A stretch of 64,000 nt of DNA, from assembly GCA_000934665.2 (NCBI GenBank), contig KZ537995.1, positions 1 through 64,000 on the forward strand, read 5' to 3'. This stretch comes from Catajapyx aquilonaris. Taxonomy: Eukaryota. Under the pieces are notes generated by a model, which was given only the letters and a program-made list of their open reading frames with translations, did no database searches and had not been told where the DNA came from. This document shows, one piece after another, positions 1 through 64,000 of this stretch; position 1 is the stretch's first letter, and every line of letters begins with the position of its first letter. Made by a program: the position numbers and the translations under genes.

Positions 1-1848
1 ATTTCTCCAGAAGGGTGTTGTCCTTCTAGCTGATAAGGAACCCGAAAAAAAATATTTCACCTTGAACTTCGAGTGACACTTCGAGAGGTTCCCTTGTGAG
101 ATAAAATGAATGACATACATTGCCTTGCACGTGTTTCTATCCCTCGCCTCTTCTTGGATCCAAATACTTTGGTTGGTACACTTTGTCTGTGCATCTTCCA
201 CTTGCTTCAGCAGCACCTGTTTCTTTTCCTGCAATGCTTTTATCTCTTCATCCCATTGCTTACAGTCTGCCTCCATATCTTGCAGTGACTGGTATGCAGC
301 ACCTACATTCTGGTTCATCTTTCCAAAGCTTTTGCTGGCTTCGTATGGAACCATAGCGGATGAGCTGTTCCGTTCATCGCTGGACACTTCCGGTAGCCTG
401 TAGGTGTAGTGGTTCCTGGTGTTGCTGGCTAAATGATAAGAATCAAAACATGACAAATCATTATTAACGTTTTTTAGTATCATCCAATATAAACATTGCA
501 TTACGTATAACAGAGGCTGAATTAGCACATTTTAAATTCTAGGTCAATGTCATACACTACACCATATTCAACTACACATTCAGGTTGTCTCAGTGGCGTA
601 GCGAGGTGGGAGCGCGGGGTCGGGCCGCCCCGGTGGCAAGTTGAAGGGGGCGGCAATTTTTGGCGTACTGCAGCTACAGCAAACACGATTTAGTGATTCT
701 ACAACTATTAAGATGTTCTCCAATTACTTAATTTATAAACACCCAACAATAATGCATTAGAATGATGACAAGTTCAGATGAAAATGCTACAAAGTGGTCA
801 GAAATGGGAGTTTTGCTCAGTGCGTTGCAATCTATTTCTGTGCTTTTTGGGTTTAGAGGATTATGTTCTTGCGGAAATTAATGATGCCCAGACTTATTTA
901 CAAAATAAAGGATTGCATGTACACTACAACAATGTGCTCAGAAGATGAGTGCTCATTGTTTAGGCATTGAGGCATTGTTAATGTATACAAGGGGTGGTTT
1001 AGTGAACAGTGGAGCTATTTTGTATGCTAAAGGACTGTGTGAAGAACTATGTATCGGAAAGCATTATGGAACCTCGCTGGCGATCTAGGAACAACTTACC
1101 CTATGACGACGAATTCAGGAGGGAAATATTTTCTTCACGGACCAGAGTACCGTATTTGACGGCATATAAGGTGCACTTGGAGGTTGGGTAATTTGGCTTT
1201 ATTGTCACATGAGCAAAAATTGACTAATCAAATGGATTTTGACAGTGTCATTAGTGATTTTGCTGCCCAAAAAGCAAGGAAAGTAAAATTGTTGTGGCGA
1301 TGAATATATGAAATAAACATATGACCCCATTACTTGACCTTTTTCCAATAGTAGCAACTTTTGCCTGCAATTAATAAAATTAAATGGTAATTGTAGGGGC
1401 GGCAAGTTTTAGATCCACCCCGGGCGCTCCTAACCCTCGCTACGCCACTGGGTTGTCTTGCATTTTTGGTTTCGTTTTTGAGTTTGCATCTGTACACTGC
1501 ACTGTATTGAATCAAGCCTTGTCAGCAGATATAAATTATATGTTATTGACAGTGCAATCCTGGCTCACCTGCAGTGGAATGTTGAGGGCTTCGGTCCCTG
1601 CTTCCAAAGGCAGACAGATATGGACTAGAAAATCGATGACCACTGGGACCTTCAAGGACAAAAGGTAACAACTACTGATACTCTGTGATGTTACCCCCTA
1701 GGAAATGGCACCAAGTAACCATGCCTTCCTTACCTGCAGAACTGCTGCTCTGTGGGTCATGAGACAGGAATGTCCCGCTGCTCCTGCGGGCATAATCACC
1801 TGGCCGCTGTGGCACTTTGAACTCAGTGAAGCCGTTGTAGCTCCCCAT
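1..1848 (-). CDS. 5' part of a spliced coiled-coil protein gene (exons ~1848-1734, 1649-1569, 428-119; continues off the left edge)
   Basis: Three phase-1-compatible GT-AG exons translate to MGSYNGFTEFKVPQRP...GPSGHRFSSPYLSAF...VGAAYQSLQDMEADCKQWDEEIKALQEKKQVLLKQVEDAQTKC; heptad-like; no stop before the window edge. Confidence 0.6.
591..1450 (+). mobile_element. Non-autonomous hAT DNA transposon (internally deleted)
   Basis: TIR CAGTGGCGTAGCGAGG / CCTCGCTACGCCACTG; perfect 8-bp TSD GGTTGTCT (583-590, 1451-1458); transposase C-terminal remnant QMDFDSVISDFAAQKARKVKL at ~1229-1290. Confidence 0.92.
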
Positions 1849-3355
1849 GATTGCACAAGCTACATTAAGACAGAATTAAAATATTGTGGACATGACATTT
1901 AAAATGGAAAAGATGAGAAGCAACAAATTGAATTTTTCTCATGCAGATATTTAGGTTTTTATTAATATTCTCAAGAGAAAAAATTAGTTTGAATGGAACG
2001 GTAGGCCTACAGATAATTCCATAATGGAAATTTTAAAATGCAACCTAAATTGATTGAAAACACAGATTTCCAGCAAAAAAAGATGTCCTTTTTAGCCACA
2101 TCTTTGCTACAGCTCAGTGCTTCAGTCACGTACAGTAGCAAGATGTATTCTGACAGTATAATATGTAAGTGCATCCTGTGAGAAGTACTTTTTCCTCATT
2201 GCAGAGACATCTGTCAAAGACTGTTATTTCTTTTCATATGCTTATTGATCAGAAAAATTCCCAGGCTTATGACAAATGTAAGCTCTGAGGAATTCTAAAT
2301 GCTGCTGTGCATTATATTTTGCCTACACTAGGTGTTCTGCACAATTGCAGAATTGGAAGGAACACTCATGCACAATTGCACATACGAGTAACACACACCA
2401 GTATAATAATTGTTTCAAGTTCCAACTGACACATCCTTTCTGTTTGCCATAGTTATTCTGACCTCCAGAAATGATTATCATCAACAGTTATTCAGGCCAA
2501 TATTTCAGAAATTTGAAGTTTTAAGTCTCACAATTCCAGAGTTACATTTTTTTTTCCAAATATGGCTAGTTTTTGCTTTTCATCCCCACGCAATTAAAAA
2601 GCTGCAATTTTGCATACATGATGATTACTCGTATCATACCCTAGAAGGCTTTGGTGCCGTTTAGCGCCGCGAAAGTCTTGCAGGTTTCTGTAGCCTATAT
2701 TTCCTGGATCTACGCGATGAGCTGAGTCGAATGACACTATTCCTAGAGTGTGAAAATGCTTGGTTCAAGAGTAATTGAATTTTGAAATTGCAAGTAATAA
2801 CAATGAATTAAATGAAAGTAAACAAGTACTCCTTTGATGAAAATGTTCACTTCCATTGTTACGGGAGGTGATTCTCCATGGAAATGTGAGAGCTGCCATG
2901 ACAATGTGCTGTGAGACATGCTGAATGATGTAATAAACCGTTGTTTTTGGTTCGTTGGATATGGAATGAGAGTGTAGGAGTTTAATTAATATAAAACATC
3001 ATTCAGGAGCATTCATGGCCGAGGATATCGATGCCTATCTGGAATTGGGCAAACCAGGGGTTAACCACTCGACTGTCTAGTGTACACTGGAGTACCAAAA
3101 AGGAATACCAAGGAGCATCTGTGAGTACCACTGCAGGTGTACACCGGAGAACTGAAGTAGTTAACCCCTTGGGGAAATAAGCCTTCCTAGAAGTAAGGAG
3201 GGAGGATGCTGTCTCCAGCTGGGCTATACTGCTGCTCGAACCCTCTCGCGGGCCAACAAGTGTTGCCGTGAATGCATCTTTTTTTTTATTACTCAAGGCA
3301 TGCCCCACGCTGATTGTGTTGGTGTTATCTGTGAGGCATTGGAGTGACCGGATCA

Positions 3356-3640
3356 GTACTGTCAGTCTTGTGGCCCTGCCAGGCACGGTACATCACCCGT
3401 GGATGATAATTTTAGTTAATGTGGAGCGTTAGCGGAGCTACGCTCGGAGCTACGCGTTTATTGTGAGTTTTGTATCTGCAACATTTACTGTCCGTTTTGT
3501 GGCCCCGCAGGCCAACGAACGTTATTGTGGCTTTGCCACACCCACATCACGCAACACCCACATCTACGCTGCCACAAGGCGGCCAGTAATGCTGCGAACA
3601 CACAACCCCCAAATTACGTGTAAAATTACCACGCAGATGC
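3356..3640 (+). repeat. Dispersed repeat, diverged copy at ~37137-37410
   Basis: Colinear blocks CAGTACTGTC..TCTTGTGGC.CTG.CAGGCA, GATGAT..TTTTAGTTAAT, TTACTGTCCGT.TTGTGGC.CCGCAG, TTATTGTGGCTTTGCCA, CAAATTAC. Confidence 0.7.
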
Positions 3641-6620
3641 TCGATCAGCTTCGATCCATATTCCCCCGATTCGAACAGTTTCCTTTCCCAACAATAATCC
3701 CCCCCACCAGAGTTTCAAACCCTGAAGATGCCGCCTGTCCACATCAGCTTCCCCCTTCCTTACCTGCCTCCCCTGCAGCCTGCGACGGACGAGGATGGAC
3801 GAGGAGGGCACCAGATTTGGGGAGATACAAAGACAGAACCTAACCGAACCTAACCAACTCATCGAAAATGGCGGACCGGAAATGGAGCTCTTTCTCCAGA
3901 ACGTTCGATTTGGAATGCCTCCCCCTGATTGGCTGGACCAACGCAAATGGGCGGGGCGAATCAAATCAATAAAAACATGACAGGAAGCAAGTTAATCTGT
4001 AATCGATTGGATTAATCGGAAGCACAAATGAGGGAGTGATTTTTAATAATAAAATTGTCATAAAAATTTATGGATAAAAAGAACGTTCAGTGTTACAGCC
4101 AATCAGCGCCTCCACTTTTCCCGCCCAAAAATTGGACACGCCCACAATTCGGACGATGTCAAATCATAATCATAATTAGTCATACTGTGGATATTATTTA
4201 AACATATTAAGCTGGAATATGCCTATAGGGCAATAATTCCTCGCTTCATTCACTGGCTGCCCTTCTCACGTGGAAATGTCTTGATGTCAGCAATAGAACG
4301 TAGATTACGAGACAAGGAGTACAAAAGTGGCAACAAATTAGGCTGACATTAAACAATTTGCACATGAAATCATGAATATTCATTAGAAATAGAAGGTCAT
4401 CATCTTCCACCTCTGTTATCTTTCATATAATTATATCCTATGTACTCGGAGCTTTTGGCGTGCACGGCGCACTCCACGAATGAACTTGTTGGAATCCGTT
4501 GGTCAGTTACATGTATAAATTGAGGCATTGTACAAAGACAAATATAAAATATCGCATATGAAATGCCTGACTCCTCACAGACATACCATATCTTAAGTTA
4601 AGGGTAATCTGGATCAACCCAGGTAGCACAAAAAGTTGGGCCAATATTGGCCCAACTTTTTGTGCTACCTGGGAATCTGCATGCATCATTATTATAAAGT
4701 CAGGATATTCTTGATCTAGTGAAAGTTATGCAGGCATCTAGCATGTCAATGCATCACTGAATATGTGGGCACATACATGCTTTACAACCACATGGTCTAG
4801 AAACCCCAGGTTTGAAAGGTAAGTCTTTAATAAATTAAAAATACGCAGTATATTGCCATGTAATATAAGAAGAAAATGACTGTATTAAGAGTAATCAGAT
4901 AAACACTTGAAAGAGGAGTGGCTGCCTGCACAGACAGGCTACTTCCAGCATCTGGATTAAGATGCTTGTGGCATGCCATTCATGTCCTTGTCTGCCACAA
5001 TAAATTTTTCCCACTGGCTTGATAACAGCTTTATGTCATCCATGCTAACAGCAAGTATTGAATTGCTTACCTGTGGACTGAATAATGCACAATGTAAAAG
5101 GACAATAATCTTATGGGCCCTGCAGTGTCCTACTGGGCTGCATATGTTCCTCAAGTTGATTTGGATCATAGAAAGAGTAATGATGCAATCCTGCAAATGA
5201 TGAATAAGTAACTAAAACGTAACCTGTAATTAACTAAAATAGCACACGCAAGGCAGTGAATACAATAGACATGTACCAGTGCCAGTATTGATCTGATCTT
5301 GTTCCAGTCTGTCTTTGCCACAGTTATACACATCCAACAAAAAGGTGTGTTTACAAACTTGCAAGAACTGGTGTTTTCAAACAAATCTCAAGCATTTTAC
5401 AGTAGTCGAGAAATCATTAACAGACAAGCAGGTTGCTTTGATAAAATAGGCTTTTTCTATAACCTAGTCTTGCACGTTTATGAACACACCTTAATATTTG
5501 TTGACACTATACTGTACCACCTGCAGCATATTGTAAAGATGGAGTTGACACAGAAGTGTGTTTGGTGACCCAACTGAGATCCACGCCATTTTGAGTTTCG
5601 CACAAGTCCCTGACTCAATGAGGACACATATGTATGAATTGAGCAAAGATTTTGGGGTGGCTTCACATAAGGTGGCAGTTATACACACAAAATCCAGATG
5701 TGCTAGCTGCACTGTAGCTACTTTCATTCTATGGAAACTTTTGCCCTTTGGTTCCTCCTACTTTGAACTTAATTCATTCCAGGTAGCCATTTGAACTCAG
5801 AATTGTTCAAAGTCCTAATCAGTTTTCCCCATTAGAAATCATGGAAAGTGAATTAATCCATTCCCAGACTCCAAGCAATGCCCATTTCAATAATCACATT
5901 CAAAAACACACAAGGTAAAAAATAAAATTACGTGCCCTAATAAATTAAAACACGAAAACAATAAAATGTGTAAGTACTGTAAATAAAGTGAAAAAATAAC
6001 TTAAAACATATGATCGTAACACAAGAGATGCTTTCACAGCAAGAGCGAGAGACGACTTGGGTACACAACAGATGACATTTACGCATCCAGCACTTTCTTT
6101 ACTTTTTTAAAATGTGAAATATATATATTTTTGTCACACTGAAGTTCAATCACAATCACAGGTTGTCAGAGTACCTGGATTGCAGTTGTCCTTAACCTCT
6201 GGAAAAAAGCACTCCTGCATTCTTCGCTGAGGTTAGCCTTCTTTACACAAGTAAATCAATAATTTCCAATTCTCGTGTTATTTCGTCACTTTGACAGCAA
6301 AGCACTTTTTTTAAAAAACTGTACAGTGTTGGACATTAATCGAGTCATACCACTAGCGACAATTTCCGAAGAGGCAGAAGAACGAATCTTGCTAACACGG
6401 CTTGCACTATCCATATCTTCAATTTGTTCTGCCGCTTCAGAAAATGTCACTAGAAGTATGACTCAAATTAATGTCCAACACTGTACTACTCACTTGCACA
6501 CCAGTCAAGAGTCCTTGCATAAAACCCTCTTTATCAATGAACTAAACCCCTTTTAACAGTCATTTCCAAGGTGGAAGTACAATACTGTACCAAGTCTGAG
6601 ACTGCCAGCAAACAATTAGA

Positions 6621-7380
6621 TCAGTCTGAATCATCTGAATGATCCTCTTCTTCTTCTTCTGCTTCCTCCAACCACTTGACGAATGGCTCCACCTGCTTCC
6701 TGACAGTGTTCCACCCATCTGGGTTGTCAGGAAGGGACTGATACCACTCCAGAATTCTGTCCTCAGAGAGAATGTTGTACTGGTATAAAAAGCGGATGAA
6801 CTTGGAGGACAAAGTGGCATTGCTGGTCACATCCGATGCACACCATTCCTGTTGTAAAATAAACAATCCGTAATAATGGTAATAATTATAAGTACAGCAG
6901 CCTCTTAATAACATTTTGACTTTTCTCAGTATGCAAGGAGAATAAGTCTTAAGAAAGATTGGCAATATATCAGAAAATGAATTTAATTATCCTAAGCAAG
7001 ACGTACATATGAAGTGACCCTAGCCTCAATGGCCACCTTCGTGAATCTGCACTTGCTGATGTAATTCATGAAGAATGCCTTGATGTTCGCAGGTGGTCCT
7101 TCATGGAATTATGGTGGTTTTGGACACAAAAGAAAATACTCCTGGACCCCAGCCACACACAGCCACTGAAGAGTGTGGTCCAATATCGGCGTGTTCAACA
7201 GCGGCAGAAGACACTGTCAAAATAATAATCAAGATTATGGCTGATGAAGCATATGGTCCACCTTATGCTACCAACCGTTGGCCTGTTGAGGACGAGCGGA
7301 CCGAACTTCCTGTTGAACGAGTCCGCCACGCTGACCGCCTGCAGCACGTCCTCCTTCTGGGCCAGTTGGGTCCCCATCAC
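6621..7380 (-). pseudogene. EIF2B5: Internally deleted eIF2B-epsilon pseudogene (N-terminal exons fused to W2 domain)
   Basis: EDVLQAVSVADSFNRKFGPLVLNRPT | intron | CLLPLLNTPILDHTLQWLCVAGVQE (frameshift) ...MKDHLRTS, jumping directly to KAFFMNYI..., then the last exon FLYQYNILSEDRILEWY...VEPFVKWLEEAEEEEED (W2 acidic box). Confidence 0.85.
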
Positions 7381-7950
7381 GGCTTATTTCTACCAAATCA
7401 AGTCAGATTTTGTCCACCAAAAAAAGGATCAGCTTGCATCAGAAGGGCGCCATCTTGGAATCAAGCATGGCCGACGAATGGTTCGAAATTATGACGACAG
7501 GTGGCTCTCGCTGCAGCCAAATACAGTATGGGACGAACAATACGGTAGCTTTGTACCCTTGTACCTCACATTAAAACTGAAAATAATGCATTTACAATTC
7601 CGACGGGCGAATCATCTGGAAATTTTAGCCACCTTTTTCGCATGAATTTTATTCTCAGCCATACCCCACAGAGGAAAATTGGCAGTGGCAATACACGGGC
7701 AACACCAATGAAACATTTTGCTTATTAGCATCAATATTATTGAGTTTAATCATTATTGCTTTGTAACTTTACTTGAAACAATATATCTTACCCTGATATA
7801 CTAATCAGGCACATGTTTCAGGCTATCTGGAAGATGTTTAGTATAACCAGCAGTATCAGCTAGTATTATACATTGGTACAGCGCATTTAAACATATTCAG
7901 GACCTATAGTTTATATTTGTACGATTTCAAGGCCGTGAAAAAATACTGGT

Positions 7951-8541
7951 TGTCAGACATTGGCCCACTCGATTAATTTATGGTTAGGTTAAAACTTATT
8001 TGTTAAGCGAAGTTTATCAGATTCATTTCAGCAGGTGACCCGACAATAATAATTAGCTATAAAGTTCGTGTAAAAATTTAGCAGTGTCAAGCACCTGAAT
8101 AGCTGGCTCTCCTCGCTCCTACAGTTGTTCACCCCTTCCGGCCCTTTTGTCTGAGGGCTTGCCTCGGTCAAACAATTGTAAGTTATGCGCTTGCGCGGCT
8201 TGGGTACCTGTGTCTGATCTTCCTCTTTCCTACAGCTGGCCAGGAACCGGGCCTTCTCGTGCAGCCGGACTACACAGACTCAGCAACTCCTCCACCGTTT
8301 TGGGGTCCGTTGGGGATAATTTTCTCTAATAAACCGGACCTCATCAGTCCCTTCATAATGTGCTTTATCTTTTCATCTTCGGGGAGGTGTAGATGGCCGA
8401 GATGGTAACGTCTCGGCTTGCTGAGTGAAAGGCCCCAGGTTCGATCCCCGCCTGGGGAACTTTCCTTTCACCTGCGTCAGGAGGGTCTCTGACCTGCACC
8501 AAGGAGGTGTCTGGCAACCTAACCTCCTGGGGAACAGCACA
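7951..8541 (+). mobile_element. LTR-like repeat containing a tRNA-derived Pol III module
   Basis: Starts TGTCAGA, AATAAA at ~8328, ends ...CAGCACA; A-box TGGCCGAGATGG (8394-8405) and B-box GGTTCGATCCC (8438-8448); no TSD found. Confidence 0.4.
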
Positions 8542-8699
8542 TGACCTATTTGTAGACATTGCACTTGCACCTATGTTCCCTCCCCAAAAATCCCTACCCT
8601 TACCCCATGTCCTTTCATCCTTGCACCGGAGTTGGAAGAAAAGTAGAAAATTGAAGGAAAATGGTGGTATTCCACTCCCCTATAAGGGCCTATGGCCCT

Positions 8700-9165
8700 A
8701 TCACGGGGTATATATAAAAAAAATAAAAAAATATCTTTTCATCTTCCCCCATGGTTCGGGAGATTGTCTGGCATAGGCCTAACACATCATAAAAATAATC
8801 TTCAACCGACTCTCCTGCTTGCTGTACCGGTACCCTATTCCTTAGGCGCACGGCCACTTCTTCAAACGCGACAGGCTTAAAAGGCTTCTTAATCTCCTTA
8901 CATAAATCAGCCCAGGTTATTTCCGGGACTGCCCCGTCAGTGCCTACATTTGCCTGCTTATGTTTGGCCTCATAGGCATTGTACCACTTCTGGGCGGTAC
9001 GTTCCAGAAAACAAGGCAAGTATTGGGCCTTCTGCTGGTCGTCCCAGCGCAGCGGTGGCAAATTGCAATACGCGTAAACTTTTGCAGGTAGCTCCGTATA
9101 TTTTCCTCGGGTCCCCCTGCAAATCGTCCCGGACCCATGTGGATCATTGGGGGAATTGTTGCCAC
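8700..9165 (-). pseudogene. gag: Ty3/Gypsy gag fragment (frameshifted, 3'-truncated)
   Basis: RFAGGPEENIRSYLQKFTRIAIC / WDDQQKAQYLPCFLERTAQKWY...TWADLCKEIKKPF...QQAGESVEDYFYDVLGLC is a typical retrotransposon capsid signature. Confidence 0.85.
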
Positions 9166-9292
9166 ATACTAGATACCTGACGCATCTAACGGGCCCCTCT
9201 CTTTCTGAGCTATTGATATTATCAGATTGTTGCTAATTTAGCCACAATAAGGGGGTACTTAGCTCAACAGCTTTGATTTGTACCAAAAATCC

Positions 9293-10001
9293 AGTCAGAG
9301 ATCGATCAGAACGAAGCAGGTTGTAAAATTAGTGCATAGACAACAACTTCCCATTCGATATAAGTTTGTTTATTGGTGCGGTCATGATTACAGCAACAGA
9401 CCCCAAAATACCCATAGAAAATAGACAAATTGGCAAGTCAGGCAGGCTACTTTGTTCAGGATAGAATTTAGAGAGCACTAATACTCACCCCAAATTATTG
9501 GGTTGTACATCCTGACTCGTTCAGGACTGATGGCGGGTCGTCTTCGTTGACTCTTGCTCCCCTCAGGACTCGACCCCCATGCCCACGAAAAGTAGGCTTT
9601 TATACCCCGCCTATCGCCGCCTATCGCGTCTTTTCAGAGAAGTCAGTGCCCCTTAAAGGTCACCTTGAGGTGATTAATTTACTAGAAAAGGCTATTTCCA
9701 GCTTGAGTCGTCATAGATAGGCCTAGTACACGGGCGTTACCACATAACTTATGACGTTTTTGAGTGGGCGAACCGGACCTTCTTAGTCACGAACTTCGGC
9801 AAATTATATGCCGCAAAATTCCCCACTTCTGCTAATAGGTGTGTTGCAATGGGACATCCGTTTAGTAAGGTCATTACTGACGCAAACGGAAAGTCCCACA
9901 TGAGTCACAAAAAATCCCTTTTTTCTCCTACATTGTTGCAGGCTGAGATAATACGCCATTAGTTTGAGCATACACCGTGATGCGGAGTCAATTATCTGAC
10001 A
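9293..10001 (-). repeat. 3' LTR (~700 bp; left boundary approximate)
   Basis: TGTCAGA start after the PPT; TATAAAA (~9597-9603), donor-like GGTGAGT (~9488), AATAAA (~9369-9374), TCTGAC end near 9294. Confidence 0.7.
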
Positions 10002-10480
10002 TCCCCCACCTAAGATTGCAAGGCGATGATAAACGACTTGCTGTGTCTGACCCCAGACACGCGTCATACCCATGCGAATTCTCGAGCCGGTATTTGCGAT
10101 TGTGCAAGGCCACTAAATCTGCCCATAACCAGTTGCAAACAGCTTTTTCTTTGCTCCCCTTACTCTACGTTCACAAGCACACAGACTTCTCCTTCAAAAC
10201 GCGCATTTACGTAAGCAAACACGTACATCAACAAAAAGTTAATTGCTCCTATCCTGCACGCCAACAAAACAAAAAGAATAAACGTTTCCACCCTGCACGA
10301 TATCGTGCCTCGCCTGATTACCAAAGAAGAAAAAAAAAGAAACCAGGAAATGTCTACCGTAACAAGAAGAAATTGTAGACTTGAGTGATAAAAATTAAAA
10401 AAAAAGATTGCATGACCCACATTTGCATCAAACAAGAAGATGTAAGCAAAACATTGTAATAAAAAAATGTATACACATGC

Positions 10481-10996
10481 TTGTTAAACATAACGGAACT
10501 CGATACGGCGCTAACAGCCACTCCCTTCATCTACGGACTCCCCACGAGCATCCAATCGACAATGGTCTTCATCTGGTTAGGGTCCCTGACAATTGCAATC
10601 GTGCTGTTGTGGTTAAAGCACCCAGAAATGCTATTTTTAGCACATGCGAGACCAATGTCTGCATTCGACACTACAATATTTAGCGACGCGTCACATCTCA
10701 TATTTTCCGTGTTTGTATTGGGAATAGGAGCGTATCTTCAGTGGAAGTTAATAAGTATTTGCAGAAAAATCTGGAGAATTGAGAGAACTCCAGAGGCCGC
10801 TCTGGACGCAGAGGAGGCCAGGTCGACCGAGTTGGGTCGAGTGTTAATCCCCAGATGTGACGAGGGAACTAGGTACGTCGAGCAAGAGGATCTGAGGATG
10901 GACCGAGGAATACCACGAGCCAGCCAACGGGGAAGCGCGCCTGATCAACGCCGACCGCCCCCTGGCAGGACGATGGCGGTCCTGGATTCAGACTAG
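10481..10996 (+). CDS. Antisense accessory ORF of the retroelement, two predicted TM helices and a basic/Pro-rich tail
   Basis: Hydrophobic segments MVFIWLGSLTIAIVLLWL and LIFSVFVLGIGAYLQW followed by RKIWR; lies between env and the 3' LTR. Confidence 0.45.
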   Translation: MLNITELDTALTATPFIYGLPTSIQSTMVFIWLGSLTIAIVLLWLKHPEMLFLAHARPMSAFDTTIFSDASHLIFSVFVLGIGAYLQWKLISICRKIWRIERTPEAALDAEEARSTELGRVLIPRCDEGTRYVEQEDLRMDRGIPRASQRGSAPDQRRPPPGRTMAVLDSD

Positions 10997-11838
10997 TCCT
11001 GGACCGGAGAAGCCCTCCTTGACCCGCAGATGCCCAGATCTGCGAACGGACGACGAACCGGCGAGTATAATGACTAATTGAATTTATGGAATTCCAGCGA
11101 AGAAAAAAAAGGAGTTAAAAGAGAGAGGTCTGCCACAACTCAAAAGGAGTAGTGAAGGATTACGCGTAATTGAGTAGCTCTTACGTAAGGCACAAGAATA
11201 CCGTTGAGAGAATCCGGCGTGCAATTATAGTCTAGACTAAAGGACACTCCAAATAATAAACGCATGCGTAATGTAAACGGAAATAGATAGGGTTAGGATA
11301 CCCTGCCAGGGGAAGCAGGAAGTTGGAGGTGTAATAAGGGGCACAGGCAGATAAGAGATAAGACCTGTTGTCCGGAAGTGCCACTACGTATACTAGGGTA
11401 ATACAGTATAATCTGGGAATCGGCCCTAAGGAATTAAAAAGGATCACGCATAAATTTTAGAGCGGCCATATACGCGCCAAATAACCATTGTTTGCAAGTT
11501 TTTAACAGAGTAGTCGCTGTATAGTTCACGGTTAGAGCCGTATGTAGAGCAGGCCCCGTATAACCAAACCATACCGGAAGTGGGTCTGATAGTACTGTAG
11601 TGATAAGTGGAGAGAGAGATATCAGGTCGAGAGAGAGGAGAGAATAAGCCGCGTAAACACTCGAAATAAGTACATAAATTAACAGGCGAGATGGGTTTCG
11701 AAAATGGAGGGGGACTAGAACAAAGAGTAAAGGAGCTTACCCTATGGGCGGGGACCAATTAGGATCCGTTCCGTATACGGGAGTCCCGGACACTCGTGTC
11801 GGCGGCAGTACTCCCTGAAGAGGGTGTACTCCTCCAGG

Positions 11839-12882
11839 CTATCGAACTCGCGGCGGATATGAGCCGTGAGGTGAGAGCCCCATCGGTCCGGGCGATTGGG
11901 GAGATGCGTACGGGCTAGGAGGGCATCGAGGAGCCGGACGCCGCCTGCGGGCAGCGCCCTGAACTATCGTCATCATTATAGCAGCCTCGGGATGTGGGTT
12001 GAGAACCAGGCCATTAAGGTCGAGATGAAGGAGATGGTCGGGGAAGCCGACAGGAGGGGGTTCCTCCTCGTTTGCGTTTTCGTCCAGGTCTGGGTCAGGA
12101 TGGTAGTCGAGGAAATCGACAGGGCCAAGAAGGGGGCCGTTAAGGTCTTCGTCCGGGTCCGGATGGTGGATAGGAAAGTCCTCATTTACGCCCTCGTCCG
12201 GGTAAAGATCGTCTTCCGGGTCAGGATAGTGGTTAGGGACATCAGCAGGACCCAGGACAAGGCGGGGTTCGCCTTCGTCCTGGTCAGGGATGTGAATGCC
12301 ATCATCTGCCGGAAAAGGGATGGACGGGGCGACGAATTGGGCAAAGATGGCTCGACCACTCCCAGGGGCACGCGAGTCGTCGGTGTCACTTTCATCGGCA
12401 TCAACGTCATCTCGATCCCGCGCCCCAGGGTAGACTTCGAAGTTTGGAGGGTAACCACAGAGGAGAGGTGGAAACGGATGACCCTCTGCCGCAGGGGGGA
12501 TGGAACTGTCCGAGTCCTCTAGTGGTGGTAGGTCGCCTAGGTCAGAATAAATGGAAATGTCCGAGTCCTCTAGTGGTGGTAGGTCGCCTAGGTCAGAAGT
12601 AGAGGAGATGTCCGGACTCTCTGTCCGCTCTTCCCGGTTGAGCCACCCGAAATGCTCCAAACAGAGATAGAGGAATACAAGAATACTTCCCACCATCCTA
12701 TAGCAGTAGGAAGCCCCTGGCGCGAACTTGGTAGAAAAGAGAAAAAAGGCCCTAGTTCTAGCACCTCTGATGAAAGAGAACTGATGGGATACCGAGAGAG
12801 GCCAGGAGGTATATAGGAAGTCACTCAAAAACGCCCCCCTCCGCCAAATCACTCTCGCTCTCCCCTCTCGAGACCACGGCAA
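11839..12882 (-). CDS. Accessory ORF, hydrophobic N-part and long acidic Pro/Asp-rich tail (may extend to ~13145 via frameshifts)
   Basis: 347-codon ORF; duplicated SDLGDLPPLEDSD (48-bp tandem at ~12507-12600); HHPDPDED-type repeats; upstream hydrophobic frames 12821-13145. Confidence 0.5.
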   Translation of the reverse strand: MPWSREGRARVIWRRGAFLSDFLYTSWPLSVSHQFSFIRGARTRAFFLFSTKFAPGASYCYRMVGSILVFLYLCLEHFGWLNREERTESPDISSTSDLGDLPPLEDSDISIYSDLGDLPPLEDSDSSIPPAAEGHPFPPLLCGYPPNFEVYPGARDRDDVDADESDTDDSRAPGSGRAIFAQFVAPSIPFPADDGIHIPDQDEGEPRLVLGPADVPNHYPDPEDDLYPDEGVNEDFPIHHPDPDEDLNGPLLGPVDFLDYHPDPDLDENANEEEPPPVGFPDHLLHLDLNGLVLNPHPEAAIMMTIVQGAARRRRPAPRCPPSPYASPQSPGPMGLSPHGSYPPRVR

Positions 12883-13266
12883 ATAGAGGAAAAAATAGTC
12901 CCACGCATAGAGTGGATGACTCAGTTACCCAGCTCAGCCAGCTAGGGTTACATAAGCTAAGCAGGAAAAGAGAAAAGAGGTAGTTGCATAAGGACAAGGA
13001 AAAGACAGGCAAACTGCGCAGCGAGTAGGACGAAAACAGGATGTGGGAAAAGAAACGTGTACCGCATAGTAATGGTCATTGAACTGAATAACGTCAAAAA
13101 GATAAAAAGGTCGATCCTAAAGGGCGACGGATATCCAATACGCACGGATATGAGTCCGGTTATGCACTCTGTAAGAGTGGGTCGGCATCAGGTGGTGGTC
13201 ACCAAAAGTAGTTCACGCCGCATTGCCATACCACATGGGGAAGCCTATAGGTAGGTCATTTAGGTC

Positions 13267-14035
13267 ATGAGGGCTAACTTGGTGGGATTACTGGTGTGGG
13301 CAGTGCTGGTGATTTGTTTGGTGGGAAACATATCCGCAATTCAGGTCGAAGTGAACAGTGGCCTTCGAATTGTCCCAGTAGGCGGCATATTGGCCTACAG
13401 CAGTGTCCTCCCCATTTTTTACACGATTCCCTTAGCAGAGATCAAGGGACCAGTCCCGGGAGCCCCCTGTAACTCTGAACACCAGTGCGTAGTAGATCTC
13501 GTAAGCCGCCTGTACGAGTCTCAACTGTACAAGGCTTTTCGGTTCAATCCGCAACCAGGAGCGAAGGTGAATCCGGATGAACTGCTTGCTAACGGTGCCA
13601 GTAGTCGGGATTTTTGTTGCTATCGTCCAAAGAGCCACCTACATTCCCTGTTTATAGCGGAAGAGGAATGGGAGGCCCTAAGCACACTTATTGGGAAAAA
13701 GAAAGCGAGCGAGAAATTCGTATATCGAACCCTGAATGTTAGTGCCTCAGAGGGCTCCTCACAAGGTCATTTGCCTCCACTTATTAAGAGTGTAACCCGT
13801 TTGCATTTGTTTCTCCTTCGCCATTATGCGATTGAGGCGTGTGCGAATGCCCGGATTCCGTATGCACTAATTTCACCAGAGCAGTTGTTGTCCGATTTAA
13901 AAGAAGTGGAGGTAGTCGCTCGTACTGTAGGGCTGGAACCGGTTCTATCAAAGAATCAAATAGGGGAATATTTCCGGTTGAAATTGGTTGAGTGTGCCGT
14001 AACTGCCAATCAGCTGGCAGTTATAATTAACCCTT
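13267..14035 (+). CDS. Second, antisense F-type envelope-like glycoprotein (env2), 3'-truncated
   Basis: Signal peptide MRANLVGLLVWAVLVICLVGNISA; SGLRIVPVGGILAYSSVLPIFY resembles the env1 N-terminus; AIEACANARIPYALISPEQLLSDL...YFRLKLVEC resembles the F-protein core; no RxxR site. Confidence 0.7.
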
Positions 14036-14565
14036 TCAAATCCTTGGTGGTTACTAAGCTGCAACGCGCAGCAAAAAGATCCCCCAGTAGGTCAATGCCC
14101 CGCTTCGAGCGTGTCTCAAATTCGGATTCCCTTATGGACTGGTACATGTCGAACTGCTGGGTGTGCACCTGGTGCTGCAGTTTCTTAATACCGTCCCACA
14201 TTCTGCACTCGTTTGCAGTTTCATTCCCATTACACCAGGCGTCTGGGATAGAGGTCAAAGTGGACAAATTACTCATTGGATCTGGCCATGGTGCCTGGTA
14301 CATTACTGTACGTCAAGGGAACGCTCCCTTCGTACGTAATCGTATTTTTGTGCAAGATCCAGTGTGCCCCTGCGGAAATCTTTACCTCGATTTCCCCTAC
14401 ATAATTTTCGGGTTCCCACTCACCATAGGATGCTAGGACCCATGGGACCCACGAGCACGCAATGACGGTCCCAACGGCTGAAATTAAAGAACAATTCCTG
14501 TCCAGCTTATTTACAAAGTACCCCTCACTCTCATTTCGGGGAAATACGTCTCTAAAATTAACCAT
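14030..14565 (-). pseudogene. env: F-type env (env1), frameshifted and truncated after the fusion peptide
   Basis: Hydrophobic signal-like segment, CNGNETANEC, furin site RSKR followed by fusion-peptide-like GIDLLGDLFAA; frameshift near 14303. Confidence 0.8.
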
Positions 14566-14774
14566 TGCTTATCCTATTTGTCACATTTCCCCTTTTCTCT
14601 CCAGGCCTGACTTGCCTGCTTACACCTCTTATCCTATTTCCGGTGTTTTGTTTACACTTCTTTTTCTCCTTATCGTTTACTCTTTCCTGCCAAGGCGGAC
14701 ACTGCTTTTTATGTCTGATACGGTTCTTGTTTTTCTCTGCGCAGTCATCCCCTTGGGTGCAGCTACAACTGGTG

Positions 14775-17700
14775 CTACTTTCTCCCGTCTTCGGGTTCAT
14801 CTACCTCATCCTGGTAGGTACACTTTTTTTCACGAAAAGCCGGTTTAAGTTTTTCTATGTGGACAGTTTCGACAACTACACGGCCACCGAGTTTTGGTAT
14901 CTCTGCTTTATATTTCAGAGGTGATAACCGTTCTAATATTCGGCCCGGTCCGTAAAAGTTGCGTAGCAGCTTCTCAGCTTTCCCCACTTTGCGTGTGGGT
15001 ATTTTCACAAAAACTTCCGCCCCTACTTTGTACTCATTATCGCGGCGGCCTAGGTCGAAGCGTACCGTTTGGTACTTTTGGCACACTCCTATCCTTTCTT
15101 TTGCTAGCTTTCGGGCCTCTCGCGCCTTATCATGCAGTAGAGTCGCGTCCACGTGTTCCGGGTCATACAAGACTGTGTCCGGAAACAATGTGGCCTCCTT
15201 TCCGTACACCAGATAATACGGACTCATTCGGGTAGTGGCCTGTACACTAGTGTTGTATGAGAATGCCAGGAGTGACAAATGAGTATCCCAGTCCTTTTGA
15301 TTGGTCGATACATAATGCGACACGTAATTTGCTGCTGTCTGCATAAAACGCTTAATCAAGCCATTTGCTTGTTGGTGATATGCCGCGGTCAATCTGTGCT
15401 CACATCCCGCCATTTTCAGAATCTGGCCAGTCAACCCTGATGTGAAATTTCTTCCTCTGTCGGAAGTCAGCAGCTGACGTGGGATACCGAATCTACAGAA
15501 GACATTCTCAACCAGGAAGCGCGCCGCAGTAATCGCAGAACAATCAGTTATGGCCTTAATCTCAATCCATTTACTAAGATACTCAATGGCCAAAATAGCG
15601 TAACAATTCCCACTATCGCTGCGTGGGAATTTTCCTAGTACATCCACCGCCCAGTGGTCACCAAAGTCTCCCACGACCACTGGTTCTAATAGTCCTTGGG
15701 GGTTTTGAGATAAGGGCTTCCTGGTCTGGCAGCTACGGCAAGCCGTTACGAAGGTCGTGACGTCGCTGCATAGCCCCTCCCAATAGTACCGGTCCTGTAT
15801 TTTATTCAAGGTCTTGACTATCCCCAAATGCCCTGCACTTGGTTCTGAATGGTTGACCTTGATCAGCTCGCGCCTCAATTCTTTCGGTATCACTAGTAAG
15901 AAGAGTCGCCCTCGTGGGCCGAAGCTCTTCCGGTGCAGTTTCCCTTCTTTTAGCACGAAACTGCGCGTCTGTCTTACTAGATGTCTGTTCGTTTCCTATC
16001 CCGGATCTTCGATCGCCCGGATTATCGCTCCTATTTGTGGATCCGCCCTTTGTAGAACCCCTACATCTGCGTCTGCTATAGCTATACACGTGATGTCGGC
16101 TATACTCTCGTCCTCTTCAGGGTCGAGAGGTCCGATGGGGTTTCGTGATAGGGTGTCACAATCGCTGTGCACTCGCCCAGGTCGGTGAATTATGCTAAAA
16201 TTTAGATCTTGGAGTTTCAGACTCCATCCAGATAGCCTTGCGGAATTGTCCGCAAATTTCTGAAGCCACAATAAACTGTGGTGATCGGTGACCACGACGA
16301 AATGTCTTCCCCAAATATACGGTCTAAACAGCTTAGTACTCCATACCACGCACAGGCATTCCAGTTCCGTGACCGTATAGCGCTTCTCGCTTCCGGTCAA
16401 GGATCTGGAGGCATAAGCCACCGGGTGGTCGGTCTTGTCCAGCTGTTCTTGCAGTAATACTGCCCCTAATGCTAATAGGGACGCATCCACGTGAATTTTG
16501 ACCTCTAGTTCCGGGTTGAAATGCATCAGCACCGGGGGAATGCACAGTTTTTCTTTTAAGGCTTCGAACGCATCATTCTGCTCGGGACCCCAAACAAAAG
16601 CTTCATCTTTTCTAGTAAGACGAGTTAGAGGACAGGCTATAGTCGCGAACCCTTCTACAAATTTCCTATAGAAGTTGGCCAGGCCCAAGAATGATCTCAC
16701 CCCTCTGAGATTTTTTGGGATTGGAAACTCGGAAACCGCCATCAGCTTATCGTCATCTGGTGCAATGCCCCTGGCAGACACTATGTGCCATAAAATTTTG
16801 ACCTGCCCATATCCAAAGGAACATTTCGAGGGTTTAATTTTGAGATTCACTTTCTTGAATCGTCGTCTAAATAGATGAGGGCCGTGTTCCATTTTAGGTC
16901 ACTTAATACGACTTCCATGACCCTTTCGAACTGGGCTGGAGCTCCGCAAAGGCCAAAGGGCATGACCTTAAACTGATAAAGACCTTCTGAGGTCACAAAC
17001 GCGGTTTTCTCGCGATCTTCCGGTTTCACCTTCAACTGCCAATAACCCGATTCCAAGTCCAGGGTAGTGAAGGAACTGGTCCCGTTGAGGGTCGCCAGTA
17101 AATCGTCAATTCGGGGCAACGGAAACTGGTCCTGTTTGGTTACTCGGTTAACTTTCCGGTAGTCCACGCAAAAGCGCCAGGCTCCGCATTTCTTTTTGAC
17201 AAGGACCACGGGAGATGCCCAGGGCGATACACTGGGTCCTATGACTCCCATTTTCAACATATCGGTGACCTGATCTCTTATCAGATCTCTCTCTGCGGGT
17301 GAGGTACTGTACGGTGCCTGCGATATGGGCAAACTGTCCCCTGTGTCTATCACACACTCGTGACCTGCTAGTTGACCCATTTGTAAGGGTTCAAATGCTA
17401 TACAGTCAGAAAAGTGTCGTAGTACTACTAATAATCGAAAAACGGGACTTTCCGCTATCGTCAGACAAGGCTGGCTCGTTTCCAGCGAATTTGGCCGGAA
17501 GCAACCCGCTTTTGGGTTCAACTTCCCGTAATTGGGTTGCGACCTAAACACCGGCGTGGGCCTCCCCTTTTCCAGATATCCCAATGTCGTACCAGCGTGT
17601 AACACGACTGGTTCATTCAAGAGATTCTCTAGGACGACGCACACGTCCGTTGTAGGGTCGGCTATAGGGGTGGTCATTAATCTGACCCCCTTTTTAAACA

Positions 17701-17800
17701 CTAATTCTTCACTGGCCACCGCATTGGCGGGCCATTCCCTTGTCTGACTCAACCTTGCCACGACCTTCTGTCGTTCTCGGCCTTGCACTCGCATTCCAAA
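14775..17800 (-). pseudogene. pol: Gypsy pol (RT, RNase H, integrase), disrupted
   Basis: RT SPWASPVVLV, LPRIDD, DLESGYWQ, MPFGL, YLDD followed by a deletion/frameshift; RNase H VDAS...ELE...TDH; IN HHCC zinc finger, D-D-E core with the E apparently changed to K (NGLIKR), GPG motif; break at ~15996; protease and gag missing from the 5' side. Confidence 0.95.
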
Positions 17801-17949
17801 CAATAAAATTATCTTGGTTACGTCATCATCATCCGCTCCGAGTGATAACTCACTCAACGCCGCCAGAGGACCATCTAGGGGCCTAATATAGCTAAACCGG
17901 GTCGTCACACGCTTTTGATTTAGGTAATAGGTCACGAAATGTCTAAACG

Positions 17950-18144
17950 TATGCCGCAAAATTCCCCACTTCTGCTAATAGGTGTGTTGCAATGGGACAT
18001 CCGTTTAGTAAGGTCATTACTGACGCAAACGGAAAGTCCCACATGAGTCACAAAAAATCCCTTTTTTCTCCTACATTGTTGCAGGTTGAGAAAATACGCC
18101 ATTAGTTTGAGCATACACCGTGTTGCGGAGTCAATTATCTGACA
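17950..18144 (-). repeat. Truncated 5' LTR
   Basis: 195 bp near-identical to 9807-10001; similarity is lost further inward. Confidence 0.85.
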
Positions 18145-18159
18145 ATATTGACGCTATGT

Positions 18160-18764
18160 ACAGTACATCCTTTTTCCGGCCAGAAAAATAACTGCAAGAT
18201 GTTTGAAATGACCACCTGACAATCACACAACAAGACTCCAAATATCTACCACACTTCCACAAAGAAACTATCATTAGGATGGCAGGTACTCCAAAAGCAA
18301 GGGAGTAACACGTATCGTCTTCATAGCACTTGACATCCTGCCTCAATATCGGAGTCAGAAATGCCGAGATGAGTAACCCTGCGTTGATCTAAAAGTAAAA
18401 GACGGCGAAGAAGCTCCGTAGTTGCTTCTGCTGCTCCGGAAGCTTGAATTGGTCCCCTCCAAAGGCCGACACGCATGGCCTGATTCCTCCTGTCCCAAGA
18501 GCTATCAGGGCAAGTCCCAGCATGGAGAAGGCAGTGGCTGGTAGCTTGAGAGGAGGAAGAGCCGCGACGCTGAGGACCACGCTGCCCAGAGCGTAGATTA
18601 TATGGAGACGTAAAAGAAGGTCCGGAACTTTCCCAGGAAGGAATCGGCCAGGAAGGCTCCCAGAAGAGGGGTGAAATAGCACAGCATGATGAACGAGTGG
18701 TATATCACTGTGGAGTCGTCCTCGGAGAAATTCAGCATCCCGTTCAGATACAGGACCAAGATCG
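18160..18764 (-). pseudogene. SLC15/PepT (POT family) oligopeptide transporter fragment
   Basis: AILVLYL...FTPLLGAFLADSFLGKFRT, GTGGIRPCVSAFGGDQF, FYF*INAG (premature TAG), 2-nt frameshift at ~18600, CYSLAFGVPAILM, IFLAGKRMY; truncated next to the LTR. Confidence 0.9.
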
Positions 18765-19400
18765 CTGTGGAGGGATCAAAATAATGGATTAATCTTTCTG
18801 GGGTGGATACCCCGCTCGCAGAGGTATGCTGTGCCAGTTAGTTACAGAAAATATAGAATATAGGAAAAAAAGTCTGGCTGCTGGTGCAGGATTGTAATGG
18901 TGAATATAGCGTAGGCCTACTCATTGTAAAACTGTAGTGCACAGGCTCGTTGCATTACAGGCGGGTTGGACACAATCACCGCAACAATTACGGTGCCTAC
19001 GCAGGATTTATGAGAACAAAATCACTAATATAAAATAATAGTCGCGTGGACTTTGTGGCAGACATTTTGACGCCTTTAATTTGAAAATGGAAACGCGTTA
19101 TGTTGATATAATAACACTAAAAATAGGCATTTTTATCCTGGAAAATTGTGTACGTTAGAGCATAATTTAGTCAAGCTTTGCTTGTCCACCTCCTAAAATA
19201 CGGTATATGTATATTTGTCCAAAAATGGTGCGTTTCGACATGAAACGAAAGTTAAAGGAAGGGTTCAGTGATTTTGCATGTTGAGCTCCAAAAATCAAAC
19301 ACGACTCCCTGATTTGAAATATCCGATCCGTTTTGTTGGCAAATGCACCATAAGCGTAAAATTTCAAGTCAAAGTTGACTTTTTTGAAAATCAGCGCCGA

Positions 19401-19484
19401 ACACGGCTTCCCTCTAGCCACAAGAGTGGAAGCTTCGATGCAGCGGTCGAAGCTTCCACTCTTGTGGCAAGAGGGAACCCGTGT
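19401..19484. repeat. Long palindrome (38-bp arms, 2 mismatches, 8-nt loop)
   Basis: ACACGGCTTCCCTCTAGCCACAAGAGTGGAAGCTTCGA-tgcagcgg-TCGAAGCTTCCACTCTTGTGGCAAGAGGGAACCCGTGT. Confidence 0.95.
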
Positions 19485-19516
19485 CTCGTGTAAAGATGAA
19501 AAAATGGGCTCCGAGA

Positions 19517-19762
19517 CTACTCTGTCTGGAGCTCTAGGTGTAGTCCGTCTTTGCTCGTCCTCAGACGGTTCCACCCCCGGACTCTCCCCCAGAATTTGAA
19601 CCTCACGTCCACCACGGTTCCGGAATCTCCTTCCCTCGCCCTGATGGTTAAAGTGGACTTCTCCAGTTGTACTATATTCGGCTCTTGTGGGTTGGAGCAG
19701 AAGACTTCCAAGACCAGGGTCTTCTCGTATTGTCGCCAGCTGATGTCGTGTGAGCTGCCCAT
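19517..19762 (-). CDS. Intronless 81-aa stand-alone CS (p23/HSP20-like) domain protein
   Basis: ISWRQYEKTLVLEVFCSNPQEPNIVQLEKSTLTIRAREG resembles p23/CS domains; preceded by TATATAAA, then TCAGTT ~20 nt later, then ATG. Confidence 0.6.
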   Translation of the reverse strand: MGSSHDISWRQYEKTLVLEVFCSNPQEPNIVQLEKSTLTIRAREGDSGTVVDVRFKFWGRVRGWNRLRTSKDGLHLELQTE

Positions 19763-20511
19763 CTTGTAACTGACAGTTCCATCTTCCTAGTCCTTTATAT
19801 AGGTGTTGCTTCCTTCCTTGTGCGGATGTCAACCTTCGGTTCGTGGTGATTTATAAGTCAAAACACTAATTATTATTTTGGTTACTGAAACAATAGTGTA
19901 GTGTCTTATATTTAACCTGCTGTTTCTCAGATGTGTCACCTGCTGGAATAGTTCCAGTGAAGTGAACAGGTGCACCATCACCTGCTTTTATGGTGAGTGA
20001 AAAAAAAAGTTTTTAATAGCTTCATTTATTTGACATGTGCAAAGTGTAAAACCCCGCCCATTTAAGAGACGATTTGACTGTTGCATGTTAGGTCTTGTCG
20101 CATCGATGTTAAATTTAAAGACGGTTTGGTTGTTTGTCAGTCATGTGTTAGGCGTCAACCAAAACACTTCGAGTGAGTACTAAAACTTATTTGTTATTGC
20201 ATAGTTTAACAATAGTATATTTTCAGTGATGTCTGCTGTGTCATCCGATGGCCCTATGTGGTATGGTGTTGCAGAAAAACTCAGAATTGATGCTAAATTT
20301 AAGTATATAATTGAACGCATTAAGAAGCATCCAAACTGGATAGTGATTTTGAACGGTTCAGTTCTTCGTCCTTGTACTTGTACTAGAGAACATGTGCTAA
20401 AGGCAATGGATTTCTTAGAGTGAACTGCTGGGCCCATGGCCCCGCCCCCAAACAAACTTCTCTCCTCCCACCTCCCTCCTCCCCAACTTCTCCCCCCCAC
20501 CAATTTGGCAC

Positions 20512-20842
20512 TGTGACCATTTCATTTGGACATGTCTGTACATGGTCCTATTATTTTGTGCTCACATGTACTTACACCCCGACTGGTCAAGTGACGTCAC
20601 CTGTCTGCTGCTCCCATCTCGCATTGGGTTTGCACCACTACTTAAGCGCGCAACGCAGGGGCCTCTTGGCCATTCGCTGGGAGAGTATCCTGGTTGACTG
20701 GTCACTCCTTACCACCCTCCCCTACCTAGCTGTCCTTTTTCCTTCATATCACTGGGTGACATTTTGAACAGAATAAACTGTCTGACTTAACTTGAACCCA
20801 CTGTCTTTGGTTTTGTGTATGTACCTAGCCGCTCAGGTCACA
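20512..20842 (+). mobile_element. Solo LTR (331 bp)
   Basis: TGTGACC...GGTCACA inverted ends, 4-bp TSD GCAC on both sides, AATAAA at ~20772. Confidence 0.88.
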
Positions 20843-22077
20843 GCACCATGACAACATGTATCCCTCCGCCAGAGCCGTAGAACTTATTCCGATGGTGCTT
20901 ATGCGCGCCGAAAAGAAGTGAAAAGAAGAGATTCGAACACCGTTGCCTTGGATTCGAACAATGCTTCGAAATTACGCGGGCACTGATCCCGATGCTCTTT
21001 TGTCTCTCGCCTTGAAAGTAGTCCCCATGTGGCAAGGTTGCTGATTTTAATTTTTCTATTACGCTATTCTAAATAATGCTTTAGTGTTCATAAATTATGT
21101 CAGAACCAAATAATTGATATCGGTCGAACTCCTTTTTAAAATACACCGTCAATTACATTTATGTATTTTCACCAGGCAACCTTACTGTGACGCACGGTCA
21201 TACAAGCGACCCCATTGGTTCGCCCGGGGGGGGCGTGTCTGTTCACTCTAAGAAATCCATTGCCTTTTTTTAAACCGTGTTCTCATCACATCAAGATTCA
21301 CATCTGTTTTGGGATTGTGACGATTTGCAAATGGAGGATAATGATTTTTGTACCCATGTGAAAGGGTTGGATGTAACAACTGATTTGCTCCCACTGGCGA
21401 GAATGGGTGGGCATTTGCTATTATTAACTCCCATTTGTCAACGAATACTTATCACCCCTGAAAGTGTGAGTAGACTCCAAAAACCAAATTTTAATATTCC
21501 ACTTGCCTGTTGTGATATGATGTTTGCATCTCTCGCAAATTTGAGAGATGCATTTGATAAATGGATTTGTAAATATGTAAAATGATCAACATCTAGGACT
21601 CTGATGGTGAGAAATCAGGTGAGTTGATATTTTTAAATATTTATCATCCCTTCTTACACGACTCTCTTCCCATAGATTATGCAACTCTACACGCTTCTCA
21701 GCGTTCCCCTCAAGAATGTGAAGACGCCGGAAAAAATAATTATTGTGAATGTTGTCACATAAAATAAAAATGTCTTGAAACATGGTGTCTCCTTTTTTAG
21801 GGGGAGAAACCTGTCTCGTAGGTTTGACGTTATGCGGACCAGGTGGCAGTTGACCCGGTGTCTCATTTTTTTACATGGGTGTCATGTAACGTCTCAGATC
21901 AGCTGGTATGGGCAGGTGTCTCAATTTTTCACAGGGGTTAAACCTGTTGTGTAGGTGTATCGTCTACTGATCAGCTGAAACCGGTAGCAGGTGTCTCTAG
22001 CACACCTATCCACAACCCTTTCCCTTGTTCCAACACTGTAAAAGTCTTTCTTCTAAGCATTCGACAATTTCAACTCA

Positions 22078-23515
22078 CAAGGAACACTATCCAAGTGTCA
22101 CTCGCCGATTTTCATGAAATTTGGTGCATTGGTAGCCCACCCCAAGGGATGAAAAACGCACCTAAGGTTACCTGCTCAAAATGATCCTGTGACCCATTTT
22201 TGAGGTTGCCAAATTTCAACTCGTAAAATTCAATCATCACCGATTTTCATCAAATTCGGTGCATTGGTAGCCCACCCCAAGGGATGAAAAACGCACCTAA
22301 AGTTACCTGCTCAAAATGATCCTGCGACTCATTTTTGAGGTTGCCAAATTTCAACTCGTAAAATTCAATCATCACCGATTTTCATCAAATTCGGTGCATT
22401 GGTTGGATTTATAAAGAATGACATTTTCTCAGGACATATTTATGTCAATAAAGCAGTGTTTGACACAAACAAAATGATGTCAAATACTGGACAAAACGTA
22501 CTTGTGAAACAAAAAACAAGAGAGTCATTCCATGTCCGTTTTTATATCTCCGTAAGATTTGACTCCAGCGGCCTCAAATTGAGGATTTCGCAATTAGGTG
22601 TGGATACCTACATACTTGATTTTTTCAGTTACATCGGAAGGGGTCAAGCCACAACTTTTCAGAAACAGAATTTAGATGGAATGACCCAATTATCATTATT
22701 TTCCTCACATGTAATGAAATTCCATTTTCGTATGACAGCATAGAGATCCCACACTGAAATTTTCACTAGACCTTCAGTAGATGTGTACCAATAATATGTG
22801 TGAATTATGGGAACATTTTAAATCATACCTATTTTTGGAAAATGTAAAAAGAAATTTCGAAAAGTCCCGAAAAACGTATGTGTCCTGAATAACAATACAT
22901 GTTACATAATTATATATCATATGAAAGCCCTATTCATTGGCTTAAAATGAGATCATTGCCAGCTGGTATCTGGAACGGTTCTCTGGGAAATCATATTTAA
23001 AGGTTTGTCGGTGAGCGGTTTTTGGGAGCTTTTGCAATTATTGAACATTCCAAAATTCAAAAACCGATGACAGGAAAAAATTTTACAATATATTTTTGTC
23101 CATGTCAGATGGGAAGGAACAGGTCTCCCAAAAATTACCCAAATCCATGACTTCAAAATTCAAAACTTATTATTTATTTGATGATTTGACATGGAATGAC
23201 TCTCTTGTTTTTTTGTTTCACAAGTACGTTTTTCCAGTATTTGACATCATTTTGTTTGTGTCAAACACTGCTTTATTGACATAAATATGTCCTGAGAAGA
23301 TGTCATTCTTTATAAATCCAACCAATGCACCGAATTTGATGAAAATCGGTGATGATTGAATTTTATATACGAGTTGAAATTTGGCAACCTCAAAAATGAG
23401 TCGCAGGATCATTTTGAGCAGGTAACTTTAGGTGCGTTTTTCATCCCTTGGGGTGGGCTACCAATGCACCGAATTTGATGAAAATCGGCGAGTGACACTT
23501 GGATAGTGTCCCTTG
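22078..23515. mobile_element. Non-autonomous DNA transposon with long TIRs (PIF/Harbinger-type 3-bp TSD)
   Basis: Ends CAAGGAACACTATCCAAGTGTCACTCGCCG / CGGCGAGTGACACTTGGATAGTGTCCCTTG; arms >300 bp; the left arm has a tandemly duplicated ~125-bp unit; TSD TCA. Confidence 0.9.
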
Positions 23516-23528
23516 TCAGTATGTTACC

Positions 23529-24325
23529 ATGGCTCTTCAAATGACTTTATACGTTAAGGTTAGACCTCACAACTGTGTGAAAATGTTGAAGGATGAAAAA
23601 GTTATTGATTTCTGGAGGAATCAGGAGGAAGTGTTGCACGACATCAATCTCATCCCACCGGGAATGGATCATACCTACACACCTTGCCAATTCAGCTCGT
23701 TCACTTGCACTTGTAAACTGAAGAGGAAGAGGCAGTTGTCATTTTTGGGCGGTATATCATGGTACACCCATCCAGACATGATGGATACACTTCGTCCTGG
23801 TTTGGTGAGTATTGAGCATTATTTAATTTAGATTGTCACTCAAAATATTTTTTTTACCAGATGATCACATACACTAAGAAGGTGAGCCTCCCCCTCCTTG
23901 ACATGACAAGAGAACTGGATGGAGACTTTTGGGATCAAGTACCTAACTTAAAACGCATGAGTGGAACTGGATGGTACTCAGGGAAACCGCTGATTAATTT
24001 TGTAAAGCAACTGAGAGCAGCTTCAAATCTGTCACCAGCTTTACAACAATATAGGGACCTGTTCAAGGGGATGAGGGATGCTACACTTCGCACGTGCATT
24101 GTTGAACATGAGTCACCTCTATCGCTATTTGAGTTGGTTTTTAATCCTATCCTGTCAACTTGTAATGAAGTATCAATAAATATGTATCGACAGATTGTTG
24201 TGTATCAAATACCCCTTGCATTCCAGGTGGTGATTGACGACATTGTTGGTTATAGGATTGGAAACAGTTGGTGTTTGTGTTTTTTAGCTGTTGACAACAG
24301 TATGGTGTGCACCTGTCGATCATGA
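23529..24325 (+). CDS. Spliced orphan gene (exons ~23529-23804, 23861-24169, 24227-24325)
   Basis: ATG in ACCATGG context; phase-0 GTGAGT...CCAG intron; a possible second short intron; stop lies inside a 30-bp-arm palindrome. Confidence 0.5.
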
Positions 24326-24372
24326 GGGGTCATCTAACGGTACGTTAGATGACCCTTCATGATCGACAGGTG
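24310..24372. repeat. Long palindrome (30-bp arms, 1 mismatch, 3-nt loop)
   Basis: CACCTGTCGATCATGAGGGGTCATCTAACG-gta-CGTTAGATGACCCTTCATGATCGACAGGTG. Confidence 0.95.
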
Positions 24373-25874
24373 TAAGATAGATTTTTTTACAGGGATGTTC
24401 TCAACGTCTCAGATCAGCTGGTATGGGCAGGTGTCTCAATTTTTCACATCAACATACGCCGACAGGGTGAAGTTACGACGTTAGGTAATCATACGTTATG
24501 TATGAGCTGTAACCGACAGTTGGGTACCCGTTAAAAAAATAGCGTCATACGTCACATACGTCGATACACGTTGGGTGACGTCAAGTTACGTTGGGTGATG
24601 ACTGACATACATACGTTAACTTACGTCCGACATACGTAGGCGTACGTAGGCGTACGTTGGGTGGTGACATGTGGTGATAGCTGTCATAACTGTCATAGTG
24701 TCGAGTACAATAAATAGTTGATAGCTGTAACCGACAGGAGGGTAATTGGGAAAAAAATAGCCTCATACGTCACACACATAAGTTGGGTGACGTTGAGATA
24801 CGTTGATTGATAGCTGTCATAACTGTAGCCGACAGGTGGGTACCCGTTAAAAAATAGCCTCATACGTCACATACATCCGTTGGGTGACGTTACGACGTCA
24901 GATTGATATACATACGTTGACTTACGTTCGACATACGTAGGCGTACGTAGGCGTACGTTGGGTGGTCCGTTAGTTTATGATTGATAGCTGTCAATTAGGT
25001 GGCCCCTACACCGGAAACAGGTGACCGGAAGAGACCGGAAACAGGTGACCGAGAAGAATAGACCGAGAACAATAGACCATAAGTTCAGACCGGAAGTTCA
25101 GACCGGAAGTCAGAACAATGGATTCAGACAGGAAGTGTGCTAGGACGGTACTCTTACCTACTACTCATGCTGTACGAGACCAAGTATCTATTTTCCTAAA
25201 CATTTAATTTTTAACATTATGCAATTATGTCAAAAGCAGGCGCGTTCCGATGAATCAGAAGAATGCTGAATGTTTGAACAGCGTATTTTGTATATCATTT
25301 TCAGTTACTTTTGGAGTGTTTATGGTGTTTATGATACAATTTGTTGGACTGGGTTGGAAGTTTCCTCAAAATCTAAATCAGCGACCGTAAAAACTGGGGA
25401 AACATTACTTTCACCTACATATAGGCCTATTATTAAATTCTATCGTGTTATACTGTGTACTATTTATTCCACAACATCTCGAATTTTACGGTGTTTTTGA
25501 TACAGGCTCTTGGTCTGGGTTCAGTGTAGCCTAAAAATCAAAATCGTTGTCCACCAACATTACGGTAAAATACTATTTTCGCATGTCCGTACTTATAATG
25601 GAGATTCCACAAGTTCCTGAATTCGATGGTCTTTTTATGGTACACCCTGTATGTCCTGGTTCAAAATAACCTAAAAATCAAAATTAGGACCGCGAAAACA
25701 TCGGGAAATGTTATTTTCACCTACTTGTAATGCTTATTATACACGTTCGTAAATTTTATAGTGTGTTTTTGGTACACCCTGTAGGTATAGCTTCAAAATA
25801 ACCTAAAAATAGAAATCAGCGACCTTGAAAACATGGGGAGACATGCATTTTACGTACTTAAACGGTTTAGTTTA

Positions 25875-26137
25875 GGGGTCGTCCATAAATTACGTGGACA
25901 GGAAGGGGGGGAGGGGAGCCACAATACTATACGTATACAGCTCTTTTTTTAAAATTTGTAATTTAAAAAAATAATTATATGATTTATTGCCTGTGACAAG
26001 GCCGAAGAGGGGGGTGCCAGGTCGACTGTACATGTAAATAAAGGGGGGGGGGGGNGGGGGTACATGGATTGTATACAAGTGTCCATTTGGGGGGTAGAAA
26101 ATGGCGGGAAGTGTCCACGTAATTTATGGACGGCCCC
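25875..26137. mobile_element. PIF/Harbinger-type MITE
   Basis: 26-bp TIR GGGGTCGTCCATAAATTACGTGGACA / TGTCCACGTAATTTATGGACGGCCCC; TSD TTA. Confidence 0.88.
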
Positions 26138-26720
26138 TTAGGAGCTATCATTTTCTTTCGTGTTTTTCCTGATATTGGCCACTGTGTGCCTGTATAGCAT
26201 GTCTAAATGCAACAAATACCACTACAGGGCAATCAAATTCAACACACGCCGGAATGTGAAAGAAATAAATGATTGCCTTATAATTTGCTGTCTCGCTCGT
26301 AGGTAAAACTCTCAGCTGACAACTATTTTTAATATAACCAGTATCGGCAGCCGAAAACCTTCAAGGCCAGAAGCTCACATCAAGGTGCACGGCAGTGCAC
26401 CCCGCCAAGTCATCACTCCACATCACTCCACACCACACACACATTCTACATTTCGACACATCACCTACTGCCACTTGTCATGTAACCAGGCAACCAAATC
26501 AACATGCACTGCTGTGGGCCTTTTACTCTAGCCTCTTCGTATACTACATTTGACCTCCTTCCAGCTCAGCTCGGGAAAACGCTGGAGATCTGAGCTTTAC
26601 AAAATAGAATGGCATGGGCCCAGGGTCCCTACAAAAAAATATTCATAATTTTGCGACAAAAGGTTCTGGAGATATAACACCTCAAAAAAGGCAATTTTTC
26701 TTCCAATAATGTATATTATA

Positions 26721-27158
26721 CAGGGTGGTCCAACTTTTTTGTCCGAACAGCTATTGACAAATTCGGCCTAAGCTGCTTATGTTGTAGTGCGTTACCTGGC
26801 AACCCCGGCCGGCGGGCCAATTCAAACATCAGCACATGGAGATCGCTTCCATTGTTGCCACTGTTTACAAATCGAGTGAGTGACCCCAAAATGACTCATT
26901 GCTTCTAACATAATTATTTTCCCCGTTTTCTCCTGCGTATCCCTTGATACTGATGTGTAAGCCGGCAGAAGAGACCCGTCGCTGGGTCGTCCGCGTCACT
27001 CACTCGATTTGTAAACAGTGGCAACAATGGAAGCGCTCTCCATGGGCCGATGTTTGAATTGGCCCGCCGGCCGGGGTTGCCAGGTAACGCACTACAACAT
27101 AAGCAGCTTAGGCCGAATTTGTCAATAGCTGTTCGGACAAAAAAGTTGGACCACCCTG
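26721..27158. mobile_element. Tc1/mariner-type MITE
   Basis: ~165-bp near-perfect TIRs beginning CAGGGTGGTCCAAC; TA on both flanks. Confidence 0.9.
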
Positions 27159-27949
27159 TATATACACATATTATATACATATACATAGGTGGTGATAATC
27201 AAATTGATCATGTACTTACAGCTATCATAGAGACACCAAGTTTGGCATAAAGATAGGTTACGGTCTGGGACACTAGGGAAAAGTCCGAAACTGGAACTCG
27301 ATCATCTAGATTCAAGATGGCGGGCATTTCGAGTCTTAAAAAAATCGTAAATCAGCCATTACTGATCGCAGAGACATAATGGAAACTGATCTGAAATCCT
27401 CAAAACAAGGGCTACTACTTAATATATGAACATTAGGAATAGGCCATCTTGATTCCAGATGCCAGCTTTTTAATAACTTTAAACAGCCATTATTGATCAG
27501 GAGAGACAAAATGGAATCGTATGGAAATCTCAAACCAAGGGGAACAACTCCAAAAATAAAAATTATTAGGCACCAGACAACAACTTATTACAGGTATTAG
27601 AAAGAGAACAAAAAATCATTGCATCTAAGCCATTGTTGATCGATTGTTGATGAACTAGCAATTGATTTCATTACTAACATTGCTGATTGATTGTTGATGC
27701 ACTAACAATCGATCTGATTATTAGTATTGTTGATCGATTGCTGATCGATTGTTGATGAACTAACAATAAAATAATATGAGACAGCAAAATAATAGTGAAT
27801 TTGTGCTTTATCATGTACGCTTGGGAATAATTTCCAATAACGATATCCAGGTACTTACTGAGAGACACGTGAATATCACGTCGACTGATCCTACTGTCTG
27901 ATTCGATCAACTTACGAGGCAATTAATTATCCAGCCTGCCAGAAGATAC

Positions 27950-28570
27950 AATATTTTTGGTTTGCTGCCAACAAACCACATTGTGCAAAGCCTTACATAA
28001 AGCCATACTTGAAGCTATAAACTCTCCTGAGATCATCCTGGAAGCTGAGGACTCGTTGGACTGTCCCAGATCTATGCTCCAGTCAATAAGCTATACTCGA
28101 AAAGTACGAAGAGGATTGTTCTAATCTAATACGGCTGGTTTGGAAAAAAAACACCATTACTATATTAAACTGGGCACAAAGATTCTGTTAACAAGAAACA
28201 TTGATGTTACTCTTCGGTGCAGTGGGTACCGTACTGACCCAGACACTCCAAAAAAAAACACCTAAAATCCATAAAAATTCAACTTTCTTTCGGATTGGAA
28301 TACGATTTAGGGCCTGTGAAGAGCAAATTTGAAGTTACAACAAAAGCATTCGTCTACGCTTATAGAAAACAGTTCTCTATAACGATAGCTTACACGGCAT
28401 CACAATTCACAAGAGTCACGGCTCGAGATTAGACACTGCCCTAATCGACATCGGCTCATCACTTTTCTGTTGCGGCCAAACCTACGTAGCCTTGGCTCGT
28501 GTCACAACAATTGACGGAATCCATATAATCAACTTTGATCATACCCAGGTAAGAGCTAACCCAATAGAAA
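27950..28570 (+). mobile_element. Degenerate Helitron-type PIF1 helicase fragment
   Basis: Frameshifted NTAGLEK..IKLGTKILLTRNIDV and RKQFSITIAY-GITIHKSHG..LD..LIDIG..LF..GQTYVALARVTTIDGIHI (helicase motifs V/VI). Confidence 0.85.
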
Positions 28571-28859
28571 CTCCTTATACTGGACTCGGACATAATATTA
28601 GACAAATTGCAAAGTAGCCCTCCTAATGTCACGGAAACAAGGTAGATGACTTGTGTATGATGGGAGAGTTGTTGGTTTGGGGTGTTGGAATAATGTTTGG
28701 AAGAGCATGGCATGGGCGGCCCTCTTACAAACATGTTATGTGTGTCCTCTGACACTTTGAAAATAAAAACCTATCAATTCCACACTTTATATCGTATTTT
28801 CCTGTGTACCGGAGAAAATATCATTCCTTATTTACTGCAACTGCACAAAAAGTCTTGAG

Positions 28860-29555
28860 ATCTAACCAAAAACGGACTCGTAAAAAAACCGCCAAGTCCT
28901 TAGCCACTCCGCCTAAAAAAGTCGTGAGATCATGGGTGGACACCAAGCCTCTTTGTGAGACTATAGATTAAGTCAAGTTACTTGGCTCACGATTGGAGAC
29001 TATAGACTTACAACTCGTAGACTTGGCGCATGGTTCGAGACTATATAGACTAAGGTTGAGCCACTTGGTTCACCGGGCATGAAGAGCAATAGACAACTTA
29101 ATGATAAAATTTAGTAGTTTCTGATCAACCAATGACTGTTACACGCCTTCCATTTACTGCTGTAATATCCAGACCGCAATTCCTTAATTACCGTATACTC
29201 ATGTAGTAACATATTCCCCCTTCAAACCATACAGGGTGTTTCTCAACTCGCGTCCAAAACTTCTAGGGTGAACTCCTGAGCACCAGTCAATCGCTTCACC
29301 TGCTCTATGTAAAGTGATCCCCTGGTGCACCGGTATAATTTCCCGTGAGCCAAGTCGCTCACCTTAGTCTATAGTCTCGAACCATGCGCCAAGTCTACGA
29401 GTTGTAAGTCTATAGTCTCCAATCGTGAGCCAAGTAACTTGACTTAATCTATAGTCTCACAAAGAGGCTTGGTGTCCACCCATGATCTCACGACTTTTTT
29501 AGGCGGAGTGGCTAAGGACTTGGCGGTTTTTTTACGAGTCCGTTTTTGGTTAGAT
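28860..29555. repeat. Foldback inverted repeat (~195-bp arms) with internal GAGACTATAGA subrepeats
   Basis: 28860-29055 is the near-exact reverse complement of 29362-29555; no clear TSD. Confidence 0.85.
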
Positions 29556-30666
29556 TATATTATAGTAGGCCTATATTCAATAATCAACATTTTCTGGCCC
29601 CTGAACAATGTTACACAACAACAGCAGATACGTGAAACTTTCCAAAGTGGGACATTAGCGCCCAGCTGCCTGATGACGACACGCATAATCAGGAAGATTC
29701 CCATACCGGAAAGACAACAACAATGAATAGAGCACTGTCAAAATAAATCATAAAAAGACGACTTTACGCCCGAGTGACAGTCGATTGAATGAAATGTAGG
29801 TCAGAGTATATAGAGTCGCGTAGGAAGCAAGGGGCGAAATGAAGTGGGGCAAAAAGCAACAGGTGTCATCCCCTGGTCTCTGTTACTACACATCCACTTG
29901 GCTGCGCATGTTCGACTTGATCCGGGATCATTCTCCGTTCTCTTTTTCTCAAGCGAATCTCTAACACTATAGACTCTCACTCTAGAGAAGTGGTTCCCAA
30001 CCTGGCGGAAAATTCTGGGGTTCAAGGTCACCCAAACTTAGGTGAATGAAACGTTTACCCCCCCCCCCCCCTGCTACGCCACTGCAACCACTGCTAGTGT
30101 ATACGTTGTCCACTGGCTGCAAATTGGATGATTATACCTTACATGTCATTTACATATAGGGGGTGACACGTATGTGTCCATATGGCTGTCGTTCCATAAT
30201 GAGATATAATTATGTTTCCAGGATGTCTCACCTTCTTCTGGTCTGGATAGGCCGCATCCTCCATGTCTTGTAAGCCCGCTGTTATATGGCTGTGTGACCT
30301 GTACTGTCCCCCAACCACTAAAAACCACGCTCATAAACGTGCGCATCTCGAGAATCCCACCAGTTGACTGTCTCAAAAAAGCCAGATCTAGGCATCTAGC
30401 TACAAAACCGCTGAGTTGGCAACGCTGCCTCCGAGGCCACTGACCATGCTGCCTCGGCTTCTGGGCGAATATTTTCCTGCCGGGCGGCAACTTCCTATCA
30501 GGCATAAAATAATAGCCTGCCAGCCTGCCTACTCCTTTCTCCTCAACTCTTGTCAACAATGTGATGATGTGAGCATAAGTACACAGCGTTCAATCAATAT
30601 ATTGTGTGTAGAGTACCGGTATAGGCTACTATCACATTTGCACATTTTTTTATTGAAGGTCTGCAT

Positions 30667-32630
30667 TCAGCAAGTGCGCCAATCTTGATGGCCAATTGGC
30701 CTACATATCTCCGGACATGTGACGTTCAGGTAATTCTTGAAGGTCAGTGGTGCTCCTACGAAGTTGTGTGCTGTATTGTTGTCCCTTCGTGTCGGCCAAG
30801 GACGGACATCCACAGTGTAGTTCTGCTGGCACAGGTAACTGTCGTGCCTCACGCTGTCTCCTGCGTACATAAAGATCATAATTATGTAAAAGTGGCTAGA
30901 CTCATTACGTTGTCTCATCACCAACGTGCATGTGGTACTATACTACTTTCCCCCTGAGAGGCTGAGAGCGGCAGTAGTGTGCAGAAAGAGAGGATGTGCG
31001 CCATCTGGTAATGACATCGTACTACGTCCAAGTGGAGGGCGGGCCGGGCAGTGTTGCCAAATATTGGGGTCACTACTATTATAGTTATTATATGTTTAAG
31101 GAAAGTTTGGCTTGCCGTGAACTAGAGGCCAAACAATGTCACGCAGCATGAACTGGTCGTTACCATACGTGACATTCTTCTGGACGTAACGTATCATGTC
31201 TTCTAGCGCTTGACGTAACAGCATGCGTTTATTTCGCACGTAAGCGCCCCACATTCCAGCTGGAAAGGAAATTCGCAAGATGTACTACTAATTGATTGAT
31301 TCTTTCCGTCTGTTGTTTGTCCGAGCTGATAGTACCACTGCCTCTCGCACGACTACGAGTGGCAGGAGTGTGCAGAGAGGGAGGATATCCGCCATCTATG
31401 AGAGGCGTATGGGACTCTCGAGATGGGGATGCCATTTGGGGAATTTTGACAAATTGTGGCACAGTGTACACTACTAAGAAACCCCATATGTTACCAAAAA
31501 TTGGGGCCCAGTTGTGACTGGGATGGTCCCTCATGATGTGCCAGGTCTTCTCTGATCCGATCCAATCCGACACTGCAGCAACTTCCCTCGAGGAGAACAG
31601 GCCATCCAGGTCTCTACTCACAAAGTAGTCCACCTGTGGGTCGCCCAGGGGCAGGAACCTCCAGGCCGGGGCGGTCCAATCTGCAAAAATTAAATGTTGT
31701 GAGAAAATTCAAGCGAGTTTGACTTAGGCCTACTGTAGCCTACTTACTGGATAGATTACCATACAGTGGTATGTCCGACACGGAGCACAGGTCTAGGAAA
31801 GGAAACCTGCACTCTAGGGCACACAATGTCTTGTGGATACCGTCGTTTATCGTGACGTTATGGTACACCCGCATTATCCATCCAGGGTAATAATTGGGGA
31901 TCAGAAGCGCGTTGCCTTCAATGCCCTGGAAACAATAGCTGAATTTTAGACCTTTTCTCTACAAAAAAAAAAAATCGTATAGAACGGCTCTGTCCGTCCA
32001 TAGAGAGGTAACAGGGTCTAACCCGCAAGATATAGCGACAAACGGTTTTCGGATTCGGATTCAGCGGACCCTAAATTATTTTTTATTTCATTTTTTTATT
32101 TTATGTACACAACTGTAATACATGTCCACGGACGGACAGACAGGGCAGTTCTACAGATTTTCTTATGAGAAAAGGTATATGAAAGTCGCCTCTCATATGG
32201 AGAGAATACAGCCTACGACACTTCGATCGACTCACCTGAAAATATTTTCTCTTGTGTATTTGTGTCCCGTAAAATCCAAACGAAACCACACGCTGTCCAG
32301 GTCCTCTCCCACTGGCGTACGGGCTACATGTCGATTGGTTGTCCTGTACGTTGGACACCTGAAGTCTGAAGCATCCGCAGGGATGAGTGGACACATAGCT
32401 GTCCGATTTGACCATTAGACTCATCGATTCAGGACGGATCAGGGACAAGAGGCTGGGATCTGCATATAACAAAAGTTATGTTGTGAGAACAGGTAATTGT
32501 GAAAGATGTGGGTACCTGACCTACTCCAAGGTTGGGGGTCAATCTGGTAGGTCGCGTGCCGAAAGAAGATGACCAGTAACGTGACACAGACGCATCCAAT
32601 AAGGATCCTAAAGTTGCGACGAGGCCTCAT
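30667..32630 (-). CDS. Type II membrane, putative glycosyltransferase-like protein, paralog A (exons 32630-32516, 32459-32236, 31925-31748, 31680-31495, 31259-31116, 30860-30667)
   Basis: N-terminal TM; VVSFGFYG, YYPGWIMRVY, WRFLPLGDPQVDYFVSRDLD, HIMRDHPSH, GMWG, DQ, HDSYLC, NFVG; enzymatic function is inferred only. Confidence 0.8.
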
Positions 32631-33143
32631 ATGGAAACAAATCCTGACGTAACCATATGTAAATGATTTGCAACAATGTGCGAAAATTGTACAGAAGCCC
32701 TCCTTATACCCTAACAATGTCTGTAGCGACCTTTGCGTCGTAAGAATCTCCAGCAAAATGACATGTCGACACGATTTTCGCACACATGCAAACTTGACAC
32801 GTTGCATGAAGATGATGCAAGTGTGTTTCTATTGTGAAGGAAATGTGTGCCAGATCGTAATAATAGACGCCTGTTGGTCGATGCAGGGTATGAGAAATTC
32901 AGCAAATATTTTTTGGCAAGTATTTAATCACTTATTATGAACAATGTAGCAGTTGCCTTTCTGAATCCACCAGTCGTGCATGTCTTCGTAAACTCTATCA
33001 TTCTATCTGCTCTCTACATTAATTGAACTGAGAGCAGTTGTGCGTTGTGCCTTATGAAAGGCTCCTACTGACCCTCTCCGAATCTGTAGAGTGAGTCGCC
33101 GAAAAATGAGTTCCAAAAGAGAGACAATCTTCTTTTGAACCAC

Positions 33144-33428
33144 TTATTGTTGAATCGGACTATCAATCTGGCCAATATTTGCAACATTTTCACTACTCTG
33201 CTGGACCGCACTTTCTTCAATCTGGACATTTGGTTCTATCTGAACATTTTCACCAATCTGTGCGACAATTGCAGCATTTTCACTTATCAGGATGTCAATG
33301 TTGTCGTCATTCAGATCAACACTGTCAATGTCATTGTCAGTCCGAATGACACTTGAAATCAGCAGCAATGTGATGAGATATGTGGTTGTCAGAAACACAG
33401 CCAAGATCAGTAGACGTCGCTTCTTCAT
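33144..33428 (-). pseudogene. Orphan type II membrane anchor/stem exon, probably a decayed gene
   Basis: MKKRR + TM + acidic/Asn-rich stem, followed by a stop and interrupted downstream frames. Confidence 0.35.
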
Positions 33429-33645
33429 GATCAGATAGCACTATGAGTATGAATCCTACTTGCTCTGTGCACTATTCAATGGCACAGCTGAGGCATTGTA
33501 CTGAAACACCTGCTGCAGAAGTAGTAAGAAATGCTGTGCTTCACAGCACATTACTTGTATACGAGGCCAAATTATTCCGGCAGAGTTTATTGTAACGCAA
33601 TTAGGAACATTCACAAGTGGTCTATTCTCTATTGTATATTGGGTG

Positions 33646-35222
33646 TCAGCATGTGGTCCAATCCTGGTGGTTTTTGGGTCTGCATTTTTTTGGGCATGGT
33701 TTTGTCAATGGTTTCTTGTAATGGACTGGCATACCGACGAAGTTGAATAGAGTGTCATTGCGTCGTCTAGTCGGCCATGGATGAACGTCCTCTCTTCTTC
33801 CAAACCCCTGGCAGTGGTAGCTTTCATGTCTCACACAGTCTCCTGAAAGTATTTCAGCCGATAAGGGACAAGAACACACCTTGACCTACAGTCGTATGAC
33901 TATACCTTTGACCCGAGGCCAAAGTGCCTTCAGCAGCATCCGTTGGTCTCTTCCCTTCTGATACTCCGTTGGCAAGTTCATCAGGTCGTGCAGGACACCT
34001 CGAGCCAACTCTGGCTTCCTCTTCACATTAGCTCCCCACATACCACCTGGGGAATGCAAATGTTATTAGGATATACGTACATCAGTATTGCTCTATAAGC
34101 TAATGATGTGAATTTTCAATAAAAAAGAATGGGATTCAAATCAAGAAGAAGAAAAAGTAAAAATCACTCAAATAGACTGGAAAAACACTCGAAAAAGTTT
34201 AGAGTGTACTACTACACATTGGTTTAGGTTCAGGTAAGGGTTAATTATTTAGACTATATTAGTTTAGGATAAATTAACCTTGTGGATATCCATATGGGAT
34301 TTTCCAGGGCGATTCGTGCTACTTGTGGAAGGTTAGGTGAAAATACGAGACTGACCAAGAATGGGTGTGCCGACGTGATTGGGGTGGTCCCTCATGATGT
34401 GCCAGGTCTTCCCTGATCTGATCCAGGCCCTCACAGCATCCACTTCCCTGGAGGAGAACCCACTGTCCAGGTCTCGACTCACGAAGTAGTCCACCTGGGG
34501 GTCGCCCAGGGGCAGGAACCTCCAGGCCATTGGGTTCCACTCTATATATAGGGACAAATAAAGTGAATTCGAGAAGAACAAGTGTAATTAGGGCAGGGCA
34601 TTGCTATAGTGTCTTACTGGCCAGGTTTCCGTACATGGGGTTGTGTGATGTCAGGCAAAAGTCGAGGTATGGGTACCGGCACTCCAGGGTGCACATCAGG
34701 TCGTGTCCAGCCTTGTCCTCCTCTCTGGAGATGTTGTGGTACACACGCATTGTCCACTCGGGGTAGTACTGAGGCAGGGTCATTGCGTTGGTTGTAATCC
34801 CCTGAATTAGCATGGCCTGATGTTACATACACTGTGCCAAGTATGACCTGGAAGTAACATACCTGGAAGTACCCCCTGGTATTGTTGAGTGTCCCGTAGA
34901 AACTAAAGGAGACCACACGTTGACCCGATCCCCTCATGGCCGTGTACTCATTACAAGTCGAGTTTGCATGTTGAGAAGTGGAGTTCACACGTCTGAAGCA
35001 TCCACATGGAGTAATTGCATAATTGGGGAGTGATGAAGTACTTGCGAATTCAATGGTTGAATCCGGAGAGATTTTGGGATTCCCTAACATAGATTTCCAT
35101 GGATTTACTCGTGGATTTCGGATCTGTCCATCGTCCAGTGTGGGAATCAGGATGACCATTACGGATGTGACTGATGCGAATGATATGAACGCAGCAGCCA
35201 CGCGTCCAGAAGGCGCCCTCAT
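33646..35222 (-). CDS. Putative glycosyltransferase-like protein, paralog B (exons 35222-34863, 34801-34618, 34541-34356, 34046-33906, 33842-33646)
   Basis: Same motifs and the same four downstream intron positions as paralog A (VVSFSFYG, WRFLPLGDPQVDYFVSRDLD, HIMRDHPNH, C-terminal CPKKCRPKNHQDWTTC). Confidence 0.82.
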
Positions 35223-37714
35223 ACCGCCCTCTTGTTGATAGGACGCGACGAGACGCGCTGGAAACGCGCCTGAAAGCACAAGAAGCTGTGTTCACACGAC
35301 CGTCGGTCGTTGTCTTTGGGAATGCGACCACTAAACCAATCAGCACCTGATACGTAACGATCTCAGTGAAACTTATTCTCCAATAATGTGACATCTATAA
35401 TATTAAAATCTTTTTCGTGGTGTTTGTATTTGTATAAACCCTCTGATTGGTCCGACCCCATTATTATTGTTACCGAAACGCTTCTGATTGGCCCCCTCGG
35501 GCAACAACACGAGTAAACAGTGCATCTTTCATTGACACTGAGCATTACTCATATTGTTGAGGGTCATCATCTCCACGAAAACCTGAAGAGGGGGAAGTTC
35601 TAGAAGCGATTAACAAGCAATAGGGCCTTCATCACCACCCCTGGCCGCTGGCCTTAGAAAAAAGCGAGTGAAGCGAGGCTTTTTCTGGTTCAAAATAATA
35701 ATAATGCATTTTTCTTCTTCAAAAATATAGGCTATATTAAACAAATTGCGAATTGCGCCCTGCAATGTTTTCTTGACATTTCTGCAAAATCTGCAAAAAC
35801 GCAAAAATTATTTTTATAGTTGGCAATATGGCAATATTGCCAACTAGAAAAATAATTTTTGCGTGTCAGCCACATTTTTTTCTACTCTCTGCAAAATAGC
35901 CAGTACACGAATATTATATTTACCTGACAAGTCAAATCCGAAGTGTTGAATCGAAGTGTGTCTGCAACATATCTGTGAGTCCGTCCAAAGCTGTAGGTTG
36001 GAATAATTATTGTATAAAATAATAATATAGAGCACAAGGGTTACTGTGACCCACGATAAGTTTTGCGAATATTTTGTGGGCAATATTTTTGTGCGAGTAC
36101 TTGCAGTCAGAAGTGCTGCTGTACTGTCAGAGTGTACAGGTATAGACATGTCCTGCATAGCTGGTTCGTTGATTAGTTGCGCGCGTTTGGTAAAATTGGA
36201 GCCAAGTACACTCTTGATCGACCTGGTATATTGTCTTGGAGGCGGGTTTATTTCCGATTATATTTTCCTCGTGTGGGTGCAGGTTTTCATGTCGTCATCA
36301 CAAGCCAAGGGGAAACTATATATAATATCACTGGTTGGAATCACATTATTAATTATTACTCTGTTGTTCCCGCCGCCACCATTTCTCCCACACCTATCAA
36401 TATTCCCAGGTAATTTATTCCCAGGTAATTGCACGGTGTTGTATCGACAGCTTAGTCACATGTACAAGAGGTGTTCAAACTGAAAATGTAACTGTTCATA
36501 TTCATCGAATATTAGCGTATGTGTAATACTTTTGATTTCCATGAAAATATCTTCTTTTAAATCAGTCTGTTTTGAATTGTTACTTTTCAACATCTTCAAT
36601 TTATATATATTTATATTTATATTTGTTCAGGATGCTAATATTTGAATTGAATCATTTGTCTATTTATAGTGTAATATGAACATTCTCCGATTGGCCCTCC
36701 TCACACAACAATACGAGTAAACCAGTTCATCTTTCATTAACACTGATTGCATGATGAGGGCAACTCCATCATATGGAAACTTGGGTGACATTAGCGAGGA
36801 CCTTAGATATGATGTCTGAGCGATATATTCTTTCGAGAAATTATTTTCGATGAGGTAATTTCAAAACCAACATGCCTGACATCAACTGACTATGAATAAC
36901 TCCTATGCGAGTCGTTCCATGTGAAATGGACCAGGGAGAGGTTGCTTGACCATCTCGTTATTTTTAAATATTTTCACCATAGGTAGTTCCTTTACCAATT
37001 AATTTCGAAAAATCTGTGCTGGCTGCCAAGATCACCAGACACCTGACGCCACCTGATTGCTTCTTGTGGGGTTTGTTGAAGGGCCAAAATAAGCCTCGAA
37101 CAATATTATAACAATATTATTAACAAGTAACCACACCAGTACTGTCCATCTTGTGGCACTGTCAGGCAGTACGTCACATTGCATGATGATTTTAGTTAAT
37201 ATTTCGAGTGTCAGAAAGCTGGGCGCTCATTGTGCGTTGTGTGACCACAACATTACTGTCCGTCTTGTGGCGCCGCAGCAGGTCAGTGAACATTATTGTG
37301 GCTTTGCCAGAGCAACCTCATGCAACTTCAAAATGTACTGCCCCAGAAGACAAACAGTAATAATGTGTCTGATGCAGAACCCACAAATTACTTTTCCAAT
37401 TACCATGGAGATGCCCTCATACAATAAAAGAAGTAAGCAGTTTCAACAAAGATTATTTTCATTCATTGATTGTTAATTACGTGCCATTTCAAAATTCAAT
37501 AACTTTTTGAACATAACGTTTCTGTACCCTAGGAACAGTGTCATTCAACTCAAGAAATTTGCAATATTTTTGTGGGGCTAAAGTGCAACCTTTCCCTATA
37601 ATTAACTATACATACACAATAATACTGATTAGTTTACTGGTTATATTGATTACATTATAATTAATTGTATGTGCTCCTCACAACAATGTCAGTGCAATGA
37701 TGTAGTTGTTCCAT

Positions 37715-39302
37715 TCATGGCAATTTTGCGATCCACGGGTAGGATTCAGGACATGGAATGCAAGATATCATGTTGCGGGGTCCTCCTGGAGTCATAGTGA
37801 CAACTAAAATGATGTTTGCAGTTGTTGGGTATGATTTTATCACACCTCCAAGGTTTAAAGTTCTTGATATCCGCCAACTTCTGTGGGTGCTTGATCCATT
37901 CCAGTCCCTGAAAAAGAAAAAGAAAAAGAAAAAAAAACAGGAAGCATATCTCAAAATAATGCTTCAAATTAATCTGCCCAACTAACCTTTGAGATGGTGA
38001 CGACATACACATCGCCCTTTTCGAGCTGCGTATCCAGCCACTTCAGATATGATGGGAATATGTAATCATGTTCCAGTATTTGCTTGAACCAGGACAGGCC
38101 CAAATAGAGGCCAAAAGGTGCCCTTGTTCCTTCATAGAAACGCTTAAAGTTAGAGTCCAAAAACTTGATGACCTCTGCGCCATTTCTGGGCCTGGAGTTT
38201 AAAAAGTATACCATAACAGCACAGATTCTTTTTGATCTCCGTGAATCTGAGGTCGCTGCAGGATATATAAGATACTTACAGTGGAGTGCATGAGGCAGGG
38301 TTGATGCCAAATGTGTCGTTCAAGCAGTACATGTCAACCAAGGGTATTTCCCACAGCTTTGAAAAATTCAGAGTTGGACATCCACCTATAGGACAATCCT
38401 GTAAGAAATTTGTAATAAAAATGATGCAGTGTTTGATACGTTGATTATTGGATAAGTATCACCTGATGAGGATTTTCCGCATTGAAGTCGAGTGTATAAG
38501 GCCAAATAGGAAACTCAGAATATTCTTCAGTAGGCCATGAACTATCCCAGACAAAGTTTTCTTGGGCCATTCTGAACATGTTGTTGCCTCCCATTTCAAA
38601 ATACGGTGCTCTCATTCCCTACGAATATTGGGGGACATATAAATTTCAATTCCAGGCATTCTGAAAGATTATTGCTGGCCACTACGGCTGAAACACACCT
38701 GAATTTTGTCGGTCACTTTGGCAAATTCATTGATGAAGTTTGCCATTCCCACCATTTCATCCTTCCAGTCTTGGACTGAGGCTGTAGTCCAGTAGGTGTA
38801 ATTAGACACTTTACTGCAAAGGAACATCAGCTGCACATTACCCGATCATGCTATTAAACTGCATAATGAAAATTGCTTGAAGACATACCTGATGGAGTTA
38901 GAAGCAAACTCATTCCCCTTTCGCCACAAATAGTTGACTTTGTCATATTCTGTGTACTGGTGATCGAGGAAGAATGTCATGGTGATGGGGCAGCCATTTG
39001 GGTTTTTTCTTCCTTCAAGAATAATCTTGTAGTATTTGAACACATCACTTGTAATGGAGCCATCAAATCCTATAAATATCATTTGAGGAGTGTCCGCCGG
39101 GCTTAGTCCTCCTGGGATGTCTGTGCCAAAACACCGACAATCTGGAAGCTCGCAGTCATTGCTGTAGGATTGGAATAAGATTAAAAGCAAAATTTAGTGT
39201 GTACAACTCCTTGCTTGTAGTCACTCACTTGTTGCATGTTGCAGAAGTGCTCCCAATCACATATGATAGGAACATAGCCAAAGCCATTTTCAACACAGCC
39301 AT
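37715..39302 (-). CDS. Chitin deacetylase-like protein 1 (7 exons; catalytic residues lost; frameshift in last exon)
   Basis: Signal peptide; CELPDCRC, TPQMIFIGFDG, NPNGCPITMTFF, GMRAPY, WPYTLD, RAPFGLY; no chitin-binding or LDLa module. Confidence 0.88.
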
Positions 39303-40020
39303 GCTGATATGACTTCCCTTGCAGGCTCTGTTTGACTTGGTCTACCTGTTTCCTTCTTTCTCATACCTGAAAAAAAAAATGACGCTGCGCTTTAATATAT
39401 AATACCATTATTTTGTTACCCATCTCTGCACATCTAATCTTACCATTCTTACACTGTTCATCCTCCTGATAAGTTCTGAAAAAATGTCATTTTCTTGACC
39501 TTATCATGAGGAAGTGTCAGGATGAGATATGAAGTGACATTTATGTAAGCAACACTTATTTTCCAGACTTCCTTTTGGAGCCCTCAAAAGATAGGGGTTA
39601 TTTGACTTATTTCATCTTGAGATGCACAGGTGCGTATACCACATACCACAGAGAAATCCCCAGTTCCCTTCTTTTTACTAATCTTTGGTTTTTGCCAAAT
39701 GTATTGTTCTGATATTTGGAATAATGGATGCTTTATTAGGCTGGTTGAGAAATTCACCATGCTATAGTTTTATGGTTTTAGCAATGTCACAGGAATTTAT
39801 TCCTTGTAATGTCAGTTCCAAAAGAGAATTATTACAAGTAGTGCAGGAATGGATAAAATCACTTCCCATGGATGTGACAGTATGTTTGTCAATCACGAGA
39901 CGTTAAAACAATGAAACTCATTTGAAGTAAACTGTAGTCCAACACTTTATGATAACTAATATGTCAAAAGTCTTCTGTGATTATGGAATTAGTCTCACAA
40001 TGAGTCTCTCAAGAGATAAT

Positions 40021-41926
40021 GGCTAATTCCACGCGTGACTTACACGACATGACACTCAGTTTATGCCTAACTGTTAAATTTTTAAACCACAAACGTAGCA
40101 TTTAAGGAAAGGGTGTTTAGACCTAAATATGCACCTTGTATCTAAGTGTTAATTAATGTTTTGATTTTAACAGTTGCACATTTCATTTGAGTTATATAAA
40201 TATATAAAGGAATGTGTGACTTACACGACAAGAAAGCCACTGGTAACGGAGGCTTCAGATATGAATGTAAAATTCTTCACAGTTGTGACTTAATTGTTAG
40301 TGTTATTGTAGGGAAGATATTTTCAAAGACCCAAATTAAAATAATATTATGTGAACTTGGTGTTATGTTATTAATTTTACAAGAAATAAATTTTTTCTTT
40401 TGTGACTTACACGACACTCGAAACGTGACTTACACGACACTTTTGTCCTCATTGCTTTCTAATCAGATTTATGAGAAGTATTTTAGATTTTTAGGACAGA
40501 AACAAAGTAATCTCTCTTATTAGTTATTACATGTTATTTTCTTCAAACATTTAAATGATAGGCCTAGATGAGAATGTGCAGGGCAACAATTCTTATAATT
40601 AACATTATTTTGAACATGTATAATGCATGTATAATGTGTGTACCTGAGCAGACAGCAGTGGATTCATTGCATTGCCATGTGAGATGGCCAGGTGTGATAC
40701 CTGATGGTCATCGCTGGCCACCCTGTCATGGAATACAATGAATATGTGAAGGGGGAATGTGTATGTAGGTTACTACAGTGTATGTAGTCCATATGTGTGT
40801 ATAAAATGGTCTATTTGTATAACTTGCCCAACAAAGCATGTAGTGAGTTTGTCCATTACATTTGCAGTCAAGTCAAGTTAAAAATAAACAATATAAAACG
40901 CAAGAATGGAAGCATTAGAAATAAGAGAATATTCTAGTTCATAATGTCCAAGTGTACTGAAATAATGAGATTTTCTTAGTCAGGATAATAAACAACTTAT
41001 TTTCTAGTAGGAGTTCACATTTCATCAAGCGTAGCTATTCTTCATTCAATGTCCTTTGATTCAATGAATATAATATTAATATTTGGATAAACTCTATGGG
41101 CAACTTGTGCAAATTCTCCAGCTGCGTTTGGATCAAACTGTCTGGCATTGACGGCTTCTCAAACTCTACATTTTATCTTCAAAGCGTCTCTCTCACTAAA
41201 AGTCACAATTTTTAAAAAAATTACACCTGTATTTTTGCCTTTCCAATGCACTTATCTAGGACAGCTCTTACTTCTCTTTTTGCTTTAACTATGACATTTG
41301 CTTTTTCTTCCATTCCACTACTGTAAGTGCCATTTTAACAGCCGGGAAACAATAGTGACAGTGGCATCCAAGCCGAAGTGTGACTTACACGACAAGAATT
41401 AAATGGCCATAATAATGTTCAGGCAAAAATTACCTCAAAATTATTACTATTATTTGAAGGGTCCTACTGTGTAGTGAGAAGGTAATTAATATCAACTTTT
41501 AGAGTTTGGTAGGCTACTATAGCTAAAAATTTAAAAAAGGTCTAAAAAGTGTGACTTACACGACACACAAAGATGGTATTTAAACTTGCTAAGTTTCATG
41601 CTGAATATGTCATTGCAATAGAAAGATAAACATATAGTACATTCATCCAGTTCTTATGAGATAGAAATCACAGTTTACTGCATGAAAAACACTAGATTAC
41701 TTGTTGAATTATGAAGATTTTTATGGAGACTTAGAACAAAAAAAATTTGCACACCCGCCATATTTGAAATAAACAGTGTTGTTACCTTGAATGTATGCGA
41801 AAATTCTCTAATATCTGTTGAAAAATTAAAAATACACAATCTCAGCTTTCAGAAAATATCTTAATATCATAGAAATTATTTATTTTAAAATCTGACCCTG
41901 ATGTATACTTTTGCATGGAATTAGCC
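40021..41926. mobile_element. Non-autonomous DNA transposon (3-bp TSD)
   Basis: TIR GGCTAATTCCA(C/T)GC; TSD AAT; six copies of GTGACTTACACGACA inside. Confidence 0.8.
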
Positions 41927-42167
41927 AATCTCACACACATACCATATACCATATATGTTTTGCTTACAAGAAGCCAGACAAACAATTTCAAACTGTTCAG
42001 GTGCAATATTCACTCCAAGAGTCCCAAATTGTTGATATGTAAATCAGTAAGCTTTAATCAATGAACAACATCTGTACATTCTCATTACTAACTGATTGTG
42101 TTTACGTAGTTATCACACAGTTAGCTAGGGTACATAATAATGTTGCCAATTTTCTGTCACTGACAAT

Positions 42168-44044
42168 CTAGGGCAGGGGTGTGACCCATGGGTAAGAAGA
42201 AGGGCATGAAATACAGGACATCATATGGGGTCCACCTGGACGGGTATGTTCGTAGTGACACATACGAGGATGCTTGCAGTTGTTGCGTACTATTTTATCA
42301 CAACTCCATGGTTTGAAGTTCTTGAGGTCAGCCAGCTTCTGTGGGTTCCTGATCCATTCCAGTCCCTGAAAATCACATGTCAAGTATCATTGCTGTAACC
42401 AGAGGGTACTACACCAAAGTCACCATGTTATTAAATATTTTTAGAAAACAATAACTGAAGTCATAAATAATGAAACTGCAGATCTGGTGGGGAATAATGC
42501 ATTGCCTTAATATTTTAATAATGCTACATGACATTATTGACTTACTTTCGAGATGCTGACCACATACACATCACCCTTTTCAAGCTGTGCATCCAGCCAC
42601 TTCAAATAAGCTGGGAATATGTAATCAAGTTCCATGATTTGCTTGAACCATGACAGGCCCATATAGAGGCCAAAAGGTGCCCTTGTTCCTTCATAGTAAC
42701 GCTCGAAGTTAGTGTCCAAAAACTTGATGACCTCATCGCTATTTTTGGGTCTGAAATAAAAGTTAGACAATGCAGCAATGATTATTGTCATGGTCAATTC
42801 AGCACTGGACTTCGAAGTAATGCTGCTCTTGCAGTTACAGTCCGAGATGAACTTGGCACAATCCCTCAGTTTATGAATCACTATTGGTAGACTCATACTA
42901 AAAGTATTTATGAAATATTGGGAGTTATCTATGCTAATAAGTTATGGTGATTCGTATCCAAAGGGCTATGGCTAGCTGCTGTTCATTATTGCACAAGATG
43001 TACTATACCGGTACTTACATTGGAGTGCACGAGGCAGGGTTGAAGCAAAGTGTTTTGTTCATGCTAAACAGGTCTATTAAAGGTATCTCCCACAACTTAG
43101 AACCATTCAAAGTTGGACTTCCATCACTAAAGGGGGAGTCCTGCAAAGATAAACTGACAGTTATAATCCAATATAAAATGCATTGTTCAGCTACAGCTTA
43201 ATCTCATAAAAATTGCCTGCCTTGCAGTCGAAAGTATAGGGCCAGACAGGATGTTCATCGTAACGTTCTTGGAGTACCAATGAGCTATCCCAAACGAAGT
43301 ACTCTTTGGCCATGGTCAACATATTGTCATTTGTAAGAAAATAAGGTGCTCTCATACCCTGCAGAGGACAGATGAAGATATGGATAGTAGCAATACAGCA
43401 ATTGTCATAGTTTCATAGGCTGAAATACACACCTGAATTTTGTCGGTCACGTTGGCAAATTCGTTGATGAAGTTTGCCATTCCCACCATTTCATCCTTAC
43501 AGTCTTGGACTGAGGCAGTAGTCCAGTAGGTGTAATTAAACACTTTACTGCAAAGGAACATCAGCCGCACATTACATCATTCCGATCATGCTGCTCAACT
43601 GCATAATGAAAATTGCTTAAAGACATACCTGATGGAGTTAGAAGCAAAGTCATTCCCCATTCGCCACAAATAGTTGACTTTGTCATATTCTGTATATTGA
43701 TGGGTAAGGAAGAATGTCATTGTGATGGGGCAACCATTCGGGTTTTTTCTTCCTTCAAGAATATACTTGTAATATTCGAACACATCCCTTGTCATGGAAT
43801 CATCAAACCCTATAAATATCATTTGAGGAGTGTCCGCCGGGCTTAGTCCTCCTGGAATGTCTGATCCACTGCAACGACAGTTGGGCAGCTTGCAGTCATC
43901 GCTTTGTAAACTAGAATTTATTGTAAAAATTAACTGAATGATTAGGTTCATTTACATTCTGCAATTCACTCACTTGCCGCATGGTGTGGAGGTCACACTG
44001 GCCAAGACAAGACTCATGGCCATTATAAACTTAACTACGGCCAT
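42168..44044 (-). CDS. Chitin deacetylase-like protein 2 (7 exons; intron-4 donor altered)
   Basis: Same exon structure as copy 1; GFDDS motif; exons 2-3 nearly identical to copy 1. Confidence 0.85.
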
Positions 44045-45651
44045 GATGATTGTTTGTGTATTGCACCCCTTATGTTGCTTGTTTGTGTGTCTCTGGTGCT
44101 CTCCCATTGCAGGCAAGTAGCAGGTTTTCACGACGTACAATTTATATACTCTAGAACCTAATCTCACCAATCTTGTTCATCATGCTGATTATGGCTAAAA
44201 TAAGTTATTTCCTTAACTTTATCATGATCAACAGGATGTTGTTGACACATTTACACATTATCATTTCCTTACTGTCAATCAAGGTAATATTATCGCAACA
44301 GACGCAGTGAAGGGACAGGAGAGTGCAGGACAGATATTATACTATCAGGCAACAACAAAAGGCACCTTGGTGTAGAAATATGAAAAACAGCTAAACGCAT
44401 AGTTCTGCACAAATTTCTTTGCATTTACGATATCTTCCCACAGACTTGTACACCAGCTTTCCAACCCTTAATCCTTGTGACTGTTACTAAAATTGTTTTA
44501 ATTGCTTACTCAGCATAAGTGAAATTTTAAAAGTTTCTTTACATTACAAGTTACGTAACTGGTCAATACGTAACATCAGGATAAACATGCCAAATTCTCC
44601 AACTGCAGTGTGACGTCAAATTCATTACGAAGCAGCATTTTCATACCTTTACCAGACATCGTCTCAGGACGGTTTCCTTCGAGAATGGCCGTGGCCCAGA
44701 CCTCTCTTCAGTGGTCAGCTCCCTTAATTTGAGTGAAACAATGGGGAAAAAAAAAGAAGAAAAATCTCGACCCTAGAAGCTGTCCTTGCAGTGGAATAAA
44801 AAATTGCTTCATGGACCTAGCAAACTTGTACATTAAAAAATCCATGACATATTTCATTTTCATTGTGCCATGTTTCCAAAGTACAAACCAAAGTTGAGTA
44901 TGCCTGCACAATGTCAACTGCTATATTTTCAAATGTCCAAATATCTCTCATAGATGTACAGTACATGTATTGAAAACATAATCATTTTAACATGGTTTTC
45001 AAGCTCTCCAGGAAAAACAAGAGTGTGTCATCAATTATTCATTGTTGGCTAGAAAAAAACCATGCACAAAGTTCATTGTACAATTTAATTGCGAAAAATA
45101 ACTCAGTAGGCCAAAAAGATTATCATATAAAAATAAATATGTGATTGTAAAATAATACAAAAGTAAAGACGAACTAATGGGCATTACGATGATTCAAATA
45201 ATTCAATTTGCTTGAATTGGTCGCTCACAATTTTATTACATAACACATACTGTACGTACATTGAGATACGCCTCCAGAGACCAAGAAATACTTTTGCATG
45301 AGATACTTACTGGTTTTTGCTGCCTTGACTAGTCTCCTTCATTTGGGGGCATGTCGTAAATTGGTGTTATGTACAATCACAGCGAAAAAGTACATGAAAA
45401 ATTACATCCACGGGAAAATTTGTACACACGTATAGCGTTTTCTGTTGCATAACTTTGTTGGCCAATCTTATTCCCCTTCAAAAAAGACGAGGTAGCAGTA
45501 AGAGTCAAAAAGACAAACGTTTTTTTTTTTTGTTCCTTTTTCCAGACATAACTAACATCTGCTTTCTAACTCAGTGTATAAATTAAGTGCAAAAAAGTTG
45601 GCGATGGCGAACAAAGATTGGCATAAAGGAGGGAAGGGGGGGTAGTTAGAC

Positions 45652-48320
45652 TTATGGTATCCATGCCTTGCTGCTCGAGGATGATGTGCTTCCTCTCCTG
45701 TGGCTCAGTGATCCTTCGGACTTCGCATGTGACCTTTCCGGAGTCATAAGCAGCCGTGACAATGATCGGGAGTTGGGGTTTGACTTGCATTTTGCGTTGA
45801 AGGCCTCAGAGACTTCCTTGGATGGCTTAGCATCTTGGATCTTCTTCAGGAGCATCTGAGGAGACGACAGTAAAAAGAATCAGACACATAAATAAAATGA
45901 AGGCAAGTCAGTGTTTGGTACTTTCTTTGAGACATGCATGTAATGCCTCGATACGACGAGGGAGACTAAACGATGCTTTGCAGCATACTTGCAGCAATTA
46001 GTTACCAATCAAAATCTGAACTTGTTACAACCCAAAAGTCTAGGAAAAATTCATATGAACGAGAAAACAATTACGTGTTGCCTCATTCAGAGTTGTCCTC
46101 TTTGCACCCAAAATTGCAGAAAAAAAAGCAGAATACTGTGCAAAATAAGTAATTCTGCAACTGTTACGTACAATAGTATTTGTCCACAGCATGAAAAGCG
46201 TAAACAAATTATGACGTCTGTTACTGTTGAATTGGGAAATGAAAGGTCTGCAAGAAATTGTCAAATCTTTTTGCAGCTTTTTCCCATGTTCAAAATATTG
46301 ACTCAAACAGGTGCAAAAATGGAGTGTAATCTTCATAAGGTCACTTGCCTAGAGGAATGTTCAGCATATTTTAATTACTCTTACAACGAGTATGAAAACA
46401 CCTGAGGCTTTTTCACCTCCACGAGAGTACTGTAATCATGACCTTTTCCACCTTCACGCCAGAAGCACTTGAGAAAAGCTCTATTTCTGCCAAATCAATA
46501 TTTTGACTTTGTCGCGTCGGAACATTCCAGGATCCCATGAAACATGCAAAGCACATGCATTACCCATTGCTTTAATTAAATTTATGAGCAAAAAGTAAGT
46601 CTCAGAAACCATGACGCACACAATGACCCATTCACCGTGGGAATTGCTGCAGAAATCTGCTGTTGGCTTTATACCTTGGGATCGAGCCACATGTTGTGAT
46701 GAACATTCTGCGAATTCCTTGAACAAAGATGATCCGATACATCACAACATGACTGTTAGGTGACATCATGAATAGCACACGCAATATTCCGGATGTGACT
46801 CGATGCATCTAGTTCTTACACGTGCAATAAAATTTGGAGCAGAATCATATTACATAACACAAACATGCAGGGCTGGCAGCCAAACACACGTGGTGTTATG
46901 TAATATACAGACATGCCCAACAAAAGCACTACTTAGAAGTCGAGTTAATAGATTTGCACAACAATCCTATTCCGAAGTAGTACTTGAATCACTACACAAT
47001 GCATCCTATGAGCCATCGTGTGGTGAAACTCTGATGAATGAGTCACATCAAGTCATCCACCTACTAGGAATGACAAGTCATAAGATCTAAATATAAATGC
47101 TTGCAACAGGTGGGGGTAAAAGCATTGAGTGACATGCAATTCTTGTGATATGACACTGATTATTTTATCAGTTTACGTATTGAATCACTTGGGAAGGAAC
47201 AGGACATGCTATGTGATACTGCGCCACTTCCACAAGCGATAACACGCAGCAATAAATTTACGCCAAACTTTACCCTCGGTTTAAGGTTTCAACGGAAAGT
47301 GTCGTTCACATTACAGGTCATTAACATTTGTTGCAAGACATTGCTCTGGTAAAGATAATATTTACCTACACTGTTAAAGTCAGTGCCCTACGATTACGAT
47401 TAGACCTGCAAATCAATACAATTAGCGAAACAAACCAGATTCTCCTGCTGAATCCTTTTCTGCTGCTGCATCCTCCCGATGGCCGAGCTGGCCACCCGGA
47501 CACTCTTGGGCTTCCCGCCCTTCCCGTTCTTCACCCTGGGGCGCTTGTGCTCCATGATCTTCCGCAGCAGGATCTGGTTCTCACGGTCGATCTTCCTAAC
47601 CTGATCTGCAGTGAAGCTCATGTTGCGATGGAGGTGATGCGACTGGGGCCTCAGAGTCACCGTCATACTTCGCTGAGCCCTATCCTGTTCCAGCTCGTTC
47701 AACGCCTCTACCAGCAGCTTCATATCGGTTGCATGTGGCGGATCAACCGGTTTGGACTCCTGCATTGGTTCGGTACGCGGCCGAGGGAGGAACGGAAGGG
47801 GGCTGACACTCGCAGAGGACATTGGCGATACCTGGGTGATGTCCGAGTCCGATGTGAACGACTCGTCTTCATCCTCGTCGTCGCTGGACAGGCTATCCGA
47901 TATGGTGTCCGACTTGTCCGATGCACTGCTGGTTGTAGCACGAGGCTGATCGGTCAGGTCATCTATCACAAACAGCGGGTTATCCAGTTCTCTCATATGG
48001 TTGGTATGCTCCGAGAGGTGCTTGGGTATCGTACCGTTGTGTCCGGAATGTTCGGTCACACCGTTCTGCACTGGCTGATGCTTAGCGTCCGCACCGTACT
48101 GTCCATCGTAGCCACCTTCAGCACCCAGCACTTGCTCCCCTGCGCCGCACCGTGGTTCCACATCAGCTACCTTGGCCTTAACAGGACTGCAGTGCATGTC
48201 GTGCACAACATCCTGCTGCTGCTTCTGCTGCCCTTGGCTGGATTCAAAGAAGTCAAAGTCGACCTCACCGTGTATGTCGTGCTCATAGTGCGTGTCTCCA
48301 AGGCCCAGCTCCCTAGGCAT
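45652..48320 (-). CDS. CFAP97: CFAP97/KIAA1430-family protein (exons 48320-47436, 45855-45652)
   Basis: RNMSFTADQVRKIDRENQILLRKI...SSAIGRMQQQKRIQQENL|MLLKKIQDAKPS matches the CFAP97 domain. Confidence 0.85.
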
Positions 48321-48641
48321 CCTCAAGCAGCCCCAGGGCGGCCCCTAGTTTGCCCCCCTCCACCTTCTTCACATGCGGGACTCTCCCCCCGATCAGCTGT
48401 TCCCCCTGAAGTTAACAGAACAGAAGAGCCCTTCAAGGACGGACGCCATCAAAATCAGAAAAGAAGAAGGGACCGCCCACTTTTGAGGATCAGCCAAGCT
48501 CGCTCAGGGGCCCACCTCGGAATGACGACCGCCAATCAGGAGCGAGAGAAACGGAGGGGAACGGTCCGGTCCGTTTCTGGGTCGAAAGGGAAGGTGTCAT
48601 TTGTCATTTAAATCATTTAAATGACGAGTGACGTTCACCAG

Positions 48642-48965
48642 GTGTGCCAACAGGAGGAAAATCGAGTGAAGTTTGCAGGCGTGCCAACAGGAAAATCGAG
48701 TGAAGTTTGCAGGTGTGCCAATATGAAAATCGAGAGAAGTTTGCAGGGGTGCCAACAGGAAAATCGAGTGAAGTTTGCAGGTGTGCCAACAGGAAAATCG
48801 AGTGAAGTTTGCAGGTGAGCCAACAGGAAAATCGAGTGAAGTTTGCATTTGTGCCAATAGAATAATTGAGTGAGTGAAGTTTGCAGCAGGTGTGCCAAAA
48901 TATGCAAAAATTAGTGAAGTTTGCAGGTATGGGAAAAACGGGAGTGAATTTATTGCAGGTGTGCA
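48642..48965 (+). repeat. 34-bp minisatellite, about 9 copies
   Basis: Unit GTGTGCCAACAGGAAAATCGAGTGAAGTTTGCAG. Confidence 0.95.
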
Positions 48966-50397
48966 AATATAATAGGAACATAGACTGAAGTTGGCGTGAC
49001 AATAGGAAAAATTGCGAGTAGAGTTTTCAGGTGTTCCAAATGTGCAAAAAATTATGCAGCGTTCTACAGCGTGAAATCATCGGTAAAATCGGGAATTAAG
49101 CAGATTTATTTTCGACATTAAAACGAGCTAGTATTTATCTCACTATTTCAAGCAAATAGGAATGTAACTAATGCTGCTACCGACTCTACTTTTGCATTAC
49201 GGTACCGAAAATCAAATGCGCGCGATAAACCGTCATCAAGTGGAGAATAATTTTCACGTTTAGTAGTTTAGTTCTGCAATAACAGTAATAGTAACATATA
49301 ATACGTGTTAATTTATAAACATTTATATTAAAAGTTATGAATATGTCATTGTTGTAACCGCCACACACGGACCAATCACACAACAGAAAGCTCCATCTCT
49401 GAGCCAATCAGCATCAAGCCGCTGTGAACAAACGCGCGCAGTATAAATCCACTCATATTGCCAAATACAGTACCGTATATTCCGACAGCATCGCCATAAA
49501 TTAACGAAATTCTTTGCAATAAAATCGTCGAAACGCTCCAAAATTGCAATTAAAAACGTGAACAGCAGATGTCGGGTCCTCGAGGTCCGCACCCTGGCGG
49601 GCAATTCCTATCAACGCACCTCATTCCGCTGCTGACAACTCTAGAACAAGCAGACTAGTGGAAGCCAATTCGCAAATTTTTTTGGCGGTGCGAAATATTT
49701 GCACTCATAAATTCGTAAAGCTAACTTGAAAATTTCGGCATCGAATTTGGATGGCTATAATATTTTTGGGGGCGTAGAAATGCATGGAATTGTCATGCTA
49801 TGAAAAGCAATAAAAGATATTCCCTATAATGACACTCTTTTAATTCGAACCGCTTAGTATTAAAAAATATTCTTTTAATATATATATATTTTTGCAAATT
49901 TAAAAAAGTTTAATATTAGCACAGTTTTTTTTTGTTGAAATGATTTATAGAGTAGTTTCATCTGAGGCTGGATTCTGTGTTGTTCGATTCTCCCCTCTCT
50001 AGTTTTTTCAATGGCCCTTTAAGACCTTTGGGGGTTTCCGCCCCGGGGCAGAACCATGGGCAAGAGGAAGAGGAACTCCAGCTTATCCAAATCGGATCAG
50101 GTCAAAAACGGACTCGGGTACGAACAACGGGCACGCCCCGATTTTTTTTTCTCCCTCTCCCTTTCTATACATAAGCAAGAATTACGCCGCCATTTTGAAC
50201 CCATTTTGTACCATATTTTAAAGGCTAATGTGTGACCCTTAGGGGTTCGCCCCGGGGCCAAAATGTGTGCTAGTGCATGCTTCAAAGTGTGGTGCAAATT
50301 ATATGTAGAACGAACTAAAGTTTAGGGTTGAATTAAGTGTGTTTATATGCTATGGAATGTTTTCAGAGGTTCACCGGAGAGGTTCGTGAGCCTAGAA

Positions 50398-53300
50398 ATG
50401 GGTTCTAAAAGGAGACAGAGCAAAGGAGGAAGCTTGGAGTTGATTGTGCTGGACCGTCCGGTTGAGATGGGACAGGAAAAGGATGCGTCGTTGGACGATG
50501 AGAAGGCTGAGGATGTTGTGTCTAAGAGTGTTCCCTTGCGGACTAGTGCGAGAGTACTAAGCAAGCTTAAGAGAGAAGTTTCACCGCAGCCTGGAGAGAA
50601 GAATGGTTCAAAAGGTTCGCTGGCACATATACAGTCACTTAAAGGAGTAACGTAGCGGACATGAAGCTCAAAATAGCCTCCCAAGACCGGCCTTGTCATG
50701 ACAATAAGGGAGGAGCGCCTGTCGTAGAGGCTATTTTGAGTTTCATGTCTGCTATGTTACGCCTTTAAGTGACTACACCCTTCAAGGAGTAATGTAGCAG
50801 ATCTGAAGCTCAAAATAGCCTCTACGACAGGCACTCCTTCTGACTTGAACTCAAAGTAGCCTCCAAGAGCGGCCTTGTCATGACAATAAGGGAGGAGTGC
50901 CTGTCGTAGAGGCTATTTTGAGCTTCAGATCTGCTACCTTACTCCATAAAGGGCGCAGTCACATAAAGGCATAACGTAGCGGACATGAAGCTCAAAATAG
51001 CCTCCAAGACCGGCCTTTTCATGACAAGTCGGAAGGAGTGCCTGTCGTAGAGGCTATTTTGAGCTTCAGATCTGCTACCTTACTCCATAAAGGGCGCAGT
51101 CACATAAAGGCATAACGTAGCGGACATGAAGCTCAAAATAGCCTCCCAAGACCGGCCTTTTCATGACAAGTCGGAAGGAGCGCCTGTTGTAGAGGCTATT
51201 TTGAGCTTCAGGTTTGCTAATTTGCTAATGAGCTAACTATTGCAGCACCTGATGAGTCCAAGACTGATTCATGTGCGGAGATGAATCCGGAGACTCCTAA
51301 ACGGAAGAGGCGTTCATGGGAGCTCTGGTCGATGGATGATAAGAACACATTTTTCGAGGCGCTGAATGAGTACGGGAAGGATTTCGAGTCGATACAGAAC
51401 TACTTTGCGAGTAAGGTTAAAAAGAAAGGGCTGGCGGCACACATTATGAAGAATAAGGATCAGGTGCGGCACTTTTACTACAGGACGTGGCATAAGATCT
51501 CAAAGCACCTCGACTTCTCTAATGGTAAGTTGTAGCCTGCAGTCCACGCATTTTGCTAATCCACGCTTCAGTTCCAGGCGTGAAGAAGTCGACTCAGGAG
51601 CTGTATGCCTTAGTGAACTACGGTGAGCTTCGGAGACGCATCGGAAGCAAAATGGACAGCAAGAATGGGGTGCGTCTGAGGGAGCTTGTCTTTCAAGGGT
51701 GGACCACAGTCCGAGTAAGAGGGAAGGCCATGAGGATTAAAACGCCGCTTTGCAAGGCTCTCAAGAAGCTTAACCAAGTCGAAGGTCAGTTCACACAAGT
51801 CACATCATAGCAGCGAGACTAACATGTACTGTTACAGATCAAGAGGAGGATCATGTGAAGCTTCCGAACCTGGTGACGGTCGAGCTTCGTCCGCACAGCA
51901 ATAGAGATTGGGCGGACGTCCAGGCTACGGCGCAGAACCCACGCATCAAGGTCACTCTTTCGTTGCAGAGGAGGTTGGCCACACTCATACGGTACCTGGA
52001 GAAGAAGTGGGAGCCTAAAACCAAACATGTATCCTCTTACTGTACATTGCCGTCGATATTTTTAAGAGAAAGAAACATTAAAACTACTATATGGATTATG
52101 CAGCCAGCGACTGGGATTGTCATGTGGCAGTCGTAACGAAGACATTCGTTGCTCATAGAAACACTGGCTAATTCCTTAACTTCGCTCAGTGTGACCAAAT
52201 ATTGTCATTTTTGGATCACCTGCCTTCGACGAGAAGTCGCTGCCTCAGAGTGCTTCCGCCAGCTGGAACTCGAATCAACCTACTGCAGGTTTGTTTATGA
52301 CTTTTGCGCCGTTGTAAAATATTTGACGATTATGTATGCAGGTGAAGACTGGTGAGGTTGTTACGAGTCGGGGCCTGAGCCTGAAGATGTACGAAGAGCG
52401 AATGCAGAGCCAGGGATGCCACCCAGCTCCGTCTTCCTCCTCTCCAAAGCGTGCGGCTGGCGGTGGTGGTAAGAGTACAAAGTGCAGCGGCGTACGGAAA
52501 TCAAGTGTGGGTGAAGAGGCAGCGGTGGAGGTGAAGCTGGAGGCGGAGGAGCCTCACGAAGTAGCCCTGAGGCAGTTACTGGCATTGGAGACGGCAGCTA
52601 ATCCGGGTGATGTGGACAATGATGTTATCTGTCTGGAGGACGGTTATCGGACAGGTATGTCCAGAAGAGAGGAGTTGGATGAGGATAAGGTGCCCGTTGG
52701 AACAGGGAGAGATCCGGTGGAGGAAGCGCAGAGGATCAGCGAAGGATGGACGACGGAGGATGCGGGGAGACTCACTATAGGCGAACTCTATCTGATGGTT
52801 TGTTACGGTGCAATGTGCGACGCCGGATCGTTCCTTATAAAATTATTATTTCAGATCGGGCGTAATGAGAAGATCACTCTGGAGTACCACTGGGAGAACA
52901 GTGGATCTCGAGAGGACCAGTCGCCAGTTGCGAACGTTACATCCATGCTTCGGACTCTCCTGTGGGTTGCGCAGGCTTCATTGAGCAAACAGTCGAAGGG
53001 AAGCCTTCCACTTCCTTGCCAGTGTGGTCATACTTGTCCGCCGTTAGAAGGTGTTGTAGGATCGCCTCCAACTACTTCTAAAACGCAAGGGCAGCACAAG
53101 GGCGGAAGGAAATCCGGAAAGGACAAGGCAGTTTCGCCACCTAAATCATCAAATGTTAGCACGCCAACCCCGCCGGTGCCTGTTGCAGCGGCACAGATTG
53201 AGTTGCCTTCTGCGACACATGATGGGCTCTTCCGTCGTCCGTTGCTGCTTCCGTTACACGCAAAAAGGCCGGAGAGTGATGCAGAACAAGCCTTCAAAGA

Positions 53301-54443
53301 GCAGCTTGAGGTAGGGCTTAATTGCGACTTGCTTAACACTTCAATAACAATTACCTCTCTTTCTGTAGAAATTTCGGCCAAAGTATTGCAACCGTACAGG
53401 CCGCAATCGAACCCGCCGAGGACATGTGGTGGTCCAACGAGTTCTTCCATTGCTTCCAAAAGCTGACACAAACCACTCGATGGTCACCTTGAAGGTCATA
53501 CCCAACTACCAGCAGAGACATTTAACTGCCGGCAGCTTTGTGCCTTTGTCCGTACAAACACAGCTTCCCGCCACACAAAATACTGTTACAAGTCTACCTG
53601 GCAGTAGTGCACCCGCCACACTTCCGGGCATGCCTGGTAGCAGCACAGTCCATCCAAATTTGGCCGCCGGTACTGCTAATCAAATAAGTGTGATCAAAGT
53701 CACTAACGCAAACATTGGTAGCATCACAAATCAAAGAAATGTGACGGCGCCACAGACGGATGCGACTGTGAATCAGACCGATACGGTCGTACCGAGCGTA
53801 AATGTGGCCAGCGTCTCCGCGACTATTCCGACTCAGAACTATGCTGTTAGTGTCGCTGCGGGAAGTGCTGAGAGCCCGAGGGTGGACTTTATATCAATAT
53901 TGGACATCGGAGCGCTACCAGTTCGGAGTGAAGAGACGGGGAAGTTGCTGGACGTTGCTTTGGGCGATTCGGATTCAAGTCTCTCGGGGCTGTTGGACGC
54001 AGCGAAAGGTTCAACCAGAGAGGTTAAGACGTCGCCGGTGGTTCGACCCGAGGCGGAAGACACAGTGGAGGAGGAGGTGCGGACGGCTCCAACCAGCCCG
54101 TCGAGAATACTGCGGGACACGGACAACCAGTGGCTCAACGGGGAGGTCGGCGACTTTTCTCTGAGCAGCCTGTTGGGTCATCTGGAGTCTCCGCAGAAGA
54201 TGCCCGTCTCTGGAAACAGTGCCATCGTCATGGAAGAAAGCAGCAGAATGTCGTGTGATGTAAGTTCGATTTGTACTCAACAATAATTGCGGTTAATGTG
54301 TTAGTTATTACATGTGTCTATTCGTACAGGTGGATTCGCAGCTTCAGTGCTTGATGATAGAAAACAGCGTGGACTACACGGCGAAGTTTGCGGATCTTGC
54401 CGCACAGATCTCAGCCACTGTGGACACTCCCGTTAAGAAGTGA
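50398..54443 (+). CDS. CRAMP1: Cramped-like chromatin regulator (about 9 exons)
   Basis: SANT domain RRSWELWSMDDKNTFFEALNEYGKDFESIQ, KNKDQVRHFYYRTWHKI, ELYALVNYGELRR, QNPRIK, LTIGELYLM, C-terminal ENSVDYTAKFADLAAQI. Confidence 0.93.
50632..51215. repeat. Intronic tandem array of ~140-bp self-complementary units
   Basis: Alternating TGAAGCTCAAAATAGCCTC and GAGGCTATTTTGAGCTTCA in cramped intron 1. Confidence 0.9.
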
Positions 54444-56100
54444 CCTGTCCGTTTTGTGACTCTAACGTCAGTATTAATGAGGTCATCAATACAAGCCTTT
54501 GAGATACCAAACAAACAAAAAATTTCACTGCAAATAATTATTGTCGAGGCGGGATAGCGGGTCCAATCTGATATTGTACAACCTAACAGAGCCTACGAAG
54601 TCTTCCAATCTCTCCTCCAGATTCATCTGGAGTGTAGGCTTGAAATCAATTGTCGTCACTGTTGCTGTAATATTTTTTCATAGCTGAACATTATTTGTGG
54701 ATTATTATTTTTTTGGTGCGTTTGTTAATTATTCTGTCGACGTAATGTAAGGACTGGCTTGTTACCTCCGCGAATACAACTTAATTTAACGACTGGATCT
54801 CTTGATTCGCTGGCAGTTCCAGCGATTCAAATACTTGGTCTTGAACACCTCGAAACTGCAGTTTATTTGTAACAAATCTTCTTAAGGATAAAGAAGTGTA
54901 ATAATTGTCCTGAAAAGTACACACAAATTATACCTGTGATATATTATACAGAAGAAAAATAGTAAACTTGCAGGGCTGATTATACGGATTATTATAATAT
55001 TATTATTATTACACATTGTATAAAAAACTGGTATTATGCAAAAACATAGCAATTTCCAGCAATCGCAGTTGACCTGAGAAAATTCTCTTCGATTACCTTG
55101 AAGTGGACTGTACATTTCCGTTAATAACAAAAAAAGTGACAAATCTGGTCGAACACATCTTGTTATTGAAATATTTTTCCAATATGCTTTAATATTGTAT
55201 TTTTGAATTAATAAGGGCACTAATTGTATCATACCCTGCTTACCAATACCAAGAGCTAATTATAATTGATGCTAATTTCAGATGCGGTCTAGGTACCGGT
55301 AAGTTAAATCGCAACAATTTCAATGTACAATATTATTGGTATATACCTTTCAAAAACCTTATACATTATATGGGTCACATAATAAGTAATAATTAGGTAA
55401 GTTAAATCATAACAATTATAAATTTAACATATCAGTTAAGTAATAATAATTAAGAAAAAGATAACGATAATAGGGAGCCAGACTTTAAATTGTTATGCAT
55501 GTGCACATAAATGATCAGGTGTGTATGAACACAGAACAATTATTTTAAATATATTCCAATAATTTATTGAAATCTGATCGAATTTTAAAAATCTGTTCGA
55601 TGAAAACCGCGCCTACTGCCTGTGCTGCAGTGAACTATGGGACACAAGTCGGGGCCTACTACCTGTGCCCGATCCGCCCCTTTGATTTTGGAACGATTTT
55701 TTCGGGTATGATTGAAAAAGCAATTAGAAATAATTAATTTGTGGTTTAATTGAATAGGTACATGCACAGACGTACTTGCAGTGTACTCGTCTTTGGTGTA
55801 AGCAACATTTGGAACATTTAAAAGTTGGGTATGTTTGATTTTGAGGTGAATGTTATTGCTGAAAGATGCAAAAAAAGGTGTTAAAATATTTAATTAACAG
55901 TTGTCTAATTATTTTTTTTAAAAAGTGATTGGCTCCATTAATTTTGTCAACATCGTACGCTTCACGTGAGGAATAATCATTCCCTGATTCATCGCAACTG
56001 TATAATTGATGTGGTTTTATCAGCCGCGGGATTGTCACTTACGAAAGGGTCAGACATTTTGTATGATTTTATTATTTCCAAAAGCAGCAGCCTTTTGAAG

Positions 56101-59100
56101 ATGGACGGGACCAAACCTTCCTTGGGCAACTCTGGATTCGGCGCATTCACATTCTTCGCATCGCTTCACCCAGGGGAAGTGTGCGGAAGCAACGGACTTC
56201 CCTTGACGCCCAACTCCGTCAAAATACTTGGGAGAGCGCAAGAGCTAAAGACGATCGTACATCCTAACCTGTGTACATACGTGGATGTCATTAGAGGCAA
56301 ACATGGTTCGTACATGTACATGCCTTTTGATAGTCTCAGCTTAACGTGGCGCGTTTTATTTTCCAGAGCAATTGAAGGTGGTGTGCGAGTACTACGGACG
56401 TACCCTGAGAGCAGCTTGGGGTCAAGGCGAGTTCAGGGAGGCGTCTGAAGCCGTGAGCGTCGCTAACCAGTGCCTGAAAGCCCTCGCTTTTCTGAACAAC
56501 AGGTATCTGGTGGTCGCCAGAAATATTTGCCCTGAGAACGTACAAGTCGCAGGAGACGGAGGGACTGTGAAGCTGTTCAATTACGGGATGTACTACGTCA
56601 CGGATGGCGGCAGAGACATCACTTTTCCCATCGGGTTGGTACAGTATGGAATTTACAGAAGTACAGAAAAGTACAGAAAATAACGGATATACAGAAAAGT
56701 ACGGAGAGTAACGGATATACAGAAAAGTACGGAGAGTAACGCATATACAGAAAAGTACGATCAAACCGAATATATTCAGAATCTGCGACTATTGCATTGT
56801 TACGTAGAGATTCGACTTATTATCATTTTGGTTTTTTTGCATCTATTGCAGACATCCGAAATATCTTCCTCCTGAAGTGTACCTTTCCGAGTGTGTGGAT
56901 TCGTCTCCGCCTGATGATGCGAGTGTGGATGTGTGGTCTTTAGGTCTGATGGTGCTAGAACTAGTTCTTGGAACTACGCTTTGGGAGGACCTTAAGCTGA
57001 TTCAAGTGATACGGAAGGTCATTAGCCTTATTCACTGCCAGTCTGTTATTGATCGGATTGCGCTGGAGCACAACTGCACGCAGACGCTGCAGGTGATTGT
57101 AAATTCACTGTGTTTTAAAGCTGTCGACGTCAATGTTTTTTTTTAAAACATTACAGTCGCTACCAGAGTCTCTCCGTGATTTCCTCTCCAAATGTTTGAC
57201 TGTGATGCCGACTGCCAGACCAGATCCGGCCGACCTTCTGGGACATCCGGTGTTCCTAGAGTTTGAAATAGACACTGATGCATCGATACCGGATCCGGGT
57301 GCGAACTATTTTTTGGGAACACATCCACGATCCAAGGGTTTAACGATTGAAAGCCTAAGGGCAATGAGCTGGAACGGAAGCAATGTTGGTGGATCCGGGC
57401 CTACGACCTTAACAGATTCGGACCATATGAGCGAGAGAGGGATGAAAGAGGTGTACCATATCTGGCAACTGGCTGGCGGTGATGTGGACTCAGCTTTGAA
57501 GACGCAAGAAATGGTCCGATTCAAACCGCCAGTACTGTCCATACCAAAGTATGTCCACATGAATGATACGTTACTTATTGGTAATAATTGTGTGTTATCC
57601 GACAGCATGATGTTACTCGAGGGTAAGACGTTCGGGCAGCGTAAGGACTGCGCTCTTCTATGGAATCCGACCGTAGTGACCCTTCCGCTGCAAGAACTCC
57701 GCAAACGCTTAAGCCACATACCGCCTGAATCGTACTACCCATTAATATTGGAACAGGAGGAACCAGAGTCGCCGCAGGAAGCTTCAGTGACCGAGTCGCT
57801 ACCACTGGTTATCCGAGAGAGGGATATTGAGTATCAGTTCCATCGGGTGGTACTCTTTGAGAGGCTGCTCAAAGGATATCCGTTTACGAGAGCGCAGATT
57901 ATTAGGGAGGCTCGGAAGGACGTACCGCCACTGTACAGAGCACAGGTATGTACGCGAGTCACATTTTGTCCTGACGTAACCAGAGTGTTTCCGATTAGGT
58001 TTGGGCTGCCTTGCTTGAACTTGAAGGTAATATTGTCGGCCGGTACAGTTCTGTGGATAAGGAAACGCCGTGTCCGACCGATCGGCAGATAGAAGTGGAC
58101 ATACCTCGCTGCCATCAGTACGACGAGCTTCTGTCATCCCCGTCTGGTCATGCGAAGTTCAAGCGTGTGTTGAAAGCGTGGGTCGTCAGCCATCCAGGTT
58201 ACGTGTATTGGCAAGGGTTGGATTCCCTCTGTGCCCCTTTCCTGTACCTGAACTTCAACAGAGAGGACTTGGCGTACGCGTGTCTCAGTGCATTTGTGCC
58301 CAAATATCTACATGGGTTTTTCCTCAAGGACAACTCTGCGGTCATACAAGAGTATCTCGTTACATTCTCGCATCTCGTGGCGTTTCATGATGCTCAGCTC
58401 ACTAATCATCTTGACGACATCGGGTTCATACCGGAGCTGTACGCAATACCGTGGTTTCTAACGATGTTTTCACGTAAGTCGCTTCGATCCGGATTTTAGA
58501 TTCTTGAATGATTCGTTGCTTTACAGATGTGTTTCCGCTGCACAAAATATTTCATCTGTGGGACAAGCTGCTTCTTGGCGACTCCTCGTTTCCGTTGTGC
58601 GTCGGACTGGCCATCCTTATGCAGCTGAGAGACACCTTGCTGTCATCTGGGTTCAACGAGTGTATCCTTCTATTCTCGGACATGCCTGAAGTGGATATTG
58701 AGCGTTGCGTCAAAGACTCGGTGGAAATATTCTGCAGCACTCCCAAGAGCGTCACGTACAGACAGCACCAGTTGCAAGTTAAGAAGAAAGGTCGAAGCAA
58801 GGAAAAGACCACCTCCGTTGATCTGGCAAGTCCATATTAATACTCAAACAGTGTAATTATTAATATGAAAATATTTATTCCCGCAATTTTAGGGAATGGA
58901 TCCGATTTCGCTGTCGGATTTGAAATCTGAAAAGTGTCCTCGGATAAGTGCAGAGGACATGCTGGACCTTCTGGATCTTCAACATGTAAAATTTTCAAAG
59001 CCAAAAGCTATGGTCGTGGACATCCGCGGAGCTGATGATTACGCACGTGGAACAATTCCGACGGCCATCAACGTTCCTCTCGACTCCGGAGAAGATCCGC

Positions 59101-59279
59101 AGAAGTTCCTAGCCGGGTCGAAAGGCAAAGTGATCGTAGTTTGCGGAAAGAACGTCTCACAAGCGTCTGGGTTTGCGGCTGGACTAGTGCGCGCTGGATA
59201 TTCCAGAGTGTGCGTGTTGCATAAAGGAATTGACGTGCTGCGGACAACCGGGCTGCTAGCGGTCCCCAGCTGCATGTGA
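56101..59279 (+). CDS. TBCK: TBC1-domain-containing kinase-like protein (pseudokinase-TBC-rhodanese, 8 exons)
   Basis: [57 protein letters not shown]-terminal rhodanese domain. Confidence 0.96.
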
Positions 59280-61836
59280 AGGTGGTGGTATTATAATGGG
59301 CATGGGTCTCGATGGATCTGGCTTATGCTGCGGATCGGGCTGCCCAGTTAGCACCCTCCGAATAAGCCGCAGCTCCTCTCGGTGACTCAAAACCTTTTCC
59401 AAGTCTGCAATAAAAGATATTAATGACATGCACTTGCTAGTCATAAGTGTGTACGTACCTGCTCTGAGCTGCTCCACTTCCTTTCTAAGCGCTCTGACTT
59501 GATCCTCTTTTCTTCCAGCTTCCCTCGCAGCATCCTCCGATTTCAACTTCCATCTCCTGACCTCCTCTTCGCATTGGATGACCGCCTGCAGCAATCCGCC
59601 ATGGTCACCACCCGCCGATTCCACCGCCCTTTTCACGACTCCCAACTCTCTCTCCGTTTCCATCCTCTCCGCTCTTTCCTTTTCTACCTGTCCGTTTAAT
59701 TCACCGGCTTGACGCTCCAGTGCGGCCACCTTTCTCGCCAGCCGCAAGCTCTGTCCCAAGCACCGTTTTAGATGGGACGGAACGATCCCGGCGTATCCGT
59801 ACAGCACTCTTTGGGCCTCGTCGTCGTCCGGCATCTGAGCCGCAAGCGTGCTAGCATCGTCAAGTTCTTTTTCAAGCCGCTCAAACGACTCTAAGCGATG
59901 GCTGGCTTGCGAGAGGCTCACGGTTAGCGAAGAGACACGCTTTTCATGCGCCGCCTGGACGTACGTCAGCTCTTCGCGTAGTAGCTGAAATGCAAACGGG
60001 AATTACAATCGGAGCAACTTGCTTCTAAGTACGACCCACCTCAACTTTCCGTGCAAGCTGCTCCTTGTCCAACGTTGCGTTATCTAATCTTTGCTGCAAC
60101 TGAGCCGCCATAGCTTCCGCCCTTTCCAGTTCAAACGCCTTCAGTCGTGCATCTGCTTCTAGGTCGGCCACTTTACTCGTCAGATTCACTCTCTGCTCCT
60201 GCAACCTGTTGGGAATAAACAAGTAAGCGAACAACTCGCATGTTCAAGAGGCAGAAACGTACTGTTGAAGTAGTGAGTCGTATTTCGAAGCCATCTCTCG
60301 CTCGGCTTGGATGGCTTCGTCTCGTTGCCTCGTAAGCATGTCGGCTACATTGCGGCTGGCTTCCTTCTCTCGCTCATACAAAGTCGTAGTTGAAGTCACG
60401 GTGCGCTCTAGTTCACGCTCGGCTGTTGAACGAAGCTTGTGGAGCTCGGAAGTCAGACGGGACTCGTAGTCTGTCCGGAACGACTCTCTGAAACAATTGG
60501 ACCAATTTGTAAATTTTTTTGAAAATCATCGAACAGGTGCGGTGCCACAATTAGTATTTTCATGTAAGGCCTTCAATTGAGACGAATTATCGTCGCGTTC
60601 ATATGTGAGCGATTGTTACTTTCGGTCCAAATTGGTTTCATTGCTCAACGATGCTTATCGCTGATCAAATTGCTCACATGTAAATGCAGCTTTGTTCATT
60701 GTTTGCAACAATTCATGAAGAATGTGCCAATCGGCTAACCTTGCGTCCATGTAGCGACGATTGATCTCATCGTAAGCTCTTTGCGTCCTCTCCAGAACCA
60801 TCATTGCATGACTGAGCTTGTCCTCTGCAACCTCTGCCTGACGCGATGAGGTCTCGTAATGACGCGAGAGGTATTCCTTGTCTCGCTCCAAGAGTGTCAG
60901 CTTTTCCTGCACTGCTGTTTTCGCAGCAACCGCAATCTCAACGTCTTTTGCCAACCGATCACACCGATCTTCCAAACTCCGCTGACTGCTTGCCAGTTGG
61001 GAATTCTCCGATTGTATTCGAGCAAGTTCGGCACTTACACGGTCATATTCAGCGACTTTGACCTTGTTTCGTTGCACTTCTGATTTAAGTCCGTCGCGTT
61101 CCATGGCAATTAAATGCAAGTCTTGCCTCGCCTCGTTCAATGCAATTCGATGCGATTGTGCCTCGTCCTCAGCGTGTCTCAAATGCAGACGCAGCGAACT
61201 AAGCTCACTTTTGGCACCATTCCTCGCAGAATTACATGCATCAATCTCGCTCCGTAAGGGCAGTATCGCATGATATATTCGGAGCGTAGCAAACTCGCTG
61301 ATGGACATGGCTTCCGGGTCTTGTTGCAGTAGCTCCATGTACTTCTTCTCATCGGTCAGATCCACGGTTCTTATGGCCTCCTTTACGCTTGTAGTGCTCT
61401 CAAGAAGCTTTGAATTAATGCTCTCAAGCTGCGACTGCCGTTCCCTGAGTTTGTCCAGCTCCTCTTTGAACCGGGTTGTGACCCTGCTTGCTTCCTCCTT
61501 CTGAACTCTCGCCTGAGCCTGCGACCTGGCCCCAAGAATATCCCGTTGTCGTATTGCTTCCCCCAGTTGCGACTGCAGCTTCTCAGTTTGTGCCAATCGC
61601 TCTGACTGCATGTTGCGGATGGTGAGGTCACGCTGGGACAGGTGCAGCTTCAGCAGATGCATCTCGTGGCGGAGGCGAGACCCTTCCGCCTTGGACCTGC
61701 CCCGACTATCCTCGTCCTCCGAGAGGCCCAAGTCCACCGAGATGGTCATGTCCGTCGCAGCAGTCGTTTCAGCAGGGCTCGGGTCCTTGTCCAGGTCACG
61801 GACGGACCCACTCGACACAGAATAAGTGGATGACAT
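59256..61836 (-). CDS. PIBF1: Progesterone-induced blocking factor 1 / CEP90 (exons 61836-60740, 60487-60263, 60205-60040, 59984-59459, 59404-59256)
   Basis: LRHEMHLLKLHLSQRDLTI, MSISEFATLRIYHAILPL, LLERDKEYL, YGYAGIVPSHLKRCL.QSLRLARKV, DLEKVLSHREEL resemble PIBF1; long coiled coil. Confidence 0.88.
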
Positions 61837-61929
61837 TGTCTGAAACTATGTTTATTACAATAATTTATATTTATTACAATAACACCCCCTGTTCTATATT
61901 ATGATATGACTTATTTAGTCTTTTAATGA

Positions 61930-62490
61930 TACGACTACTACTACTAATATTAACTACTAACAACTATTAAGTACTTACTTACGACTACTACGAAGTACTA
62001 ATATTAACTATAACTACTACTACGAAGTACTAAATTAACTAACTACTACTACGAAGTACTAATATTAACTATAACTACTACTACGAAGTACTAAATTAAC
62101 TAACTACTACTACGAAGTACTAATATTAACTATTACTACTACTAAGTACTAATATTAACTATACTACTAAGTACTTACTAATTACTGTAACTACTACTAA
62201 GTACTTACTAATTACTGTAACTACTACTAAGTACTTACTAATTACTGTAACTACTACTAAGTACTTACTAATTACTGTAACTACTACTAAGTACTTACTA
62301 ATTAGTAATTACTATAAACTACATATAAGTTACGACTACTAATTAATTCCTTATTTACTACTACACACTACTTATTAATTCCTTATTTACTACTACTAAT
62401 TAATTACTAATTACTACCACAAACTACTAGCTGCTAATTACTTCTACTAACTACTTATTAATTACTAATTAATACTACTAACTACCAATA
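61930..62490 (+). repeat. AT-rich (ACT)n-derived tandem repeat block
   Basis: 30-bp unit CTACTACTAAGTACTTACTAATTACTGTAA, about 4 copies, plus related ACTACTACGAAGTACTAA units. Confidence 0.9.
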
Positions 62491-63590
62491 TTAACCAATG
62501 ATTATGACCTCTTGTTATGACTAAACTGATTATGATTGATGATTTAATGTGCTAGTACTGCAACGATGTTTTTTTCTCTCTCGGCAATTACACTTCGTAC
62601 TTGCAGTAATTACCTGTACTAATAGCCTGGCAGGTGCTGATCAAATTGTAAAGGCAAAGAATCCGTCTGGAAAGCGTCGAACGAACAAAAATTCGACAAA
62701 TCCGTTGACGCCATCTTTTTCGAATACGCCGCACGGGGAGTAGGCAGCCACCGGCACCCTGTTCCAACAACAGGGAGTGGGGCGGCCACAACTCCCTGGA
62801 AATTAAAAAAAACTGGAATCAAAACTTTGCCATTTTTAGGACATAATTTAGACGGCATAAAATCCGCCTAATTTTTAAACCTTAGATTAAAACCGGTCCT
62901 GATGAGAGAATCGGAAGTAATAAATTTGCGAGGGGCAGGGGGGTGGAGGGGGGGTAGGAGGAAGTTGGGTTGTTCCTGCTTCGTTCGAAAAGAAAAAAGA
63001 AAAAAAGAAAAATCATTTGCCAATGGCGACTGTGCACGTTCCAAGACTGCGTCTGGCTCTTTTACTAGTCTGAAGAAGAATATTGGGGCTTCAGAAAGGA
63101 GAAGGGAGGGCCCCACCAGAGGAAGGAGCCGGCTGTGTCTACAAAGAACCACAAAAGGGTAAAGAAAAAGAAGGGATGGAAGGGGACCCCGGGTTGGGAA
63201 GGAGGGGCAACGACCCAGGGTAAATTGGAAGCGGAAATTTCTGGAAATAAGGAAAGTGTTGCAATCGAACGTCTTTTTAACGATGGAATCTTAATTCGTC
63301 GTACAACTGATGAGTCATGTTGGGGGGGCTGGAATAATTGTTGCAAATTGTACCGCACGTAATAAGTAATGGAAGTAAATTTCAATAGTTTTTTGAAACA
63401 AATGTTTCCGCACCCCACACATAGCGTCATTCGACTCGGCTCATCAAGTAGATTCACGAAATACGCAGAATATGCGGCCATTGAGTAGACATGAATATAA
63501 ATAATTGCGGTTGCCTAGAGCAACCTGTGGTTCATTCTGACTGTTGTTTACATTTCCAGTGGAACTGTGGTTGATCCCAAGAGTAGAAGG

Positions 63591-64000
63591 ATGAAGGTGC
63601 TTGTCCTTTGCTGTTTCTTCGCCCTCTTGTGCGTGAGTCTGTGCGAAGATGTGGTGAGCGAACCGGGGATGGGGGAACCGGAAATGGTCGGGGCAGGGAT
63701 GGGCGAGGCGGAGGTGGCGACGGAGGAGGAGGAGCAGATGGACCTGCAGGTGGAGGAGCCTCCGACGGAAGACGAGATCATCTACATCACGCCCACTCCG
63801 CATGGGATAGTCCATTTGGCTGAGCATTTTGACGACCCGGACGCCTTTGGGAAGAAGTGGGTCATGTCGGACGCCAAGAAGGATGGGGCGGACGAGTTGA
63901 TCGCTAAGTACGATGGTGAGCAAAATCAAGTATTGAAAACAAATGTTTTCAGACCATTAACTGATCGTTCTTCCCACAGGAAAATGGGCTATTGAGGCTC
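63591..64000 (+). CDS. CANX: Calnexin, 5' part (exons 63591-63915, 63980->64000)
   Basis: Signal peptide, acidic N-terminus, HLAEHFDD...KWVMSDAKKDGADELIAKYDG|KWAIE. Confidence 0.92.

Follow-up and report, generated by a model that had tools for sequence, protein, structure and literature searches.

Tail-to-tail fragments of two F-type envelope genes beside a broken Ty3/gypsy pol in Catajapyx aquilonaris, probably a rearranged relic of an errantivirus-like element

The window analysed here, i.e. the 64,000 nt of contig KZ537995.1 from Catajapyx aquilonaris that begin at its position 1, contains a broken retroelement flanked by two host exons on the minus strand, one belonging to a POT-family transporter (18260-18775) and the other encoding a W2 domain (6624-6986), both recognized with Pfam. 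The pol region of a Ty3/gypsy element runs along the minus strand from 17974 to 14775, with the Pfam families RVT_1, RT_RNaseH_2, Integrase_H2C2, rve and SH3_Tf2-1 in the order typical of gypsy. It consists of three parts: a 5'-truncated reverse transcriptase ORF (16847..17974; RVT_1, E = 1.2e-20), an RNase H region (15996..16898; RT_RNaseH_2, E = 7.4e-35) and an integrase portion (14775..15995) with zinc-binding, core and SH3-like domains (Integrase_H2C2, 8.7e-21; rve, 1e-8; SH3_Tf2-1, 1.4e-7). Reading of the frames placed a frameshift directly past the YLDD motif, splitting the reverse transcriptase ORF from RNase H, and an in-frame TAG (15996-15998) that closes the RNase H region and stands between it and the integrase. 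Some 210 nt separate the integrase stop from the first methionine (14565) of an envelope gene fragment on the same strand, env1, and this fragment in turn meets a second one, env2, which lies antisense to the pol and env1 of the same element.

A 195-nt direct repeat, D1, is present in two minus-strand copies that are 98.5% identical, copy A at 9807..10001 and copy B at 17950..18144. The repeat reads TGTCAG...GCGGCATA on the minus strand and so has TG..CA ends, and its edges are sharp, with zero similarity between the copies outside the 195 nt. Copy B is complete and pol follows it immediately, a primer-binding site, gag and protease all being absent, and Pfam likewise detected no gag or protease family between this copy and the reverse transcriptase. 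A purine run on the minus strand, AGGTGGGGGA (10002-10011), adjoins copy A. By reading, neither a matching target-site duplication of 4-6 nt nor a TGG-type primer-binding site was seen at the D1 copies, and a tRNA scan of the window returned no genes, so that none was available for comparison with a primer-binding site; a search of Rfam over 7500-19000 gave no matches. The only gag match in the window ORFs (8693..9232, minus strand; Retrotrans_gag, E = 1.5e-5; Pfam) is located beyond D1 copy A, about 575 nt past it on the same strand, and is cut by a repeat of very high copy number at about 8500-8710, as judged from contig depth sums. Above the cut-offs, the Pfam search of 111 ORFs of at least 45 aa yielded only W2, this Retrotrans_gag and two PTR2 matches. 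The D1 repeats look like LTRs, but the element is internally deleted and either permuted or tandem.

Between D1 copy A and env2 lies a block of 3.2 kb (10002..13266) that is characterized mainly by its composition. Purines predominate on the plus strand between about 10200 and 13400, a strand bias opposite to that of the pol region, and a 51-nt tandem repeat occupies 12500-12614. No Pfam family was found in the ORFs of at least 45 aa of this block, and a relaxed tblastn of reverse transcriptase, RNase H and integrase against 7000-13300 revealed no pol remnant upstream of env2 (best E = 0.94 among the matches listed). The block also holds several ATGs upstream of env2 and a TATA-like TATATAGG on the plus strand (12810-12817), about 450 nt ahead of the env2 start. 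An ORF of 361 aa on the minus strand (11842-12924) was considered as a gene and rejected: it has no Pfam family and, since stop codons are few in the pyrimidine-rich strand, it was read as a by-product of that strand and of the 51-nt tandem repeat.

The env1 fragment (14031..14565, minus strand) represents about 175 N-terminal codons of what appears to be an F-type envelope gene, and is interrupted by one frameshift near 14285-14295, so that its two pieces are read from different frames (14568-14269 and 14312-14010). By reading, the methionine at 14565 is followed by a lead of 25 residues and then by a hydrophobic, signal-like stretch. Past the frameshift come CNGNETANEC and then RSKR followed by GIDLLGDLFAARCS. 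In the family alignment described below, this region (RSKR/GIDLLGDLFAA, the slash marking the cleavage place) corresponds to a furin-type basic site and a fusion peptide, and env1 is broken off directly past them, at about residue 145 of homologues that are roughly 600 aa long. The gypsy pol context, the CNGNETANEC motif, the RSKR site with its fusion peptide and the other env1 features all lie where a first, sequence-only reading of this DNA had located them.

The same reading had proposed a second envelope gene with a signal peptide on the opposite strand, and this proposal is confirmed by env2 (13267..14031, plus strand), the first 255 codons of a second and divergent envelope gene that again appears to be of the F type. 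It starts at the plus-strand ATG at 13267 with the sequence MRANLVGLLVWAVLVICLVGNISA, in which a signal peptide is recognizable by reading; the signal region forms a helix (residues 3-18) in the predicted model. The frame remains open for 255 codons up to the junction with env1, beyond which it continues only as the antisense of env1, up to 14436. Its motifs include a CC pair at residues 117-118 and a C192...RIP...C243 core, and it breaks off at a point equivalent to about residue 290-310 of its homologues. Neither fragment thus retains a C-terminal half or a membrane anchor, and in the six-frame ORFs of the window nothing significant matched the C-terminal half of the envelope, past position 304 of the family profile. 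Three plus-strand ORFs within 10215-10993 were compared with the family alignment and gave E-values of 0.29, 0.58 and 0.34, which are not significant, their order being roughly colinear. In the ESM Atlas the best scores were 0.85 for both env2 and an ORF at 10463-10993, and these are to be taken as leads only.

The two fragments meet at a single junction (14025..14031), as had been suggested for about position 14030. The tblastn alignments of two homologues of env2 (P0001 and P0003) end at 14028, and codon reading on both strands places the break at 14028 ± 3. The homology of env1 and that of env2 therefore end within the same few bases, i.e. the genes are fused tail to tail without filler. 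One contig, covering 12569-14200 with no differences, bridges the junction in all three DNA runs that contain the locus, extends 1460 and 170 nt past its two sides, and has depths (35.1, 28.1 and 21.8) in line with those of its neighbours; the three runs derive from a single sample, possibly the source of the assembly itself. The env1/env2 junction is not an assembly join.

Assignment of the two fragments to a protein family required intermediates. Pfam gave no family at E ≤ 0.1 for env2, and hence no direct match to Baculo_F, and none at the same threshold for either of the two env1 pieces. An exhaustive phmmer search with env2 of 1.84 billion cluster representatives returned four proteins at E ≤ 1e-3 (4.7e-5 to 3.9e-4), all of them 580-668 aa long, and none at E ≤ 1e-10, i.e. 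no orthologue or close relative. A source name is attached to five of the seven cluster members, four of which are listed as 'Envelope protein' from a psyllid and the fifth, from a different psyllid, as a hypothetical protein. Two of the four homologues are colinear with env2 from the signal peptide to position 14028 (tblastn, E = 5.9e-9 and 1.3e-11). The link to a named family passes through the homologue P0002, which env2 matches by phmmer (5.6e-5, against 1.84 billion proteins) and by BLASTP (E = 2e-13); P0002 and P0004 are encoded on genomic contigs of 7.4-7.6 kb. P0002 is in turn related (E = 2.2e-23) to protein P0008, which lies above the Pfam threshold for Baculo_F (PF12259; E = 2.4e-10; 40.1 bits, the cut-off being 24.1), whereas env2 and P0008 compared directly fall below significance. 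A profile of six homologues searched over the six-frame ORFs of the window detected env2 (E = 5e-18; profile positions 10-54 and 216-304) as well as both pieces of env1 (piece a, E = 3.7e-5, positions 22-54; piece b, E = 5e-4, positions 96-147), so that env1 and env2 match one profile of insect envelope proteins of about 600 aa at colinear positions. As this shared profile is linked to Pfam Baculo_F via one intermediate, both fragments can be classed as F-type, and by these comparisons they would be the N-terminal parts of envelope proteins of one broad family.

Compared with each other, env1 and env2 show little. BLASTP gave E = 0.13 for one env1 piece, in a non-colinear alignment, and no alignment at all for the second; the lack of pairwise significance marks them as distant relatives rather than recent duplicates. 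The colinear similarity that the sequence-only reading had seen between them is therefore recovered through the six-homologue profile but is not above chance pairwise, and its description of the two as F-type paralogs stands as far as membership of one F-type family goes, the two not being close relatives of each other. Structural comparison contributed little. The predicted model of env2 is poor (mean pLDDT 54.2) and had no Foldseek match at E ≤ 0.001; the best match of this poor model was a granulovirus F protein (1.1e-3, TM 0.39), and 11 of its top 24 matches carry the name of an F or fusion protein from baculoviruses or from paramyxo- or pneumoviruses. For homologue P0002 the predicted model is of similarly low quality (pLDDT 52.3), but it yielded 39 Foldseek matches at E ≤ 1e-3, headed by glycoproteins of chu-related viruses and with four baculovirus F/Ld130 proteins (3.3e-11 to 1.7e-8) among them. 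A sequence-profile search of the PDB gave no matches at E ≤ 1, and a word-index protein search allowing longer lengths retained none out of 3308 candidates for env2 and none out of 20 for env1 piece b.

The absence of a furin-type site from env2, also part of the earlier proposal, is clear, with not one R-x-x-R in its 255 residues. In the family alignment, the homologues display a cleavage place followed by a G-x4-G-x4-W segment and then by an invariant CC pair, and the cleavage place carries R-x-x-R in env1 and in four of five homologues, the fifth (P0001) having KQKR. In env2 this place is occupied by NPDE/LLANGASSRDF-CC, so that both the basic site and the conserved G-x4-G-x4-W pattern are missing. 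The mean Kyte-Doolittle value of the 11 residues before the CC pair is 0.05 in env2, compared with -0.07 to 0.54 in the five homologues and 1.32 in env1. Since env2 falls within the range of the homologues, what it has lost is the motif and the cleavage site and not hydrophobicity as such, and the claim that it lacks a hydrophobic fusion peptide holds for the motif but not for the hydrophobicity. The distance from the CC pair to the next cysteine is 74 residues in env2 and 105-116 in all eight homologues, i.e. env2 is 31-42 residues shorter in this heptad-repeat stretch, from which class I fusion proteins build their central coiled coil. The spacing from C192 to C243 (51 residues) is identical in seven of the eight homologues. 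We infer that env2 was non-fusogenic already before its truncation; in their present state, neither env1 nor env2 would be functional as an envelope protein.

Further copies were sought among contigs of one sample at ≥ 85% identity and in collections with few animal genomes, a search by which more divergent copies are missed. Over 13063-13764 the contig depths add up to no more than the depth of the bridging contig alone in all three runs (35.1, 28.1 and 21.8), which, contig depth not being copy number, means that no second contig matches env2 on this interval. The same equality holds on 14467-15168, so no second contig matches the end of the integrase or the spacer that precedes env1. Two other bins, 13765-14466, which includes part of env1, and 11659-13062, do have additional matching contigs at ≥ 85% identity. 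In viral contigs no related locus was found via P0002 and the integrase, and tblastn of nine proteins of the element against the window gave self-matches only. The sole metagenome-contig locus for env2 (L001) was judged spurious, its match being 29 residues long and its ORFs resembling neither an envelope gene nor a retroelement. A run from another sample under the same species label (X5) covers six of 30 bins, with nothing from pol or from either envelope fragment; a contig of this run follows the window over 18260-18764 and diverges from it at 18163, its 30 loose letters being absent from the window.

The errantiviruses (Drosophila gypsy, ZAM and Idefix, and metazoan elements) are among the known systems closest to the locus. 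They share the order of reverse transcriptase, RNase H and integrase, have a sense env with signal peptide, furin site and fusion peptide directly past the integrase, and end in short direct repeats with TG..CA ends, as here. The locus differs from them in that no gag or protease precedes pol, pol and env1 are broken, env1 has only about a quarter of the full length, and a second env fragment lies antisense. The main text of a survey of metazoan errantiviruses (Chary & Hayashi, eLife 2026, PMC13524379) describes only the layouts GAG-POL-ENV and GAG-ENV-POL, makes no mention there of an antisense or paired env, and describes F-type ENV as highly conserved at its furin site and fusion peptide. 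Plant LTR retrotransposons with an antisense ORF between pol and the 3' LTR offer a parallel for the layout, but these ORFs are conserved over many copies and apparently are not envelope paralogs (PMC7264820, PMC11963269), whereas here there is one broken copy.

The interpretation that we prefer, with a probability of roughly 0.65, is that the locus is a dead, rearranged mosaic relic of an env-carrying, errantivirus-like Ty3/gypsy element. A gypsy-like element whose ordinary sense env became truncated would have been joined to a fragment of another env-bearing sequence in opposite orientation; this second sequence may have lain or landed inverted, a deletion then taking the 3' halves of both genes. 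The juxtaposition of env1 and env2 would thus be the product of local rearrangement, at a locus that bears other scars of this kind: pol has a frameshift and a TAG and no gag or protease, env1 has its own frameshift, a complete D1 stands beside pol, and the gag lies past the other D1. The sequence-only reading itself had named a case that would speak against its proposal, an inverted piece of some unrelated element present in this copy alone, and this case is favoured here, short of proof. Several observations pull the other way. A single deletion between convergent genes is the most economical origin of the junction, any route through nested insertion taking two events or more. Were env2 derived from an ordinary errantivirus, a plus-strand pol should precede it, and there is none within 3.2 kb. 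env2 also lies between the D1 copies, and if these are the LTRs of one insertion, it either travelled along or arrived afterwards. The open frame of env2 is weak evidence against a mosaic: three disabling lesions fall within the roughly 3.7 kb of pol and env1, a rate at which only about 0.6 would be expected in env2, where none is seen. Two other rearrangements were considered and rejected. An inversion of 10002-14028 would leave the continuation of env1 on the plus strand at the other breakpoint, where no significant C-terminal part of an env was found, and a fold-back duplication is excluded because its two arms, env1 and env2, are different sequences.

Three other explanations have to be set against the mosaic relic. 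The proposal with which the analysis began, that the family natively carries a sense, fusogenic env and a convergent antisense, uncleavable paralog driven from a separate promoter towards the 3' end of the element, one deletion of about 2.3 kb or more having taken both 3' halves, appears very improbable. Some retroviruses carry antisense genes with their own promoter in the 3' part, and an antisense env could counter superinfection as a decoy or interference factor, or could assist the fusogenic Env in attachment. Such a design would account for the one clean junction that both frames enter, for the start codon, signal peptide and open frame of env2, for its position between the D1 copies, for the TATA-like motif on its strand and for a plus-strand purine bias common to the whole block from 10200 to 14030, and the loss of the furin site with the cysteine framework kept looks like constraint rather than plain decay. 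As a statement about the family, however, it has only the juxtaposition in its favour: this copy is broken and otherwise rearranged, no second example came to light (further contigs match part of env1 but none matches env2), related loci were lacking in the viral and metagenome collections, the main text of the errantivirus survey (PMC13524379) shows no such layout, env1 and env2 are not close relatives, and the 3.2 kb from env2 to the repeat hold no recognizable gene and several upstream ATGs. If true, this would be the first such retroelement to have a pair of envelope genes and to carry a gene on the antisense strand. As it stands, the locus shows that gene fragments lying tail to tail in DNA rich in transposons should not be taken for a gene pair before the same layout is seen in a second copy.

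Less improbable, though still unlikely, is that env2 is the remnant of an independent env-derived unit, either a domesticated host gene comparable to Iris of Drosophila or an endogenous viral element with an F-like glycoprotein, alongside which a deletion brought the gypsy fragment. This would agree with the separate start and signal peptide of env2 and the absence of pol upstream, with the bridging contig being the only one that matches it, with losses that are the same as those of Iris in the passages describing that gene (PMC1262188), and with the structural neighbours of P0002, which include glycoproteins of chu-, arli- and lispi-like RNA viruses besides baculovirus F. It sits poorly with the position of env2 between D1 copies that resemble the LTRs of one family, with the lack of a plus-strand C-terminal half beyond the element, with the failure to find an orthologue or close relative among 1.84 billion cluster representatives, and with the nature of its four relatives, which are proteins of about 600 aa called Envelope protein where they are named. 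That the inverted junction is a chimeric join made in the library or the assembly is hardly credible. Inverted joins are a common kind of chimera, and the runs containing the locus share one sample that may be the assembly's source, but a contig free of differences spans the junction in each of the three runs at a depth like that of its neighbours, and the sequences on its two sides differ, as they would not in a fold-back of one sequence.

Under the preferred reading of the locus as a mosaic relic, what mild interest it retains lies in env2 and its missing furin site. Baculovirus F proteins (PF12259) belong to the same family as env1 and env2 by the chain of sequence matches, are structural neighbours of the P0002 model and include non-cleaved members; they differ from the present fragments in that neither env1 nor env2 reaches Pfam Baculo_F directly, and in being encoded by genes of large DNA viruses, not by retroelements. 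Ac23 is a baculovirus F homologue of the kind with a degenerated furin site. Baculoviral F genes with such a degenerated site are noted in the passages on Iris (CG4715) in Malik & Henikoff (2005, PMC1262188), the Drosophila gene that env2 resembles in its lost cleavage site and fusion features. As characterized in those passages, Iris is a host gene of full length that includes a membrane anchor and whose orthologues are under positive selection, whereas env2 is a stump of 255 codons with no anchor and no known orthologue, situated between putative LTRs. Since env2 lacks a cleavage site and keeps the cysteine framework, as Iris does, uncleaved and presumably non-fusogenic F homologues may arise repeatedly in animals. 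The F-type envelope family of gypsy-like elements is sampled so sparsely that only four of 1.84 billion cluster representatives match env2, which extends this family by a divergent member.

The stretch of transposon sequence that holds the relic, a broken and rearranged Ty3/gypsy-like element, is bordered by host exons on either side, with POT/PTR2 peptide-transporter exons on one flank (18260–18775, minus strand; E = 2.6e-20 and 4.6e-9) and a W2 domain exon of the eIF5/eIF2B-epsilon type on the other (6624–6986, minus strand; E = 5.7e-19). Because host exons lie at both flanks, the relic sits in or between host genes and its surroundings are not pure repeat desert. Host exons elsewhere in the window encode a RabGAP-TBC domain (57999–58496, plus strand; E = 4.9e-29) and Hemingway/CFAP97 (47403–48344, minus strand; E = 2.1e-8). 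The whole window contains a single N, at position 26055.

A short repeat of very high copy occupies 8500–8710 and cuts off the gag fragment (a Retrotrans_gag match at 8693–9232, minus strand). Summed contig depth on it, which is not a copy number, came to 61 800–112 408 across the main sample's three runs, compared with approximately 20–38 alongside. This repeat looks SINE-like because of its many loose ends and A-rich tails.

On the plus strand, 10278–10355 and 10571–10630 resembled, in roughly colinear order, the F-type envelope family's C-terminal part and membrane anchor, but not significantly (hhalign E = 0.29 and 0.34). If real, they would represent a third env fragment, which would further favour a scrambled mosaic.

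Upstream of env2, the second F-type envelope gene, a tandem repeat at 12500–12614 (2.2 copies of a 51-nt unit, 92% matches) falls within a pyrimidine-rich, minus-strand open frame of 361 codons. This frame, acidic and proline-rich in composition, matched no Pfam family and is probably not a gene. The sequence TATATAGG, a candidate promoter element, occurs at 12810–12817, about 450 nt 5′ of the env2 ATG (13267) and on the same strand (plus), with several ATGs between it and the env2 start.
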